DNA of 64,000 nt. Origin: Chloroflexota bacterium (GTDB lineage: Bacteria; Chloroflexota; UBA11872; VXOZ01). This document shows positions 1 through 64,000 of the stretch, in pieces; the first letter of the stretch is position 1, and every line of letters begins with the position of its first letter. The stretch is taken from the NCBI GenBank assembly GCA_963662335.2, contig CAXXVD010000003.1, positions 32,001 through 96,000 on the forward strand. The letters are read 5' to 3'. Under the pieces are notes generated by a model. The model was not told the origin of the DNA, did no database searches, and saw nothing but the letters and a program-made list of their open reading frames with translations. Made by a program: the position numbers and the translations under genes.

Positions 1-517
1 CGGCCTCTTCTCGCGCATGGTCACGCCGCTGCCCGACGGCACGGTGCGCCACGATCCCACCATAGACAGCGCTACCTACGCCCTCTGGTACTTCGGCATG
101 TTAGCCCCCGACGACCCGCTGGTGGTCAGGATGATGGAAACCGTGCGCGAACGCCTGTGGGTGAAAACCGACGTGGGCGGCCTGGCGCGCTACGAGAACG
201 ACTACTACCACCAGATAAGCAAGAACATCGCCGTGGTGCCCGGCAACCCCTGGTTCATCTGCACGCTCTGGCTGGCGGAGTGGTATGTCGCCAAGGCGAC
301 CACGCTCGACGACCTACAGCCGGCCAAGGAAATCCTGCATTGGGTCGAGCAGCGCCGCCTGGAGAGCGGCTGCCTCGCCGAGCAGGTGCACCCCTTCACC
401 AACGCGCCGCTCAGCGTCTCGCCGCTCACCTGGAGCCACGCGACCGTGGTGATGACGGTGAACGCCTACGTCGAGAAGTACAGTCTGCTCAAGCAAGGCG
501 AGAACGGCCAACCATAG
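1..517 (+). CDS. glycoside hydrolase family 15 (glucoamylase-like), C-terminal part; 5' end outside the window
   Basis: GGLARYENDYY, GNPWFICTLWLA and LAEQV...SPLTWSHA motifs. Confidence 0.85.
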   Translation, partial: GLFSRMVTPLPDGTVRHDPTIDSATYALWYFGMLAPDDPLVVRMMETVRERLWVKTDVGGLARYENDYYHQISKNIAVVPGNPWFICTLWLAEWYVAKATTLDDLQPAKEILHWVEQRRLESGCLAEQVHPFTNAPLSVSPLTWSHATVVMTVNAYVEKYSLLKQGENGQP

Positions 518-900
518 CTCTGTGGATAATTCTTCGGCATCCTGTGGATAAGCTAGCGGAATTGGGGAAAGCTACCATACCGTCAGTGGTTGAATACCTG
601 GAATGTCTGAGGATTCGCTGCGCAAAACTCGGGAGAACTCTCTGCCGCTCACTGGATAACTCCCCTCTATCGGTGGATACTCCCAGGGACAAAGCGTCGT
701 ATCTTCCCCACTTCCCACCATTCGTCGCGGTCATTACACTCATTCTCCACTCTTTCCTAACACAAACGCTTGCCTTTTCCCAAGAGATGCCCTAAGCGCG
801 ATTCCCCGCCACGACCAACTTCTACGTCGCTTTCCACACAATCCACAACGCCGACTAAGGCTGTGGCTGCATTCTTGTTTGATCTCTCTTCTTCCACTCA
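518..900. promoter_or_regulatory. DnaA-box cluster, candidate oriC
   Basis: Perfect TGTGGATAA at 521-529 and 543-551; degenerate boxes at 651 and 672; tandem reverse boxes CTTTCCACA-CAATCCACA at 830-847; lower GC; no credible ORF. Confidence 0.65.
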
Positions 901-1040
901 GTCCCAGGATGCGCCCTGCCCCTACTCACGCAAGCGCACAGCGGCTACAATGGGTACCGTGCAGCGCGGGTCTGCTGCGGGAACCATCGAACTATGAGAG
1001 GCAGCGGGCCGCCGCGGCAGCGAACACACGGAGCGTGTTC

Positions 1041-2165
1041 ATGGACGAATCAATCCGCTATACCAAGCAGAAATACGGCTGCCGGGTCGAGGCGCTGGCA
1101 GACGGCAAGCCCGTCTCAAGGCTGCGCATCGAGGATTATCAGATGCGGCTGGGAGACGCGTGGGTGCGGATGGCCGGCATAGCGGCCGTGGAGACGAACC
1201 CGGCGGAGCGCGGCAAAGGCTACGGCCGGCGGCTGTTGGAAGGGGTCGTGGCGTACATGCGGCGCGAGGGCTATCCGGTCTCGGTCCTGTTCGGCGTTCC
1301 CAATTTCTACCACCGCTTTGGCTACGCGACGGTCCTGGTGAGCAAGGGCGTGGTGCGGGTGAGGACGGAGGCGGCGGAATCGCTCCCTGGGCCTGAGGTG
1401 GCGGTGCGTGAGGCTGGGCCGGGGGACGCTGACGCGCTGCTGGCGATCTACCATGCCGAGCATGCGGCACGGAACGGGAAGATCCGCCGTAAGAAGTCGT
1501 CGTTCTTCCCGCATCTCGCGACTGATGCCGAGTGGTTTTTGGAAGCGCACCGCATTCTGCTGGCTGAAGAGAACGGGCAGCCGGTGGCATACGCGCTGGC
1601 GAACACGGAATGGCGGGAGGAGAACTCGGAGTGGCGGGTGTTCCTCCATGAGCTTGAAGCGCCGGCGGCGGTTGCGCATACCGCAGGCGTAAGCCTGATT
1701 CGCGCCCTGGGCGCGCACGCGGCGGCGCAACGCCAGGAATGGGTGTGCTTGGAGATGCTGCCGGACGCGCCGGTGCTGGACACGCTGCGTTCGGTCGGCT
1801 ATCGGCAGGAAGTCACGTACCGGCGCAATCAGGGAGGCATGGGGCGTATCATCGACCTCGCTGCCCTGGCGGATGCGCTGACAGAGACGCTGGCGAAGCG
1901 CAGCCAGGCGCTGGCCGGCGAAACACGGGTCGGCAGGATCGTGTTCAGGTGCGGCGACGAGGAGGCGGAGGTTGCGCTCGGCAGTGGACAGGCGCTCGAA
2001 ATCGCCCTGCCGCAGCACGCCCTGCTGCAACTGCTGCTGGGCTACCGCGGCATTGGGGAATTGCGTCTGGAGTACCCGGCGTGCATTGCGGAGCGGGACG
2101 CCGCTGCGGTGAACGCGCTCTTTCCCAGAGGCTATCCGTATACCTGGCTGATTGACCACTTCTAG
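1041..2165 (+). CDS. Eis-like GNAT acetyltransferase
   Basis: GIAAVETNPAERGKGYGRRLL and FYHRFGY motifs; GGAG before ATG 1041. Confidence 0.8.
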   Translation: MDESIRYTKQKYGCRVEALADGKPVSRLRIEDYQMRLGDAWVRMAGIAAVETNPAERGKGYGRRLLEGVVAYMRREGYPVSVLFGVPNFYHRFGYATVLVSKGVVRVRTEAAESLPGPEVAVREAGPGDADALLAIYHAEHAARNGKIRRKKSSFFPHLATDAEWFLEAHRILLAEENGQPVAYALANTEWREENSEWRVFLHELEAPAAVAHTAGVSLIRALGAHAAAQRQEWVCLEMLPDAPVLDTLRSVGYRQEVTYRRNQGGMGRIIDLAALADALTETLAKRSQALAGETRVGRIVFRCGDEEAEVALGSGQALEIALPQHALLQLLLGYRGIGELRLEYPACIAERDAAAVNALFPRGYPYTWLIDHF

Positions 2166-2204
2166 CTGTGGGCACATGCGCTGGCCCGTGTCCCTCCGCC
2201 GCCG

Positions 2205-2313
2205 GCAGGGGCACGATTTATCGTGCCCCTACCGGGAAACTGGGCGCCGCCGACGCGGGGCCCTGCCTCTAGTGGCATAGGCGCGCCTCGTAGCGCGGGG
2301 GCTTGTCCCCCGC
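2205..2313. repeat. two GTAG-type REP-like palindromes
   Basis: GGGGCACGATTTATCGTGCCCCTAC and GTAGCGCGGGGGCTTGTCCCCCGC (2290-2313); the latter recurs about 20 times in the window. Confidence 0.85.
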
Positions 2314-2365
2314 ATCTTGGCCCGTTTCCCGCAGGACACCTCTCGCATTGGCACATAGGACGCCG

Positions 2366-3109
2366 ATGGGCATCGCCGCCGTCATCTTCGACGTGGACGG
2401 CCTCATGGCCGATAGCGAGCCGCTGCACCGCGCCGCGTGGCGCGAACTCGGCCGCCGCCGCGGCTTTCCCACCTACGCCCGCGACGACGAGGAGAGCCTG
2501 GGCAAACGCGTGAGCGACAATTTCCGCCGCCATCACGCCCAGGGCCGGTTCCAAGAAGCGCCGGAAGTCCTGGTCGAGGAGTATCACGGTATTCTGATCG
2601 ACATGATGAAAGAGCGGCTGCGGCCAAAGCCCGGGCTGCGGGAGGCGCTGGAATTCGTGCACGCGCAGAACTGGCGCTGCGGCACGGCCTCTTCCGGCGA
2701 CCGGGTGTACATCGACGTGGCCCTCGACGTGCTGGGCATACGCGGCTATTTCCAGGCGGTGGCGACCGGCGATGAGGTCGCCGAAGGCAAACCCGATCCG
2801 GCGCTCTACCTGCTGGCGGCGGCGCGGCTGGGCATACCGCCCGCGGACTGTGTGGCCCTGGAAGACAGCCCGCGCGGCGTGCGGGCCGCGAAAGCGGCGG
2901 GCATGCGCTGTATCGCGGTGCCGGAGGGCGCGAAGCCGGTAGCCGAGGCCGACGCGGTCTGCGAATCGCTCGTGACGGCCATTGAAGTCATGCGGCGCTG
3001 GAGCGCCGGTTGCGTGTACAATTGCGGCAAGACAACGCGAAGCCGGCGCGGGCGCAAAGACCCGGCAGAGGACGAACAATCTCCCGCACAGCGCCCATGC
3101 GCTCATTAG
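2366..3109 (+). CDS. HAD-family phosphatase (CbbY/beta-PGM-like)
   Basis: FDVDGL, GKPDP and EDSPRG motifs. Confidence 0.9.
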   Translation: MGIAAVIFDVDGLMADSEPLHRAAWRELGRRRGFPTYARDDEESLGKRVSDNFRRHHAQGRFQEAPEVLVEEYHGILIDMMKERLRPKPGLREALEFVHAQNWRCGTASSGDRVYIDVALDVLGIRGYFQAVATGDEVAEGKPDPALYLLAAARLGIPPADCVALEDSPRGVRAAKAAGMRCIAVPEGAKPVAEADAVCESLVTAIEVMRRWSAGCVYNCGKTTRSRRGRKDPAEDEQSPAQRPCAH

Positions 3110-3123
3110 GTAAGGAAAAGAAA

Positions 3124-3918
3124 ATGGATAGAGCGGCAATGCCGGCGCAGCCCCGCGCCTTGCGGGAGTTGATACGCGCCGGCGAGTGGGACACGACGAC
3201 CGAGGGGCTGGCGCCGGGGTTCGTGCAGGCGAACCTGGCGATTGTGCCCAAAGACCTGGCGTTCGACTTCCTGCTCTTCTGCCAGCGCAATCCCCAGCCG
3301 TGCCCGGTGCTGGAGGTGCTGGAAGCAGGGTCGCACGAGCCGGCCGCAACGGCCCCCGGCGCGGACATTCGCACAGACGTGCCGCGCTACCGCATCTACG
3401 AGCACGGCGCGCTGGCCGACGAGGTGACCGACATCAGCGACCGCTGGCAGGACGACTTCGTCTCGTTTCTACTGGGGTGCAGTTTCAGCTTCGAATCCGC
3501 CATGCTTGCCGCCGGCATCCCCTTGAGGCACCTGCAGGAGGGCAACGACGTGCCGGTCTACGTCACGAGCCGGGATACCACGCCTGCGGGGGCCTTTGCA
3601 GGCCCGCTGGTGGTCAGCATGCGCCCGATACACCACACCCAGGTCGTGCGCGCGGTGCAGACCACCTCGCGCTTTCCGGGCGTGCACGGCGCGCCGGTGC
3701 ACGTCGGCGATCCGGCGGAAATCGGCATCACCGACCTGGATGAGCCCCAGTGGGGCGCGCGCACCGACGTGCGGAAAGGCGAGGTGCCGGTCTTCTGGGC
3801 GTGCGGCGTCACGCCCCAGGCGGTGGCGCTGGCCAGCAAACCGCCGCTCATGATCACCCACGCGGCGGGGCACATGTTCCTCACCGACCTGCAGGACGCG
3901 CATCTGGCGGTGCTCTAG
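3124..3918 (+). CDS. putative hydro-lyase / D-glutamate cyclase family (DUF1445)
   Basis: QANL, FCQRNPQPCP, LGCSFSFE, FWACGVTPQ and ITHAAGHM motifs. Confidence 0.9.
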   Translation: MDRAAMPAQPRALRELIRAGEWDTTTEGLAPGFVQANLAIVPKDLAFDFLLFCQRNPQPCPVLEVLEAGSHEPAATAPGADIRTDVPRYRIYEHGALADEVTDISDRWQDDFVSFLLGCSFSFESAMLAAGIPLRHLQEGNDVPVYVTSRDTTPAGAFAGPLVVSMRPIHHTQVVRAVQTTSRFPGVHGAPVHVGDPAEIGITDLDEPQWGARTDVRKGEVPVFWACGVTPQAVALASKPPLMITHAAGHMFLTDLQDAHLAVL

Positions 3919-3965
3919 GCAAGTGTAAACGAGGGAGTCAGTCAACTTGGGAAAGCGAGGCAGCG

Positions 3966-4901
3966 ATGGCGCGGCGCGTTAGAATTTCCACGATTTCCTT
4001 TCTCCTCGGCAGCGAAGCGGCAACCCAGGCCGCCCGCTACGACCAGGCGTTTCGCTATCTCGAGGCGGCGCTGGAGGATGGGCCCGACCTGATCCTCCTG
4101 CCGGAGATGTTCGAGACCATGGGGTGCCTCGAGTGGCGGCGCGTCCAGCAGGAGGACGACCCGGAGGCGCGCTTTGCCGCGGCGCTTGAACTCGCCATGA
4201 CGCAAGACGGCCCGGTTGCGGAGCGCTTCCTGGCGTTTGCCGCGCGTCATGGTGTCACCATCGTCTCCAACAACCTCACCAGAGACGGCGCCGCCCTCTA
4301 CAACCAGGCGACCTTCTATGGGCGTCAGGGCAACATTCTGGGACGCTACCGGAAGGTGCAACCCACGGAGAACGAATACGAAATCAATGGCGCCACGCCG
4401 GGGGACGACATCGCGCCCATCGAGGTGGACGGTGTGCGCTACGGCGTCTTCATCTGCAACGACCAGGCGTTTCCCGAGATTTGCCAGATCTACGGTCTGC
4501 GGGGCACGGACGTGCTGCTCCATCCCACGCAGGCCGCCGGCCCCACCGAAACCATTCGCGCCGAGATGCTGCGCACCCGCGCCCACGACGCTTCCTGCTA
4601 CCTGGTCTCGTCAACGTTTCTGCAGGATAAGCCGCTGGGATGGCAGTACCGCCAGAGCCACGCGACGATCTATGACTTCAACGGCTTTACGCTGGCCGAG
4701 ACCGGCCACCGCGCGGGCCATGCGACCGCGACGCTCGACCTGGACGAGGAACGCTGGACGAGTTGGTGTGGGAAGTACGACCACCGCCGCTCCATCCTGC
4801 GCCAGCATCGCGCCGATCTGTACGCGCGCGCTTACGAGGAGATCGCGCTGCGGAAGGAGAACATGATTCCCGTGAGGGAACCGAGCGCGATAGGATCGTG
4901 A
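3966..4901 (+). CDS. carbon-nitrogen hydrolase (nitrilase superfamily)
   Basis: Catalytic triad motifs LPE, YRK and ICND. Confidence 0.85.
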   Translation: MARRVRISTISFLLGSEAATQAARYDQAFRYLEAALEDGPDLILLPEMFETMGCLEWRRVQQEDDPEARFAAALELAMTQDGPVAERFLAFAARHGVTIVSNNLTRDGAALYNQATFYGRQGNILGRYRKVQPTENEYEINGATPGDDIAPIEVDGVRYGVFICNDQAFPEICQIYGLRGTDVLLHPTQAAGPTETIRAEMLRTRAHDASCYLVSSTFLQDKPLGWQYRQSHATIYDFNGFTLAETGHRAGHATATLDLDEERWTSWCGKYDHRRSILRQHRADLYARAYEEIALRKENMIPVREPSAIGS

Positions 4902-4988
4902 CGGGCGCATGGCGAGGAGCGTAGGCAGGCGCGCCACGCCGCCGCCGGTCTCGCGCCGCGGCGCGGTTGCAAGATGGCTCGTATACGG

Positions 4989-5498
4989 TTAGCGCGCGTT
5001 GCCGCTTGCGCCGCCGGCACCGGGCGAGACGCCTTCCACCCACACCTCGCCGTCGGCGTAGGCCTCTTTCTTCCAGATGGGTACCGTCTCTTTCAGGCGG
5101 TTGATGGCGAATTCGCAGGCCTGGAAGGACTCTTTACGGTGGGGCGTGGCCACCGCGATCGCCACCGAAACCTCGCCAATTTGCAGCTTGCCGATGCGGT
5201 GCAGCATGGCTACGCGGCACTCCGGCCACTGGGCATAGACCTCGTGGGCGATCTTGCGCATCTCGGCTTCGGCCATCTCCGGGTAGGCCTCGTAGGTGAG
5301 GCCGGTGACGCGCTTGCCGCGGGCGTGGTTGCGCACGGTACCGGAAAACGTGGCCACCGCGCCGTAGGCGTCCGTCAGCACGTGGGGGATCAGTTCGTCC
5401 GCCGTAATTGGGCGCTCCAGGATGCGGAAATGGCCGGTTTCGACCTTCTCCGCCGCAGTCTGTGCCGAAGTGTTTGTGGCAGTCTTAGCGATAGCCAT
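4989..5498 (-). CDS. moaE: molybdopterin synthase catalytic subunit
   Basis: FSGTVRN, LTYEAYPEMA, HRIG and VPIWKKE motifs. Confidence 0.92.
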   Translation of the reverse strand: MAIAKTATNTSAQTAAEKVETGHFRILERPITADELIPHVLTDAYGAVATFSGTVRNHARGKRVTGLTYEAYPEMAEAEMRKIAHEVYAQWPECRVAMLHRIGKLQIGEVSVAIAVATPHRKESFQACEFAINRLKETVPIWKKEAYADGEVWVEGVSPGAGGASGNAR

Positions 5499-5562
5499 CG
5501 GTTAGTTGCTCCCAAGCTACGCGGTTCTAACGTTACTCAAACGAGCGCCCCCTCTCCCTCAG

Positions 5563-5861
5563 GAGATCTTTGCATAATTCCGTCATTCCGGCGAAAGCCG
5601 GAATCCAGAGTCGTATTCACAGCCAAGAATAGCGGTTTTCAAGCGGTTTCACCCCCATCCCAACCTTCCCCCGTCGAGGGCTGACAGGGGTATGTAAATG
5701 TCATTTCGAGCGCAGCGAGGAATCTAGAGTTGCCGATTTTGCAGGGCCGCACCCTAGATTCCTCACTCCGCTGCGCTCCGTTCGGAATGACACGTGAAGC
5801 CAGTTATAGTGTACATACCCCTGTCAGCCCGTCGAGGGGGAAGGGGTAATGCAAAGGTCTC
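5563..5861. mobile_element. MITE A with IS5-like ends and a 5-bp target duplication
   Basis: TIRs GAGATCTTTGCATAA / TAATGCAAAGGTCTC; CTCAG duplicated at 5558-5562 and 5862-5866. Confidence 0.75.
5678..5830. mobile_element. MITE B nested inside MITE A
   Basis: Perfect 19-bp TIR GGGCTGACAGGGGTATGTA; GTCGA duplicated at 5673-5677 and 5831-5835; carries a CGTC-type REP doublet. Confidence 0.8.
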
Positions 5862-6143
5862 CTCAGGGAGGGGGATATTTCCACCGCCGCTGACCGGCGG
5901 AATGAAGGCGAGTTCGTCGCCGGCGTGGAGCACGGTGTCCGCCGAAGCGTAGGCGCGGTTGACGGAAAAAGAGACGGACGCTTCCGCCCCGGCCAGCGCC
6001 GGATAGTCGCCGATAAGCTGGGCCAGCGCCTGGCCCGCCGTTGTGCCGGCGGGGACTTCGAGCGTACGCGTGCTAACGCCCAGGGTTTCGCGAAAGACCG
6101 CGAAGAGGCGCAGGTTGATCGTAATCGATGCGGTCTCTGCCAT
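5763..6143 (-). CDS. moaD: molybdopterin synthase sulfur carrier with a repeat-derived C-terminal extension
   Basis: LFAVFRE...FSVNRAY...DELAFIPPVSGG, then 40 extra residues. Confidence 0.85.
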   Translation of the reverse strand: MAETASITINLRLFAVFRETLGVSTRTLEVPAGTTAGQALAQLIGDYPALAGAEASVSFSVNRAYASADTVLHAGDELAFIPPVSGGGNIPLPEETFALPLPPRRADRGMYTITGFTCHSERSAAE

Positions 6144-6224
6144 GGTCGCTCCCGCATTCTCTGCCGCGTCGCGCCCTCAGTATACCAAAGGCCATGCAGG
6201 ACGATGCGGCGGCGGTTCGCGAAC

Positions 6225-6522
6225 AAAAAGTTGTCGCATTGAAGTAGCGCGGGGGCTTGTCCCCCGCCGGCGCCATTGAAACCGGCACGCAAAGGGTTGG
6301 CCTAACAGCCTCGCAGGTTGCAAACCTGCGCTACCGGAGATTCTGGATGCGAGTTTTGCTGCCTCTCTGTCTAATGCGACAGCATTAGGGCTTGACCCCC
6401 GCCGGCGCCATTGAAACCGGCACGCAAAGGGTTGGCCTAACAGCCTCGCAGGTTGCAAACCTGCGCTACCGGAGATTCTGGATGCGAGTTTTGCTGTCGT
6501 TCAGTCCAATTCGGCGCCATTA
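6225..6522. mobile_element. MITE C copy with a 135-bp tandem duplication
   Basis: Left end TTGTCGCATT, GTAG REPs, right end TAATGCGACAGCATTAG; about 100 bp identical at 6261 and 6396. Confidence 0.7.
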
Positions 6523-6603
6523 GGTCGCGAACCGCCCCAACCCGGCTCAGGCTTGACAGATGCGGTTGCCCCAGTAGTATTACACGAAAAGGAGTAAGGC
6601 GCT

Positions 6604-7425
6604 ATGTCCGACCCACCGGCGGCAGCCGAACCTATCCTGAGCGACGCGCAGGTAGCGTCCTACCACGAAAACGGTTACTTGGTGCTCCCCAACGTGCTCT
6701 CGGCTGGGGAACTGGCCTCTCTGCGGGCCGCCGCCGGCGCGCTGGACGAGGAGCGTCTGCGCCGCGGCGGCGCGGAGCGCACCGTAGCCATTCACGACGT
6801 GATCTTCCTGCAGGAAGCGTTCATGGAGGCGGCGCATCATCCGGCGCTCATCGGCGCGTCCGTGCAGCTTATCGGCGAGAACCTGCACCTGATCCAGGCG
6901 CGGGTACATTGGAAGCCGATTGCCAAAGGCGAAGGCGCGGTGGACTGGCATCAGGACTATCCCTTTCACCCATTGACCAACTACGACGTGCTGGCGGTGA
7001 CGTTCCTGCTGGACGACACCACGGCGCAAAACGGCGCGTTGCAGGCCATTCCCGGCAGCCACGCCCGCGGCCCGCTGAACCACCATGACGCGGACGGCGC
7101 GTTCGTGGGCCGCTGCACCAACGCCGATGACTACGCGCACGACGTGGCCGCCGGCAACCTCTACGACCTGGAAGGCCCCGCCGGCAGCATGACCATCCAC
7201 CACGCCAATCTGCTGCACTACACGCATCCCAACAACAGCGACACCCCGCGCCGGGCGTTGGTCTACCAGATCGCGGCCGGCGACGCCGCGCTGCTGGGCG
7301 GCAACTTCTTCAAGGTCTGGCCGGTCTACCTGCACGGCAGCGACCCGCTGGTGGCCCGCTTCCTGGATGGCTCGACGCAGCGCCTGCCCCAGCCGTTCCG
7401 CAACCAGGGCGGGCTGGACGGGTAA
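6604..7425 (+). CDS. phytanoyl-CoA dioxygenase (PhyH) family Fe/2OG oxygenase
   Basis: ENGYLVL, WHQD, NGALQAIPGSH, LLH and RRAL motifs. Confidence 0.92.
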   Translation: MSDPPAAAEPILSDAQVASYHENGYLVLPNVLSAGELASLRAAAGALDEERLRRGGAERTVAIHDVIFLQEAFMEAAHHPALIGASVQLIGENLHLIQARVHWKPIAKGEGAVDWHQDYPFHPLTNYDVLAVTFLLDDTTAQNGALQAIPGSHARGPLNHHDADGAFVGRCTNADDYAHDVAAGNLYDLEGPAGSMTIHHANLLHYTHPNNSDTPRRALVYQIAAGDAALLGGNFFKVWPVYLHGSDPLVARFLDGSTQRLPQPFRNQGGLDG

Positions 7426-7429
7426 ATCG

Positions 7430-7459
7430 TTGACTTTAACGGAAACCGCACCCTATGAT
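7430..7459 (+). promoter_or_regulatory. putative sigma70 promoter of the MerR gene
   Basis: TTGACT-N18-TATGAT; long spacer is typical of MerR-regulated promoters. Confidence 0.4.
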
Positions 7460-7524
7460 TAGGGATATCTAGGTGCGAACAGATTCGGAGCGCTGGTTCT
7501 TGGGGGAACCGCTAGGGAAGAATC

Positions 7525-7992
7525 ATGTCTGGCGAACGCTATCTGCAAATAGGCGAGGTAGCGGAGCAACTGGCGCTCACGCCGCGCACGCTCCGCTATT
7601 ACGAAGAGATCGGCTTGCTCGAGCCGCCCTCCCGCATGGAAGGGGGCTTCCGCCTCTATTCGGCGGCGGACATCAGCCGGCTGGAGAACATCGTGCAACT
7701 CAAGCGCCTCTTGGGCTTCTCCCTGCGCGACATCAAGCAGGTGGTGGAGGCGATGGAGTCGCTCAAGCTCCTGCGCCAGGAGAGCCGGCAGGCCGGCGAC
7801 CTGGAAACCAAACGAGAGTCGCTGCAGAAGGCCCTGGAAATCCTGGAGACGCAGCTTGAGGTGCTGGACGGGCGCATGGGCCAGATTGCCGAACTCCGCG
7901 GCCGCTTCAACGAACGCTCGCTGCGCCTGCGCGAACGCTTGCAACAGATCGAAGCGGAACTGCAAGCGGACGCGGTAAACACGGCGCCATAG
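7525..7992 (+). CDS. MerR-family transcriptional regulator
   Basis: IGEVA...RTLRYYEEIGLL...GFRLY plus coiled coil. Confidence 0.92.
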   Translation: MSGERYLQIGEVAEQLALTPRTLRYYEEIGLLEPPSRMEGGFRLYSAADISRLENIVQLKRLLGFSLRDIKQVVEAMESLKLLRQESRQAGDLETKRESLQKALEILETQLEVLDGRMGQIAELRGRFNERSLRLRERLQQIEAELQADAVNTAP

Positions 7993-8110
7993 CCGGACGC
8001 GCCTTCAGGCCTTGGTCGCGTTTCCGTCATCGCCTATGGAGACGGACTGCCCATGCCTGGCATACCCGCGACCGCCATTGCTACGAGATCGCACCTCCCT
8101 CGCCGTCGTT

Positions 8111-8354
8111 TCTGTGGATGTCGGCTAATTCGTTGACAGATTCGGTAGAAGAAACGGCGGATTCTGCGTCGTACATCCCTTTGCAGATGTCATTCCGAAC
8201 GGAGCGCAGCGCAGTGAGGAATCTAGGATTGATGCTGCACGCAGGCTAGTGGCCTCGGCACACTAGATTCCTCGCTGCGCTCGGAATGACATACGCTAGC
8301 AACGCTGCCGGGTGGACAGGAGATTCTGTCAGCGAATTAGGCAACATCCGCAGA
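8111..8354. mobile_element. MITE-like element D carrying a CGTC REP doublet
   Basis: About 30-bp imperfect IR (TCTGTGGATGTCGGCTAATTCGTTGACAGA) around GTCATTCCG...GGAATCT / AGATTCC...GGAATGAC. Confidence 0.6.
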
Positions 8355-8425
8355 TTAGTCAACAACTACAGCAGTGCCGCACAGACAGCCCGTCGCGCCA
8401 TGCAGGACAGCCGGAGGACGTTATT

Positions 8426-10606
8426 GTGAGTAACCCCATAGACGTCGCCACCTTGCGGTCGATCAGGAAATTCACCGGCCATGCGCCGGTGGCGCTCTCA
8501 CCCGACGGCAATCTGGCCGCCTACGGCATCGTGCCCATGCTGCGCGAGATACCGGACCCGCCGTCAGGGATGCTCGCCACGGGCGCGACCACCGGCGCCC
8601 TGGGCATCGAGCTTTGGCTTGCCGACCTCGCCGGCGGTACGGAACGCGCGCTCACGCCCGGTTGGGGCAGTAGCTGGGGCCCGCGCTGGTCGCCGGACGG
8701 GCGGTGGCTGGCGTTCTACTCCGACCGGAACGGCGTGGCGCAGGTGTGGCTCTGGGACCGCAGCACCGGTGAGACGCGCCTTGCGTCCGCGGAGCCGGTG
8801 TGCATGGCGTTCGAGTTCGAGCAACTGCGCTGGCTGCCCGACGGCACGCATCTGGTGGCAAAGCTGCGCGCGCCCGGCTGGGACCCGCCCCAGGAGCCTG
8901 AAGCGGAAGAGGCGGCGAGCGGCCGGGACGTGTGGGAATCGCCGGTGGCTGAAATGGAGCGGCGTTCCACTGACGGTGAAGGCTGGCGCTGGTTCGATAG
9001 CAGCCGCGGCGACATCGGCGTGATCGACGTGGAATCCGGCGCGGCGCGGCGCTTGGGCACGGAGATCTTTCCCTATCATTTCGCTCCCTCTCCCGACGGG
9101 CGCTACGTGGCCGCGGCGTGCGTGGCGGAAGCCGGAGACTTCGACCTGCGGCTTTTCGCCGTGGACGGCTCGCGCCATGACGTCCTGGCCGCGGGCGTGC
9201 CGTCGTTGTGGGGCGCGTTCTCCTGGTCGCCGGCCGGCGACGCAATTGCGTACACCACGTACGGCGAGGATGAGCCGGGCCAGCTTGTGCTCGTTTCCCT
9301 CAGCGGCGAGCGGCGCGTGCTCCACGACGGCGGCGAGGTCAACTTCGGCAGCGAAGAGCCGTACCCGCCGCCGCTCTGGTCCGCGGACGGCGCGACGGTC
9401 TACTGCGGCAACATGCGGGACATCTACGCCGTCTCCCTCGCCAGCGGCGTCATGGAGAACATCACTAGCGGCCTGGACGGCCACACCGTGTGGGGGTGCG
9501 TTTGCACGTTGGGCGCGAACACCGTCAATGACGGCGGCCGCCCCGGCAGCGTGCTCGTCTTGACACAAGACCGGCAGAGTAAGCGGCACGGCATCTACCG
9601 GATCGGCAACGGCCGGCCGCAAGCGGTGCTGCCGGAGAAGCAGCGCCACCTGCTCAACCTGATGCTCTACGGCGACAGCAACCGGCGGCACGTCGTTGGG
9701 CCAATCGAGTCCGCCGCGCAACCCGCCGACCTCTATCGCATCGATATTGCGACCGGTGAGGAGGAGCGGGTCACGCGGCTCAACCCGTCGCTGGAGGGCG
9801 TCTCGTGGGGCAGCGCGCGGCTGCTGGACCACGCCGGCGCGGACGGTGAGGCTTTGCAGGGCGCGGTGCTGCTGCCGGCCGATTATGAGCCCGGCGTGCG
9901 CTATCCGACGATCGTCAGCGTGGGCCTGGGCACTGGCGGTTCCGGTTTTGTCAACTACTTCGAGTGGGACAGCCTCGGCTTCATCGAGTTGCACGCGCTG
10001 ACCACTCGCGGCTATATGGTGATCGAACCTTCGAACCCGCGCCGCGGGCCGGACGTGGCGGACGAAGTCACCGCCCAGGCGCTGAACGCCCTCGATGCGG
10101 CGGTGGCGGCCGGCTACGCCGATCCGGAACGGGCCGGCGTGATGGGGCACAGCCGGGGCGGCTACAGCGCGTGCGCGGCGATTACGCGCACCGGCCGCTT
10201 CCGCGCGGCGGTGGCCGGCGCGCCGATTACGAACTTCACCAGCTTCGCCTTGTCCGTTTCCGGCAACGAGATGTCGGCCTGGGAGCAGACGGTTGGCTAC
10301 GTCTTCCACCTGCGCAATACCCTGTGGGAGGCGCGGGAACAATGGCTGGAGAATTCACCGGCGCTCTACTGCGACCAGGTCACGACGCCGCTGCTGCTCA
10401 TCTGCGGTACCGCCGACGAGGACTGCATGGCGCAAGCCGAGGAGATGTACGGCGGCCTCCGCCAGCTTGGCAAGCGGGCTACACTGGTGCGGTATCATGG
10501 CGAAGGCCACGCGGTGGGAAATTGGTCGGCGGAGAACGCGCAAGACTGCTGGGACCGCATCATCGGCTGGTTCGACCGCTACGTGAAAGGCGGCGCGCCG
10601 GATTGA
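8426..10606 (+). CDS. S9 prolyl oligopeptidase family protein with beta-propeller
   Basis: WSPDG repeats; GHSRGG nucleophile; GTAD and EGH; GGAGG before GTG 8426. Confidence 0.9.
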   Translation: MSNPIDVATLRSIRKFTGHAPVALSPDGNLAAYGIVPMLREIPDPPSGMLATGATTGALGIELWLADLAGGTERALTPGWGSSWGPRWSPDGRWLAFYSDRNGVAQVWLWDRSTGETRLASAEPVCMAFEFEQLRWLPDGTHLVAKLRAPGWDPPQEPEAEEAASGRDVWESPVAEMERRSTDGEGWRWFDSSRGDIGVIDVESGAARRLGTEIFPYHFAPSPDGRYVAAACVAEAGDFDLRLFAVDGSRHDVLAAGVPSLWGAFSWSPAGDAIAYTTYGEDEPGQLVLVSLSGERRVLHDGGEVNFGSEEPYPPPLWSADGATVYCGNMRDIYAVSLASGVMENITSGLDGHTVWGCVCTLGANTVNDGGRPGSVLVLTQDRQSKRHGIYRIGNGRPQAVLPEKQRHLLNLMLYGDSNRRHVVGPIESAAQPADLYRIDIATGEEERVTRLNPSLEGVSWGSARLLDHAGADGEALQGAVLLPADYEPGVRYPTIVSVGLGTGGSGFVNYFEWDSLGFIELHALTTRGYMVIEPSNPRRGPDVADEVTAQALNALDAAVAAGYADPERAGVMGHSRGGYSACAAITRTGRFRAAVAGAPITNFTSFALSVSGNEMSAWEQTVGYVFHLRNTLWEAREQWLENSPALYCDQVTTPLLLICGTADEDCMAQAEEMYGGLRQLGKRATLVRYHGEGHAVGNWSAENAQDCWDRIIGWFDRYVKGGAPD

Positions 10607-10913
10607 GGGTGAATGCGCGCCGCAGCGGAGAGAGGAATCTAGAGCGCTGCGCCGTAGCACACGGCATCCTTGTAGAGGCTGTAGATTCCTCGCTGCGCTC
10701 GGAATGACAGACATGCGACGTACAGCAAGAACCGGTGAGCGCGCGCGGCAGTTGGCAGGACGGCAGGAGCCGCCGATGCCCGTCCGCGGCCAGGCAATGC
10801 TACTATACGGACTGTGCGCTGGCGCAACGGGCAAGGTTGATTGGCAGGGCCGCTTGCTGTGCGGCGGCGCACGCCTGGCAATGAAGTCACGCAGCATGAG
10901 GGAATAACGTCTT

Positions 10914-12233
10914 ATGGAGTCCATGACCGAGGCGGCCACGTTACAGCAAGAACTCCTGGCGAGCAGCCGGCAGTTGTTTCCCGGCGGCAGTTCCGGCTTG
11001 TGGCGGCTGCCGGACGAGTATCAGATCGTGGTCACCCACGGGCGCGGCAGCCGCGTGTGGGACATGACCGGGCGCGAGTACATCGACTGCATCCTGGGCT
11101 CGGGGCCGGTCGTTATCGGCCACGCGCATCCGGCGGTGGTGGCGGCGGTGCAGGCGCAGGCGGCGCAGGGCGCGACCTACTTCCTGCTCAACGAACCGGC
11201 CATCCGGCTGGCGCAGATGGTGGTGGACGCGGTGCCGTGCGCCGAGCAGGTGCGCTTCGTGAGCACCGGCACCGAGGCTACCTTCTACGCCGTGCGCATC
11301 GCCCGCGCCTACACCGGCCGCAACAAGGTGCTGAAGTTCGAGGGCGCGCTCCACGGCGGCAACGACTACGCCACTATGAGCACCGTGCCGCCGCGCGCGA
11401 GCGACTATCCCCACGGCATCCCGGACAGCAGCGGCATTCCGGCGCAGGTGCAGGAGCAGGTGCTGATTTCGGAATTCAACAATCTCGACCTCACCCGCGC
11501 ACTCGTGCATGAGCACGGCGGCGACCTGGCGGCCATCATCATGGAGCCGCTGCAGCGGGCGCTCAATCCGGAGCCGGGCTTCCTGGCGGCGGTGCGCGAC
11601 CTGGCCCACGAGGTGGGGGCGCTGCTGATCTTCGACGAGATCGTCACCGGCTTTCGCCTGGCGTGGGGCGGCGCGCAGGAATACTACGGCGTGGAACCGG
11701 ACCTGGCGGTGCTGGGCAAGGCGCTGGGCGGCGGCTACCCGCAGGCGGCGGTGGCGGGGCCGGCCGCAATCATGGAGGTGGTCTCGTCGGCCATCCGCGG
11801 CACGCCGCGCTACGTCTGGATGGGCGGCACGTTCAGCGGCAATCCCCTGAGCGCCGTGGCCGGCCTGGCTACCCTGGGCGTGCTGCAGGAAGAGGGCAGC
11901 TTTGCGCGTTTGCACGCGATTGGCGACCAGGTGCGTGCCGGACTGGAGGCGCTGGGTAAAGAGTTTGGCGAACCGCTGCAAGCCATCGGCGCGGGGCCGC
12001 TGCTCCAGGTCTTCTTTGGCGAAGGCGACCTGCGCAGCTACCGCGACTGCCTGCAAACCGACAACGCCAAACGCATCGCTTTCGCCCAAGAACTCCTCCG
12101 CGCCGGCATCCTCACCAACCCGGGTGAGAAGCTCTACTTCTCGCTGGCGCACACCGACGAGGACGTGGGGCAGATTCTGGAAATCGCCCGCGCGGCGTTA
12201 AAGACAGTGCAAGTAAGAGAGACCGCCGGTTAG
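10914..12233 (+). CDS. class III aminotransferase (glutamate-1-semialdehyde aminomutase-like)
   Basis: TGTEA, FDEIVTGFR, LGKALGGG and GTFSGNPL motifs. Confidence 0.88.
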   Translation: MESMTEAATLQQELLASSRQLFPGGSSGLWRLPDEYQIVVTHGRGSRVWDMTGREYIDCILGSGPVVIGHAHPAVVAAVQAQAAQGATYFLLNEPAIRLAQMVVDAVPCAEQVRFVSTGTEATFYAVRIARAYTGRNKVLKFEGALHGGNDYATMSTVPPRASDYPHGIPDSSGIPAQVQEQVLISEFNNLDLTRALVHEHGGDLAAIIMEPLQRALNPEPGFLAAVRDLAHEVGALLIFDEIVTGFRLAWGGAQEYYGVEPDLAVLGKALGGGYPQAAVAGPAAIMEVVSSAIRGTPRYVWMGGTFSGNPLSAVAGLATLGVLQEEGSFARLHAIGDQVRAGLEALGKEFGEPLQAIGAGPLLQVFFGEGDLRSYRDCLQTDNAKRIAFAQELLRAGILTNPGEKLYFSLAHTDEDVGQILEIARAALKTVQVRETAG

Positions 12234-12261
12234 AAATGCGGCAGATTTCCCGTAGGCGCGG

Positions 12262-12744
12262 CTATAACAGGCCGGGTTGTTGAACGCGCGGCGCGCACAC
12301 CGTGATGCCCAGGTGTTCTGAATAGTTCCACAATGACTTGTCATACGTATGAACTTCGGCTGCGCGCATGAGTTGCGCGGTAGCAAGGTGGATGCAGTCG
12401 CTTGGGTCTCTCTTGAGGTTATTGGTCAGGCCAATCCGCATCACGTCGCGAGCGCGTCTTGCAATGAGTTGGCTAAACTCGACGAGTAGCACGACACGAT
12501 CGTCCTGGAAGATTGTATCTATTCTGCTTAATTCAGCATCATTGAGGGCTCGGTCTAGTCGCTCTTGCTCCGTAAAGGCGACCTCTGCAATAGAGAGTGT
12601 TGAGGTGACGATCTTTTGTTCTCCGTCGCTCCGTTCCACCTCACTAAGAATGCCTTGCAAAGTGCCGATTCGCTCAGACGACTCGTTGATGTAATAGGTG
12701 AAGCAGTTTGCGTCCCAATAAATGAATTCTGCAGAAGCCGGCAT
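12262..12744 (-). CDS. PIN-domain (VapC-like) ribonuclease toxin
   Basis: YWDANCF, STLSIAEV, DCIHLATA and TYD acidic motifs. Confidence 0.85.
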   Translation of the reverse strand: MPASAEFIYWDANCFTYYINESSERIGTLQGILSEVERSDGEQKIVTSTLSIAEVAFTEQERLDRALNDAELSRIDTIFQDDRVVLLVEFSQLIARRARDVMRIGLTNNLKRDPSDCIHLATAQLMRAAEVHTYDKSLWNYSEHLGITVCAPRVQQPGLL

Positions 12745-12752
12745 CGTTCTTC

Positions 12753-13475
12753 CTACTTGCTTTTGACAATCCGCAGAGCGCCACGCGCTGCGCGGTAAGA
12801 ACCTAGGGAAGCAGGAGGCACCTCATGGATTTCGCGGATATTCCTGATTTGAGTGGGGATGCCAGTCTTCGCGTCGCGTCGTATCAGTCCCTCGACGATG
12901 ACGCGCTTTCGCCAAAGTTGCCTTGCGCGGTCTTCGATTTCTGGCGACAGGAGGCAAGAGACGGGCGCATCGAAGAGGTTGTCGTAAAGAGTGAAGCGCA
13001 GTGACTTGCGATCAGAGAGTGTCCGTATTCGCCCCTCAATTGCTCCAAACACATCAACAGACTCTAGCCTTTCGGGTCGATCAGGCGGTTGCCGGACGAT
13101 ATGCTGCGCTCTTGGCGTTCTAAAGTGAATGGCTGTAATCTCTCCATTGACTAAGGATGCAATGGAATCCGCGTGTCGACGGATATCATCGGAGTACGGT
13201 ATCTCAGAGCGATCCGCTAACGCTTGGCCGACAATGCCATAAGCGGTCATTATTGACGGCACATCCTTCGGGTCATCCGCAGTTCCCCGAATCGTCGTAA
13301 TTGCGCTTGACGCCGATAGCTCTAAGACTTTCCATTGGACCGTAGCGGAACTGCCGGTAATCTCTGAGCTGAGAGATTTCAGCAGTTCATTTAGTTCACT
13401 GACGGCCGTGGAAAAGTCAGAGATTCGCACTTCACCATCTAGACCTAATGTGATGACGTCGTCCTGTTTAGACAT
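12753..13475 (-). CDS. hypothetical protein directly upstream of the PIN toxin
   Basis: 240-aa ORF with GAGG RBS; 8-bp gap to PIN; beta-rich C-terminus. Confidence 0.7.
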   Translation of the reverse strand: MSKQDDVITLGLDGEVRISDFSTAVSELNELLKSLSSEITGSSATVQWKVLELSASSAITTIRGTADDPKDVPSIMTAYGIVGQALADRSEIPYSDDIRRHADSIASLVNGEITAIHFRTPRAQHIVRQPPDRPERLESVDVFGAIEGRIRTLSDRKSLRFTLYDNLFDAPVSCLLSPEIEDRARQLWRKRVIVEGLIRRDAKTGIPTQIRNIREIHEVPPASLGSYRAARGALRIVKSK

Positions 13476-13520
13476 CTCACACCTCTCGGTGTCAAATTGC
13501 ATAGGCGAGACTACTTGCCT

Positions 13521-14102
13521 CTATTCCTTAGGCAGGCTCTCGCAGGCAACGCCGTCGTCGTTAGTGTCTAGCTTGTTCGGGTCTGAGGGATCCGCTTCCA
13601 AGACCGCTTGAGCCTGCCACTGGTAATCGAAGTCCCCGCAATTGTAGGCGTTCCCTTTACCAATGTAGAGTTGGGGGTTGAAGTCACTCTGTGATGTTGC
13701 CGTAGGCGCCGGTATTGGCGAAGGAGTTGCAACAGGAACTGGTGAAGGGGAAGGGATTGGCGATGGGGCAACCGTGGGAATAGTAACAGCAGTAGGCACT
13801 GGGCTAGGAACTGGTGGAGGAGTGGCGGTTGCCTGGGCCGAAGGAGTAGATATTGGTGTTGTGACAGGTGTAGCTATTGGCTCCGCCGTTGCAGTTACCG
13901 TAGAAATCAACAGAGGTGTAGCCGTAGCGTTCACGTTTCCGGTAGTAGGCGTAGTGCCGACGGCAGACTCTCCCTCTTCGCTCCCTGCTGTAGCGACCGC
14001 ACCGATGCAGGAGCCAATCAGCAGGACGTAAATGAGGCTTGCAACAATCTGCTTCCAGCGTGTGCCGGATCGGAATCCTGGAATTCTGCGAAAAACACCC
14101 AT
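13521..14102 (-). CDS. membrane-anchored Excalibur Ca-binding domain protein with Pro/Thr linker
   Basis: N-terminal TM helix; YNCGDF...[14 protein letters not shown]. Confidence 0.85.
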
Positions 14103-14289
14103 GGTCTATCCTTGCTCCAGCGTCAAACTCGCGTTCCCCCTCGCAAGTGTACCACAGTCGTTCGCTCTAAACCAGAAAGTCAATGCGCAGACAAGACTGG
14201 TTATGTCGTGCTGCCAGCGCGCGCTAAAGTGGGAGTGGGACACTTATGTATGAGAGTCGCCTGGTGTCACTTCGGCTTCGCAATCGGCT

Positions 14290-14706
14290 CGAGGTCTAGC
14301 GAAACTGCCTGTCATGGGAGCGGCTGAGCATGGCGGCAAGGTGAAAGCGGTACCATTCCTGTAGGTGATGGCGCGGCATATCAATACTTTCTTGAAGCGC
14401 AACGTGGATCCGCGCGCCATCCTCATGACCGACTACTGGCCGGGCTACAACGAAGTCAGAGACTGGATGCAGCGCTTTCGCGTGAATCACGGCACAGGCG
14501 GATTCGTTGACGGGGAAGTCCACACCAACACCACTGAGGGATTCTGGTCATTGGTGAAGCGCGCGGTTGCCGGCCAGCACCACCACTACACGGTCGAACA
14601 CGCGGCTATCTACATCCACGAAGCGGCTTACAGGTGAAAGACCCGCAAGTCGGACAGGCTGTTCAAGGACTTCATGCTGCGGGCTAGGGGACTACATATT
14701 GCGTAA
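14290..14706 (+). pseudogene. IS1595-family (ISXO2-like DDE) transposase remnant
   Basis: KLPVMGAAEHGGKV, MTDYWPGY, VNH and HTNTTEGFWSLVKR; in-frame stops at 14362 and 14635; N-terminus missing. Confidence 0.85.
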
Positions 14707-14741
14707 AAGCGGAGCGTCTACCGCAACATAGGCTTATGTCA

Positions 14742-14770
14742 TTGACTCGATGCATTCGCTTCTGTAGAAT
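14742..14770 (+). promoter_or_regulatory. sigma70-type promoter of the tRNA-like RNA
   Basis: TTGACT-N17-TAGAAT, followed by a hairpin at 14785-14824. Confidence 0.7.
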
Positions 14771-14828
14771 CTTGGGAGATAGGCGAACCCGCCTGTTCCT
14801 CGGTCAAAAGAAGCAGGCGGGTTCTGCT

Positions 14829-14926
14829 GGAAGGTATTGTCTGTCAGTACAGAACCAGCGCTAGGAACGCTCGGAGCGTCAGGGATATGTCCTGTCGTTG
14901 CGGTGCAACTCCGCTACCTTCCGCCA
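14829..14926 (+). tRNA. non-canonical 8/4 tRNA-Sec-like (allo-tRNA-type) RNA, anticodon AGG
   Basis: 8-bp acceptor GGAAGGTA/TACCTTCC then G-CCA; D stem TCTGT/ACAGA with 4-nt loop; anticodon stem AGCG/CGCT with loop CT-AGG-AA; long variable arm 14875-14899; 4-bp T stem GCGG/CCGC with loop TGCAACT. Confidence 0.75.
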
Positions 14927-14987
14927 CTTTCCGCAACCGCAAGTGTATACAGTGTAAACCGTGCTGACTCCATGCGTCAAATCGCCG

Positions 14988-15251
14988 CTATTCTGCCGGC
15001 GAATCAGTCTTTTCGCCTACGATTAGCAAGCTAGGCCGCCTGCCGCGAAAGCCAAACGTGATGCAGGTGAAGAGGAAATTGAAGAACTTCCTGGCGAGCG
15101 ACCACTTGTCCTCAGTGATGAAGACCAAGCGGTACCCGTCTTCATTGAGTCGTCTAATAGCGCGGTCTACGGCGCGCCCCTGGCTTTCACCGATATTGAG
15201 CCAGCCGCTCTTGAGTTCGACGCGCTCAGTGCGGTTGATTGGGTCGCTCAT
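14988..15251 (-). CDS. small hypothetical protein (87 aa) with a hydrophobic segment
   Basis: AAGGAGG RBS; FFNFLFTCITFGF stretch. Confidence 0.7.
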   Translation of the reverse strand: MSDPINRTERVELKSGWLNIGESQGRAVDRAIRRLNEDGYRLVFITEDKWSLARKFFNFLFTCITFGFRGRRPSLLIVGEKTDSPAE

Positions 15252-15392
15252 GGGTGCCTCCTTGCAGCACGCTAAAGGGTAGGTCTTGCTACAGCCCGAC
15301 GCCTAGAGTGGGCCGCAAGGAGACGTGGCAAACCACTATCCCCTTAGCGTCTCTTGTGAGACCCACAACTAGACCTATTCGGGCTGTAGCAC
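15252..15392 (-). ncRNA. structured 5' leader / C4-like antisense RNA candidate
   Basis: 13-bp perfect outer stem 15287-15299/15379-15391 plus inner stems; bulge and loop complementary to sequence just upstream of the RBS. Confidence 0.55.
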
Positions 15393-15397
15393 GTAGC

Positions 15398-15426
15398 ATC
15401 CTACCAAGCGCACAGAATCAAGGCAA
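15398..15426 (-). promoter_or_regulatory. sigma70-type promoter for the structured leader and 87-aa gene
   Basis: TTGCCT-N17-TAGGAT with TGn extension; predicted start at the hairpin base. Confidence 0.55.
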
Positions 15427-15430
15427 GTCG

Positions 15431-15685
15431 ATTTCCTATAATCCTCGACGCACCCTAGAACGAATCTTTACACGGCCCACGCCACCCGACATCAGGTGGG
15501 CCAATATTGAGAGCATGTTGGGTGCAGTAGGTGTGGAGGTCTCAGAGCGGGCGGGCTCGCGGGTGCTCTTGAAGAAGGGAGCGGAGCGTATCGTCGTTCA
15601 CAGACCGCATCCTCGTCCAGAGGCCGGCAAAGCTACGGTCCGCAATATCGCCCTGTTTCTCCGGGAGATAGGAGTAGTGCCATGA
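15431..15685 (+). pseudogene. hicA: HicA-family toxin, apparently lacking its native start
   Basis: RRTLERIF...IRW...GSRV...HRPHP; no ATG or RBS at the expected position. Confidence 0.65.
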
Positions 15686-16017
15686 TGGAGTATAGGGGTT
15701 ACCTAGCCACCGTCGAATACGATGACTCGGTGGGACTTCTGCACGGACAGGTCGTCAACGCCGGTCCCTATCCGATTGCCACGTTCGAGGCCGCCGACGT
15801 GGAGGGGCTGAAACGCGAATTCCGCATATCGATCGAAGAGTACTTAGCCTCGTGCGCGGAAGACGGGATCGAGCCGCGCAAACCGTTCTCCGGCAAGCTC
15901 ACGCTGCGGCTAGGAACCGAACTGCATCAGCGCGTGGCGGCCGCGGCGCTGCACAGCGGGCTGAGCATCAACGAGTGGATCAAGCAGGTGCTCGCGGAGA
16001 ACGCGCAGAGCGGGTAG
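15682..16017 (+). CDS. hicB: HicB-family antitoxin
   Basis: MEYRGY...YL..C...P.KPFSGKLTLRL..ELH; ATGA overlap with hicA. Confidence 0.9.
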   Translation: MMEYRGYLATVEYDDSVGLLHGQVVNAGPYPIATFEAADVEGLKREFRISIEEYLASCAEDGIEPRKPFSGKLTLRLGTELHQRVAAAALHSGLSINEWIKQVLAENAQSG

Positions 16018-16103
16018 AAGCGCGGGCATGTTTGCGGATGCGGCCGCTCCGCACGTGAATCGGAGGAGCGGCCTGCGGTTCGGAAATCCCTGCGCGGGGC
16101 GCG

Positions 16104-16469
16104 CTAGGAAGCGGCCGGCAGGGCGCCTTTCGCCACGGTGGCGAGTTCCGCGAACGCCGCGCTGTCTTCCACGGCCAGGTCTGCCAGCATCTTGCGGTCC
16201 AGGGTGACGTTGGCCTGGCGGAGGCCGTGCATGAAGGCGCTGTAGGAGAGGCCGTTCTGGCGGGCGGCGGCGTTGATGCGCACGATCCAGAGGCGGCGCA
16301 TCTCGCGCTTGCGGGTGCGGCGGTGGCGGTAGGCAAAGGCCATGCCGCGCATCACCGCTTCGTGGGCGCTCTTGTAGAGGCGGCTGCGGCCGCCCCAGTA
16401 GCCTGAGGCGCGCTTCAGCACTTTCTTGTGGCGCTTGTGGGATGTGACGCCGCGTTTTACTCGGGGCAT
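16104..16469 (-). CDS. rplT: 50S ribosomal protein L20
   Basis: MPRVKRG...[13 protein letters not shown]. Confidence 0.97.
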
Positions 16470-16660
16470 GGTGTCTCTCTGCTCTTTGGTGTTGGTTGCA
16501 ACTCTGCCAAGTGCCGCTAGGCTTCGCAAGATTGCGGGGAACAAGCCCCCGCGCTACGGTCTGCCGTCCGTCGTTCCTACTTAGAATCGGCAGGCGTTCC
16601 CCCTCACCCTAACCCTCTTCCCCAGGGAGAGGGAACCGGAAGTTGCCGCGCGCTTGGCGC

Positions 16661-16867
16661 TTACTTGATGCCCGCGCCGGGCAGCAGGCTCTTCACGCGC
16701 TTCCGTTCGCCGTCGGGGGATTCGAAATACTGCGTCGCCATGCGCAGCGTGCGCGGCTTCTTCTTGCGGCGCAAGTGGTTCATGCTCCCTTTCGGGCGCA
16801 TCAGCTTGCCGGTCCCGCTGACCTTGAAGCGCTTGCGCGTGCTCTTGTGGGTCTTCATCTTGGGCAC
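16661..16867 (-). CDS. rpmI: 50S ribosomal protein L35
   Basis: PKMKTHKSTRKRFKVSGTGK. Confidence 0.95.
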   Translation of the reverse strand: MPKMKTHKSTRKRFKVSGTGKLMRPKGSMNHLRRKKKPRTLRMATQYFESPDGERKRVKSLLPGAGIK

Positions 16868-17048
16868 GAAACTACCACCTCGCTTTAGAGAGGAATCGCT
16901 TGCTATGGTATCATAGAGCGGGCAGTGCGCACAACCGCCGGCGCCCCACGCTGGACGGTTCACTGGAGTAGCATAGTATTGAATCTGCGCGCAGGACGCT
17001 GTACACTTACCGTATTAACTTCCATAGAGCATATGTGGAGACTAGTCA

Positions 17049-17285
17049 ATGCGTAAAAAGAAAAACCCGCAAGAAGCCGATTCCGACAACGCGGTGCTTC
17101 TTCAGAACTTGGTCGTGTTGTCGCTTGTTCGTCACTTCTTAAGGACGTCGTTTAGGCCGTTCAAGTGGTCTTATGCGCAGTCCAAGGACAGCTTCGGGAA
17201 TAGCTGGGAGGAAGACTTCCATGCGTGGCCGGGAAACCAATGGGAACAAAGAGAAACAAGACTTGGCCGAGCCATCCAGCGCTGA
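17049..17285 (+). CDS. small hypothetical protein
   Basis: GGAG RBS, ATG start, lower GC. Confidence 0.4.
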   Translation: MRKKKNPQEADSDNAVLLQNLVVLSLVRHFLRTSFRPFKWSYAQSKDSFGNSWEEDFHAWPGNQWEQRETRLGRAIQR

Positions 17286-17652
17286 AGCGGAAGAGGAGCA
17301 ACAGGAAGAGCAGGTACAACAGACCCTAGAAATGCCGCCTGAAACCGGAAACTTAATCCAGGCGATGTTGGGGTCCGATGCAATACAAAGCCTGGCGCTC
17401 TTTCAGAAGCTAACGCCAGAGCACGTAACCCAAATGTTGAACATGCGGAGAGAAGAAGTACAACTAATCGCCAAGGACAGAGAGCTAGTCAGAAGGCACG
17501 TCCTCATCATTCTCGGAGTCTCAATTGCCTCTGCGGTATTGTTTCTTTGCCTGCTTGTCTGGTTCGATTTGAAGGAGTACATTGGCCCTTTCGCCGTTGC
17601 GGTTTCTTCTGCAATCGGCGGCATCGGCCTTGGGATGAACTGGAGACGGTAG
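17221..17652 (+). CDS. DUF2335-like membrane protein
   Basis: Acidic N-terminus, helical middle, two C-terminal TM helices. Confidence 0.55.
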   Translation: MRGRETNGNKEKQDLAEPSSAEAEEEQQEEQVQQTLEMPPETGNLIQAMLGSDAIQSLALFQKLTPEHVTQMLNMRREEVQLIAKDRELVRRHVLIILGVSIASAVLFLCLLVWFDLKEYIGPFAVAVSSAIGGIGLGMNWRR

Positions 17653-17836
17653 CCCGGCGATATAGCGCCGTTGAATTCTCTAGAGGTTCGGCCCTCTCAG
17701 CCTCCTTGCGACCTCAGTGCACGTGACTCTTGGCAAACCCAATGGGTCGGCGCCCAGAAACCGACGATAATTGTCGTTCAGGTACTCTGCGCCGCGCCTG
17801 ACGTTCGCCCCACACGCTACATCTGGTATTGAGCCT

Positions 17837-19828
17837 ATGCCCCCCTTTCAACTGGTCTCGGAACTCGAGCCCCGCGGCGACCAGCCGGACGCCATCGGCC
17901 AACTGATCGCCGGCTGCCATGCCGCGTATCCGTTCCAGACCCTGCTTGGCGTCACCGGTTCCGGCAAGACGCTCACCATGGCGCGGGTGATCCAGGCGAT
18001 CCAGAAGCCGGCCCTGGTTCTCGCGCCCAACAAGACCCTGGCCGCGCAACTCTTCTCCGAGTTCCGCGACTTCTTTCCCGAGAACGCGGTCGAATACTTC
18101 GTCTCGTACTACGACTACTACCAGCCGGAGGCGTACCTCCCGCGCACGGATACCTACATCGAGAAAGACTCCGACATCAACGAAGAGGTGGAAAAGCTGC
18201 GGCTCTCTGCCACGCGCTCGTTGCTGGAGCGGCCGGACGTCATCATCGTCGCCAGCGTCTCGTGCATCTACGGCATGGGTTCGCCGCAGGACTACGGCCA
18301 AGTGGTCGTATCGCTAAACGTCGGTGAGCAGTACCGCCGCCAGACCGTGCTCCGCCGCCTGAACGACATCCAGTACGAGCGCAATAACGTCGATTTCAAG
18401 CGCGGCACGTACCGGGTGAAAGGCGACGTGCTGGACATCTATCCGGCTTACGGCGACACCGCGATCCGCATCGACTTCTTTGGCGACGAGGTGGACCGCA
18501 TCATCGAGATCGACCCGCTCACCGGCGAGATTCTCGATCAGCGCCAGGCAATCAACATCTATCCCGCCAGCCACTTCGTGACGCCGGTGGAGCGCATGGA
18601 AGCGGCGGTGAAGAGCATTGAGGCGGAGCTCGACGAGCACGTGGCCGCCTTGCAGCGCCAGGGCAAACTGCTGGAGACCCAGCGCCTGCTCCAGCGCACC
18701 CGCTTCGACCTGGAGATGCTGCGCGAGACCGGCCACTGCAAGGGCATCGAGAACTACAGCCGCCACCTGGACGGCCGCAACGCCGGCGATCCCTCGTGGA
18801 CGCTGCTGGACTATTTCCCCAAAGACTTCCTGATGTTCATCGACGAGTCCCACGTGGCCGTGCCGCAACTGCGCGGCATGTACGCCGGCGACCGCTCGCG
18901 CAAGCAGGTGCTGGTGGACTACGGTTTCCGCCTGCCCAGCGCGCTGGACAACCGGCCGCTCATGTTTCAGGAGCTCGAGCAGCGGCTCAATCAGGTGGTC
19001 TTCGTCTCCGCCACGCCCAGCATGTACGAGCGCGAACGGAGCAGCCAGGTGGTGGAACAGATCATCCGGCCCACCGGCCTGGTGGACCCGTCTATCGAAA
19101 TCCAGCCCACCACCGGCCAGATCGACCATCTTGTCGCGCAGATTCGCCAGCGGGTGGCGCAGCGCGAGCGCGTGCTGGTGACGACCCTCACCAAGCGCAT
19201 GGCGGAACAACTGGCCGACTACCTGAACGAAAGCGGCGTCAAGGTGCACTACCTCCATTCGGAGATCGACACCCTGGAGCGCGTGGAGATCCTGCGCGAC
19301 CTGCGGCTGGGCGTCTACGACGTGGTGGTGGGCATCAACCTGCTGCGCGAAGGCCTGGACCTGCCGGAAGTCTCGCTGGTGGCGATCCTGGACGCCGATA
19401 AAGAGGGCTACCTGCGCAGCGAGACCTCCCTGGTGCAGACCATCGGCCGGGCCGCGCGCCACATCCACGGCCACGTGGTGCTCTACGCCGACAACGTGAC
19501 CGATTCCATGCGCCGCGCCATCGACGAGACCTACCGCCGCCGCGACAAACAACTCGCCTTCAACGACCAACACGGCATCCAGCCGGAGAGTATCAACAAG
19601 GCGATCCGCGACATCACCGATACCATCCGCGCCGTGGCGGATGAACAATCCAGCTACCAGGCGGAGCACAAACCGCTCTCGGCGAAAGAGGCGAACAAGC
19701 TCATCAAGGAGCTTGAAAAACAGATGCGCAAGGCGGCGAAAGAACTGGACTTCGAGCGCGCCGCCCTGCTGCGCGACCAAATCCGCGAGATCCGCGCCGG
19801 GCAGCAGGAAGTGATGATTGCCGAGTAG
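17837..19828 (+). CDS. uvrB: excinuclease ABC subunit B
   Basis: [32 protein letters not shown] and UVR domain. Confidence 0.98.
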
Positions 19829-20062
19829 GGGCACGACACGTCGTGCCCCTACCAGGGTCGGATTGTTGGCGCGGAGGGTTGATCCGCGCCCCTTCCGTTA
19901 TTCCCGCGCTATCTTCATGGCAATGACGGTCAAAAGGCCGTAGCGCGGGGGCTTGTCCCCCGCTTGCGCAAGGAACTCGGCCACGTTCGCCGGCGATTCC
20001 CATGCAAGAGGCGGGCGCATGTGATAAATCCCACGGCGGCGCAGGTTGCAAACCCGCGCTAC
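19825..20062. repeat. cluster of three GTAG-type REPs
   Basis: Palindromes at 19825-19852, 19940-19963 and 20041-20062. Confidence 0.85.
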
Positions 20063-20226
20063 CGGGGAGGTGAGGTTTGGTTCGTTCAACGCCGATGCGC
20101 TCGATGCGGCGGCAATTGCGGCGTGCCGCGCTCCAATGCGAGTTGAGAAAGTACCGCGCCGGCCTTGATACAGTATCATCACAGCAGCAACACTCCCGAG
20201 CGCGGCGCAGCGTGAAAGGGCACACA

Positions 20227-21354
20227 GTGAGCAAGAAGGTATTCGACGCGGAGGACATTGCCGCGGTGACGCGGGTGTTGGAGTCCGGCGTGTTGAGCGC
20301 TGGGCCGGAGGCGGCGGCGTTGGAGCGGGAGTTTGCGGCGGAACTGGGGGCGAATCACGCCATTTCCTGCAACGCGGCCATGGGCGGGTTGCACGCGGCG
20401 CTGCTGGCGGTGGGCGTGGGTGCGGGCGACGAGGTGGTGTGCGACCCGCTGGTGCTCTTTGGCGGCCTGGCGGCGCTCTACACCGGGGCCATGCCCGTGT
20501 TCGCGGACGTGGATGAGCATACCCACAACATGGACCCCGCCTCGTTGGCGGAGCGCATCACGCCGCGCACGAAAGCCATCATCGTCACCCATCACTGGGG
20601 CGAACCGGCGGACATGGCGGGCATCCTGGCGGTGGCGGACGCGCACAAGCTGCCGGTGGTCGAGGATTGCGCCCACGTGCTCTTTGGCGAGTGGCAGGGG
20701 CGCTATGCGGGCACGCTGGGCTCCGTGGGCGTCTTCAGCTTTCAATCGTCCAAGCACCTGAGCACCGGTGATGGCGGCATCGCGGTCACGAATGATGCAT
20801 ATCTGGCCGACCAATTGCGCGCCATCATCACGTTCGGCGCGGCGCCGACGCGGCTGGCGCACAACTTCCGCATGACCGAAATGACCGCCGCCGTGGCGCG
20901 GGTGCAGTTGCGCCGCGCCCGCGGCTACGTGGCGGAAGACCGCGCCAGCGCCCAACTCTATGCAGAAGCGGCGGCGGGTTGCGACTGGCTGCGGCCGCAG
21001 CAGGCGAGCGCGGAGAGCGCTCATGCCTACCATCTCTGGGTGGCGGCGTTCGCGCCGCAACCGGGCGGGCCTTCGTTGGAGGACTTCAAGGCGGCGTGCG
21101 CCGCTGAGGAAGCGGCCTTCAGCTTTGGCTACGTGGGCGTGCCGGCGTACCTGCATCCGGTCTTCAGCTTGGGCGGCGGTTATGGCGTGAGCCGCGACCC
21201 GCAGTCGCAACCGCTCCCCTATCGCCGGGGTTGGTGTCCGGTGGCAGAGTCTCTCATGCCGCGACTTATGATTACGGGCATTAGCGCGCGTGAGGACGAC
21301 TTTCACCGGCCCAACGCCGCGGCCCTGGGCCGGGCGATTCAACGCCTGTCTTGA
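20227..21354 (+). CDS. DegT/DnrJ/EryC1/StrS aminotransferase
   Basis: EDCAH, SFQSSKHLSTGDGG and NFRMTE motifs. Confidence 0.92.
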   Translation: MSKKVFDAEDIAAVTRVLESGVLSAGPEAAALEREFAAELGANHAISCNAAMGGLHAALLAVGVGAGDEVVCDPLVLFGGLAALYTGAMPVFADVDEHTHNMDPASLAERITPRTKAIIVTHHWGEPADMAGILAVADAHKLPVVEDCAHVLFGEWQGRYAGTLGSVGVFSFQSSKHLSTGDGGIAVTNDAYLADQLRAIITFGAAPTRLAHNFRMTEMTAAVARVQLRRARGYVAEDRASAQLYAEAAAGCDWLRPQQASAESAHAYHLWVAAFAPQPGGPSLEDFKAACAAEEAAFSFGYVGVPAYLHPVFSLGGGYGVSRDPQSQPLPYRRGWCPVAESLMPRLMITGISAREDDFHRPNAAALGRAIQRLS

Positions 21355-21644
21355 ATGACGGCCGCGGCCCGCGCTCCCCGGCGTTTACGGCGCGCAAAAC
21401 TGAATCAGCGCTCCGCCGGAGACACGCGCGGATGTCGTAGGGGATATACTGAAGGTGAACGGCTTGCCGGGCAAAACGGCGCTTCCTGGTCAGCCAACAA
21501 GCTATTGCGAGAAGGCGCCGGTTTGGGTCAGCGCCGGAAGCAGGGCGCGGTTTGGCCGGCATTGCGTAGAGCGAGAATCCGCGCGCTTTCAAGGACGATG
21601 AGTGCGGATGATGTAAGGGCACACAAAGAAAGGAACGGTGTGCG

Positions 21645-21989
21645 ATGCCTTTGTTCATGTCCCAGTTTTCCTACAATACGGAAACCTGGAAGGAACTGAC
21701 GGAGAATCCGGAAGACCGGAGAGACGCCATCGAGCCGTTGCTGGCGAGTCTCGGTTGCCGCCTGGTTGCGGTCTACTATGCGTTTGGCGACTACGACGGC
21801 GTGGTGATTTTCGAATCTCCCGATGGCGTCACGGCCGCAGCGGCGGTGATCGCCGCGATTACGCCGGGGCACGTCAGCTCCGTCAAGACCACGCGGCTGC
21901 TCACGGTAGATGAGATGCAGGCCGCGCTGGCCAAGACCAAGATCGTAGCCGAGCAAACGTCGTACGACCGCCCCGGCGGGTCGGGCTAG
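21645..21989 (+). CDS. GYD domain protein
   Basis: YYAFGDYDGVVI...KTTRLLT. Confidence 0.85.
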   Translation: MPLFMSQFSYNTETWKELTENPEDRRDAIEPLLASLGCRLVAVYYAFGDYDGVVIFESPDGVTAAAAVIAAITPGHVSSVKTTRLLTVDEMQAALAKTKIVAEQTSYDRPGGSG

Positions 21990-22223
21990 CCGCCGGTCGG
22001 CGGGTGCGCCCATTGCGGTGATGAACGCCTTACCCAAAGTTGGCGGTGTGTGTTCGCGCCAAGAGGCGGGGGACAAACCCCCGGGCTACGGCGTATATGG
22101 TTGCAATTGTGCCCAAAGCGGTATTGAACGGCGTAACAAATGTTGGCGTTGTGTAGTTCACGGCAAGAGGCGGGGGACAAGCCCCCGCGCTACGATGTTT
22201 TGACGAGCAATTGAGGAGCAGGC

Positions 22224-23390
22224 ATGTTGGACATTCCGCGCATTCGGGAGGACTTTCCGGCGCTGCAGAACGGCATCTACCTACACGTGGCCGGCATCGG
22301 GATGAACGCCCGGCCGGTGCTGGAGGAGGTGACCGGCCGCTGGCAGTTCTTCTTCGAGAACGGCCCGTGGCTGCAGAGCCGCCGCGACGAGCGCTTTCTG
22401 CACAAGCAACGCACCCGCGAGGCGCTGGCGCGTTTCTTCAACGTGCCGCCCGCTACGATCGCGATGATCAACAACGTCTCCAACAGCATCAGCCTGGTGG
22501 TCTCCGGCCTGCCGCTGGCCCCGGGCGACGAGATCATCACCAGCAATGAGGAAGACGACGCGCTCTGGCTGCCGCTCTACAACATCGCCCGCAAACGCTA
22601 CGGCGCGGTGGTCCGCCACATGCGGGTGGGCGCGACGCCGGCGGAGAATCTGGCCAATTTCCAGGCGCTGCTCTCGCCCCGCACCAAGCTCGTCGCTCTG
22701 AGCCACGTGACCCAGGACCGGGGCACGGCGCTGCCGGTGGCGGAGATGACCCGCCTGGCCCACGAGCGCGGCGCGTTCGTCTACCTGGACGGCGGCCAAG
22801 CCGTCGGCCAACTCGACGTGGACATCAGCGCCATCGACCCGGACTTCTACGCCGTGCTCGGCTACAAGTGGATGCTCGGTCCCTACGGCAGCGGCTGCTT
22901 CTACGTGGCCGAACGCATGCGCGATGTGCTGGAAATGTCGTGGACCGGCAGCCACGTGGCAAAGCACATCGACTTCGATTCCGGCGCGGTTGACTGGGAG
23001 GACTACCCCCGGCGGCTGGAATGGGGTTCGGTGAACTTTCCCACTATGGCGGGACTGGGCGCGGCGGTAGAATACCTGGAAGGCCACGGCATTGCGGCCA
23101 TTGAGGAGCGCGGCAAGAAGCTGTCACGCTGGCTGCGCGGCGAACTGCTGCGGCATCCCAAGGTCGTCTGCTACGACGCGGAACACCCGGACGCCCATAC
23201 GAGCATCGTGGCGTACGGCGTGGAGGGCGTAACGGGCGCCGACCTGGCCGCCTATCTGCATGAGAACGAGGTCTGGTGCCGCGCGCTCATGCACGACGGC
23301 ATGGAGGGCGTGCGCCTCTGCACGGCCTTCATCAATAGCGAAGAGGAGATCGAAAGGGCCATCGAGATCATGGCCGCCATGCCGCGGTGA
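22224..23390 (+). CDS. class V PLP-dependent aminotransferase / C-S lyase-like
   Basis: IREDFPAL, LSHV, DGGQAVG and YKWMLGP motifs. Confidence 0.88.
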   Translation: MLDIPRIREDFPALQNGIYLHVAGIGMNARPVLEEVTGRWQFFFENGPWLQSRRDERFLHKQRTREALARFFNVPPATIAMINNVSNSISLVVSGLPLAPGDEIITSNEEDDALWLPLYNIARKRYGAVVRHMRVGATPAENLANFQALLSPRTKLVALSHVTQDRGTALPVAEMTRLAHERGAFVYLDGGQAVGQLDVDISAIDPDFYAVLGYKWMLGPYGSGCFYVAERMRDVLEMSWTGSHVAKHIDFDSGAVDWEDYPRRLEWGSVNFPTMAGLGAAVEYLEGHGIAAIEERGKKLSRWLRGELLRHPKVVCYDAEHPDAHTSIVAYGVEGVTGADLAAYLHENEVWCRALMHDGMEGVRLCTAFINSEEEIERAIEIMAAMPR

Positions 23391-23458
23391 GGGACTCTGG
23401 CTAGCACGCCGCCGCCCGACTGCCGCAGCGCGTTGAGCGCCGTGGCGCCTGGATTGCC

Positions 23459-23652
23459 GTAGCGCGGGGGCTTGTCCCCCGCCGGCGCAAGAGGAACGGA
23501 TGCGCGAAGGATTGAGCCTGCGGTGACGCAGGTTACAAACCTGCGCTACCGGAGATGCGAGGCGTTGTTCTCATCACGCCCGCGCTTCACGCCAAGAAGC
23601 GGGGGACAAGCCCCCGCGCTACGTTGGACGCGATAGCATTGGGGAGATACCC
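23459..23652. repeat. REP cluster with a MITE C-type end
   Basis: GTAG REPs at 23459, 23528 and 23599 (inverted), then GCGATAGCATTG. Confidence 0.75.
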
Positions 23653-23661
23653 CTTCCTCCG

Positions 23662-24894
23662 CTACGCTTCATCCGGCCAGATGCGCACGGTGCCGTAGCG
23701 CCCGTCGTAGCCCGGTTCCACAGACACCTTGCCGGCCCTCATGCGGCCGATGCCCTCCGTAATCCGCTCGCCGGCCGCATCCGCAATTGCGGCCAATGGC
23801 GCATCCAGCAGCGCGGCGAACTCTGAGCCGAGCGCGTCGGTAAGCGCCGTGTAGGCGCGCGCGACGGTCTTGGTGCGCTCGCCGACGCCGAGGGCTTCGG
23901 CCAGAATCTGCGCCAGCGGGACCACGTGTTTGAACGGTGGGCGGCCGCTATTACCCCGCAAGAAGCCGTGCTCATTAAGTGTTATAGAAAAAACCGGGCG
24001 GGTGGCCAGCGCCGCCACGCGCTCCAGCACGCCCACGGTGAGCGCGCGGCCGCAGACGGGACAGGTTGTGCCGCGCGCCTGCGTCTCCGCCGGCAGGTAG
24101 CGCACGTTGCAGGCGCGGTGGCCGGTGGCGTGGTATTTGCCCTCTTCCGGATAGTACTCCAGCGTGTAGGCGATTCTTTCTTCTCTGAGGGCGGCGGCAA
24201 GCCCGTCGAACGTCAGCGGCCCGTGAAAGGTGGTTGCTTCCCGCCCCAGGTTACGCGGCGAGTGCGCGTCGGAGAACGAGACGATGCTGCGGCCGTCGGC
24301 GTCCGGCACGCGCCAATTCATGGCGGGATCGCTCGATAAGCCCGTTTCCAACGCCGGAATCGCCGGCGTTAACGCGCCAAAGCACTCCTCCAACGAATCG
24401 AAGCCGGACTTGGAGCCGAACACCGCGTACCATGGCGTCCAGGCGTGGGCCGGGATGACGATGCTGCGGGGGTCTATTTCGAGAATCGCGGCGGTAAGTT
24501 CGCGCGCGTGCAGCGCAATGAGCGGCCGCCCGTCTCCGGCCAGCTTTGCGCCGGCACGCTCCAAGAACCGGCAGAGCTTCTCGATCGCCCCAAAATCCGG
24601 CACGTATACCAGCAAGTGCAGGCGACGGCCCTTGCCGGCGTGCTTGAAGACGCAGGCGAGTTCCGTGCCGAGAATGAAGTGGGTGTTCTCATAGGTGAAG
24701 AGGTCGCCCGCGGCGGGTTGCAGCGTTTCTTGCAGGTGGGCGCGCCAGGCCGGGTGCGTGAAATCGGCGGCGGCCAGCAGCCGGATGCCCTTGCGCCGTG
24801 CCCACAGGCTCAGATTGGGGATGGTGATGTCGCGCGCCGTGCCTATGGCATACGACGAGTGCAGGTGCAGGTCGGCCAGATAGCTTGCTTGCAT
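23662..24894 (-). CDS. endonuclease Q family (PHP domain plus Zn finger)
   Basis: ADLHLHS, DFTHP, AHAWTPW, ETGLSSD, SDAHS, GKYH..GHR.C, CPVC and PGYDGRYG motifs. Confidence 0.92.
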   Translation of the reverse strand: MQASYLADLHLHSSYAIGTARDITIPNLSLWARRKGIRLLAAADFTHPAWRAHLQETLQPAAGDLFTYENTHFILGTELACVFKHAGKGRRLHLLVYVPDFGAIEKLCRFLERAGAKLAGDGRPLIALHARELTAAILEIDPRSIVIPAHAWTPWYAVFGSKSGFDSLEECFGALTPAIPALETGLSSDPAMNWRVPDADGRSIVSFSDAHSPRNLGREATTFHGPLTFDGLAAALREERIAYTLEYYPEEGKYHATGHRACNVRYLPAETQARGTTCPVCGRALTVGVLERVAALATRPVFSITLNEHGFLRGNSGRPPFKHVVPLAQILAEALGVGERTKTVARAYTALTDALGSEFAALLDAPLAAIADAAGERITEGIGRMRAGKVSVEPGYDGRYGTVRIWPDEA

Positions 24895-24913
24895 GGCCCA
24901 ATCGCCGTGACCG

Positions 24914-25330
24914 CTACTCTGGCGCGCTCGCCTGCGCCGCCAGTTCGGCGCGAATGAACAGGTATGCCTGCAGGCAGGCAAGCTCAGGCGTTTCCGCCAC
25001 CACGTCGGCGATGCGGCGGCTCACCTCGTCGAAGCAGATGCAGGCAAAGTCGCCCTGGTAGCAGTCCAAGACGGTGTGCGGCGAGACCGCGTTGAGCAGC
25101 GCCAGGAGCTGGTCCAGACGCGGCAACCAGCATACGGCACGGTTGACTGTGAGGTCGTTGCCGCCCGCCGCCAGATCCTCATCGAGAAGCCGCGGGACGC
25201 CGTCCCGGGCCACCCAATCGCCAACGCTGGGCGTCCACTGTGTTGCCAACTCTCTGCGCGCCGCGCGGCAGCGCTGCACGTAGGCCGGAGAGAATGGATG
25301 GGAGATGTGCGGCTCGGATTCGCGCGTCAA
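24914..25330 (-). CDS. hypothetical protein (start uncertain)
   Basis: WTPSVGDW, WLPRLDQLL and TPELACL motifs; ends 19 bp before the EndoQ start. Confidence 0.65.
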   Translation of the reverse strand: MTRESEPHISHPFSPAYVQRCRAARRELATQWTPSVGDWVARDGVPRLLDEDLAAGGNDLTVNRAVCWLPRLDQLLALLNAVSPHTVLDCYQGDFACICFDEVSRRIADVVAETPELACLQAYLFIRAELAAQASAPE

Positions 25331-25516
25331 AAGAACTGCGCCCCTCGCGTGGTGATTCCCGTCTACCGCGTTGGGCCACTGCCGGTGCGGCGCTACCCAG
25401 TGTATCATGAGATTAGCGGGCAGCGCCGCGACCCCGCGAAAGGCGCGATTGAGAGGACTGTGGAGCTAGAGCGCGGCGTAAAGCGCGTAAACTCTGCCAA
25501 AGGGAAAGGGAAATAC

Positions 25517-26851
25517 ATGAATTCGGGCGTTGCGGCGCGGAAAGCCGGGCGGTTTTCACTATTCTTGAAGTTTATCTCGCTTGCGGCCCTGGTCCTGGCG
25601 GGCGCCTTGCTCTTGAGCGCCTGCGGCGATGACGAGGAAGATGCCGTTGTGCAGGAAGCTGCGCGCACGCCCATTCCCTCGCCAATCGTGACCACCCCGG
25701 CGCCGACGCCGACGGCAGCGCCCGCGTCTACCGTTGCGTCCACGCCTACGCTCGCGCCCGCCGTGAGCACGCCGCAGCCGCCCGTAGAAGGAGCGTATGG
25801 ATTGGAGGAAGTCGGCGCGGGCTTCGCCAAGCCGCTCTACCTCACCTATGCGCCCGGTGACGCCGGCGGGCGGCTCTTCATCGTGGAACAGAACGGCACG
25901 ATTGCCATTCTCAGCAACGGCCGCCGCCAGGAGCCGCTCTTCCTCGATATACGCTCCCGCGTCGGTTCCCGCGCCAACGAGCAGGGCCTCTTGAGCATGG
26001 CGTTCGACCCCGAGTACGCGGCCAACGGCATCTTCTACGTCAACTACACGGACAAGGGCGGGACTACGGTGGTCGCGCGCTACCGCGTCTCCGCCGACAA
26101 TCCCGATGCGGCTGACGTAGACAGTGAAGAAGTGCTGCTGCGCGTCGGCCAGCCCTACGGCAACCACAACGGCGGGCAGATCAAGTTTGGCCCCGACGGC
26201 TACCTGTACGTCGGCATGGGCGACGGCGGTTCCGGCGGCGATCCCCAGGGCCACGGGCAGAATCTCGGCACGCTGCTTGGCGCCATGCTCCGCATCGACG
26301 TGCGTACCGGCGGCGGTTACGCCGTGCCCGCGGACAATCCGTTCGTGGGGCACGAGAATGCGCGGCCGGAAATCTGGAACTGGGGCCAGCGCAACCCGTG
26401 GCGCTTCTCGTTCGACCGGCTGACTGGTGACCTCTTCATGGCCGACGTGGGACAGAACAAGTGGGAAGAGGTGCACTTCCAGCCGGCCGACAGCGCCGGC
26501 GGCGAGAACTACGGCTGGAACCGCTTCGAAGGCAACGAACCTTACGGCCGCGGCGGTTCGCGTGAAGGAATGGAGTTTCCGATTGCGGTCTACGGCCGCA
26601 GCGAGGGCTGCTCGGTGACCGGCGGCTACGTCTACCGCGGCCACAACCTGCCGGCGCTGGCGGGCAACTACATCTTTGGCGACTACTGCTCCGGCATCGT
26701 CTGGACCCTGACGCCCCAGGCCGACGGCACGTGGCTGCGCACCGTGCTCCTGCAAGCGCCGTCGGAAATCACGTCATTCGGCGAGGACGCGGACGGTGAA
26801 GTGTACGTGATCATCCGCACCGGGACGATCTACCGTATCGTGCGGGTGTAG
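25517..26851 (+). CDS. PQQ-dependent sugar dehydrogenase lipoprotein
   Basis: Lipobox LSAC; EQGLL, NHNGG, GDGG and RNPWRFSFD motifs. Confidence 0.92.
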   Translation: MNSGVAARKAGRFSLFLKFISLAALVLAGALLLSACGDDEEDAVVQEAARTPIPSPIVTTPAPTPTAAPASTVASTPTLAPAVSTPQPPVEGAYGLEEVGAGFAKPLYLTYAPGDAGGRLFIVEQNGTIAILSNGRRQEPLFLDIRSRVGSRANEQGLLSMAFDPEYAANGIFYVNYTDKGGTTVVARYRVSADNPDAADVDSEEVLLRVGQPYGNHNGGQIKFGPDGYLYVGMGDGGSGGDPQGHGQNLGTLLGAMLRIDVRTGGGYAVPADNPFVGHENARPEIWNWGQRNPWRFSFDRLTGDLFMADVGQNKWEEVHFQPADSAGGENYGWNRFEGNEPYGRGGSREGMEFPIAVYGRSEGCSVTGGYVYRGHNLPALAGNYIFGDYCSGIVWTLTPQADGTWLRTVLLQAPSEITSFGEDADGEVYVIIRTGTIYRIVRV

Positions 26852-26951
26852 TGTATGCTCTTGCTGAAATGTAGTCGTGTCCGTGAGTCGCGCTGGGGCG
26901 CACGGCACGCCGCGTTTTGCTTGGATGGCGCGTAGATTGTGAGTAGCCATC

Positions 26952-28181
26952 GTGATTTCCCTCGAAGACGGGGACTTGACACAGTTGCTGCGCGTCGGCG
27001 AACTGGACCGGGTCGAGTTCAAAGAGACTTTGCGCGGTGATGCGACTAAGAAAATTCGCGAAGCCATCTGTGCCTTTGCCAATGATCTCCCGGACTACCG
27101 CAAGCCGGGGGTCATATTCGTCGGCGCTCGGAATGACGGCAGTGTCACCGGCTTACCGGTAACAGATGAGCTTCTCCGGCAACTGGCGGATATGAAAACT
27201 GACGGCAACATTCTGCCGCCGCCATCGCTGACGGTTGAAAAGCGGTCGCTGTGCGGCAAGGATGTTGCGGTGGTGACTGTGCAGCCGTCCGATTCTCCGC
27301 CGGTACGCTACGATGGCCGGGTGGAAATCCGCATCGGTCCGCGTCGCGGCATCGCGACTGCGCAGGACGAACGCATCCTCAACGAGAAGCGCCGCTATAG
27401 AGACAAGCCATTCGACATACACACCATACCTTCCGCATCCTTGAGCGATCTCAACGTGGCTCAGTTTGAGTTTGAGTACCTAACGCAGGCCTTCTCTTCG
27501 GATGTCCTCAAAGCTAACAAGCGTAGCACTGAAGAGCAGTTGGCCGCGACGAAGATGATCGCCACCGTCCAAGAGCCATTGCCGACAGTGTTGGGGATAC
27601 TGATGATTGGGAAAAACCCGCAGGACTTCTTGCCGGGAGCTTACGTGCAATTCCTAAGGCTAAATGGAACGGACATTACAGGAGAAATCATTGACAGTCA
27701 GGAGCTTCGAGGGACTGTTCCCGATATTCTCCGACGCTTGGATGAGAAGCTGAGCGCACACAATCGGACTGCGGTGGACATCCTTTCCGGCCCGGTTGAG
27801 CAGCGAACCAGTCTCTATCCAATGGCAGCTATTCAGCAAATAGCCGGAAACGCCATTATGCATCGCACGTATGAGGGAACAAACGCTCCGGTGAGAGTTT
27901 ACTGGTATAACGATCGCATCGAGATAATGAGCCCCGGCGGGCTATATGGAGCAGTAAGCGCCGACAACATCGGTCTGTTTGGTGTTGCCGACTACCGCAA
28001 TCCGAACATGGCGGACGCTATGAAGACACTGGGCTTCGTGCAGCGTTTTGGCTACGGTATTTCGCAGGCTCGCCAGTTGCTGGAAGAGGCTGGTCATCCG
28101 GAACTAGAGTTTGCATTCCCGGAAAACCATGTCTTTGTGACCGTAAAGGCAAGGGTCGGTGAGGAGGGCAAAACACAATGA
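26952..28181 (+). CDS. Schlafen/AlbA_2 plus HATPase_c_4 (RecG-C-like) protein
   Basis: ELDRVEFKE, AICAFAN, NAIMHRTY, DRIEIMSPGG, RNP and QRFGYGI motifs. Confidence 0.85.
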   Translation: MISLEDGDLTQLLRVGELDRVEFKETLRGDATKKIREAICAFANDLPDYRKPGVIFVGARNDGSVTGLPVTDELLRQLADMKTDGNILPPPSLTVEKRSLCGKDVAVVTVQPSDSPPVRYDGRVEIRIGPRRGIATAQDERILNEKRRYRDKPFDIHTIPSASLSDLNVAQFEFEYLTQAFSSDVLKANKRSTEEQLAATKMIATVQEPLPTVLGILMIGKNPQDFLPGAYVQFLRLNGTDITGEIIDSQELRGTVPDILRRLDEKLSAHNRTAVDILSGPVEQRTSLYPMAAIQQIAGNAIMHRTYEGTNAPVRVYWYNDRIEIMSPGGLYGAVSADNIGLFGVADYRNPNMADAMKTLGFVQRFGYGISQARQLLEEAGHPELEFAFPENHVFVTVKARVGEEGKTQ

Positions 28182-29206
28182 GCGTTCCTGTTCTCACCTT
28201 TTTCAACAATAAGGGCGGGGTTGGCAAGACCTCTCTCGTCTACCACTTAGCGTGGATGTATGCTGAATTGGGGGTAAGCGTTCTGGCAGCGGATCTTGAT
28301 CCACAAGCCAACCTCACCAGCATGTTTCTTGAAGATGGGCGCGTGGAAGCCCTCTGGGACGGAGACCCTGAAGCGAATTCTTCCGCGAATACTATCTTCC
28401 AATGTGTAGAGCCGCTCATGCAGGTTGGGGACTTGCAGCCCCCAAATCTGCAAGAAATCACACCGCAATTGAGCTTGCTGCCGGGGGACTTGGCGTTGGC
28501 AGGCTTTGAGGACACGCTGTCTGCCGAATGGCCGAACGCGCTAGATTCCGGAGACCCTTATAGATCTTTCCGAATTCTGACGGCATTCTCGACCATCATG
28601 CAAGAGGGCGCCAATTCTATGGATGCTTCAATCATCCTCGCGGATGTTGGCCCTAACCTCGGCGCAATCAACCGTTCGGCCTTAATAGCCACCGATTATG
28701 TAGTTATTCCCCTGGGGGCCGACCTGTTCTCTCTCCAGGGCTTGCGGAATCTGGGACCTACGCTTCGCTCGTGGCGGCAAGATTGGAAAAAGAGAAGGGA
28801 CAATTGGGCAGAGCCCGCGTTCCCGCTTCCCAAAGGGGGCATGAAGCCAGTCGGCTATGTGGTGCAGCAGTATGGGATTCGGCTCTCTCGCCCAGTTATG
28901 GCGTACGACAAGTGGGTTAATCGGATGCCGAATGAGTACGCGAAAAACTTGCTGGAGATTAGCCAAGGTCCTTACCCGAGCACACCGGAGCAAGATGACC
29001 ACTCTCTTGCTACTGTCAAGCACTATCGCAGTCTCGTACCCATGGCTCAAGAAGCGCGCAAACCAATCTTCAAGCTCACGCCCGCCGATGGCGCAATTGG
29101 TGGCCACGCTGCCGCCGCCTGGCAGGCCCGAGACGATTTCAAAGAGTTGGCTGAGAAGATTAAGGCTCTTTGGTCGCGGGAACATGCGGGTAGTGTAGCC
29201 GTCTGA
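28178..29206 (+). CDS. long orphan ParA-family ATPase
   Basis: NNKGGVGKTS, DLDPQANLT and DVGPNLGAINR motifs; ATGA overlap with upstream gene. Confidence 0.9.
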   Translation: MSVPVLTFFNNKGGVGKTSLVYHLAWMYAELGVSVLAADLDPQANLTSMFLEDGRVEALWDGDPEANSSANTIFQCVEPLMQVGDLQPPNLQEITPQLSLLPGDLALAGFEDTLSAEWPNALDSGDPYRSFRILTAFSTIMQEGANSMDASIILADVGPNLGAINRSALIATDYVVIPLGADLFSLQGLRNLGPTLRSWRQDWKKRRDNWAEPAFPLPKGGMKPVGYVVQQYGIRLSRPVMAYDKWVNRMPNEYAKNLLEISQGPYPSTPEQDDHSLATVKHYRSLVPMAQEARKPIFKLTPADGAIGGHAAAAWQARDDFKELAEKIKALWSREHAGSVAV

Positions 29207-29409
29207 GCTGCGCTCCTTCCAGAACATCCGCCGACCACATTTCAGTCTTCAATCGTGTTTGGCTCTGCCGTCCCTTCTATGCCTGACTCGGCGTTTGCTG
29301 GTAGTTGCTTCAGCGTAATTCGCTTGTCTCTCACTATCTTGGCTAAGTACAATGCAGCCAGCAATGCGTTGATTTTCTCCGTGCGCCACGCCTTTGGGGG
29401 TCATTTGCT

Positions 29410-32367
29410 ATGGACAGAGACACATTCAAGAATCCCGGCGTCGAATATCGCGCCGTGCCGTTTTGGTCGTGGAACGACTGGTTGGAAGACGGCGAGTTGG
29501 TGCGGCAGATTGGCGAGATCGAGAAGGCCGGTTGGGGCGGCTTCTTCATGCACTCGCGGCTGGGGTTGGAGACGCCCTACATGACGCCGGAGTGGATGGA
29601 CCGCATTCGCGCGTGCGTCGAGGAAGCGCGGCGGCGGGGCATGCACGCCTGGCTCTACGACGAGGATAAGTGGCCCAGCGGCTTTGCCGGCGGCATGACC
29701 GCGCTCAAAGACCCCGACTACCGCATGAGAGTGCTCGCTTTGCGGGTGTTCAACCGCTACGACACCTATCCGGAGAGCGTGGCCGTATTCGCGGGCAACC
29801 TCGACAATGGCGTGCTCACCGGCGCGCGGCAGGTCGATAGCCAGCAGGACGACGCCCGCCTCACCTACCTGCAGTTTCATGAATGGATTGCGCCGCTCGG
29901 CAGCCCCTGGTTCAACGGCGCCGCGTACAGCGACCAACTCAGCGTGGCGGGCGTAGGCGAGTTCATCGAGAACACGTACGCCGCCTATCGAGAGGTCGTC
30001 GGCGACGACTTTGGCGGCGTGATTCCCGGCATCTTTACCGACGAGCCGAATTTTCTATCCTTCCATCAGGAGCACCCGGAGCTTTGCGTGCCTTGGACGA
30101 AAGGGTTTGCCGAGATATTCAAAGACAAATTCGGCTATGACCTCATTCCGCACCTGCCGTCGCTCTTCTATGACACCGGCGACTTTCGCAAAGTGCGCTA
30201 CCACTATTGGCGCGCCATCACGGAGCAGTTCGTGGAGGCGTTTTCCAAGCAGATCTACGACTGGTGCAACGAACACGACCTCAAGCTCACCGGACACTAC
30301 CTCTACGAGGATTCGCTGCAGCAGCAGGTGCCGGTCTCCGGCGCGGTGATGCCCCATTACGAGTACATGCACTACCCGGGCATGGACCACCTGCGGCGCG
30401 ACATCGAGAACCTCGTGACTCCCAAGCAACTGGACAGTGTTGCCTGCCAGCTTGGCAAGGAGCGCGCCCTTTCCGAGACCTACGGTTGCTCCGGCCAGAA
30501 CCTCTCGTTCGAGGGCCGCAAGTGGATTGGCGACTGGCAGTGCGTACTGGGCGTGAACTTCCTCAATCCGCATCTGTCGTCGTATACGCTGCGCGGCGCG
30601 CGCAAGCGGGACTACCCGCCCGACATCTTCTATCAGCAACCGTGGTGGCCCCACAATGCGCTGGTAGACGACTACTACGCTCGCCTCTCCTACGCGCTCA
30701 GCCAAGGCGAGCGGGTGGTGGATCTGCTGGTGGTGCATCCCATCGGCAGCGCGTGGTCGGTCTACCGTCCGCAGAATCCCCAGGCGGCGCGGGACGTCAA
30801 CGACCGGTGGGTGGCGCTCTCCACGCGGCTCTTGGAAGAGCACTTCGACTACCACTTTGGCGATGAATCGATAATGGCGCGGCACGGCCGGGTGGAAGAC
30901 GGCTGCCTGGTGGTGGGCCGCATGCGCTATCGCGTGGTCATCGTGCCGCCGAGCATCACGCTGGCGAGCACGACGGTGGCGTTGCTCCAGGCGTTCCGGG
31001 CCGCGGGCGGCGCGCTGTTCTTCTGCGAAGAAAAGCCGACCTTGGTGGAAGGCGAACCCGACGACGCGGTGGGAGCGCTGGCCGCCGCCTGCGAGACACT
31101 GCCGCTGGGAGACGAACCGCTGGCAACGACGCTGGCGCCGCACGTGACGCGGCCGGTGCGCGTGACCAACGGTGACGGCGGCGGCGTGCCCCACGTGTGG
31201 TACAACCTGCGGCGCAACGGCGGCGAGGATATTCTCTTCCTGGCGAACACGAGCCAGGAGGAGGGCGGCGACTACACCGTGCGCCTGCCAAACGGCGGCG
31301 CTTGGCAACTATGGGATGCGGCTACGGGCGACGTGGCGCCGCTGCCCGCGCGGGAGCCGGGGGCTAACGGCGCCGTCACGCTGCCGTTCGCGCCGGTAGG
31401 TTCGTACCTGCTCGTGAGTGATGGCAGCAGCGATGCCGAGGTGGCAGCGCCCGCGCCGCATTACACCGAATCTATCGCCGCGGGCGACACCTGGGACCTG
31501 GAACTGCTGGACCCGAACGCGCTAACACTTGACTACTGCGCCTGCCGCATTGGGGACGGCGCGTGGCAGGCGCCCGTGCCCCACCTCAAGGCCTTGGAGG
31601 TCCTACGGAGAGCCGGCAATCTGGAGCACATGCGCATACAGGGGGCCGGGGTGCCGTTTGCCGTGCGCTACACCTTTGAATCCGCTCTGCCGGCGGGGCG
31701 CGACCTCACGCTGGTGGTGGAGCGGCCGGCCGACTTCCGCATCGCGGTGAACGGCACGGCGGTCGCGCATGAACCGGGCGACGGCTACTGGCTGGATACC
31801 AGCTTCCGGCGCATTCCCATCGGCGCGCTCGCCCAACCCGGCACGAACACGATTACGTTGGAGGGCGTGACCAGCCTGGATATGGAGATCGAAGCCTGCT
31901 ACGTGATTGGCGACTTCGGCGTCGAGCAGAATGAGAGCGGTTTTCGGCTCGTGGCTGCTCCCACGCAGGCGCGGTCGGGCGACCTGACGCATCAAGGGCT
32001 GCCCTTCTATGCCGGCCGCGCGCGGCTGAGCCAACAGGTGCACGTTGCCCGCAAGAGCGGCGCCGCGGCGCTGGCGCTCGATGGACTCGACGCTACGGTG
32101 ACGATCGTGCGCGTAAACGGCCAGGAGGCCGGCGCAATCGTCTGGCGGCCTCACGAACTCGATATTTCATCCCTGCTGGTGGCGGGCGAAAACACACTGG
32201 AACTGGAACTCATCGGCACGCTCCACAACCTGCTCGGCCCGCACCACCACCGCGACGGCGAAATCCTGGGAGTCTCTCCCGCTACGTTCTCCGACTGGCT
32301 GAACTGGACGGATGACTACAACTTCGTCCGCTTCGGCGTGGAGCGGGCGCGCATCCGGTTGGAGTGA
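29410..32367 (+). CDS. glycoside hydrolase (GH106 / alpha-L-rhamnosidase-like)
   Basis: PFWSWND, WLYDEDKWPSGFAGG, GIFTDEP, SETYG and RKRDYPP motifs. Confidence 0.8.
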   Translation: MDRDTFKNPGVEYRAVPFWSWNDWLEDGELVRQIGEIEKAGWGGFFMHSRLGLETPYMTPEWMDRIRACVEEARRRGMHAWLYDEDKWPSGFAGGMTALKDPDYRMRVLALRVFNRYDTYPESVAVFAGNLDNGVLTGARQVDSQQDDARLTYLQFHEWIAPLGSPWFNGAAYSDQLSVAGVGEFIENTYAAYREVVGDDFGGVIPGIFTDEPNFLSFHQEHPELCVPWTKGFAEIFKDKFGYDLIPHLPSLFYDTGDFRKVRYHYWRAITEQFVEAFSKQIYDWCNEHDLKLTGHYLYEDSLQQQVPVSGAVMPHYEYMHYPGMDHLRRDIENLVTPKQLDSVACQLGKERALSETYGCSGQNLSFEGRKWIGDWQCVLGVNFLNPHLSSYTLRGARKRDYPPDIFYQQPWWPHNALVDDYYARLSYALSQGERVVDLLVVHPIGSAWSVYRPQNPQAARDVNDRWVALSTRLLEEHFDYHFGDESIMARHGRVEDGCLVVGRMRYRVVIVPPSITLASTTVALLQAFRAAGGALFFCEEKPTLVEGEPDDAVGALAAACETLPLGDEPLATTLAPHVTRPVRVTNGDGGGVPHVWYNLRRNGGEDILFLANTSQEEGGDYTVRLPNGGAWQLWDAATGDVAPLPAREPGANGAVTLPFAPVGSYLLVSDGSSDAEVAAPAPHYTESIAAGDTWDLELLDPNALTLDYCACRIGDGAWQAPVPHLKALEVLRRAGNLEHMRIQGAGVPFAVRYTFESALPAGRDLTLVVERPADFRIAVNGTAVAHEPGDGYWLDTSFRRIPIGALAQPGTNTITLEGVTSLDMEIEACYVIGDFGVEQNESGFRLVAAPTQARSGDLTHQGLPFYAGRARLSQQVHVARKSGAAALALDGLDATVTIVRVNGQEAGAIVWRPHELDISSLLVAGENTLELELIGTLHNLLGPHHHRDGEILGVSPATFSDWLNWTDDYNFVRFGVERARIRLE

Positions 32368-32445
32368 TGAGGCCGCGAGCGAAGCGCGGTTATGTGGCGG
32401 TAGAGCGAACGATCTCTGGAGGGCGAGGCCGGCGGCGGTTATTCT

Positions 32446-32650
32446 CCGTTCGCACTGAGCGCTGCGACCCTTCGGCAAGTTCAGCACAGGCCTGTCGAAG
32501 CGCAAACCATTCACTGGGCGAGTCAATTAACTCCCGTTCGCGCTGAGCCTGTCGAAGCGCCGGCCGGGCGCTAGGCCGTTCAGTGAGATTTCCAACGCAT
32601 CTATCCACGGAACCATCCGTTCATGGTTCGACAAGCTCACCACGAACGGT
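32446..32650. repeat. CCGTTCG..CTGAGCCTGTCGAAG-type palindromic repeats
   Basis: Three related copies; more at about 36008-36042 and 46052-46190. Confidence 0.7.
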
Positions 32651-32664
32651 CTGGCCTTTGGCGG

Positions 32665-34548
32665 TCACAGGTGCTCCTTCACCTTCTCCGCCACCGTCCG
32701 GTTCATCTTGGGCGCGTCGGACAGCGCCTCCACCGACGCCTCCCGGATCGCGTCCACGCTGCCGAAGTGTTGCAGCAGCGCCATCTTGCGCTTGGTGCCA
32801 ATGCCGGGAATCTTGTCCAGCAGCGAGCCGAAACTGTGCTTGGTGCGCACCGTGCGGTGGTAGGTGATGGCGAAGCGGTGCGCCTCGTCACGGACGCGCT
32901 GCAATAGCTTGCGCGCCTCGGAGCGCTCTTCCAGCGTGATGGGCCGAGAAGCGCCGGGCAGGAAAATCTCCTCGCGCTGCTTGGCTAGTCCCAGCGCCGG
33001 AATGTCGTGCAGGGCCAGATTTGCCAGCACCTCCAGCACCGCGTTGAGTTGCCCCTTGCCGCCGTCGATCACCAGCAAATCGGGCTTGATGCCCCATGAA
33101 TCCAGGGCGTCCGCCTCCGGCTCTACCGCCCCGTCCTCACGCTGGCCGGTCTCCGCTTCCGCGCGCCGGTCGCTCAGGCGTTTGAGCCGCCGGGTGAGCA
33201 TCTCCTGCAGGCTGGCGTAGTCGTTGGGCCCGTCCACGGAGTTGATGCGGAAGCGCCGGTAGTCGCCCGTGCTCGGCAGGCCGGCCACGCAGACCGCCAT
33301 CGCGCCCACTGTGTACGCCCCTTGGATGTTGGAAATGTCGTAGCATTCGATGCGCGTCGGCGGCGCGTCGAGATCCAGCACGTCGGCCAGTTCGGTCAGG
33401 GCCACCTGCGCCCGTTGCTGGCTGTCCAGGTGGCGCAGCCGGTGGTCGTGCAGGCCCTGGCGGGCGTTGTTGCCCGCTAGCTCCACCAGGCGGCGCTTTT
33501 CGCCAATCTTCGGCACGCTGAGCGTCACCGCGCCGCCGCGCCGTTCCCGCAGCCACGCGCGCAGCAATTCCGCGCCGCGAATGCCCACCGGCAGGAAGAG
33601 CGCCTGCGGAATCTGCATGCTGCGCCCATAGAACTGCTGCAGGAATTCGCGGATCACGTCCCGGTCTTCCTCGTCGGACACGTGCTCCAGGATGAAGTTT
33701 TCGCGCCCCAGCAGGTGGCCGCCGCGAATGCTGAAGACCTGCACGCAGGCCTCATCCTGCTCGCGGGCAAAGCCGATGACGTCGATATCCCCTTGCCGTA
33801 TGTTAGTGATCTTTTGGCGTTCTAAGACACGTTCCACGGCCCGGATGCGGTCGCGCAGGGCCGCCGCGCGCTCGAACTCCAACGTGTCCGAGGCTGCGCG
33901 CATCTCGCCGCGCAGATTCCGGATCACGTCGCCCGGCCGGCCTTCCAGAAAGCGCGTGACCTGCTCGATGATGCCGCCGTAGCCCTCCTGGGTCACCGCG
34001 CCGATGCACGGCCCGGCGCAGCGCTTGATGTGGAAGTCCAGGCACGGGCGCTCGTACTCCTTCTCCATGTCCAGGGCGCACGAGCGGTAGGGAAAGAGCC
34101 GGTTGAGCAGGTTCAGCGTGTCGCGCAGGCTGTAGGCGCTGGTGTACGGCCCGTAGTAGCGCGCGCCGTCGTCCAGGATGCGGCGCGTTGTCAATACGCG
34201 GGGATAGCTCTCGTTCAGGGTGACTTTGAGGTAGAGGAACGATTTGTCGTCGCGCAGCACCACGTTGTAGCGCGGCCGGTGGTGCTTGATGAGATTGCTC
34301 TCCAGCACCAGCGCTTCGATCTCGGTATCGGTGATGATGTACTCCACCGTGGCGGCGTGCTCCACCATGCTGCGGGTCTTCCAGGGCATGCGGTCCTGGC
34401 GGCCAAAATACGACCGCACCCGGTTGCGCAGCAGCTTGGCCTTGCCCACGTAGAGCACCGCGCCCTTGCGGTCGCGAAAGAGGTAGCAGCCCGGCAGCAA
34501 AGGCACGCCGGACATGCGCTCGCGGGCTTCATCTACCGGAATCGACAC
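32665..34548 (-). CDS. uvrC: excinuclease ABC subunit C
   Basis: GIY-YIG (PGCY...YVGKAK), IECYDISN, IDGGKGQL, RDEAHRFA and HhH. Confidence 0.97.
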   Translation of the reverse strand: MSIPVDEARERMSGVPLLPGCYLFRDRKGAVLYVGKAKLLRNRVRSYFGRQDRMPWKTRSMVEHAATVEYIITDTEIEALVLESNLIKHHRPRYNVVLRDDKSFLYLKVTLNESYPRVLTTRRILDDGARYYGPYTSAYSLRDTLNLLNRLFPYRSCALDMEKEYERPCLDFHIKRCAGPCIGAVTQEGYGGIIEQVTRFLEGRPGDVIRNLRGEMRAASDTLEFERAAALRDRIRAVERVLERQKITNIRQGDIDVIGFAREQDEACVQVFSIRGGHLLGRENFILEHVSDEEDRDVIREFLQQFYGRSMQIPQALFLPVGIRGAELLRAWLRERRGGAVTLSVPKIGEKRRLVELAGNNARQGLHDHRLRHLDSQQRAQVALTELADVLDLDAPPTRIECYDISNIQGAYTVGAMAVCVAGLPSTGDYRRFRINSVDGPNDYASLQEMLTRRLKRLSDRRAEAETGQREDGAVEPEADALDSWGIKPDLLVIDGGKGQLNAVLEVLANLALHDIPALGLAKQREEIFLPGASRPITLEERSEARKLLQRVRDEAHRFAITYHRTVRTKHSFGSLLDKIPGIGTKRKMALLQHFGSVDAIREASVEALSDAPKMNRTVAEKVKEHL

Positions 34549-34717
34549 GCGGAATCTCCAATGGCGCACGCACGCATAAGGACTTCCTGTCTTGATATGG
34601 TATCATGGGCGCAGAAGTGATAAGTTTGCGTCAAAGGATACCGTTGGCCTCGTGGCGAGACTGTAGGTGTCGGCTGGAGGAACAATCCGATCGCAGTTAG
34701 AGGAGCAAGAAGAGCGT

Positions 34718-34978
34718 ATGGCTATGCTGGACACGTATCGGGCGTTTGAAGCCCTAACCGGTGCGGGCTTCACGGCAAGTCAGGCCAGAGCCCTTATCGA
34801 CATGGGACGTGAAGGCTACGGCGCGCTGGCGACGAAAGCCGACATTGAAGATATGGCGACCAAAGCCGACCTGCGCGATCTGGAACAGCGCATGACCATA
34901 AAGGTAGGCGCAATGCTCTTCGCGCTAGCGGGTTTGCTGATTGGCGTATTGGTCGCTTTGGAATTGCTGCCGCTCTGA
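34718..34978 (+). CDS. small DUF1640/CCDC90-like coiled-coil membrane protein
   Basis: L..AGF...QA, two ATKAD repeats, C-terminal TM helix. Confidence 0.75.
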   Translation: MAMLDTYRAFEALTGAGFTASQARALIDMGREGYGALATKADIEDMATKADLRDLEQRMTIKVGAMLFALAGLLIGVLVALELLPL

Positions 34979-35075
34979 CGCGAGCGGGGGCGTATGGCCG
35001 CAAGCTTTCGCGCGTTGCCGGAATCAAGCGCTATTGAGATTTTGCAAGTATTGGCATTCAAGGAGGAGGATCGTC

Positions 35076-35873
35076 GTGCGTAACACCAGGAAGTTCATCG
35101 GCCTGCTCGCGCTGGCAAGCGTGCTGCTCTTGCCGGCGTGCGGGGTTGCGGCGGCGCAGGCCGCGCCCAGCGCGGCTGAGGCGGAAGCGCCGGCCGCGAC
35201 CGCGAGCGAGGGTGGCGAGGAGAAGCAAAGCGAACGCAGCATCTCCGTGTCGGGACAGGGCACGGCCAGCGCCAAGCCCGACCTGGTCACGCTCTCGCTA
35301 GGCGTGCAGGCCACGGGTGAAACGGCGATGGAGGCCTTAGAGTTGAACAGCGAGCAGATGGCCGCCGTCATCGACGAACTGCTGGAAGCCGGCATCGATG
35401 AAGAGGACATTCAGACCTCCGGCATCAACCTCTACCCCGTCTACGACAACGAGCAGCGCTTCGGCTCCAGCGAACCGCGCGAGATCGTGGGCTACCGGGC
35501 GCAGAACACGGTGACCGTGACCGTGCACGAAATCGAAATGGCGGGTGAGGTGCTGGACGCGGCGGTGACGGCCGGCGCGAATACGGTGAGCGGCATCCGC
35601 TTCGGCCTGAGCGACACCGACACGCTCGTCACCGACGCGCTCATCGCCGCCGTGTTGAACGCGCAGGAGAAGGCCCAGACCATCGCCGATACCCTCGGCG
35701 TGGAGCTTGGCGCGGCACTGATGGTGAATGAGGAGTACATCGAGCGCCCGCAGGCGGGGGCGTTCGTAGCCCGGGCGGAGGCGGCCTTCGATAGCGGCGG
35801 CTTTGCCCCGCCGGTGCAGGGCGGCACCGTCGGCGTGACCGCCCACGTGCGCGTGACGTTCGCCATCGAGTGA
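35076..35873 (+). CDS. SIMPL (DUF541) domain lipoprotein
   Basis: ISVSGQG...PD, DIQTS.I.LYP.Y and GANTVSGI.F motifs. Confidence 0.9.
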   Translation: MRNTRKFIGLLALASVLLLPACGVAAAQAAPSAAEAEAPAATASEGGEEKQSERSISVSGQGTASAKPDLVTLSLGVQATGETAMEALELNSEQMAAVIDELLEAGIDEEDIQTSGINLYPVYDNEQRFGSSEPREIVGYRAQNTVTVTVHEIEMAGEVLDAAVTAGANTVSGIRFGLSDTDTLVTDALIAAVLNAQEKAQTIADTLGVELGAALMVNEEYIERPQAGAFVARAEAAFDSGGFAPPVQGGTVGVTAHVRVTFAIE

Positions 35874-35920
35874 GGCGAGATGCCTGACGGATAAGCGGAT
35901 GGCAAGAAGAGATGGGATTA

Positions 35921-35956
35921 AGAAAGCGGGTCGTCTTGCGACCCGCTTTCTTTTCT
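35921..35956 (+). terminator. rho-independent terminator
   Basis: AGAAAGCGGGTCG-TCTTG-CGACCCGCTTTCT followed by a T-rich tail. Confidence 0.75.
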
Positions 35957-36007
35957 ATATCGGGTTGTGCGTAGAGTTGTTTGTAGAGGAGGGTAGCGCA
36001 ACGCCAG

Positions 36008-36264
36008 CCGTTCGTCCTGAGCCTGTCGAAGGGCGAACGGTTCGGAAGAGCGGGTCGGTGAACGGTGCCAGGAGTTGCGCAAAGCGCGACACAGGCGGGG
36101 GACAAGCCCCCGCGCTACGTACCGTCATTCACGCGCGCGCATTCCGTCATTCCCGCGCACGCGGGAATCCATCTTCACGGCCAGCGTTAGCCCAGGCGGC
36201 GGGGACAAGCCCCGCGCTACAGGCGCTCCACCGCCGGTAGGGGCACGACATGTCGTGCCCCTAC
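36008..36264. repeat. mixed REP cluster
   Basis: GTAG and CGTC palindromes in series. Confidence 0.8.
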
Positions 36265-37088
36265 CGGGTGGGGTTGGTTGGCGCGTAGAGGTCGGGCCGG
36301 CGGTCGTCCAGATAGGTGGCAATCGTGCGCCACTGTTCCCAATCCGGGTGGTTGAGTTCCAGCGACGCCACCGCTACGCCTTCACCTGCGCCGATCTGCG
36401 CCAGGAAGCCGCCGGAGGGGGCGGCGATGCAGGAGTGTCCCAGGCTCTGCCAGCCCTCTTCCACGCCCACGCGGTCGGCCATTGCCACGTGCACCGTGTT
36501 TTCCAGGGCGCGGGTGGCGACCAGGCCGCTGACCACGTTGCCGCCCCAGCCCAGGCCGCGCTGCCAGTCGTTGGTGATCCAATCGGTGCTGTTCAAGATG
36601 ACCTGCGCCCCTTCCAACACCAGGCGGCGGATGTATTCGGGGAATATCAGGTCGTAGCAGATCGTCAGCGCCACGCGGGTACCGCCGATGTCGAACAGGG
36701 CCGGTTCCGTGCCGGGCGTGAACGCCTCGCGTTCCGCCGCAAACAGGTGCACTTTGCGGTACGCCCCGCGCAGGCTGCCGTCGGGCGCAAGCAGCGCGGC
36801 GCTATTGTAGAGGCAGCCCGTGCCTTGCTCGATCATGCCCGCCACCACGTAGCAGCGGTGGCGTGCGGCAATCCGTCCCAGTTCGTCCGTGGTCGGGCCG
36901 GGAACCGGCTCGGCCAGCGCGGCCAGGCGCTGGCCGACGAAGTAGCCGGTGGTTGCCAGTTCCGGCAGCACGCACACCGTTGCGCCCTGCGCCGCGGCGG
37001 CCGCCACCAGGCTCTCGGCGCGCGCCAGGTTGGCGGTCACGTCGCCGAGCACGCAGTCCATCTGCACTACGGCAAGTTTGAAAGACAT
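36261..37088 (-). CDS. carbon-nitrogen hydrolase
   Basis: LPELATTGY, YRKVHLF, ICYDLIFPE and RALEN motifs. Confidence 0.92.
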   Translation of the reverse strand: MSFKLAVVQMDCVLGDVTANLARAESLVAAAAAQGATVCVLPELATTGYFVGQRLAALAEPVPGPTTDELGRIAARHRCYVVAGMIEQGTGCLYNSAALLAPDGSLRGAYRKVHLFAAEREAFTPGTEPALFDIGGTRVALTICYDLIFPEYIRRLVLEGAQVILNSTDWITNDWQRGLGWGGNVVSGLVATRALENTVHVAMADRVGVEEGWQSLGHSCIAAPSGGFLAQIGAGEGVAVASLELNHPDWEQWRTIATYLDDRRPDLYAPTNPTR

Positions 37089-37122
37089 CGTTCAATACGC
37101 CTCGTTTCTTGGCCTCACTTCC

Positions 37123-37313
37123 GGTCATGCCGAGCGCGGCCATGTCTCATTCCGAGCACGACCTTGTCTCACTCCGGGCACGACCATGTGTCATTCCGGG
37201 CACAACCATGTGTCATTCCGAGCGCAGCGAGGAATCTCGCGCCCATGCCGCACATAGTCTGTCGGCCTCACCGCACTAGATTCCTCACTCCGCTGTGCTC
37301 CGTTCGGAATGAC
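37123..37313. repeat. 22-bp degenerate tandem repeat leading into a CGTC REP doublet
   Basis: CCATGTGTCATTCCGRGCACRA about 4 times. Confidence 0.75.
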
Positions 37314-37594
37314 AGCAATGTGCCGCACCCTGTTCAGAACGCGGTCGAGCGAGTCTGACAACGAATTGGCCAACGTCCAGAGCCCCGAGCGCAGCCAGGA
37401 ATCTATGCGGTCCCGCACTCTTAATACTTCGTCGCAGAATTCATCCTGAGCTTGACGAAGGGCTCCTCAGAATGACACGGGGAAGTGCGTTTGAGTCTCA
37501 ACGTCAAACTGGAGAGACGGCACAGACGCCGTCTCTCCAGCCATAGGCGAAACGTGAACGAGGCCGTCACGCCCGCGCCTGCGGGCAGCCGGCC

Positions 37595-38995
37595 TTACGA
37601 CTCCAGTTCCTGGGTAATGAGCCTGGCCGCTTCCGCCAGCGCGCCGCGCAAGTCCAGTTCGCTCTCGCCGCTCATGGCGTCGCGCACGATTTGGAAGTGC
37701 GGGTTGGAGGCCGTCCAGCGCCGGTAGAACGGGTAGTTCTTGCCTTTCGCGCCCACTTCCGGCGTAACGGCAATCACCGGGAAGTCCTCCACGGCGCTGG
37801 CCCACTCGGGCGAATTGTAGAAGTCCAGCCGCGGCGAGACCTGGTTGACCAGGAGCAGCTTTTGCACCTGGGCCTCCATGCCGCAGATGAAGCGGCTCAT
37901 CTCGAAGGCCATGTCCGGCTGTGCCGTGCCGTCGGGCACCACCATCATGTTGATCCAGGTAGCGCCGCTGGCGTCGCCGTCCTGGCTGGGGCCTTGCGGC
38001 GGCGGCGCGAACCAGAAGTTGAAGCCTTCCTCGAACTCGTCGCGGATGTAGTAGGCCGCCCAGGTGCCCCAGTGGATGGCCGAGCCGCGGCCCTGCGCCA
38101 GGATTTCACGGCCTGACGGGAAGTCGTCGATCAGATCGCGGTACTTCACGTGCTGCTTGGCGCGGTGGTCCGCCACCTCCAGCGCCGCGGCGGAATCGAA
38201 GACCGCCTGGGTGATTTCCTCGTTGTGGATGTCCCCGCCGTTGGCGTAGAGCCAGGCCGCATATTCCGGCAAGCCGGGAATGTGGTAGGTGAAGCCCAGG
38301 CCCTCGTACTTGCCGGCGGCGTTCTTCTTGGCCAGTTTCTCGCTGGCGGCCGCCAGGCCGTCCCAGGTGGCCAGGTCGGCGCCTTCCGGATCCAGGCCCG
38401 CATCCACGAAGTGGTCCTGGTTGATCACGATCACGTAGGAGTCCGGCCCCCAGAAAGAGATGCCAAAGTACTTGCCCTGCGCCCGGCGGTACGGGTTGGC
38501 GCTATCCATGAACTGGTCGGGGCCAACGTCCGGCGCCGCGGCCAGGTGGGAACTCAGGTCCGTCAGCAAGCCGTTGTCCCAGAGGTCCCGCGCCCAGATG
38601 ATGGAACTGTGCATCACGTCGGGCACCACGCGGGCGGCGGCTTCCGTGGTGAGTTTCGCCACGTTCTCGCCAAAGGACACGTGGGAGTAATCGATGTTCT
38701 CCACCTGCGGATTCATTTCGCGGAACGTCTCGCTGGCCCAGATGAACCACTGGTCCCAGGTAGTCGGCGTCTGGCCCACCTGGCGCCAGTCGCGAAACAC
38801 CAGCGTGATCTTCTCCGGCTCCGGCTGCTTGGCCTCCTCTTTCGGCGCTTCGGCTTCCTTCACCTCTTCTTGCGGCGCTTCCGTTGCGGTCCCGGCCTGG
38901 CCGCACGCGGCCAGCAACGCAAACCCGCCCGCCGCCGCGCCGCCGGCCAGAAATCGCCGGCGCGAAAACGCACGTCTTGTCTCTTTGGTATCCAT
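37595..38995 (-). CDS. Tat-exported ABC sugar-binding lipoprotein
   Basis: SRRRFL, lipobox LAAC, SBP family 1 features. Confidence 0.85.
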   Translation of the reverse strand: MDTKETRRAFSRRRFLAGGAAAGGFALLAACGQAGTATEAPQEEVKEAEAPKEEAKQPEPEKITLVFRDWRQVGQTPTTWDQWFIWASETFREMNPQVENIDYSHVSFGENVAKLTTEAAARVVPDVMHSSIIWARDLWDNGLLTDLSSHLAAAPDVGPDQFMDSANPYRRAQGKYFGISFWGPDSYVIVINQDHFVDAGLDPEGADLATWDGLAAASEKLAKKNAAGKYEGLGFTYHIPGLPEYAAWLYANGGDIHNEEITQAVFDSAAALEVADHRAKQHVKYRDLIDDFPSGREILAQGRGSAIHWGTWAAYYIRDEFEEGFNFWFAPPPQGPSQDGDASGATWINMMVVPDGTAQPDMAFEMSRFICGMEAQVQKLLLVNQVSPRLDFYNSPEWASAVEDFPVIAVTPEVGAKGKNYPFYRRWTASNPHFQIVRDAMSGESELDLRGALAEAARLITQELES

Positions 38996-39100
38996 AGTTT
39001 TCGCCACTCCTTTTCGCTACTATGGACGCGCAAATATGGCTAAAGGATAGTGAAATGTTGGGGACGTGTCAACGTAAGGGCGTTGCGGCGCGCGCTGTGT

Positions 39101-39559
39101 CTACCCGTGCGGCTGGCGCCCGCGAGAGGCGCACCACTCTTCATACGACGGCACGTCCTCACCGACGACGTAGAGGAAGTAGTACGCGCCGGTCTCGCCC
39201 AGGAAGCCGAAGCGCTTGCGCAGGTCTTTGACCGTGGGCTCGAAACCGCCGTGGGAACGCAGGTAGGCCTGAAAGCTGCCGTGTTCTGCTTCCAGGTCGC
39301 GCATTGCCTGGGCGTTCTTTACGATGGCCGCCAGCTTGCGCCGGTTGCGGATGACGCGCTTGTCTTGCGCCAGTTCGTCCAGTTCCTTCTCGCTCAGGAA
39401 GGCAATGGCGACCGGGTCGAAGTCGTGCATTGCCGCCGTGATGTCGGGCCACTTTGCTTCAACCACGGCCCACGACATGCCGCTGTGGAAGACGGCCTTG
39501 CACATGACCGCAAGGTAATCGGCAAGACTCTGCGGTTCGATTTGCTGCGGGGCTTCCAT
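39101..39559 (-). CDS. tag: DNA-3-methyladenine glycosylase I family
   Basis: FHSGMSW, IRNRRK..A...NA and KRFGFLG motifs. Confidence 0.85.
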   Translation of the reverse strand: MEAPQQIEPQSLADYLAVMCKAVFHSGMSWAVVEAKWPDITAAMHDFDPVAIAFLSEKELDELAQDKRVIRNRRKLAAIVKNAQAMRDLEAEHGSFQAYLRSHGGFEPTVKDLRKRFGFLGETGAYYFLYVVGEDVPSYEEWCASRGRQPHG

Positions 39560-39919
39560 GGTTTGCCTTTCCTAGCGGTCGGGGATGCTGAACGAGGATG
39601 CGCGCCGCCGGGGGAATGCACAGGCGACGGCTCCAGTATGGCGCATTTGGCGGGGCCGGGGCAAGCGGGGCGCGCCGTCATTGGTCGTAGGCGGCGCGCT
39701 CTGTCATTCCCGCGCACGCGGGAATCCACTGCGTGGGCGGCGAAGATGGATTCCCGCGTGCGCGGGAATGACGGATTCCGTCGCGCTATTCTCAGCGCAA
39801 TGTCGGCCAGGCCAATGGCCCGCTGCGCGGCAGCGGCGGCGGGGAATGCCGGGGCCGCGTTTGTGGGATAGCGCGGGGAGTCGCTATAATCAATGTGACA
39901 CAGAATGAAAGGCGGCACG

Positions 39920-40234
39920 GTGGCAGAGAATCAAGCGGAAGACGCGGCGATTACCCGCGCCGAGGTGCGGCACGTGGCGAACCTGGCGCGGCTGGCGCTT
40001 TCGGCGGAAGAGGAAGCGCGTTTCCAGCAGCAACTGAGCGGCGTTTTCGCGCACTTTCAGCAGCTCAGCGCGTTGGATACGGAGCGGATTCCGCCCACGG
40101 CGCAGGTTATTCCGCTTAAGAACGTGATGCGGCCGGACGCAGTTGCGCCCTCGCTAGCGGCGGCGGACGTCCTCGCCAACGCGCCGGAGCGCGAGGGCGA
40201 TCAGTTCCGCGTGCGCGCCATCTTGGATTTCTAG
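39920..40234 (+). CDS. gatC: Asp/Glu-tRNA amidotransferase subunit C
   Basis: EVRHVANLARL...NVMRPD...LANAP. Confidence 0.95.
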   Translation: MAENQAEDAAITRAEVRHVANLARLALSAEEEARFQQQLSGVFAHFQQLSALDTERIPPTAQVIPLKNVMRPDAVAPSLAAADVLANAPEREGDQFRVRAILDF

Positions 40235-40407
40235 CGGCTTGGCGGCGCGGTCTTGCTCTTGTCGTCTTACGCTGATTTCTACACCCTCTCCCTCAGGGAG
40301 AGGGGACAAGAGCCAGACTTAGCCCTCTTTGTCAGGGAGAGGGGACAAGAACGGGCTTGGTTGTCTGGCAAGTTAGTCGAGAGTTAATCGAGAAACGGCA
40401 TTAATCT

Positions 40408-41894
40408 TTGAACCTCAGCGCACTGACCGTCCGCAAGGCCCAAGAGCGGCTGCGCGGCGGCGATATTACGTCTCTGGAATTAACCGAGGCCGTCCTGGCG
40501 CGGATCGAGGACGTCGACGAGACGATTCAGGCCTACGTGACCGTGACCGCCGAGCGGGCGCGGGCGCAGGCGCGGGCGGCGGATGCACGCCGCGCGCAGA
40601 ACGGCGCTGGCGGGGACACCGGCGTCCCGCCGCTGCTGGGCATTCCCGCCGCCATCAAGGACGTGGTGAGCACCAAGGGCGTGCGCACCACCTGCTCCTC
40701 CCGCATCCTGGAGAACTACGTGCCGCCCTACGACGCGACCGTGATGGAGAAGCTGAACGCGCAGGGCAGCGTGCTGGTGGGCAAGACGAACATGGACGAG
40801 TTCGCCATGGGTTCCAGCACGGAGCACTCGGCCTTCTTTCCCACCCGCAATCCCTGGGATACGGAGCGGGTGCCGGGCGGCTCCAGCGGCGGTTCGGCGG
40901 CGGCGGTGGCCGCGGACGAGGCGCTCTTTGCATTGGGCTCCGATACCGGCGGTTCGATACGCCAGCCGGCGGCCCTCTGCGGCGTGGTGGGCATGAAACC
41001 CACCTACGGCCGCGTCTCGCGCTACGGCCTGGTGGCGTTTGCCTCATCGCTGGACCAGATCGGCCCGCTCACCAAGGACGTTACCGACTGCGCCATCGTG
41101 CTGGCGGCGATCTGCGGCCACGACCTCCGCGACGCCACGTCCGCGCCGGAGCCGGTCCCCGACTGGCCGGAGGAGATGAAGCGCGACGTGCGCGGCCTGC
41201 GAGTGGGCGTGCCGCGGGAGTACTTTGGCGAGGGCATCGACCCGGCGGTCGAGCAGGCGGTGCGCGGCGCGATCGCGCAATTGGCGGCCTTGGGCGTGGA
41301 GGTGGAGGACGTCTCCCTGCCGCACACGGAGCACGCGCTGGCCACCTACTACATCATCGCGCCGGCGGAGGCCAGCGCGAACCTGGCGCGCTACGACGGC
41401 ATCAGGTACGGCTACGCCGCCCAGGACGCCGCGACCATGTGGGAGGCCTATAGCCGCACGCGCGGCGAGGGCTTCGGTTCGGAGGTGAAGCGGCGCATCC
41501 TCATCGGCGCGCACGCGCTCTCCAGCGGCTACTACGACGCCTACTACCTGAAAGCGCAGAAAGCGCGGACGCTGATCGCGGCGGACTTCGAGCAGGCGTT
41601 TACGCGGGTGGACGCCATCGTCTGCCCCACCTCCGCGACCGTGGCCTTCAAGATTGGCGAACGCCTGGACGATCCGTTGAGCATGTACCTCTCCGACTTG
41701 TACACCCTGCCCGGCAACGTGGCGGGACTGCCCGGCATTTCGCTGCCGTGCGGCCTGGTGGACGGGCTGCCGGTAGGGTTACAATTTGTGGGCCGGCCGT
41801 TCGACGAAACTACCCTCTTGCGGTTGGCGTACGCCTACGAGCAAGCCGGCGGCACGCGCTATACACCCGCCCTCTCTCAAGGAGCATCACACAC

Positions 41895-41898
<4 letters not shown>
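40408..41898 (+). CDS. gatA: Asp/Glu-tRNA amidotransferase subunit A
   Basis: [34 protein letters not shown] and GYYDAYY motifs. Confidence 0.98.
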
Positions 41899-43106
<1,208 letters not shown>

Positions 43107-43158
43107 CGCAGGTTTGTAGTTTGCGACTTGGTAGCGCAGGTTTGCAACCTGCGCACAA

Positions 43159-44640
43159 ATGGAGACGAATTTCGTGGAGACTGCCGTAGCGGAGAAATAC
43201 CGCACCGTCATCGGCCTGGAGTTTCACGTCCAGCTTCTGACGCGGAGCAAGATGTTCTGCGCGTGCAGCGCGCAGTACGCCGCCAACCCGCCGAATACGG
43301 TGGTTTGCCCGGTCTGCCTCGGCTTGCCCGGCGCGCTGCCGGTCATCAACGAGAAGGTGATCGAGTGCATCGTGATGACGGGCATGGCGTTGAACTGCGC
43401 GATTCCCGAGTTCGCCAAGTTCGACCGCAAGAACTATCCCTATCCCGACCTGCCCAAGGGCTACCAGATTTCGCAGTACGACCTACCCTTCTGCATCGAG
43501 GGCCACCTGACCCTGGATGAAGAAGGCGGCGGGCGCACCATTGGCATCACGCGCGTGCACCAGGAGGAGGACACCGCCAAGTCCACCCACGTCACGGCGG
43601 ACAGCGGCGAGCGCTACTCGCTGGTGGACTTCAACCGCTCAGGCGTGCCCCTGATGGAGGTGGTGACCGAGCCGGACATCGCCTCGCCTGAAGAAGCGGC
43701 GGCCTTTGGCCGCAAACTGCGCCAGATCGTGCGCTATCTCGGCATCTCCACCGGCAACATGGAAGACGGCGCTATGCGCTGCGACGCCAATATCTCGGTC
43801 TGGCCGGCGGACGCGCCCACCGGCAACATCAAGGTGGAAGTGAAGAACATGAACTCGTTCCGCGCCGTGGAGCGGGCGCTGCGCTACGAGCAGGAACGGC
43901 AGACCCGCATCCTGGAGAGCGGCGCCGATACCCGCGTGACCGAGACCCGCGGCTGGGTGGAAACCAGCGGCGAGACCGTCTCCCAGCGCACCAAAGAGGA
44001 AGCCCACGACTACCGCTACTTTCCCGAACCGGACCTGCCGCCGCTGGAACTCGCGCGGGAATGGGTGGACGCCGTGCGGGAGCAACTGCCGGAGTTGCCC
44101 GCAGCCAAGAAGCAGCGCTTCATGAGCGAGTATGACCTCTCGGCCTACGACGCGGGCCTGCTCACGCAATCGCGGGAGTTGGCGGACTATTTTGAGGCAG
44201 CGGCGTTGCGCGCTAAGAGCGCGAAGGCCGTCGCGAATTGGATGTCGCGCAATCTGCTGCGGCGGCTCAATGAGTCGGACACCGAGCTCAGTGACTGCAA
44301 GATTGCGCCGGATGCGCTGGGCGAGTTGGTGCTGCTCATCGAATCGGGCGCAATCAGCAACCGCACCGCGCAGGAAGTCTTCGACGCGATGTTCGACACC
44401 GGCAAGAGCGCGCAAGCGATCGTCGCGGAGCAGGGCCTGGGGCAAATCAGCGACGAGGACGCGCTAGAGGAAATTGCCGCCAAAGTCATTGCGGAAAACC
44501 CCGCTGCTGTGCAAGACTTTAAACAGGGGAAGAAGCGCGCCGTCGGCTTCCTGGTCGGCCAGGTGATGAAGGCCACCCGCGGCAAGGCGAACCCCGGCAT
44601 CGTCAACCAAAAGCTGCAAGCGATGCTGCGCCGCGTTTGA
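43159..44640 (+). CDS. gatB: Asp/Glu-tRNA amidotransferase subunit B
   Basis: IGLEFHVQL, FDRKNYPYPDLPKGYQISQ and YRYFPEPDL motifs. Confidence 0.98.
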   Translation: METNFVETAVAEKYRTVIGLEFHVQLLTRSKMFCACSAQYAANPPNTVVCPVCLGLPGALPVINEKVIECIVMTGMALNCAIPEFAKFDRKNYPYPDLPKGYQISQYDLPFCIEGHLTLDEEGGGRTIGITRVHQEEDTAKSTHVTADSGERYSLVDFNRSGVPLMEVVTEPDIASPEEAAAFGRKLRQIVRYLGISTGNMEDGAMRCDANISVWPADAPTGNIKVEVKNMNSFRAVERALRYEQERQTRILESGADTRVTETRGWVETSGETVSQRTKEEAHDYRYFPEPDLPPLELAREWVDAVREQLPELPAAKKQRFMSEYDLSAYDAGLLTQSRELADYFEAAALRAKSAKAVANWMSRNLLRRLNESDTELSDCKIAPDALGELVLLIESGAISNRTAQEVFDAMFDTGKSAQAIVAEQGLGQISDEDALEEIAAKVIAENPAAVQDFKQGKKRAVGFLVGQVMKATRGKANPGIVNQKLQAMLRRV

Positions 44641-44765
44641 ACGCCTTGCGGCCCGTGCGCGCGAGACGCCGCGTCCTTGCGCTAGTCCGCCCGGCTCGAC
44701 GGAGAGCCGGAAGCTGTGCGCGGTTACCCCGGCAGAGACGCCGGCGACTGAGGAGGCAAAGTAGC

Positions 44766-46034
44766 ATGGCCGAACTTATCGAACAGCAACCCCGCGTCAA
44801 TCCGCTCACGATCGCGCTTGATCAATTCGACCGCACGGCGGAGATCCTGCACCTGGACGACGACATGCGCAAGGTGCTGCGCGTCCCCAAGCGCGAACTC
44901 ACGGTCAACTTTCCGGTGCGCATGGACGATGGCCGGCTGGAGATGTTCGCCGGCTACCGGGTGCAGCACAACGTGAACCGCGGCCCGGCCAAGGGTGGCA
45001 TCCGCTTTGCCCCGGACGTGGACATCGAGGAGGTGCGCGCCCTGGCCATGTGGATGACGTGGAAGTGCGCGCTCGTCGGCATTCCCTACGGCGGCGCGAA
45101 AGGCGGCGTGGCCTGCAATCCCAAGCAACTCTCCCGCACCGAACTGGAAGGCCTGACCCGCCGCTTTACCACCGAAATCTACACGCTCATCGGCCCGGAA
45201 TCCGACATCCCCGCGCCCGACATGAACACGGATTCGCAGATCATGGCCTGGATCATGGATACCTACAGCATGCAGAAGGGGTACTCCGTGCCGGCGGTGG
45301 TGACCGGCAAGCCGTTGGGCATCGGCGGCAGCGCCGGCCGCACCGAGGCCACCGGCCGCGGCGTGACCTACGTGCTGGAAGAGGTGCTGGGCCATTACGG
45401 CGAGCGCATCGCGGGCAAGACCGTCGCCATTCAGGGCTTTGGCAACGTGGGGGCGCACGCCGCCGAGTTGCTGGCGGCCCAAGGGGCGAAGGTGGTGGCA
45501 ATCTCGGACGTGAGCGGCGCGGTCTACAACGCGCGCGGGCTTGACATCAACGCGGCGCTGCAAATCAAGAACGAGGGCGTGCTGGTGAGCGACCTGCCCG
45601 GCGGCGAGCGCATCAGCAACGACGAACTGCTGGAACTGCCGGTGGACATCCTGGTGCCGGCCGCCGTGCACGGCCAGCTTACGGCGGAGAACGCCGAACA
45701 CATCCGCGCCCGCTACGTCGCCGAGGCCGCCAACGGCCCCACCACGCCAGAGGCGGACGAAATGCTCCGCGAGCGCGGCGTCACGGTCATTCCCGACGTG
45801 CTCTGCAACGCCGGCGGCGTGACCGTCTCCTACTTCGAGTGGGTGCAGGGCCTCCAGTCGTTCTTCTGGGAGATCGAGCAAATCCGGCGGCGGCTGAAGA
45901 GCATCCTCAGCCGCGCCACCCGCGAGACCATCGCCACCGCGGAGAAGTACGACGTGGACTTGCGCATGGGCGCGTCCGCCCTGGGCGTGAGCCGGGTGGC
46001 CGAGGCGACGCTGTCCCGTGGGATCTACCCCTAG
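44766..46034 (+). CDS. gdhA: glutamate dehydrogenase
   Basis: RGPAKGGIRF, GGAKGG, PAPDMNT, GFGNVG and NAGGVTVSYFEW motifs. Confidence 0.93.
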   Translation: MAELIEQQPRVNPLTIALDQFDRTAEILHLDDDMRKVLRVPKRELTVNFPVRMDDGRLEMFAGYRVQHNVNRGPAKGGIRFAPDVDIEEVRALAMWMTWKCALVGIPYGGAKGGVACNPKQLSRTELEGLTRRFTTEIYTLIGPESDIPAPDMNTDSQIMAWIMDTYSMQKGYSVPAVVTGKPLGIGGSAGRTEATGRGVTYVLEEVLGHYGERIAGKTVAIQGFGNVGAHAAELLAAQGAKVVAISDVSGAVYNARGLDINAALQIKNEGVLVSDLPGGERISNDELLELPVDILVPAAVHGQLTAENAEHIRARYVAEAANGPTTPEADEMLRERGVTVIPDVLCNAGGVTVSYFEWVQGLQSFFWEIEQIRRRLKSILSRATRETIATAEKYDVDLRMGASALGVSRVAEATLSRGIYP

Positions 46035-46308
46035 AGGATGTTTGCGCAAGCACCGTTCGTGCTGAGCACTTCGACGAGCTCAGTACAGGCCTGGCGAAGC
46101 GCGAACGGCGCTTCGCCATCTCCCGGCAACCCCGTTTACCCTGCGACGCGGCTCAGGACTGCGACCCTTCGGCAAGTTCAGGGCGAACGGTTAAGGGAAT
46201 CTGTCGTTGGTTCGACGTGACTTTGCTTTCGTGTAACGCGCTTGGTACTTTGGGTGAGTGCTATCGGCCCGCGCTTGCGTCAGCGTTCAGCCAACGAAAG
46301 GTCAACTC

Positions 46309-48264
46309 ATGAACATTCGCGCCTACCTCTGCCAGGAAGCCCGCCGTATGCATGCCGAGTCGCTGCAAGATCTGCCTGCGCCCAACGATTGGACGCAGGC
46401 GCGGGAGGAGTGGCTGGCGCAGTACTACGCCATGATGGGCGTGTCCAGCCACATGGCGCTGGCGGAGCGGCCGCCGCTCAATGTGCAGATTACCAAAGAG
46501 ACCGAGCGCGACGGCTACCGCATCCAGAACCTGCACTACGAGGCCCTGCCCGGCCTCTACGTCACCGGCAACCTCTATCTCCCCACGAACGTTGCCGGGC
46601 CTGTGCCGGGCGTGCTCTACGTTTGCGGCCACGCCCAGAAGCAGAAAGAGCACTACCAGGCGCATCCGCGCAAGTTCGCCCAACTCGGTTTCGCCTGCCT
46701 GCTGGTGGAGACCATCCAGCTTGGCGAGATCGAGGGACACCACCACGGCACCTTTCATCGCGGCTGGTTCAACTGGTACAGCCAGGGCTACACGCCGGCC
46801 GGCGTGGAACTCTGGAACGGCGTGCGGGCGCTCGACCTGCTGGCGGGGCTGCCGGCAGTCGACGGCGACCGTATGGGAGTTACCGGCATCTCCGGCGGCG
46901 GCGCGGTAAGTTGGTGGGTGGCCGCCGCGGACGAGCGCGTGCGGGTAGTCGCGCCGGTCTGCGGCACGGCCACGTTTGCCTCCCACGTCTGCGAGCGCAC
47001 CGTGGACGGCCACTGCGACTGCATGTTCTTCGTGAACGCCTACGGTTGGGAACTGGCGGACGTGGCCCGCCTGATCGCGCCGCGGCCCATGCTCATCGGC
47101 TCGGCCAACCGCGACGGCATCTTCCACATCCGCGCCATCCGCGAGACCTTTGCCGGCACGAAAGCCATCTACGACCACCTGGGCGCGAGCGATAACGTGC
47201 GCCTGGTGGAGACGCCCGGCCCCCACTCCTACCACGCCAATTCGCGGCGCGCCATCTTCTCGTGGTTCCTGCGGCATCTGGAAGGAAAAGAGGTGTCGGA
47301 GGAAGCGGTGGGCGACGTCGACGAGAGTCCTGATGCGCAAGAGGACGCGGCCACGCTGCGGGTCTACGGCAACGGCGTGCCGCCCGCCGAGCGGGTCTCG
47401 ACCATCCAGGAAGATTTCTTTACCTTGCCGGAACTGCCGAGCATTTCTACGGCGGAAGAGTTGGCGGCCGCGCGGAAGCAGGCGCGCGCCGGCCTCAAAG
47501 AGACCTCGTTCCGCCACTTTCCCGCTGCGCCGTGCGCGCTGGACGCGGAAGTGGAGTATGAAATCGGGCGCGGCGACGCGGTGGCGGGCGGCAGGTTCGC
47601 CTTTACGCCGGAGGGCGGCTGGCGCTTGCACGGCGCGTGGACGTTGCCGGAAGCCGGCACCGACGCGCCGGCCGTGCTCGCGCTGCGCGCGCCCCACGAG
47701 CCGCGCAAAGCTACCGAAGAGTGGCTGCAAGGGTTCGATGGCTCTTGGGCGCGGGTGGCGGCGGAGCCGCGCGGCACGGGCGACACCGCCTGGGGCGCGG
47801 AACTCGACTGGCACGTGCGCCGGGCCGCCATGCTCACCGGCCGCACCATCGCCTCCATGCAGGTCTACGACGCCCTGCGCGCGCTGGAAGCCCTTGCGCA
47901 TTTGCCCGGCGTTGACGGCACGCGGGTTGCCCTGGCGGGACGCGGCCAAATGGCGGTGGTGGCGCTCTACGCGGCTTTGCTCCACGGCAACGTGGCGGCG
48001 CTTATCTTGAGCGACCTGCCGCCGTCCCTCAGCGCGCCCTCTAATCCCGACGGCAGCGGCATTGCCAGCGAGATTCTCTTTGCGTTGCAACACGCCGACC
48101 TGCCCCAGGCCGCCGGCCTGCTCTGGCCCACGGAATTGGTCTTCCTCGGCCCGCGCCCCGGCACGTTCGGCTGGACGGAAGATCTCTATCACCGCCTCGG
48201 CGCGCCGGGCAAGATACGCCACGTGATGAATCTTGGGCAGTGGCAGCCCGGCGCCACCGTCTAG
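46309..48264 (+). CDS. two-domain alpha/beta hydrolase (acetyl xylan esterase-like)
   Basis: VCGH and GISGGG motifs; degenerate second hydrolase domain. Confidence 0.8.
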   Translation: MNIRAYLCQEARRMHAESLQDLPAPNDWTQAREEWLAQYYAMMGVSSHMALAERPPLNVQITKETERDGYRIQNLHYEALPGLYVTGNLYLPTNVAGPVPGVLYVCGHAQKQKEHYQAHPRKFAQLGFACLLVETIQLGEIEGHHHGTFHRGWFNWYSQGYTPAGVELWNGVRALDLLAGLPAVDGDRMGVTGISGGGAVSWWVAAADERVRVVAPVCGTATFASHVCERTVDGHCDCMFFVNAYGWELADVARLIAPRPMLIGSANRDGIFHIRAIRETFAGTKAIYDHLGASDNVRLVETPGPHSYHANSRRAIFSWFLRHLEGKEVSEEAVGDVDESPDAQEDAATLRVYGNGVPPAERVSTIQEDFFTLPELPSISTAEELAAARKQARAGLKETSFRHFPAAPCALDAEVEYEIGRGDAVAGGRFAFTPEGGWRLHGAWTLPEAGTDAPAVLALRAPHEPRKATEEWLQGFDGSWARVAAEPRGTGDTAWGAELDWHVRRAAMLTGRTIASMQVYDALRALEALAHLPGVDGTRVALAGRGQMAVVALYAALLHGNVAALILSDLPPSLSAPSNPDGSGIASEILFALQHADLPQAAGLLWPTELVFLGPRPGTFGWTEDLYHRLGAPGKIRHVMNLGQWQPGATV

Positions 48265-48379
48265 ACTTTCGGAGAGCCGTCTTGTCCCATTTCCCATTGG
48301 GAGAGTGTTTGGGTGAGGGGAATTGAAGTGTAGGGGCACGACATGTCGTGCCCCTACACCGTGTCTGCGGACCGCGGCG

Positions 48380-49876
48380 CTACCCAGCCGTTCCGCGTCC
48401 CTCCGGCACCACGTGGCCTGTCGGATCGGGCCACTGATAGACTCCGGGCCGCATGGTCTGGAGGGCGCTCACTACCGTTTGCGGGCCTTCCTGGGCCACC
48501 TTCTTCAGCGGGTCGGGCCAACCCTGGAGTTGCTGCTCTTCCCACTGCCAGAGGCGGTATTCCAGGTCCCGCGTGACTTCGGGATGGGCTTCAGCCACGT
48601 TCCGCTCTTCCCGCGGGTCGTTCGCCAGGTCGAAAAGCTGGGTTAGCGGCCAGTTCATGAGCCCGCCGTGGTAGCTCTTGATGAGCTTCCAATCGCGCCC
48701 GTCGGCCGCGCCGATAGTGCGGATTGCCCGCTGCGCCGACCACAGGCCGTGTTCCAAGTACACGTAGTCGCGCCGGGGGTCAGGCTCCGGCTCGCCGCGC
48801 AGCATCCCCAGCAGCGAGCGCCCCTGCCAGCCCGCCGGGGTTTCCAGGCCGGCCACGTCGCAGAGGGTCGGGCCAATATCCAGGGTATAGCCGGCCGCGT
48901 CCACCACCGTGCCCGGCGCAATGCCGCCGCCCGGCCAGCGCGCCAGCAGCCAGATGTGGGCGTCGGTCTCGTAGACGCCCCAGTGGTCGCCGTAGACGCT
49001 GTGCTCGCCCTGGTTCTCGCCGTGGTCGGTGGCGGCAATGACAAAGGTGTCGTCCAGCACGCCCGCTTGCTCCAGCGCGTCCAGCAGCCGCCCCACGTAT
49101 TCGTCGCAAAAGGCAATCTCCGCGTCGTACATCGCCAGCCAGTAGTCGAAGTCCGCCTTGCCCCAGATGCGGTGCGAGCCGGCGGAATTCGGCATGTGGG
49201 CGTAGCGCGCGGCATCTTCCCGGATTCGTTCGTCCGGCGGCCAGTCCGGCGGCGGATAGGCCAGCATGGTATCCACGTACGATTGTGGCGACTTGTATGA
49301 CTGATGCGGGTCCCAATAGTGAACGTACAAGAAGAAGTCGTCCTGGGCGTGATCTGCCAGCCAGGCGAGGGCGTGGGCGGTAATTTCCGGCGCTTGCACG
49401 CGGCTGTGCGCCAGATGCCATTGGGGCCGGTAGTACGCATTCCAGCCCGTGCGGAACCAGGAAGCCTGGTCCGCGAACGTGGAGACCGCCGCCGTGCGCA
49501 AGCCCGCCGGGCCCTTGTGCGCGGCCAGATGCTGCTGCACCTGCGGCACGCGGCTGCCTATAGGCGGATACGTTGGCCCGGCGTAGCGGGCGTCCTGTTC
49601 CCAGGGCTTGGTGTTCAGTTCACCCGCCGGACGCCCGTAGTCGCCAATCGCCTGCGCCCGCTCGCCGTGGGTGAGCAGGCCGGTCTTGATGCCCCAGCGG
49701 CCCGTGAAGATGCTGGCGCGCGCCGGCACGCAGGGCGTATCGGCGGCGTACATGTGTGTGAAGCGCGCCCCTTCCGCCGCAATGCGGTCGAGGTTGGGCG
49801 TGGTGGGCCGGGCGTAGCCGTAGCAGCCGATGTGGTCCCGGCGCAGGGAGTCGATGTCTATGTAGAGGACTTTCAT
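48380..49876 (-). CDS. sulfatase
   Basis: DSLRRD, CVPAR formylglycine motif, DPH, DHGE and DPRE. Confidence 0.93.
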   Translation of the reverse strand: MKVLYIDIDSLRRDHIGCYGYARPTTPNLDRIAAEGARFTHMYAADTPCVPARASIFTGRWGIKTGLLTHGERAQAIGDYGRPAGELNTKPWEQDARYAGPTYPPIGSRVPQVQQHLAAHKGPAGLRTAAVSTFADQASWFRTGWNAYYRPQWHLAHSRVQAPEITAHALAWLADHAQDDFFLYVHYWDPHQSYKSPQSYVDTMLAYPPPDWPPDERIREDAARYAHMPNSAGSHRIWGKADFDYWLAMYDAEIAFCDEYVGRLLDALEQAGVLDDTFVIAATDHGENQGEHSVYGDHWGVYETDAHIWLLARWPGGGIAPGTVVDAAGYTLDIGPTLCDVAGLETPAGWQGRSLLGMLRGEPEPDPRRDYVYLEHGLWSAQRAIRTIGAADGRDWKLIKSYHGGLMNWPLTQLFDLANDPREERNVAEAHPEVTRDLEYRLWQWEEQQLQGWPDPLKKVAQEGPQTVVSALQTMRPGVYQWPDPTGHVVPEGRGTAG

Positions 49877-49913
49877 CTCTATACCGGAATGACCGTCGTC
49901 TCCTTGCCTTCCC

Positions 49914-50072
49914 GTAGCGCGGGGGCTTGTCCCCCGCCGGAGCCATTGAAACTGACACGCACAGGATTGACTCAACAGATTCGCAGGTTACAAACCTGCG
50001 CTACCAGAAGTCTGGGACGCGAGTTTTGCTGTCTCTTTGTTTAATGCGACACCATTAGGGCTTGTCCCCCGC
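49914..50072. mobile_element. partial MITE C copy
   Basis: Two GTAG REPs, then TTAATGCGACACCATTA followed by GGGCTTGTCCCC. Confidence 0.7.
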
Positions 50073-50112
50073 CGAAACAAGGCCGCACTCGCGCAAGGCT
50101 ATACTCTAATGC

Positions 50113-51150
50113 CTATACCGGAATGACCGTCGTCTCCCGGCCCTCCCGCAGCGCCACCGCGTCGGCGATCATGCGCTGGAAGTCGTGCTGAGGCGCGTAC
50201 TTCACCCGCGATTTCGCCGCGCTGTTATCCGCCCAGTACTGCCAGCAGGCCGGGGCTTCCCAATCGAGCACCGGCAGACCGAGCAGGTCGCTGAGCACCG
50301 CCGTGCCCTCGCTGAAAGGAATCGCGTAGGGGCCGTGCATGTTAAGGGTTTCGCCAATCGCGCCGTCCTCTTCCAACGCCTGGATGATGCCGTGCACCAC
50401 GTCGCGGGCGTCGGTGCGGTGCCACAGCCAGGGATTGCCGTCGCGGTCGTGATAGTTTATCAGCAGCTTGGCGGGGTCGTCCGTGCGCTGCTTCACGGCC
50501 TCCGCGAGCTTAGCGACGTTCTCTGCCATCTCAGGATGCCACAGCGGGCCGCGCTGGGCTACACTAGCTTCACGATATTGCTGCGCAGCGATACCTGCGG
50601 TCCAGCCGTTGAATATCTCTTCCCCGGCGAGGATCGCGCCGGGACGAATGATGGTTGTCTTCAGCCCGTACTCACGGCGGTAGTGCGCCACCATTTCCTC
50701 GTTCAGCACCTTGATCATGCCGTACTCTTTGATCGGCAGGCGCGGGTGCCGCTCGTCAACCGGCGCGTAGAGCAGCGAGGGCATAGGGTAGACCGTATCG
50801 CTGCTGATGTGGACGAAGCGGTGCAGCCGGTCGCCCTGCTCCGCCACCGCTTGCAGCAGGCGCATGGTGCCGGTGGTGTTGATGTCGTAGTACGTGAATT
50901 TCTCCATGCTGGGCGGCCGGGACATGACGCACGCCGTATGCACCACGGCGTCGATCCCTGCCGCCGCCTGGGCAATGCCTTCCGTATCGTCCAGGCCGAC
51001 GTTCGCGATTTCTATATCAAAAGCGTCGAGCTTATCCGCCTTGGGGTCGCCGGGAAAAACCATGCCCCGCACCTGATGGCCCCGGGCGAGCAATTCCTTG
51101 GTCAGATTCGTACCCACGCGTCCCGACGCGCCAGAGAGCAGTATTCGCAC
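50113..51150 (-). CDS. NAD-dependent epimerase/dehydratase
   Basis: GASGRVG, SS and YGMIK motifs. Confidence 0.9.
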   Translation of the reverse strand: MRILLSGASGRVGTNLTKELLARGHQVRGMVFPGDPKADKLDAFDIEIANVGLDDTEGIAQAAAGIDAVVHTACVMSRPPSMEKFTYYDINTTGTMRLLQAVAEQGDRLHRFVHISSDTVYPMPSLLYAPVDERHPRLPIKEYGMIKVLNEEMVAHYRREYGLKTTIIRPGAILAGEEIFNGWTAGIAAQQYREASVAQRGPLWHPEMAENVAKLAEAVKQRTDDPAKLLINYHDRDGNPWLWHRTDARDVVHGIIQALEEDGAIGETLNMHGPYAIPFSEGTAVLSDLLGLPVLDWEAPACWQYWADNSAAKSRVKYAPQHDFQRMIADAVALREGRETTVIPV

Positions 51151-51319
51151 CGGCTTCACTCCTTGATTCTTTGTTAGTTTCTGGGACGATGATACGCAAG
51201 CCGCTACCTCGGCGCAATGTGACGGCACACAACGCTGAACCGCCCCTTACGCGGACAACGCGCAAGAGGCGGTTCACATTCGTCACAAGCCAAGGCGATT
51301 CTCGCCAAGCGCGCGAAGT

Positions 51320-52726
51320 CTATTGAAGCACGGAGTTCGCCAGCGTTTCGTCCAAGACTTCCTGGGCCAGTTGGTCGCCTTCTTCCAGGGCCTCCTGGAT
51401 GGTTACTTCCTTCCTGAAGATAGTCCGCGCCATGTTCAAGTGGATGCCGATGAGGCCGATGCCGCCCGGCGCGCCGACTACGAAACCGGCGACCGCCATC
51501 GAATCCACGGCCTCCCGGCGCAACGGATCACCCTGGATGAAGTCCTCGCTGTTGGCGACGGACTTGCGCATGGGCAGGCGGCTCTTGCCCAACGCGTGGC
51601 GGAGGTCCTGCGGGGCCTCGAAGAGCCACTCGATGAACGTAAACGCCTGCTCCGGATTCTTGGAGCCGTTGGGAATGATGTTGTCGCCGCAGCCGCTGTA
51701 CGTCACGGTATTGCCGCCCGGCGGGATAGGCAGCGCGGCTGCGCTGTAGTCGAGTTTGTCGAAGCCCGCCTTGTAATTGGGCTGATGCGGCGTGTCATAG
51801 ATTGTATAGAGCATGCTGACGCCGCGGTCGGTGAAGGCTATCCGCGGATCGGTATCGCCCCGGAACTCATCCGCCGCCTCGAAGCCATCCTGCAAGTCGT
51901 AGATCCGGAGCATGTGCTCGAACGCGCGTACGGTTATCTCGTTGTCGAGCGTCGAGGTGCTGTCGTCCGCACTGATAATGGCGCCGCCCAACTGCCAGAC
52001 CGCTACCATCCAGCACGCGAAGATGCTGCCGGGGCCCCAGTGCGGGGTGTAGCCGAGCTGGGTGATCTTCTGGCCCTCTCTCTTTGTCATCCTGCCAATT
52101 GCGCTGTAGAGGTCGTCCCACGTGGCCGGCGGGTTCTCCGGGTCCAGGCCGGCCTCGATCATGTTTTCGTGGCCGATGAAGAGCGTGCGGGCGTCGGGCG
52201 TAAAGGGCATGCCAAACTGGCGCCCCTGCCACACCGCGTCATTCAAGATTTCTTCCCACATGTCGCCGGTGTCGATGATGGCGGAAGCCTTGACCATGTC
52301 GGTCATCTCGGACGCCAGGCCGCCGTGGGCAAGAGTCTTGATGGTGAAGCGCGGCGCAAACGACATGTCGGGCGCGGCGTCGGCCGCCACCGCCGCGGGC
52401 AGTTTCTCGAACGTCTCGCTCCACGGCGTGGGCATGGTGTTGATGAAGATGGCGTCCTGCATTGCGTTGAACTCGTCGCGCAGTTCCAGTCCCACGCCCT
52501 CGGTGAACGACGCCCAGAAGCCGTTGAGCGACCAGAAGTCAACCTGCACGGTCTCCGCCTGGGGCGCTTCGGCTTCTGCTTCCTTCTCTTCCATCTCCGG
52601 CGCTTCATCCGCAACCGGGGCCGCTACCTGCCCGCACGCCGCCAGCAGTCCCGCGCCGCCGACCATGCCGCCAACGCCCAGCAGCAGCCGCCGGGTCAAG
52701 CCTACGTTCTGTACACCAGCCATCAT
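51320..52726 (-). CDS. Tat-exported ABC sugar-binding lipoprotein
   Basis: TRRLLL, LAAC and GLDPENPPATWDD motifs. Confidence 0.87.
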   Translation of the reverse strand: MMAGVQNVGLTRRLLLGVGGMVGGAGLLAACGQVAAPVADEAPEMEEKEAEAEAPQAETVQVDFWSLNGFWASFTEGVGLELRDEFNAMQDAIFINTMPTPWSETFEKLPAAVAADAAPDMSFAPRFTIKTLAHGGLASEMTDMVKASAIIDTGDMWEEILNDAVWQGRQFGMPFTPDARTLFIGHENMIEAGLDPENPPATWDDLYSAIGRMTKREGQKITQLGYTPHWGPGSIFACWMVAVWQLGGAIISADDSTSTLDNEITVRAFEHMLRIYDLQDGFEAADEFRGDTDPRIAFTDRGVSMLYTIYDTPHQPNYKAGFDKLDYSAAALPIPPGGNTVTYSGCGDNIIPNGSKNPEQAFTFIEWLFEAPQDLRHALGKSRLPMRKSVANSEDFIQGDPLRREAVDSMAVAGFVVGAPGGIGLIGIHLNMARTIFRKEVTIQEALEEGDQLAQEVLDETLANSVLQ

Positions 52727-53112
52727 TGCTCTCCTCTAGGTACTTCCCTCTCTACGCATCACTCCCACCGGACGCCCGTGGCCGGGCTGCGCTGCCGCGC
52801 CCGCCACTCGGCTCTCCGGGGGAACCGCTACCAAGAATTGCCAACGAACGCTCCGCCTCCTTTCCCGCTTCACTATCTTGCCCTGCATCATATCAATTGA
52901 CTGGAAGCGCGACAAACGTGAATCGCGGCAAGAAATCCCGCAAGCACTGGCAGAAGCATGTGTTGGGTGACTTCGTCGAAGACGGCGCAATCCGCCTCAG
53001 CGGTTGCTGCGACAGCATTGGGGTTTGATCCCCGCCTCCCCGTGTCGGGCACGGGGCTGGCTTGGCGGAAAACGGCGGACAGTAGTCCGAACACGCTATC
53101 CCTGGCAAGGGC

Positions 53113-54918
53113 TTAGCGGACGGCACTCTCCACGTACGCCAGCGATTGATGCCGGAAATACGTATCGTAGAGCGCGGCGTAGTGGCCGCCGGCGGCCAGC
53201 AGCGTGGCGTGAGTGCCTTCTTCCAGGATGCGGCCGTTGTCCAGCACCAGGATGCGGTCGGCGTGCTGCACCGTGTAGAGGCGGTGGGCGATGACGATCG
53301 AGGTGCGGTCGCGCATGATCGCCGCCACGCCGTCCTGAATCTGCACCTCGGTAAAGGGGTCAACGCTCGCGGTGGCTTCGTCCAGGATGAAGACCGCCGG
53401 GTCGTGCAGCATCACCCGCGCCAGGGCCACCAGTTGGCGCTGCCCCATGGAGAGGCGCCCGCCGCGCTCGCCCACGTCGGAATCCAGGCCTTTGGGCAGG
53501 TCGGCCAGCCAGTTGCCGCCGGCGATGTGCTCCGCCGCGCGCAACGTGTCCGCCGCGGTGGCGTCCGGCTTGCCGTAGCGGATGTTTTCGCCCACCGTGC
53601 CGCTAAAGAGGAACGGCGACTGGGGCACGATGCCGATCTGGCGGCGGTAGGCTGCCAGATTGAACGCGCGGATGTCCCGCCCGTCAACCAGCAGTTGACC
53701 TCCCTGAAACTCGTAGAAACGGGCCACCAGCCGCACGATGCTCGTCTTGCCGGAGCCGGTGTGCCCCACCAGGGCGAGGGACTCGCCCGGCGCGATCTCC
53801 AGGTTGAAGTCCGGCAGCACGATCTCGCTCGGATTGTAGCTGAAGCGCAGGTTTCGGAACGCGAAGCCGCCGCGCACGTCGTCGGCGGGCACGTCACCGG
53901 TCTGCACCACGCGCGGCTCGGCGTCGATCAGGCCGAACACCCGCTCGCTGGCGGAGAGGCCGTTCTGGAACTGGCTCCAAAACGAGGCGATCTGCGTCAG
54001 CGGGAACCAGAAGAACATGAGCGCCTGGATGAAGAGGTACCAATCGCCCACGCTCATAGACCCGGAGGCCATGTTCAAGCCGCCAAAGTAGACGATGACG
54101 GCGGTGCCCAGGCCGGCGGTGGCGTTGAAGACCGGGAAGAAGGTGTTGAGTACGATGCCCTGCCGGAAGTTCACCCGGTACGCCTGCTGGTTGATGCGCG
54201 TGAAGTCGTCGTGCACCGCCTTCTCCTGGCGGAAGACCTTGGCTACCGCGATGCCGCTGATCGACTCCTCGATGTGGGCGTTCACCTGCGCCATGATGCG
54301 CCGCGAGTGCAGCGAGGTCTCCCGCGCGATGCGCCGGAACACCAGCGAAATCGAGACCACCAAAGGGGCCATTGCCAGCGTGATCAACCCCAATTGCAGG
54401 TTGATGACCAGCAGGACGCACCCCATCAGCAGCACCAGCATCACCTGGCTGATGAGGTTCATGGACAAAGAAACCGTCTCCGCGAAGCCGTCGGTGTCCG
54501 AGGAGACGCGGCTGACCAGTTTGCCGGTGGGTTGGTCGTCGAAGAAGGAGAGGTCGTGGCCCATGGTGGCGTTGAAGGCGTCCTCGCGGATTTGCAGCGT
54601 CACGTTGCCGATGGCCACCGCGCCCAGCCACTGGCGCAGGAAGTTGAGGCACCAGGAAACGCCGCTCAGGAGCAAAATGGCAATGACGAGCACAACCATG
54701 ACCTGCGCGGCGGGGTCGGCAACCACCCGGTCGATGCCGCGCGAAATGAGAATCGGCACCGCCGTATCGGTGAGCGCGCCGGTGAAGATCGCGCCGGCCA
54801 CCACCAGCATGGGGCGCAGTTGCGGCCGGAAATAGGTCAGGATGCGCCGCAGCAGCGTCCGGTCGCCGTACTCCCGGTCGTACGCGTCGGCGTCCAGGCC
54901 GTCCATTACGAAGCCCAT
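53113..54918 (-). CDS. ABC exporter, fused TMD-NBD
   Basis: GHTGSGKT, LSMGQRQ and LDEATAS motifs. Confidence 0.93.
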   Translation of the reverse strand: MGFVMDGLDADAYDREYGDRTLLRRILTYFRPQLRPMLVVAGAIFTGALTDTAVPILISRGIDRVVADPAAQVMVVLVIAILLLSGVSWCLNFLRQWLGAVAIGNVTLQIREDAFNATMGHDLSFFDDQPTGKLVSRVSSDTDGFAETVSLSMNLISQVMLVLLMGCVLLVINLQLGLITLAMAPLVVSISLVFRRIARETSLHSRRIMAQVNAHIEESISGIAVAKVFRQEKAVHDDFTRINQQAYRVNFRQGIVLNTFFPVFNATAGLGTAVIVYFGGLNMASGSMSVGDWYLFIQALMFFWFPLTQIASFWSQFQNGLSASERVFGLIDAEPRVVQTGDVPADDVRGGFAFRNLRFSYNPSEIVLPDFNLEIAPGESLALVGHTGSGKTSIVRLVARFYEFQGGQLLVDGRDIRAFNLAAYRRQIGIVPQSPFLFSGTVGENIRYGKPDATAADTLRAAEHIAGGNWLADLPKGLDSDVGERGGRLSMGQRQLVALARVMLHDPAVFILDEATASVDPFTEVQIQDGVAAIMRDRTSIVIAHRLYTVQHADRILVLDNGRILEEGTHATLLAAGGHYAALYDTYFRHQSLAYVESAVR

Positions 54919-54966
54919 CGGCGTATCCTCATTGGCGGCGCTGCCGCTCTGCGTTCATCAATCCCC

Positions 54967-55187
54967 GTAGCGCGGGGGCTTGTCCCCCGCTCCGCTGTCC
55001 GTCATTCCCGCGAACGCGGGAATCCATCCGCTCTTGACTGGGCGCGCGCGAAGATGGATTCCCGCGTTCGCGGGAATGACGGACTTTGCCGCGCTCCCAC
55101 GTATCGACGACGGGCTCTGCCGCGCTCCACATTTCAATTGGCGGACTCCCCCGCGCTCCATGTGCCGGTGACGGACTCTGCCGCTAC
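54967..55187. repeat. REP cluster plus ~31-bp degenerate tandem repeat
   Basis: GTAG REP, CGTC doublet, then GACGGACTCTGCCGCGCTCCA-like unit four times. Confidence 0.7.
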
Positions 55188-55200
55188 CGCTTTGGTCTGG

Positions 55201-57002
55201 CTACTTACTCGCCAGCGCCGTGGGCGTCGCCGCCGCGTACTCTTCGTCCCGGTGGGCAAAGATGTTCCGGTACGCCGCGCTGCGCGCCATCAATTCCTCG
55301 TGGGTGCCCTGGTCTGCCAACGCGCCGCCGCGCATGACCAGGATGCGGTCGGCCCAGCGGATTTGCGAGAGCCGGTGCGTAATCAAGAATGTCGTCCGGC
55401 CGTGCAGGATGTTGCGCAGCGCGCGTTGAATTTGGTCCTCGGTGGCGCTGTCGATTGCGCTGGTCGAGTCGTCCAGCACCAGGATGCGCGGGTCGGCCAG
55501 GAACGCGCGGGCGATGGCGATGCGTTGGCGCTGCCCGCCGGAGAGCGTCACGCCGCGTTCGCCCACCACGGTGTCATAGCCGTCCGCAAAGCTCATGATG
55601 AAGTCGTGGGCCTGGGCCTGCTTTGCCACCGCCTCGATCTCCGCGCGGCTGACCGGACGGCGCACGCCAAAGGCGATGTTTTCCGCCAACGTGCGCGAAA
55701 AGAGAAAGACGTCCTGGTCGATGGTGGCGATCTGGGAACGCAGCGATTCCATGGACCACACGCGCACGTCCACGCCGTCGATCAGCACGCGCCCGGCGGA
55801 GACCTCGTAGATGCGGTTGATGAGACGGGTGAGGGTGGACTTGCCGGAGCCGGTCTGGCCGACGATCGCGATCGTCTCGCCCGGTCTGGCCTTGAAGCTG
55901 ACGCCTTTGAGCGTATTCGCGCCCGCATAGCCAAACGAGACGTTGTCGAACTCCACCTCACCCGCGATGCGCCGCTCGATGCCGGCGCGGTTTTCGTCGA
56001 TTTCCGTCTCGCGTTCAGGATGGCCAGGATGCGCTCCGCGCCCGCCGTGCCCAGCTTGACCAGCGAGAAGGCGAAGATGGAAACGAACGTGGGGAAGCGC
56101 AGCATTGCCAGGTACGCCATGAAGGCAATCACGCCGCCGAGCGTGATAATGCCGTTCGTCATGAGATAGAGCGCGTGGGCCAGGCCGAGCGCCAGCGTGA
56201 ACGAGAACATGAGCAGCGGCAGGTAGGCCGCCTGTATCCGGCCCTGTTGCACGAACAAGTCGCGGTAGTCCGCCGCCTGGTGGCGGAAGCGGGCGTGTTC
56301 CTGCTCCTCCTGGGCGTTGGACTTGACGACCTCGATGCCGGCAATCGCCTCTGTGAGGGTGGCGTTCAGCGTGCCAAACTGGGCGCGCAGCGCGCCGGCC
56401 ACCGGGCCGAGACGGTTCAAGTAGCCGCGCAAGGCGACCAGGAAGAGCAGCAGGAAGAGCACCGGTATCGGCAGCAGTGCCACGTCCAGGAAGATGGCGA
56501 TGGCCGCAATGGGCGCCACCATGTTGATGAGCCACTCCGAGAGCAGCAGGAGGCCGGGATTGACCATGAGGTTGAGTTGGCGCACGTCGTTGGTGGCCCG
56601 CGCCATGATGTCCCCGACCCGCTGCTGGCCGTGATAGGTCTGGCTCTTGCCCAGCAGGTTGACGTAGAGTTCGTCGCGCACGTCGCGCTCCATGCGCAGC
56701 GCCACGATCTCGGCGGTGTAGTTGGCGAGCAGTTGCAGGCCGCCGCGCAGCACGCTGATGCCGACGATCGCCAGGGCAAAGCCCAGCAGCGCACGCGCTT
56801 CGGCACTCGCCAAGGCGACGGCGTCGACGGCGTCGCCCATCAACTTCGGCACCTGCACCGCCGCCACCACCACGCCGGCCCGAAAGAGCGTGCCGACCAC
56901 CACGTGCAACGGGTAGCGCATGGCGTGGCTGACCAGCCACCGCAGAACGGAGGAGCGGTCGTATTCGTGCTCGGTTTCGGGCGTAAACTCGCGCTTGGCC
57001 AC
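55201..57002 (-). pseudogene. ABC exporter TMD-NBD with a single frameshift near 56011
   Basis: TMD in ORF 55782-57002; NBD ([21 protein letters not shown]) in ORF 55201-57024. Confidence 0.8.
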
Positions 57003-57075
57003 CTGCGTCTCCGGGGGTCGTCAACCGTAGGCCGTCACTTCACTATAACACCCCGCAAGCGGTTTAAAATCCAGG

Positions 57076-57130
57076 ATCAGTCGATCCGAGATTAGTCGAT
57101 CCGAAACTAGCCGATCCGGAATTGGTCGAT
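57076..57130. repeat. 15-bp tandem repeat, about 3.7 copies
   Basis: ATCAGTCGATCCGAG ATTAGTCGATCCGAA ACTAGCCGATCCGGA ATTGGTCGAT. Confidence 0.75.
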
Positions 57131-57503
57131 GCTGGCTTCTTCTCTGCATCGGGTTCGGCTTCACGTCATTCCGAGCGCAGCGAGGAATCCAGGGATACCC
57201 GCTCACGAGATTCTTCGTCGCGGAGTTTATCCTGAGCCTGCCGAAGGGCTCCTCAGAATGACAGACCAAGGACCCGGGTCGCGCATGGGTTTGCGATATG
57301 CACCCGTCTGTCGGCACAGCCTAAGCCTAGACCGGCGAAATCCCGGTAAAATTCCCTTTGCTACCGGAATACGCTCCGCTGCGCGCGGAATAGCAGCGTC
57401 TCTTGGCAGATTGGAACGCGCAGGCACTTGTTCAATTGCACGGATACTAGGTACATTAGAGTGTAGAGCCGTTAGACTTGGAAAAACGAGAGTGGAGCGT
57501 GTT

Positions 57504-58097
57504 GTGAAGAGTACGGCTGCGCAACGCCATTGGCGGCAGGTTTGCCGGGTAGTTCTGGGCGTACTGGGGTGCGCGCTCTTGCTGGGCGGGTGCATCTCGC
57601 AGCCGCAAGGCGTAGTCATCGACACCAAGCCGACGCCGACGCCGCCGCCGGTCCTGGGCGACCCCAACAATCCCAAGATCATCACCGTGACGGTTGCGGA
57701 CAATACCGTCCCGCCCGTAGGGGTCGGCATTCTCTGGATCAACCGGAGCGTGGGCTGGGCGCCGTACGAGAGTCCGGGAGACGGACGCTTGCCGTACGAT
57801 GAGTATAGCGTGCAAGTCTTCGTGAACGACGAGCGCATTGGCGTGATGTGGCCTGACGAGACCGGCGGGCTCGGCCCGCGTCCGCTTGCCATACCGCAGA
57901 ACGTGTGGGGGTTCGAACGGGGCCGCCACATTCTCAAGTTCGTGCAGCAAGGGCCGGAAGTCTGGCGGGAGTCCGCGCCGGTCGTCATCGTGGTGACGGA
58001 CGACTTCAAGCCCACGCCCACCGTCCCGCCCAGTCCCACGCCGTTGCCGTTGCCGACGCCGTCCCCGATACCGACGCCGTCGCCCAGGCCCGGGTAG
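57504..58097 (+). CDS. hypothetical lipoprotein with Pro/Thr-rich ends
   Basis: Lipobox LGGC; beta-rich core. Confidence 0.7.
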   Translation: MKSTAAQRHWRQVCRVVLGVLGCALLLGGCISQPQGVVIDTKPTPTPPPVLGDPNNPKIITVTVADNTVPPVGVGILWINRSVGWAPYESPGDGRLPYDEYSVQVFVNDERIGVMWPDETGGLGPRPLAIPQNVWGFERGRHILKFVQQGPEVWRESAPVVIVVTDDFKPTPTVPPSPTPLPLPTPSPIPTPSPRPG

Positions 58098-58100
58098 CGT

Positions 58101-59372
58101 ATGGCGGGTTCTCCTGAGGGCGGCTTGGGCGTCGTGCTGCTCGCCGCGGGTGAGTCACAGCGCATGACGGCGCTGCCGGAGACGGCGGGTTCGTCACGGG
58201 CGGCCCCGCCGAAAGCGCTGCTGCCGTGGCTGGGCCGTCCGTTGCTCCGGTATCAGCTCGAGCAAATCAGCGCGGTTGCCGGGCGCGTGGTCGTTGTCAC
58301 CGGCTTCCACGCCGCGCGCCTCGCGCCGTTGCTTGAACCGTTCGCGGGTGTGCGCGTGGTGGAAAACCCCGACCCCGCCCGCGGCCGGTCCTCTTCGATC
58401 GTGCACGGCGTGCGGGCGCTGCCGGAGTCGCTCGCGGCGGTGGCGATCGTCAACGTGGATCAGCCCTGCGCCGCCGCGATTCTTACGCAACTGGCCGCGG
58501 CGCGCGACGCGGCAGGCCACCTGCTGACGCTGCCCCGCTACCAGGGCAAGCGCGGCCACCCGCCGCTCTTCGCGCATAGCCTGCGGGGCGAATTGCTGCG
58601 CGTGCGCGAGGAGAGCCAGGGCTTGAAGGCGGTCACCCGCGCCCACCGCGCCGCCACGGGATACGTGGACGTGGACGATCCCGGCGTGGTGTGGAACCTC
58701 AATTCACCGGCCGACTACGCGCGGGCGCACCGGCGGCAGATTCTCCTGGCTACCACCAACCCGGCCAAGTCGGCGCATCTCGACTGGCTGCTGGCGGGCG
58801 TGCCGCTGCGGCGCGTGACGCTGGCGGAGGCCGGCTTGCGCCTGCAAACGCCGCCGCCGGAGACTGAGCGCACGTTGGCAGCAATCGCCCGGAGCAAGGC
58901 GGTGGCGTGGTCCCGGGCCTTTGGCGGCCTGGCGCTCGCCTCGGACGGCGGCGTTGCGATTCCGGCGTTAGGCGACTCCTGGGAGGAGCGTCTCACGGCG
59001 CGCTTTACGGGCCCTGACGCTACCGACCGGCAGCGGGTGGAGGCGCTGCTGGCGCTGCTCCGGCCCTACCGCGGCGCGGAACGCAGCGTCGTCTTCCACG
59101 AGTGCGTGGCGCTGGCCGACAACGGTACCCTCCTGCAAACGTGGGCCGCGGCGAGCGCGCCGGGCCTGCTCGCCGAGTCGTATCAACCGGAGCAGCTTGT
59201 GCCCGGCTTCTGGCTGCTCACGTTGTGGCGCGATCCTGTTTCCGGCAAGCGCTTTGGCGCTCCCGCGTTTGACGACCCTGCCTATGCGGACGGCGCGTGG
59301 GCGCGCATCAAGCCCGGGGTGCAGGCATACGTGCGGGAGTATTGCGAGCGCCGCCTCAGCCCGGCAACGTGA
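58101..59372 (+). CDS. fusion of a MocA/MobA-like nucleotidyltransferase and a Ham1/ITPase-like domain
   Basis: LAAGESQRM, DQP, GHP, NLNSP; then LATTNPAK, ET...KA and SDGG. Confidence 0.8.
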   Translation: MAGSPEGGLGVVLLAAGESQRMTALPETAGSSRAAPPKALLPWLGRPLLRYQLEQISAVAGRVVVVTGFHAARLAPLLEPFAGVRVVENPDPARGRSSSIVHGVRALPESLAAVAIVNVDQPCAAAILTQLAAARDAAGHLLTLPRYQGKRGHPPLFAHSLRGELLRVREESQGLKAVTRAHRAATGYVDVDDPGVVWNLNSPADYARAHRRQILLATTNPAKSAHLDWLLAGVPLRRVTLAEAGLRLQTPPPETERTLAAIARSKAVAWSRAFGGLALASDGGVAIPALGDSWEERLTARFTGPDATDRQRVEALLALLRPYRGAERSVVFHECVALADNGTLLQTWAAASAPGLLAESYQPEQLVPGFWLLTLWRDPVSGKRFGAPAFDDPAYADGAWARIKPGVQAYVREYCERRLSPAT

Positions 59373-60369
59373 GGATTGCCGCAGACCGCTTCCGCTCGTC
59401 CCCGGCAATCGCCACCAGTCCGTCACGCTCCAGGTCCCGCGCCAGTTGCCACAGCCACGCGGCCGGCGGCCTGGCGGCGGCTTGGCCGCGGACGCGGCGC
59501 GCCACCACCGCAAAGGGGAGACCGCTGCCCGGCGGACATTCGCGCAGCGCGGCCACGATGCGCCCCCGATAGTAGCGCCGGGAGCCGCTGAACGTCCCCT
59601 GGCCTTTGGGACGCAGCGACGGCAGATCCTGGATTTCCGCTTCCCGCCGCGCCTGGCACCACGCGAACAGCGGGCAACGCGGGCAGTCCGGCCGGCGGGA
59701 GACGCAGACCGCCGAGCCGAGGTCCATGAGCGCCTGATTCCACTGCGCTGAGCGCGCGGCGGGCGCCAGGCCGTCGGCCAGCGTCTGAAACTGGCGCTCC
59801 GTGGGCCCACCGTTGCCGCAGAGCGCGGCGAGGTCCTGCTGGAAGAGACGCCCGACTACCCGCCGCACGTTGGTATCCACCACCGCCACCGGCGCGTTCC
59901 CCACGAAACTCAGCAGCGCCCGCGCCGTATACGGGCCGATGCCGGGGAGGTCGAGCAGCGCCTCCAGACGCATCGGAAACGTGCCGCCGTGCTCCCGCAC
60001 GATTGCCTGCGCCGCCTGGTGCAGGTGCACGGCGCGGCGGTTATACCCCAGCCCGGCCCAGAGACGGATGACCTCCGCCCGCGGCGCGGCCGCCAACTTG
60101 TGGATGGTGGGGTAGCGGGCGATGAAGGCCTGGTACTTGGGGATAACGCGCTCGACCTGGGTCTGCTGCAGCATCACCTCGGCCAGGAAGATGCGGTACG
60201 GCGAAACGCGCGCCTTGCGCCACGGCAACGCGCGGCGGTGGGCGCGGTACCAGCGCAGCAACGCCGCTTGGAGGTCCGCCGTAAGTTCCGGCCGCGCGCG
60301 CAGCGCGCCGTCGGGCGCGAGCGCGCAATACTCGCCGTCTTGCGCTTGGCGCGGGGGTTGTTCTTGCAT
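59356..60369 (-). CDS. mutY: A/G-specific adenine glycosylase (short form)
   Basis: EVMLQQTQV, WAGLGYNRRA, LPGIGPYTA, VDTNVRRV and Fe-S Cys motif. Confidence 0.93.
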   Translation of the reverse strand: MQEQPPRQAQDGEYCALAPDGALRARPELTADLQAALLRWYRAHRRALPWRKARVSPYRIFLAEVMLQQTQVERVIPKYQAFIARYPTIHKLAAAPRAEVIRLWAGLGYNRRAVHLHQAAQAIVREHGGTFPMRLEALLDLPGIGPYTARALLSFVGNAPVAVVDTNVRRVVGRLFQQDLAALCGNGGPTERQFQTLADGLAPAARSAQWNQALMDLGSAVCVSRRPDCPRCPLFAWCQARREAEIQDLPSLRPKGQGTFSGSRRYYRGRIVAALRECPPGSGLPFAVVARRVRGQAAARPPAAWLWQLARDLERDGLVAIAGDERKRSAAILTLPG

Positions 60370-60461
60370 GCGCTCGGTGAATTGTACTTCAGAGAAGGTG
60401 CAGAGTGATTGCGCAGGCGCGCCGCAGCCTGAACGGCGCACGCGGCACGCGCGCGGAACGA

Positions 60462-60732
60462 GTAGCGCGGGGGCTTGTCCCCCAAAGGTGTCGCACTAAC
60501 GTAGCGCGGGGGCTTGTCCCCCAAAGGTGTCGCACTAACGTAGCGCGGGGGCTTGTCCCCCGCCGGTGTGCAAGGCACGGAGGGCGATCGCCGCAAGTTT
60601 CCCCTCCGGCAGACGACGCCCACCTCTTGACCCTACTATGACGCAGGTTGCAAACCTGCGCTACCAGGGAAATCAGGCACGGTGTCGTTCCTCATTATGT
60701 TTAATGCGACGGCATTAGGGCTTGTCCCCCGC
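60462..60732. mobile_element. complete MITE C inserted in a GTAG REP, with left end duplicated in tandem (39-bp period)
   Basis: TIRs CAAAGGTGTCGCACTAA (60522-60538) and TTAATGCGACGGCATTA (60701-60717); GGGCTTGTCCCC on both sides. Confidence 0.7.
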
Positions 60733-60808
60733 TTCTCCGTATCCGGCAACGGAGCGGGCGCGGCGCGCGACGTAAGCGCTATCGCAGGCAAGCCCCATAG
60801 GTACGAGT

Positions 60809-61705
60809 ATGCCACAGGCGCACTACGAAGAAGTGCAGTGCAAGACGGCCCTCACCCGCGTGCGGAACATGGCGTTTGGCTGGAGCCTGAACCCCTACCG
60901 CGGCTGCACCCACGGCTGTCACTACTGCTTTGCCCGCAGCACCCACTTCTACTACGACCTGAATGCCGACGAAGAGTTTTCCTCGATCATCTTCGTCAAA
61001 GTGAACGTCGCCGACGTGCTGCGCCTGGAACTCTCGTCGCCGCGCTGGCGGCGCGAGCGCGTGGTGCTCGGCACCGCCACCGACCCGTATCAACCGATCG
61101 AGGGCAAGTACAAGCTGAGCCGCGCCGTCCTGGAAGCCTGCCTCGACTTTCGCACGCCGGTATCCATCATCACCAAGTCCTCCCTTAGCGTGCGCGACGC
61201 GGACCTCCTGGCGGAACTCGCGCGGCGCCTCGGTTGCACGGTGAACTTCAGCCTGACCACGCTCGACCGGTCGCTGTGGCGGCGCTTGGAACCCGGCACC
61301 GCGCCGCCGGGCCAGCGGCTGCGCGCTATGCAACGCCTCGTCGCTGCCGGTGTACACGCGGGCGTGCTCCTCGCTCCCATCATACCGGGCATAACGGCAA
61401 CGAAAGAGAACCTGGAAGCGGTGGCGCGCGCCGCCGCCGCGCACGACGCCTGCTTCCTGGGCGCGAACGTGCTCAATTTGGGCATCGGCGTCAAGGAGCA
61501 CTTCCTCGAGTACCTGCGGGGTGAGTATCCCTGGCTGCTCGGGGCCTACCGCCGGCTCTACCCCGGCCGCTACGCGCCGGAGGCGTATACCGAGCCGATA
61601 TACGACTACGTCAAGCTGTTGCAGCGCCGCTACGACCTCACGCGGCGTGAGACCAGCCACGCTCCACAACCCGAACCGCGCCAGCTTTCGCTTGATCTCT
61701 TGTAA
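60809..61705 (+). CDS. radical SAM protein, SplB/Rv2578c-like
   Basis: NPYRGCTHGCHYCFAR, TDPYQPIE, TKS and LEPG motifs. Confidence 0.92.
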   Translation: MPQAHYEEVQCKTALTRVRNMAFGWSLNPYRGCTHGCHYCFARSTHFYYDLNADEEFSSIIFVKVNVADVLRLELSSPRWRRERVVLGTATDPYQPIEGKYKLSRAVLEACLDFRTPVSIITKSSLSVRDADLLAELARRLGCTVNFSLTTLDRSLWRRLEPGTAPPGQRLRAMQRLVAAGVHAGVLLAPIIPGITATKENLEAVARAAAAHDACFLGANVLNLGIGVKEHFLEYLRGEYPWLLGAYRRLYPGRYAPEAYTEPIYDYVKLLQRRYDLTRRETSHAPQPEPRQLSLDLL

Positions 61706-61894
61706 GCGCCTTGCCCAAGCTGGCGCGAATGGTGAGCGCCTGTCTGCTCCCGGCCCAACCGAGGCAAGCGGGGGACAAGCCCCCGCGCTACGATAGTGCG
61801 GCAAGGCTGAGGTGAGAGAGGAAGATACTAACCCTCTCACTGGGGTGAGGGTTAGCGTGCGAGGAGGATTCCGCGAGGCAAAGACGCTGAACGA

Positions 61895-62932
61895 CTACGC
61901 GGCCGTGCCTTCCACGATGCTCACCACGGCGTTTGTCGGCACGACCCGGCTGAGCGCGAGACCCGCCTTGCCGAAGAGCGCCGCGTACTCTTCTTCTGTG
62001 CGCTCGCGGCCGCCGTTGGTCAGCGCCAGCATCACCACGTCCCAGAGCTTGCTGTTGGACGGCTCATTGCCGGGCGGCATCACGCCCTCCACCACCAGCA
62101 CCCGGCCGCCCGCGTTCATCGCCTGGCGGCAATGGCGCAGGATCACCGCGGACCGTTCGTCGTCCCAGTCGTGGATGATGTGCTTGAGCAGATAGCAATC
62201 GCCGCCCGGGGGCACGCCGGTGAAGAAATCGCCGCCGACCGCCTGGCAGCGCGCGCCCACGCCGGCTAACGCAAGCTCCGGCCCGGCTGCGGATACTACT
62301 GCCGGCTGATCGAAGAGGATGCCGCGCAATGCGGGATAGGCGGCGAGGATGGCGGTGAGCAAGCGGCCGTGCCCGCCGCCCACGTCAACCACGGTCTCGC
62401 AGCCGGAAAAGTCGTAGGCCGCGCAGACGCCGGCGGCCTCGAAACGGGAGAGGGCCGTCATCGAGTTGTTGAATTCGGTCGCCGCCGCCGGATTCTGCTC
62501 CATGTAGTCGAAGAGCGGCAGCCCGCAGGCGTGGTCGAAGGCCGGCTCATTCGTCTCCACACTATAGAGCAGGTGCGCCCAGGCGCGGTTGTACCACTCG
62601 CTGCCGTGCACGATCGCGTAATCGCGGAAGGAACAGGGCGCATCCGCCTGCAGCAGTTCCGCCATTGGCGTGAGCGTAAACCGGCGTGGCTCTAGTTCCA
62701 TGAACACGTCCAGACTGGCCAGCAGGCGCAAGACGCGGTACAGCGCTTCCGCATTGGTGTTTGTCGCGGCCGCCAGATCATCTACCGTACGCGGACCGTC
62801 CGCCAGCAGGTCGGCGATGCCCAACTTGGCGGCGACGAAGAGGCACTGGGTAGTCGCTTTGCCCCAGACCAACTGCTGCAAGCGGGGCACGAGCGACGGG
62901 TCGGGGAAAGAATCGGGCCAGTCTGGGGTCAT
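61895..62932 (-). CDS. SAM-dependent O-methyltransferase (Methyltransf_2)
   Basis: VDVGGGHG, GDFF, HDWDD and GRERT motifs. Confidence 0.92.
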   Translation of the reverse strand: MTPDWPDSFPDPSLVPRLQQLVWGKATTQCLFVAAKLGIADLLADGPRTVDDLAAATNTNAEALYRVLRLLASLDVFMELEPRRFTLTPMAELLQADAPCSFRDYAIVHGSEWYNRAWAHLLYSVETNEPAFDHACGLPLFDYMEQNPAAATEFNNSMTALSRFEAAGVCAAYDFSGCETVVDVGGGHGRLLTAILAAYPALRGILFDQPAVVSAAGPELALAGVGARCQAVGGDFFTGVPPGGDCYLLKHIIHDWDDERSAVILRHCRQAMNAGGRVLVVEGVMPPGNEPSNSKLWDVVMLALTNGGRERTEEEYAALFGKAGLALSRVVPTNAVVSIVEGTAA

Positions 62933-63057
62933 AGCGGCATTCCAAATTTGCACAAGCAGTGTACCGGCGGGAATCGTCCCTCCGGCGCAAATGAAACTTT
63001 AACGTGTCAACACGGATGAGAGCGCGTCATTATCTCGATAGTAGCAATACCGGCTCC

Positions 63058-63325
63058 GTCATTCCCGCGAACGCGGGAATCCATCTTCGCCGCGCACGCC
63101 GCCTCAGGCGGGGGATAAGCCCCCGCGCTACGCTCAAGATGCCTCGCCCGGCGCAGGCGGGGGACAAGCCCCCGCGCTACGCTCAAGATGCCTCGCCCGG
63201 CGCAGGCGGGGGACAAGCCCCCGCGCTACGTTCAAGACGCCTCGCCCGGCGCAGGCGGGGGACAAGCCCCCGCGCTACGTTCAAGATGCCTCGCCGCTTA
63301 GATTCCTCGCTGCGCTCGGAATGAC
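63058..63325. repeat. 4 x 49-bp REP tandem array flanked by CGTC REPs
   Basis: GCGGGGGACAAGCCCCCGCGCTAC at 63108, 63157, 63206 and 63255 with near-identical spacers. Confidence 0.9.
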
Positions 63326-63345
63326 GGCGACGGGCTGGACGTTGG

Positions 63346-64000
63346 CTAGCGGCCCATGGCGTAGGGCACCAGCGTTCGGGGCGAGGCCGCGCCTTCGATT
63401 AGGCCGGTATCCGGGTCGAAGCGCGCGCCGGTCACCTGGCCGTGCCCCCAATCCGCGCCCACCACGATCTCGTGGCCCATGGACTCCAGCGCCGCGCGGG
63501 TTTCCTCAGAAATGCGGCCTTCCACCACCACCCGTTTCGGATACGCCGCGCGCGGGTAGAACGAACTGGGGAAGTGCATGGTATGGAAACTCGGCGCGTC
63601 GATGGCGGCTTGCAAGTCCATGCCGAAGTCCACCACGTTCAGGAAGTATTGCAGCGTCCACTGGTCTTGCATATCGCCGCCGGGGGTGCCGAATACCATG
63701 TGGGGACGCCCGTCTTTCATGACGAGCGAGGGCGTGAGCGTGGCGCGCGGCCGCTTGTGCGGCATCAGCGCGTTGGGATGCGCCGGATCCAGCGAGAACA
63801 TCTGGCCGCGCGTGCCCAACGGGAAGCCCAGCCCCTCAATCACCGGCGAGGACATCAGCCAACCGCCGCTGGGCGTGGCCGAGAACATGTTGCCTTCCCC
63901 GTCGATGACGTCCAGATGGGTGGTGTCGAAGGCGTAGAAGGCCGGGTCGCCCGCCTGCCGCTCCAACGTGGTCGGCGGCACGCCGCCGGGCCGCAACTCG
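63346..64000 (-). CDS. gamma-glutamyltransferase family, C-terminal part
   Basis: DTTHLDVID.EGN, KRPRATL and FGTPGGDMQDQ motifs. Confidence 0.9.
   Translation of the reverse strand, partial: ELRPGGVPPTTLERQAGDPAFYAFDTTHLDVIDGEGNMFSATPSGGWLMSSPVIEGLGFPLGTRGQMFSLDPAHPNALMPHKRPRATLTPSLVMKDGRPHMVFGTPGGDMQDQWTLQYFLNVVDFGMDLQAAIDAPSFHTMHFPSSFYPRAAYPKRVVVEGRISEETRAALESMGHEIVVGADWGHGQVTGARFDPDTGLIEGAASPRTLVPYAMGR

Follow-up and report, generated by a model that had tools for sequence, protein, structure and literature searches.

We found that the plus strand of the window (the whole 64,000-nucleotide stretch of DNA that was analysed) almost certainly carries, at positions 14829–14926, a gene of the (8/4) allo-tRNA family, a kind of tRNA that is already known and was defined by Mukai et al. 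2017 (Nucleic Acids Res 45:2776, PMC5389517). The gene has the anticodon AGG, and it is likely to be a passenger of the relic of an IS1595-family transposable element.

Structure of the tRNA gene

The gene and the two elements in front of it are as follows.

14742–14770, plus strand: sigma-70-type promoter-like site TTGACT-17-TAGAAT (consensus scan, 10/12 positions; a consensus match only)
14782–14828, plus strand: leader hairpin (transcript folds; comparable hairpins in relatives)
14829–14926, plus strand: (8/4) allo-tRNA gene, anticodon AGG, G73, encoded CCA (fold, leave-out covariance model, compensatory changes in the congener G015, family covariation)

The acceptor stem of the gene, GGAAGGUA/UACCUUCC, forms 8 perfect pairs and is followed by the discriminator G73, at position 14923, and by an encoded CCA. 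The D arm has a 5-bp stem (UCUGU/ACAGA) with the tetraloop CAGU, and the anticodon loop is made up of 7 nt, C-U-A-G-G-A-A. As for the anticodon stem, CCAGCG/CGCU-C-GG, it reaches 6 pairs in the MFE fold only with C44 bulged; a bulge of this type is also present in the homologue of G015, and in other members the stem is either an uninterrupted 6 bp or bulged on its 5' side. The 10-bp variable arm, AGCG-U-CAGGG/UCCUG-U-CGUU, contains 9 pairs and one U.U mismatch, and the T arm has a 4-bp stem (GCGG/CCGC) and the loop UGCAACU, with G55. The acceptor branch of 12 bp, that is, the 8-bp acceptor stem plus the 4-bp T stem, was seen in the MFE fold, and the alignment to the leave-out model described below gave identical pairs. 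The MFE fold of the 98 nt is a cloverleaf of −38.2 kcal/mol (z = −2.83; a single one of 200 shuffles folded equally well). The original prediction had described this cloverleaf arm by arm, from the 8-bp acceptor stem with G73 and CCA to the 5-bp D stem with its 4-nt loop, the AGG loop, the variable arm of about 10 bp and the 4-bp T stem, and every detail was found in place; its assignment as an 8/4, Sec-like allo-tRNA with a non-Ser anticodon, a long variable arm and G73 proved to be genuine.

No stem pair is broken in the window copy, whose promoter-like site, hairpin, G73 and CCA are likewise intact. Position 55 in the T loop is G, and the D loop carries A at a site that is G in 18 of the 19 other family sequences compared; the two together would alter the G18-psi55 elbow contact of tRNA. 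In the anticodon loop A37 follows G36; bacterial tRNAs that read CCN carry m1G37.

Detection and covariation

Routine searches were silent, as had been forecast for standard annotation: ARAGORN reported 0 tRNA genes in the 64-kb window, and Rfam gave 0 matches there at gathering thresholds. When the Rfam search was relaxed to E ≤ 10, no match to tRNA (RF00005) or tRNA-Sec appeared, only sub-threshold, unrelated families, including Tymo_tRNA-like with 21.5 bits against a gathering score of 40. Both strands of the window were then scanned with a leave-out covariance model (R2) of 26 family members, which excludes the window, G015, G005 and the second copy in the window genome. The single match was exactly 14829–14926, full-length, with 67.8 bits (E = 4.6e-12). 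With another model, R1, the candidate scored 77.9 bits, as compared with about 42 for the tRNA-Sec of the host and at most 40 for its tRNA-Ser.

From 26 sequences aligned with MAFFT, RNAalifold predicted 21 pairs, and in 12 of these both partners change. An alignment of 36 sequences fitted to the model, which for that reason leans towards the model's structure, had 96.4% of its cells paired versus at most 57% with slid partners, and 134 double-change cells versus 34.6 in shuffles. Covariation within the family is seen at acceptor pairs 4, 7 and 8 and at all five D-stem pairs (36-sequence alignment), while the T stem is invariant in the family sample, part of which was picked by a pattern that fixes the T stem. 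The closest homologue, that of the congener G015, differs from the window gene at 14 of the 98 positions (identity about 86–90%). Six of these differences fall in stems and make up three pairs, A4:U to G:C, C:G to U:A, and U.U to C:G, the last at the mismatch of the variable arm; all six are compensatory, with pairing kept or gained, indicating that selection acted at least until recently. The other eight lie in the anticodon (CAG in G015, AGG in the window), the variable loop and the 3' tail, and no change affects C32, U33, A37, A38, the D loop or the T loop. The compensatory changes among homologues for which the original prediction had suggested a search were found in all three comparisons: with G015, by RNAalifold and in the model-fitted alignment.

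These data bear on the alternative that the fold arose by chance or is a canonical tRNA fragment left at an integration site. It would account for the silence of ARAGORN and Rfam and for the modest z-score of the 98 nt alone (−2.83), and it conflicts with the 67.8 bits of the leave-out model at exactly 14829–14926, with the compensatory changes among homologues in two phyla, with the lack of any other DNA match in the genome and with the R1 scores of host tRNA-Sec and tRNA-Ser, far below that of the candidate. The fragment, named in the original prediction as an outcome that would contradict it, is excluded by the gene itself, which is full length and has its own acceptor stem closed by both of its ends. 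We consider this alternative extremely improbable, and it is effectively refuted.

Relatives and distribution

The anticodon AGG was found in 1 of 83 distinct family sequences, the window gene, and GAG in six Chloroflexota members; the relatives are catalogued as Chloroflexota or Dehalococcoidia. Within the genus, allo-like genes are present in 4 of 17 genomes: the window genome (G000), G015, G005, where the gene is degenerate, and G010, where it is of the 9/3 type and bears a Leu anticodon. A DNA similarity search of the window genome gave no second copy of the allo-tRNA, and the covariance model found one degenerate copy, at C2:134630–134725, with broken T and anticodon stems. As stems are broken both in this second copy and in that of G005, long-term selection is not evident.

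This survey took in 98 genomes belonging to the class, plus a single scan limited by a search pattern. Scanning metagenomes for the lineage-specific T arm (UGCAACU) yielded 0 loci, and the general pattern yielded 55, none of them with AGG. Among viral contigs one locus (L106) holds two 8/4 tRNAs with Ser anticodons, neither of which resembles the window gene. Contigs identical to 14200–15600, with no variants or joints, were present in four runs from one study and at most three samples; because the runs may include the source, this identity speaks only weakly for upkeep.

Promoter-like site and leader hairpin

The original prediction had placed the gene behind TTGACT-N17-TAGAAT and a leader hairpin, and both are there, the former matching the consensus at 10 of 12 positions and the latter with a 13-bp stem. 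A consensus scan of 14300–15500 gave two promoter-like sites, against 0.5 expected, and the start of transcription is predicted at about 14777–14779. The core of the hairpin pairs 14785–14797 with 14812–14824, is followed by UGCU, and lies directly 5' of the +1 position of the tRNA. In the fold of the predicted transcript, 14778–14926, hairpin and cloverleaf are both kept (z = −4.52; none of 200 shuffles folded equally well).

A comparable strong hairpin, ending 5–17 nt before +1, was observed in 18 of 21 Chloroflexota allo-tRNA-like sequences (structures read by eye). Since the stem sequences are unrelated among members, what is conserved is the structure. Only about half of the family's leader hairpins are followed by a U-rich tract (tails read by eye), so that the leader hairpin may or may not be an ordinary terminator. 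In several relatives a −10-like box abuts the hairpin, which, together with the promoter-like site being a consensus match only, counts against the decoding chain proposed below. The leader had also been thought to control folding by pairing of GGTTCTG (14820–14826) with the tRNA; the 7-nt complementarity to CAGAACC (14850–14856) is real, but regulated refolding is not supported, as the pairing is absent from the G015 leader and does not form in the predicted fold.

A dead IS1595-family element around the gene

The gene sits between a transposase pseudogene upstream and the right end of an insertion sequence (IS) downstream.

14299–14731, plus strand: IS1595-family transposase pseudogene fragment, C-terminal part only (Pfam DDE_Tnp_IS1595, 2e-18)
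14988–15251, minus strand: ORF of 87 aa with no assigned function, in the passenger region of the IS relic (ORF list)
15249–15447, no strand assigned: right terminal segment of an IS1595-family element, with the terminal inverted repeat at about 15420–15447 (identity to the G002 element, synteny break)

The transposase fragment spans positions 64–151 of the 153 of the DDE_Tnp_IS1595 profile, lacks the N-terminal two thirds of the protein, and has an in-frame TGA at 14635–14637, where the intact 303-aa transposase of G002 has Y; at the DNA level it is about 70–75% identical to multi-copy transposase genes of congeners. The 87-aa ORF matched no Pfam family. Its region has a 73% DNA match beside a transposase copy in G008, and a short hydrophobic stretch resembles, as judged by eye, the small passenger ORF of the intact G002 element. 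This last element is 1606 bp long and present in three copies, with terminal inverted repeats and 6–7-bp target duplications, and its terminal 200 bp are 81% identical to 15249–15447. Chromosomal synteny with relatives resumes at 15445–15449, and no left IS inverted repeat was found in the window. The element that carries the tRNA is dead.

Elsewhere, a locus of G023 (L075) has perfect 23-bp inverted repeats, at 56–78 and 2703–2725, which enclose a transposase, an allo-tRNA-UGG and an N6/N4 methylase; no clear target duplication was seen there, only TAA being common to both sides. Of 18 other Chloroflexota loci, 3 have an IS1595 transposase no more than about 600 nt away from the tRNA. No inverted repeats of IS ends were found beside the tRNAs of G015 and L025.

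Neighbouring PIN and hicAB genes

In the original prediction the RNA might have served as a decoy or regulator for the neighbouring PIN/VapC and HicA proteins. Among the 16 other genomes of the genus, 8 have the PIN block in the syntenic position, and in 10 a match to hicAB starts at window position 15445–15449; none of the genomes with either has the tRNA at that place. Since both PIN and hicAB are retained by relatives without the tRNA, the idea of an RNase decoy is not supported. The tRNA probably came with an IS1595-family element, whose right end is at about 15447, and at 18 other Chloroflexota loci no toxin-antitoxin Pfam match was found within 1.5 kb of the tRNA. The neighbours across these 18 loci are heterogeneous, with no recurring partner protein. 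On the grounds of synteny and of the absence of such matches at the 18 loci, we reject the tRNA as a partner of PIN/VapC or HicAB.

Amino-acid identity and decoding

The G1-G2-A3 start and G73 of the candidate match all four long-arm tRNA-Ser genes of the host, which start with GGAG and have G73, and its tRNA-Sec, which does likewise. The three tRNA-Pro genes of the host start with CGGGG and have A73; A73 is also present in its Leu and Tyr tRNAs. Its G1-C72, G73 and A37 set the candidate apart from tRNA-Pro, to which it is similar only in G35 and G36; bacterial tRNA-Pro has G37 next to the anticodon. The host has one SerRS with an N-terminal tRNA-binding arm (PF02403, 100 bits; gene at G000:C4:63658–63978 and beyond), and it also has SelA. 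Judging from these sequence features, a Ser identity is plausible.

ARAGORN found 51 tRNAs in the host genome, including tRNA-Pro with GGG, CGG and UGG, so that normal decoding does not need the gene. Were it used in translation, the most likely outcome would be decoding of CCU and CCC as Ser instead of Pro. In E. coli, CCU was read at 12.9% and CCC at 10.3% by an orthogonal tRNA bearing AGG (PMC11066159). The (8/4) allo-tRNA-GAG of Silvibacterium, also studied in E. coli, inserted Ser at CUC codons and proved toxic when induced (PMC5389517). Most allo-tRNA-UAU species were inactive in E. coli (Mukai et al., PMC5389517), and two translation-inactive variants among them killed E. coli, for which regulatory roles were suggested (PMC5389517). 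The CAG anticodon of G015 matches the commonest Leu codon of the window genome (41 per 1000, the codon use being that of the window genome and not of G015). Efficient Ser insertion at such a codon would be very harmful in G015, which argues that the lineage is either tightly repressed or a poor decoder. That the window gene is charged and decodes in this cell is a tentative conclusion, which we hold with less than even confidence.

Proposed mechanism and alternatives

We tentatively favour a chain in which an IS-borne allo-tRNA is transcribed, processed, charged with Ser and used for Pro-to-Ser missense decoding, and regard this chain as a whole as possible rather than probable. An IS1595-family element bearing the allo-tRNA, now dead, would have landed between a conserved 193-aa gene and hicAB. 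Transcription would proceed from TTGACT-N17-TAGAAT, a consensus match, and the strong terminator-like hairpin at the start of the transcript would probably keep output low or insulate the gene. RNase P would cut off the leader at 14828/14829, the CCA being encoded, and SerRS would charge the product with serine through the 10-bp variable arm, G73 and G1-C72/G2-C71/A3-U70, all of which are features common to the host tRNA-Ser. With an unmodified A34, the AGG anticodon would read CCU and probably CCC, yielding a low-level Pro-to-Ser missense tRNA. Observations against the decoding chain are G55 with the A in the D loop, the bulged anticodon stem, A37 after G36, and the dead IS.

Some of these observations would be explained if the RNA were made and folded like a tRNA but did not decode, as an 'inactive' allo-tRNA; as a tRNA-like regulator or decoy it might then act on an aminoacyl-tRNA synthetase, EF-Tu, a nuclease that attacks tRNAs or a modification enzyme, or else it might be toxic to the advantage of the mobile element. 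We consider this rather unlikely, even though the structure is under selection and yet the anticodon changes freely (AGG versus CAG) at about 86–90% identity, the elbow with G55 and A in the D loop is unusual, the anticodon stem is bulged, and the CAG of G015 would be too harmful if decoding were efficient. The inactive allo-tRNA-UAU variants, two of them lethal to E. coli, provide a precedent (PMC5389517). However, a decoding loop of unchanged architecture (7 nt, with C32, U33, A37 and A38 identical in G015), an encoded CCA, and an acceptor stem and discriminator like those of the host tRNA-Ser sit poorly with an RNA that does not decode; nor does any neighbour protein recur across the 18 loci, and the version with PIN or HicA as the target is contradicted by synteny. 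Alternatively, the gene may be a functionless hitch-hiker, once active in a mobile element but left behind in an IS that has decayed, where it is silent or irrelevant and turning into a pseudogene. The truncated transposase with its in-frame stop, the missing left end, the degenerate copies in the window genome (C2:134630–134725) and G005, the presence of the gene in only 4 of 17 genomes of the genus and its dispensability for decoding are all in line with such decay. We judge it unlikely, given that no stem pair is broken in the window copy, that the promoter-like site (10/12), the hairpin, G73 and CCA are intact, and that the stem differences from G015 are all compensatory; the identical locus in contigs of four runs of one study adds weakly to this, as the runs may include the source.

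A broader and considerably more speculative form of the missense reading, which we regard as improbable, is that IS1595-family transposons of Chloroflexota, including sponge-associated lineages, mobilise cassettes of promoter, terminator-like hairpin and allo-tRNA that re-read Leu and Pro codons as Ser. Such a cassette would be a leader-gated, conditional device for proteome-wide mistranslation rather than a housekeeping tRNA, and could act as a toxin in addiction or abortive infection. Because the host also has SelA, re-reading as selenocysteine might even occur. Restriction-modification and defence genes lie around several of the allo-tRNA copies, in line with a role in addiction or abortive infection.

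Significance

Allo-tRNAs are among the few natural cases of a tRNA that should break the genetic code, and their role in their hosts was called speculative in a 2020 review (PMC7609411). The present data extend the family to Chloroflexota, a phylum that is not among the hosts listed in PMC5389517 and PMC7609411, and provide a concrete vehicle, an IS1595-family element, which explains why the genes occur so patchily (4 of 17 genomes of the genus) and why a loose 'association with transposable elements' had been noted before. The conserved leader hairpin is likewise new, and may be the missing control element of a potentially toxic gene. With about 86–90% identity, the pair of intact AGG and CAG genes is suited to a test of whether anticodon switching is selected. 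Routine annotation overlooks genes of this kind, and for genetic-code engineering the gene adds one more natural 8/4 scaffold, whose T loop is unusual.

Comparison with known systems

The window gene resembles the (8/4) allo-tRNAs (PMC5389517) in its described features: an 8-bp acceptor stem with a 4-bp T stem, a long variable arm, a D stem with a tetraloop, G73 and a non-serine anticodon. The likeness extends to being missed by standard tRNA finders, to the proximity of mobile elements and toxin-antitoxin genes, to the occurrence of degenerate copies and to a 9/3 form with a Leu anticodon, here in the congener G010. That class is characterized by an anticodon stem longer than the canonical one and by a discriminator G73 or U73, and serylation and use by the ribosome were shown for some members only (PMC5389517). 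The window gene differs from the published members in its host phylum, Chloroflexota, the listed hosts being Clostridia, Proteobacteria and Acidobacteria (PMC5389517, PMC7609411), in AGG with A34 and the T loop UGCAACU with G55, in the conserved terminator-like leader hairpin, and in its demonstrable place inside an IS1595-family element. The allo-tRNA-GAG of Silvibacterium bohemicum, which combines a Ser identity with a sense anticodon of another amino acid, works as our model predicts; it has another anticodon, and its activity was shown in E. coli.

With bacterial tRNA-Sec (selC), which is charged by SerRS, the candidate shares the 8-bp acceptor stem, the long variable arm, the long D stem with a 4-nt loop, and G73. 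The tRNA-Sec of the host is nevertheless a separate gene, with an 8/5 structure (13-bp branch) and the anticodon UCA, as compared with the 4-bp T stem and AGG of the candidate. The surrounding relic is akin to IS1595-family elements with passengers, which combine a DDE_Tnp_IS1595 transposase with terminal inverted repeats of the GGGAATTATA...CTTGAC type, with short target duplications in the G002 copies, and with a variable segment of passenger DNA that separates the transposase from the right end. The relic differs from them in carrying, as its passenger, a tRNA-like gene that has a promoter-like site of its own, and in being one-ended; to our knowledge, no IS1595 element carrying a tRNA has been reported. 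Finally, the Ser-tRNA(CAG) of the CUG-clade yeasts also accepts serine and reads a codon of another amino acid, because SerRS ignores the anticodon; it is a eukaryotic, chromosomal tRNA of canonical 7/5 structure that underlies a fixed reassignment, whereas the gene described here is sporadic and mobile.

Structure and detection of the candidate RNA

The candidate (8/4) allo-tRNA gene, with anticodon AGG, occupies 14829-14926 on the plus strand and reads, by segment, GGAAGGUA-UUG-UCUGU-CAGU-ACAGA-A-CCAGCG-CUAGGAA-CGCU(C)GG-AGCG(U)CAGGG-AUAUG-UCCUG(U)CGUU-GCGG-UGCAACU-CCGC-UACCUUCC-G-CCA. Its minimum-free-energy fold (-38.2 kcal/mol, z = -2.83; 1 of 200 shuffles was equally good) was identical to the cloverleaf drawn in the original prediction, and both upstream elements described there were present, namely a promoter-like TTGACT-17-TAGAAT site (14742-14770, 10/12 consensus positions) and a 13-bp leader hairpin (14785-14797 with 14812-14824), which occupies the stretch up to tRNA +1. 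Folding of 14778-14926 retained hairpin and cloverleaf together (z = -4.52, 0/200 shuffles as good). The regulated refolding proposed through leader GGTTCTG was not supported, as this pairing is absent from the predicted fold and from the leader of the homologue in the congener G015. As had been expected, standard annotation missed the gene: ARAGORN called no tRNA gene over the whole 64-kb window, Rfam gave no match in the window at gathering scores, and at E <= 10 neither its tRNA nor its tRNA-Sec model matched the candidate, the match obtained being Tymo_tRNA-like (21.5 bits, threshold 40), caused by the GGUGCAACUCC T arm. Taken together, these results confirmed the original observation.

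Homologues, covariation and distribution

No second DNA match to the candidate was found in its own genome (3.23 Mb, 5 contigs, 64.6% G+C), and a search of 61 related genomes gave one homologue, in G015, whose likeness does not extend beyond the tRNA itself (90% identity over 96 nt). Compared without gaps, the two genes differ at 14 of 98 positions. Six of these differences are stem positions and make up three pairs in which pairing is kept or gained from the candidate to G015: one in the acceptor stem (A4:U to G:C), one in the anticodon stem (C:G to U:A) and one in the variable arm (U.U to C:G). The other eight fall in the anticodon (AGG in the candidate, CAG in G015), in the variable loop and in the 3' tail (GCCA versus GCAG); C32, U33, A37, A38 and the complete D and T loops are the same. 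A pattern scan covering a single genome for each species yielded 24 loci, with record titles of Terriglobia, other Acidobacteriota, Dehalococcoidia or Chloroflexota. Two of them correspond to the congeners G005 and G015, by which the genus of the window falls within Chloroflexota. RNAalifold predicted 21 pairs from a MAFFT alignment of 26 sequences, 12 of which changed on both sides. A model-fitted alignment of 36 sequences, which leans towards the model, had 96.4% of cells paired, compared with 38-57% when partners were slid, and 134 double-change cells, compared with 34.6 in shuffles. A leave-out covariance model of 26 sequences, built without the window, G015, G005 and the genome's second copy, gave a single match on the 64-kb window, at 14829-14926 (67.8 bits, E = 4.6e-12). 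From the covariation and this match, we therefore conclude that the candidate is a genuine gene for a conserved, structured RNA and that its ends are those predicted.

With the family covariance model, allo-like matches scored clearly above the genome's own tRNA-Sec (~42 bits) and tRNA-Ser (<= 40 bits). Within the genus, 4 of 17 genomes had such a gene; in the class, 17 of 98 genomes had a match at threshold, 11 reading as allo-like and the remaining six being tRNA-Sec or canonical tRNA-Ser. The allo-tRNA gene is accessory. In a pattern-biased collection of 83 distinct family sequences, the commonest anticodons were GCC (19), GUC (14) and GAG (7); AGG occurred once, in the candidate, and A34 in one further case (AAG, genome G045). 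Of the 21 Chloroflexota sequences, two are degenerate; the others had Leu (15), Pro (UGG twice, AGG once) or GAU (1) anticodons.

Genomic context and probable mobile vehicle

The gene order (Pfam) was as follows, with a second gene of the same genome added last.

12262-12744, minus strand: PIN
between PIN and the transposase fragment: two ORFs without assigned function (249 and 193 aa)
14365-14637, before the tRNA: DDE_Tnp_IS1595 fragment
after the tRNA and before HicA/HicB, minus strand: 87-aa ORF
15239-16017: HicA and HicB, the HicA domain beginning at residue 87 of its ORF
after HicA/HicB: rplT
G000:C2:134630-134725 (own genome; locus L038 1501-1596), minus strand: second, degenerate allo-tRNA-like gene, 59.7 bits

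A role as decoy for the neighbouring RNases (PIN, HicA) had been suggested. This was not supported, since both are conserved in genus relatives that lack the tRNA at this place: in a genus-wide DNA search of 16 other genomes, the PIN block lay at the syntenic place in eight and hicAB homology began at window 15445-15449 in ten, the 193-aa gene being found in many. Near the 18 other Chloroflexota allo-tRNA loci, no match to toxin-antitoxin families was obtained (76 ORFs, Pfam); other neighbours were DNA methylases (5 loci), HNH, GmrSD, a Cas3 C-terminal domain and a Pycsar-type TIR domain.

In the same search, ~14147-15447 was mostly unmatched, the exceptions being multi-copy transposase pieces, the G015 tRNA, the 87-aa ORF, whose match adjoins a transposase in genome G008, and 15249-15448. 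The last shows 81% identity to the terminal 200 bp of an element of 1606 bp that the related genome G002 carries in three copies and that has inverted repeats (CGGGAATTATAAGA...GACTTGAC) and target duplications of 6-7 bp. The promoter-hairpin-tRNA cassette is thus placed, by sequence likeness, between a transposase pseudogene and the putative right end of an IS1595-family element that has lost its left part. The candidate's context is an IS1595 relic, not a toxin module. In the transposase fragment, an in-frame TGA (14635-14637) stands where the intact G002 protein has tyrosine and the reading frame runs on to 14731; we read this codon as a pseudogene lesion, not recoding.

A related arrangement was seen in genome G023, where perfect 23-bp inverted repeats (locus L075, 56-78 and 2703-2725) flank a 322-aa transposase, an allo-tRNA-UGG with its own hairpin and an N6/N4 DNA methylase, with no clear target duplication seen at the element. 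Of the 18 other Chloroflexota loci, three (G015, L025 and G023) have an IS1595 transposase no more than ~600 nt from the tRNA; the G015 copy lacks synteny with the window, and IS ends were looked for beside it and not found. An N6/N4 DNA methylase gene occurs within ~500 nt of the allo-tRNA at three loci of two families, L074, L075 and L077 (genomes G053, G023 and G088), in G023 inside one IS with it, and a ~165-nt segment from the end of the G023 methylase gene has at least 15 copies in G053 among the matches listed. Elsewhere in the window, a REP-like palindromic 28-mer, TAGATTCCTCGCTGCGCTCGGAATGACA, occurs at 8264-8291 and at 10682-10709, and similar copies lie near 5579-5614 and 5694-5725; it has 151 exact matches in the 3.23-Mb genome and is present in congeners too.

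The leader hairpin

Structures read by eye showed a near-perfect hairpin of 9-16 bp, ending 5-17 nt before +1, in 18 of 21 Chloroflexota sequences (all except L016, G005 and the 9/3 gene of congener G010). The 60 nt upstream of Chloroflexota members folded at a mean of -25.8 kcal/mol, compared with -17.2 for 50 of the genome's canonical tRNAs (Mann-Whitney p = 1e-5, related sequences not being independent) and -12.2 for the 11 members from Acidobacteriota. The stems have no sequence relationship to one another; a U-rich tract follows roughly half of the hairpins and an A/T-rich, -10-like box precedes many. Locus L023 (1499-1995, minus strand; titled Candidatus Spongiisocius) contains three tandem ~200-nt units, each with its own hairpin, an 8/4 allo-tRNA (anticodons GAG, GAG and CAG, with acceptor mismatches in the third) and a conserved trailer (ACCGCAGTGTGTTAAAC...). 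We read the leader hairpin as a putative terminator-like attenuator or insulator of a potentially harmful gene.

The L023 trailer motif resembles window 14940-14962. A promoter-like TTGACG-18-TACACT site (14980-14951, minus strand, 9/12), with a counterpart in G015 (TTGACA-18-TAGAGT, by eye), is directed back into the tRNA and would yield antisense RNA to it.

Identity and decoding

ARAGORN called 51 tRNAs in the genome (one dubious), including tRNA-Pro GGG, CGG and UGG, and the candidate is therefore redundant. The four long-arm tRNA-Ser genes of the host, and likewise its tRNA-Sec, have a GGAG start and G73, the tRNA-Pro genes CGGGG and A73, and the tRNA-Leu and long-arm tRNA-Tyr genes A73. 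Because the candidate starts GGAAGG... and has G73 and a 10-bp variable arm, it bears predicted Ser-type, not Pro-type, determinants. The host encodes a single SerRS with an N-terminal arm, plus SelA.

The Ser-for-Pro decoding of the original prediction is plausible from these features, and the candidate would act in low-level Pro-to-Ser missense decoding. An orthogonal AGG-anticodon tRNA is reported to decode CCU (12.9%) and CCC (10.3%) and hardly CCA or CCG in E. coli, most A34 tRNAs of that study not being deaminated (PMC11066159). By a rough estimate from long ORFs, CCU is the rarest Pro codon of the genome (7.1% of Pro, 4.0 per 1000) and CCC makes up 29.8% (16.7 per 1000). Against such decoding stand T-loop G55, an A replacing the first D-loop G of other members, the bulge in the anticodon stem, A37 adjoining G36, the reported inactivity of many allo-tRNA-UAU species (PMC5389517) and the CAG anticodon of the orthologue in G015, directed at the most used Leu codon (41 per 1000 as counted in the window's genome).

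At L086 (2-1399, genome G053), a PLP enzyme that weakly matches SelA, Cys_Met_Meta_PP and Aminotran_5 directly adjoins an allo-tRNA-GAG; this may be coincidence, though it is notable as allo-tRNAs are reported SelA substrates.

Comparison with known allo-tRNAs

Three points are of interest: the host phylum is new, a mobile vehicle has been identified and the leader is conserved. Hosts named in the parts consulted of PMC5389517 and the 2020 review PMC7609411 are Clostridia, Proteobacteria and Acidobacteria, and a full-text literature search for "allo-tRNA" with "Chloroflexi" found only PMC5389517, where the phylum is mentioned for tRNA-Sec in the part consulted.

Congener G010 carries a (9/3) allo-tRNA-like gene (L047 1501-1589, minus strand; G010:C16:9247-9335) with loop CUUAGAC (UAG, Leu), adjoining a C5 DNA methylase gene, and therefore both architectures are present in the window's genus. 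Degenerate copies occur in G005 and at G000:C2:134630-134725; the latter resembles the former and has broken T and anticodon stems, and before it stand a perfect hairpin of 14 bp and a U-rich tract. At locus L019, the allo-tRNA is followed by an apparent 8/4, Cys-like second tRNA (~1545-1620; loop UUUGCAA, GCA; U73), and L028 likewise has an irregular tRNA downstream. A 62-kb viral contig (L106, 451-628) carries a pair of 8/4 tRNAs side by side, whose anticodons (CGA and GCU) are those of serine; this agrees with the 2017 report of a phage (8/4) tRNA-Ser.

In the description of Mukai et al. (PMC5389517), allo-tRNAs have an acceptor branch of the 8/4 or 9/3 type and a long variable arm, their D arm resembles that of tRNA-Sec and bears a tetraloop, the anticodon stem is lengthened, position 73 is G or U, and the non-Ser anticodons are highly diverse; links to transposon-related genes and toxin-antitoxin systems are reported as well, along with pseudogene copies and polycistrons made up of irregular tRNAs. 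Apart from the anticodon stem, whose 6 bp require a bulged C, the candidate shows all of the structural features. The 9/3 form and degenerate copies occur in its genus, and the tRNAs at L019 and L028 recall the polycistrons; the gene is thus of a kind already known, and its assignment to the allo-tRNAs is supported.

Follow-up and report, generated by a model that had tools for sequence, protein, structure and literature searches.

In phage P1, processing yields c4 as a small, discrete trans-acting RNA of 77 nt, and its two-site pairing and its processing were reportedly described by Citron and Schuster in 1990 and 1992. The type I toxin mRNAs (hok, tisB, zorO, aapA1) are translationally inert and have a long 5′ leader with an anti-Shine-Dalgarno (anti-SD) sequence. 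IS1595-family elements with passenger genes, the ISNwi1 and ISNha5 groups, are said to be covered by Siguier et al. in 2009 and by ISfinder. P1 c4 is reported to act in trans and to repress the synthesis of Ant (PMC8546580). For the 5′ UTR of IS200 tnpA, two papers describe an SD-sequestering stem-loop, the antisense RNA art200 and small RNAs derived from the UTR (PMC4513863, PMC5435999).

The locus considered here lies in a 64,000-nucleotide stretch of Chloroflexota DNA (GCA_963662335.2 CAXXVD010000003.1:32001-96000; the window), in which a structured leader on the minus strand precedes a gene for an 87-aa protein. A first-pass annotation had taken the leader for a C4/CI-like antisense switch. 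The likeness to P1/P7 c4 and P4 CI lies in the arrangement: the putative regulator shares strand and transcript with its target and precedes it, two of its sites pair with two adjacent downstream sites over the ribosome-binding site, and the sites covary with their targets. The assignment to these families was not borne out. The Infernal search against Rfam (C4, CI-like) that the annotation had proposed gave no match at gathering score (cmscan, whole window) and nothing in the leader at E values up to 10 (14300-16100), and there is no phage context. Thus, by the Rfam models, the leader has no similarity to c4 or CI in sequence or structure. Its core of ~104 nt forms three stacked helices, whereas c4 is a 77-nt processed RNA, and a generic anti-SD serves as one of its two sites. 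The leader is found in an IS1595-family element with variable cargo and a convergent transposase gene, not in a phage immunity operon. The leader plausibly acts like C4/CI but outside those families; the mechanistic idea of the annotation was largely right in kind and wrong in the family assignment.

Like IS200 tnpA, the locus belongs to an insertion sequence (IS) with a structured 5′ leader, which here would probably hide an SD sequence. In IS200 it is the transposase mRNA that is controlled, by a simple local stem-loop and an RNA from the opposite strand, whereas the leader described here precedes the cargo genes, at the end of the element away from the transposase gene, and has two long-range pairings. 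The intact elements resemble the ISNwi1 and ISNha5 groups in that their transposase has DDE_Tnp_IS1595 and zinc-ribbon domains, their ends are terminal inverted repeats, the target duplication is 8 bp long, and genes other than that of the transposase lie within them. Some of the cargo proteins are small membrane proteins (DUF4234, Imm_superinfect), as in type I toxin systems, but the leader also precedes genes for secreted proteins of 200-360 aa and for a PH-domain protein, and the 87-aa protein of the window does not look membrane-like. In the literature available, no structured cargo leader and no repeat-embedded cargo promoter was found for IS1595, an absence of little weight given how thinly these sources cover the IS literature.

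Layout and fold of the leader in the window

The features of the leader are as follows.

15398..15426, minus strand: promoter-like site, TTGCCT (15426-15421), 17 nt, TAGGAT (15403-15398); position kept family-wide
15288..15391, minus strand: leader RNA core, ~104 nt, three stacked helices P1, P1b and P2
15390-15379 with 15299-15288, minus strand: helix P1, from fold and covariation
15375-15369 with 15306-15301, minus strand: helix P1b, from fold and covariation
15366-15362 with 15312-15308, minus strand: helix P2, from fold and covariation
15361-15350, minus strand: apical hairpin P2a, from the fold, without covariation support
15336-15325, minus strand: apical hairpin P3, from the fold
15329..15351, minus strand: site a, apical segment complementary to the linker; core ACGCUAAGGGG (15350-15340)
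15313..15324, minus strand: site b, anti-SD GUCUCCUUGCGG, immediately 5′ of the P2 3′ strand; pairs with the SD block
15266..15287, minus strand: linker (site a′), 22 nt from P1 to the SD; core CCCUUUAGCGU (15279-15269)
15256..15267, minus strand: site b′ CUGCAAGGAGGC, including the SD sequence AAGGAGG (15263-15257)

The promoter TTGCCT-N17-TAGGAT and the hairpin of ~105 nt (15391-15287) with its perfect 13-bp outer stem are present on the minus strand as the first-pass annotation had described them. The start of transcription predicted from the promoter-like site coincides with the base of P1. The promoter of the window copy scores 8/12, which is under the threshold of the consensus scan, and its support was therefore taken from positional conservation. 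The 157-nt RNA of the minus strand has a minimum free energy (MFE) of -69.7 kcal/mol (z -3.82; 1/200 shuffles equally stable), while the opposite (plus) strand folds more weakly (z -1.77).

All three complementarities that had been proposed between the hairpin and the sequence downstream of it occur in the sequence, but they differ in conservation. Those of ACGCUAAGGGG with CCCUUUAGCGU and of GUCUCCUUGCGG with CUGCAAGGAGGC are kept in the family; that of UAGGUCU (15377-15371) with AGACCUA (15286-15280) is not. UAGGUCU, described as a bulge region, is the 5′ strand of the covarying helix P1b, and its pairing with AGACCUA beat shuffled sequences in just 2/27 copies, so it was rejected as a long-range pairing. 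ACGCUAAGGGG had been placed in a loop. In the MFE fold of the window copy it pairs with the anti-SD, so there is no loop at that place. Site a and the linker of the window copy form a duplex of -22.9 kcal/mol by RNAduplex (z -4.0). Site b′ can also form a small local hairpin in the fold.

Copies and distribution of the RNA family

By covariance model, 35 distinct copies of the leader were collected, nearly all from one genus of one Chloroflexota class; the relatives are named in the genome collection as Chloroflexota metagenome-assembled genomes. Of 61 related genomes searched by blastn, 8 contained copies, with several in each. The window's own genome has a second copy, 74% identical by blastn, and the gene behind it is a different one, for a secreted protein of 311 aa. 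A covariance model built from 11 copies (R1) gave 32 matches in 12 of the 17 genomes of the genus, with at most 7 per genome. Across the class, R1 matched 14/98 genomes, with just three weak matches outside the genus. A second model built from 27 copies (R2) matched 8/151 genomes across the phylum, all of the same class, and gave two extra weak matches in the window's genome (G000:C3:451986-452116 and G000:C1:369811-369971, both on the plus strand; E 2e-5 and 3.5e-5). The latter two keep the anti-SD/SD pair, a quick scan found no clear open reading frame (ORF) downstream of them, and they are probably decayed copies.

In metagenome contigs, the exact pattern of anti-SD, gap and SD was found in no stretch. 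A looser pattern gave 95 matches, of which 80 were fetched; none of these fitted R2 (0/80), and the loose matches were dropped as chance. On sequence comparison, the leader is a conserved and previously undescribed RNA family with strong comparative support.

One locus in genome G011 (L032) has two leaders back to back, at 1501-1645 (minus strand) and 1737-1883 (plus strand), ~90 nt apart. They precede divergent genes, and there is no transposase gene within ~5 kb on either side. This pair may represent domesticated IS ends.

Covariation of the helices and the anti-SD:SD pairing

Structure statistics were obtained from 35 distinct copies aligned to R2. Standard pairs make up 93.4% of 1147 cells as against 76.8% in shuffles, and in 27 of the 34 pairs both sides have changed, a number matched by none of 500 shuffles and by no slid control; the relatedness of the copies makes the shuffle test overstate significance, but this caveat affects neither the slid controls (40-47% paired) nor the variety of pair types found per position. 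Compensatory changes occur in every pair of the stack (P1 12/12, P1b 4/4, P2 6/6; 22/22 in all).

The first-pass annotation had also pointed to an anti-SD in the 3′ arm that matches the SD sequence. This pairing proved to be a property of the family: 96.5% of its cells are paired and 4/10 pairs have compensatory changes. UA is replaced by CG at two positions (in 9 and 7 sequences), and further exchanges occur at two more. In one copy (L030), a U is missing from the anti-SD and an A from the SD, which is a matched 1-nt deletion, and distant copies have the variants CCCC:GGGG, UUCCC:GGGAG and UUGUG:CACAA. Many G-U pairs suit the minus strand alone, e.g. U-G in 26/35 copies at one anti-SD position. 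Other local helices fared differently. P2a is 72.6% paired without covariation support, and an alternative helix of GAGAC with the anti-SD is 82% paired with zero double changes and no better than shuffles; both were dropped as supported helices. The local SD hairpin is 94.7% paired, with merely two single compensatory cells, which lends it weak support.

The second long-range pairing

The apical and linker sequences are too variable to be aligned, and each copy was therefore analysed alone by RNAduplex. The apical region pairs with its own linker with a median of -20.9 kcal/mol (median z about -3.5), and the pairing was significant (p<=0.05 against shuffled linkers) in 25-26 of 27 copies in two runs. 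Four control pairs of leader regions were significant in 1-5/27 copies, and the J segment alone, a subset of the apical region, paired significantly with the linker in 20/27. The cognate linker outscored every dissimilar linker in 23/27 copies. Site a varies between lineages while site b is constant, and apart from the anti-SD the sequence of the apical region is poorly conserved.

The duplex of site a with site a′ spans nearly the entire linker and exceeds the 11 nt proposed earlier. Its apical strand begins in the 3′ strand of P2a, crosses a single-stranded junction and ends in the 5′ strand of P3. The linker is 20-26 nt long in 27 copies, with a median of 23, and the P1-P2 stack has a median of 23 bp. 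The comparison of homologues, which the first-pass annotation had suggested as a check, thus showed that the stacked helices, the anti-SD:SD pairing and the pairing of site a with the linker are all maintained across 27-35 copies.

Insertion sequence context

The first-pass annotation lacked the IS context, and with it the fact that the same leader stands ahead of many unrelated cargo genes. Judged from its surroundings in several genomes, the leader is the inward-facing left end of IS1595-family insertion sequences. The best example is an element of ~1.6 kb present in three copies in genome G002 (100% and 92% identical over about 1606 bp). It has 29-nt terminal inverted repeats (86%), and the copy is flanked by an 8-bp direct repeat, GGAGAATC; a target duplication of 8 bp is typical of the IS1595 family. 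The transposase of 287-303 aa is encoded on the strand opposite to the leader and has the domains DDE_Tnp_IS1595 (5.1e-33) and Zn_ribbon_IS1595 (4.9e-8). The -35 box of the leader promoter, TTGACT, sits within the left repeat. The right repeat contains the same box, which there serves the transposase gene; the leader of that gene is short and plain. A strong hairpin lies between the cargo and the transposase gene of this element.

The left repeat (IRL) reads GGGAATTATAAGAAACAGACTTGACT in G002 and GGGAATTAGTAG... in genomes G004, G006 and G008, and matching right repeats (IRR) were found in these genomes. The elements with GGGAATTAGTAG... ends in other genomes measure ~1.96, 2.46 and 3.2 kb. 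The ~3.2-kb element, in G004 (L062, about 84-3302 in leader orientation), has several cargo ORFs, one of which encodes a shorter relative of the 87-aa protein (motifs LNDEGYRLV ... VLVIGE), and adjoins a sequence that resembles a tRNA gene, as judged by eye.

Of the 25 distinct leaders examined, 13 have a convergent IS1595 transposase gene beyond the cargo, and the other 12/25 have no transposase gene within ~5 kb, so the link to the IS is frequent but not universal. Among the 35 promoters, 23 score at least 8/12 (shuffled mean 6.1), and the -10 box lies exactly 7 nt ahead of P1 in most copies. In all intact copies, the leader ends precisely at the SD sequence and start codon. The cargo that follows varies: a 51-aa DUF4234 membrane protein, a 122-aa bPH_1 protein, an 80-aa Imm_superinfect protein, DUF4352 proteins, secreted proteins of 213-320 aa that belong to no family, and the 87-aa family. 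A possible complementarity of the leader to the transposase mRNA exceeded shuffles in 0/9 elements, with a crude choice of start codons, and targeting of this mRNA by the leader was dropped.

The window copy and its neighbourhood

The window copy is a decayed IS1595-family element in which the leader and the 87-aa gene are intact. Its remaining parts are the following.

15421..15446, minus strand: left terminal inverted repeat, degenerate, GAGGATTATAGGAAATCGACTTGCCT; aligns with the IRL of intact relatives and holds the -35 box
14988..15251, minus strand: 87-aa cargo gene, ATG 15251-15249; conserved small protein of no assigned family
14239..14694, plus strand: convergent IS1595 transposase pseudogene; residues about 151-302 left, with three in-frame stops

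No right terminal repeat was found in the window. The transposase pseudogene was recognized by tblastn (52% identity) and by Pfam (DDE_Tnp_IS1595, 2e-18), and is 58% identical to the intact transposase of G002. The second leader copy in the window's genome is likewise followed by a transposase fragment only.

The 87-aa gene is in the sequence as annotated (ORF 14988-15251, ATG 15251-15249). Its product has eight database homologues with 55-81% identity and a remoter homologue (36%) encoded behind another leader. Of the 17 genomes in the genus, 3 have a gene of this family; in every case a leader and an IS1595 transposase gene stand next to it, and in one case it is the second cargo gene. A search of genome contigs for members of the family gave three loci: one with a leader before a two-gene cargo, one without a leader, and one weak match. 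The suggestion that the product is a toxic membrane protein found no support, since the hydrophobic run comprises only about 12 residues between charged (basic) residues and varies among homologues, the low-confidence AF2 model is of alpha/beta type (beta-alpha-beta-alpha-beta; pLDDT 63.7, too low for a fold search), and the protein has no match in Pfam or NCBIfam. Atlas gave a weak lead to DUF4177 (score 0.83, rank 11).

The tRNA-like RNA on which the gene was thought to converge was not recovered. ARAGORN detected no tRNA and no tmRNA in the whole window, and the single trace is a plus-strand Rfam match to Tymo_tRNA-like (14836-14939), which with 21.5 bits (E 0.1) stays below the gathering score of 40. 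This segment lies between the convergent 87-aa gene and transposase remnant and shows no conservation at the DNA level with the G002 element. In the same interval, ~160 nt past the stop codon of the 87-aa gene, an 11-bp GC-rich inverted repeat, GAACCCGCCTG ... CAGGCGGGTTC (14786-14826, both strands), has no clear run of T and is comparable to the strong hairpin of the G002 element; it may be a bidirectional terminator or an RNA-end structure.

A hicA-hicB pair (15239-16017, plus strand) stands back to back with the leader, in which the HicA domain spans about 15497-15685 and hicB occupies 15682-16017 on the plus strand. The HicA-like frame runs into the left end of the IS at about 15446, and there is no obvious start codon between this end and the domain, so that the insertion may have removed the start of the toxin gene. 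The IS end has an outward-facing TATAAT (15434-15439, plus strand). Farther away, a PIN-domain gene (12262-12744) directly follows a 249-aa gene of no family (12753-13502; the pair at 12262-13502, minus strand). Together with the IS remnant, hicAB and the PIN gene pair form an accessory-gene island.

Proposed mechanism

The pairings of site a with a′ and of site b with b′ both cross the P1-P2 stack and one another. Nested folds in which either pairing is forced in place of P1-P2 are costlier by a median of 11.6 and 16.2 kcal/mol, respectively, and were rejected as equilibrium states; the pairings would thus form on top of the stack as pseudoknots, or between molecules. The linker is about as long as the stack, so the a:a′ helix could run along the stack and bring the SD to the anti-SD beside P2; ViennaRNA is unable to model these crossing pairings, and their coexistence in cis is argued from the lengths alone. 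A crude sum of the energies of the stack, a:a′ and b:b′ lies below the nested MFE in 23/27 copies, by a median of -9 kcal/mol with the pseudoknot penalty excluded, and the anti-SD helix itself has a median of -21.6 kcal/mol. The usual pseudoknot penalty is ~7-10 kcal/mol. With this penalty, the paired and unpaired states would, by this rough estimate, be about equal in energy, as a switch needs, which makes a two-state switch plausible.

We consider that the leader is probably the 5′ leader of the IS cargo mRNA and acts as an intramolecular, two-site antisense element that occludes the ribosome-binding site and is possibly bistable. The structure, its covariation, the two pairings, the fixed placement between promoter and start codon and the IS context are features of the family itself; transcription, repression, the switch and its trigger are what we infer from them. 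Transcription would start at the base of the ~104-nt domain, from the promoter with its -35 box in the left terminal repeat. Once both pairings had formed, the translation-initiation region would lie folded against the stack, and no protein would be made from the cargo gene. If P2a, P3 and an internal partner held sites a and b instead, the ribosome-binding site would be free. The proposed internal partners of this 'on' state lack covariation, and P2a and the GAGAC:anti-SD helix are weak. The leader would thus be a repressor that keeps expression of the cargo low or conditional. Of the two-state translational switch that the first-pass annotation had proposed, the pairing of two internal sites up to the SD stood, the pairing of the bulge did not, and bistability is plausible from the crude energies.

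Alternative explanations

Several observations would also suit a C4-like action in trans, in which the ~105-nt domain is released and binds, through sites a and b, the linker and SD of other transcripts from its lineage, so that cargo expression drops as the copy number rises and site a provides lineage specificity. Sites a and b and their partners a′ and b′ follow in the same order, as for a separate target; the steric problem of a pseudoknot in cis does not arise; the element is multi-copy, with up to 7 per genome; and the combination of a lineage-variable site a, a constant site b and a cognate pair that is best in 23/27 copies would serve such recognition. P1 c4 is itself presented as a trans-acting repressor of Ant synthesis (PMC8546580). 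However, pairing in cis is kinetically favoured with both partners on one molecule, drift and compensation in a cis element yield the same covariation, and the window's genome has just two good copies, the a sites of which differ. We therefore regard action in trans as rather unlikely. A more far-reaching proposal, that the leader is a lineage-specific, self-encoded antisense regulator silencing the cargo of all copies of its lineage, in cis and, after release, in trans, is in our opinion speculative to the same degree. No greater chance is given to the form that this proposal would take, a bistable RNA in which the variable site a encodes specificity and the invariant anti-SD exerts the effect.

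Other readings leave the sites in one molecule or take away their regulatory role. A stacked stem with an apical multiloop and an anti-SD is an architecture that a sensor could have, with the domain as a riboswitch aptamer or RNA thermometer and a:a′ and b:b′ as its expression platform. SD-sequestering pseudoknots, which occur in riboswitches such as SAM-II and preQ1-II, provide a precedent, and the two states are roughly isoenergetic. The cargo genes have no common function (DUF4234, bPH_1, Imm_superinfect, DUF4352 and unknowns), though, and the apical sequence outside the anti-SD is poorly conserved, hence there is no apparent ligand pocket; the anti-SD helix is long and strong, unlike that of typical thermometers, and no Rfam family matches the leader, so a sensor is unlikely. 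Since the predicted 5′ end of the RNA is the base of a 12-13-bp stem, the layout of known 5′ stabilisers such as the ompA and ermC leaders, the hairpin might do nothing more than stabilise or insulate the mRNA, the long-range complementarities having no regulatory role. To this explanation we attach little credence, because it accounts neither for the compensatory changes in anti-SD:SD and a:a′ nor for the constant length of the linker. The position of the feature directly inside the left terminal repeat could finally point to a signal at the DNA level, a subterminal transposase-binding site or hairpin, but the right end has no counterpart, the repeat there passing at once into the short transposase leader; the frequent G-U pairs are functional on one strand only; and all intact copies stop precisely at the SD and start codon. 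That the conserved feature is DNA rather than RNA is hardly credible on these grounds. The intramolecular two-site antisense leader remains the reading that we prefer.

Significance

An IS is usually viewed as a transposase gene between two repeats, and the known RNA controls of IS act on the transposase. Here, a conserved cassette of promoter and leader at one IS1595-type end precedes interchangeable cargo genes and apparently brings its own means of hiding the ribosome-binding site. The family of 35 copies is an addition for a phylum with few described regulatory RNAs. Should the lineage-wide silencing be true, it would represent an undescribed RNA-based 'immunity' or dosage control for the passenger genes of IS. 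If the repression proposed for the intramolecular leader is true, the family would show how a transposon carries cargo at low cost, and would provide a compact and portable two-site RNA switch with natural specificity variants.
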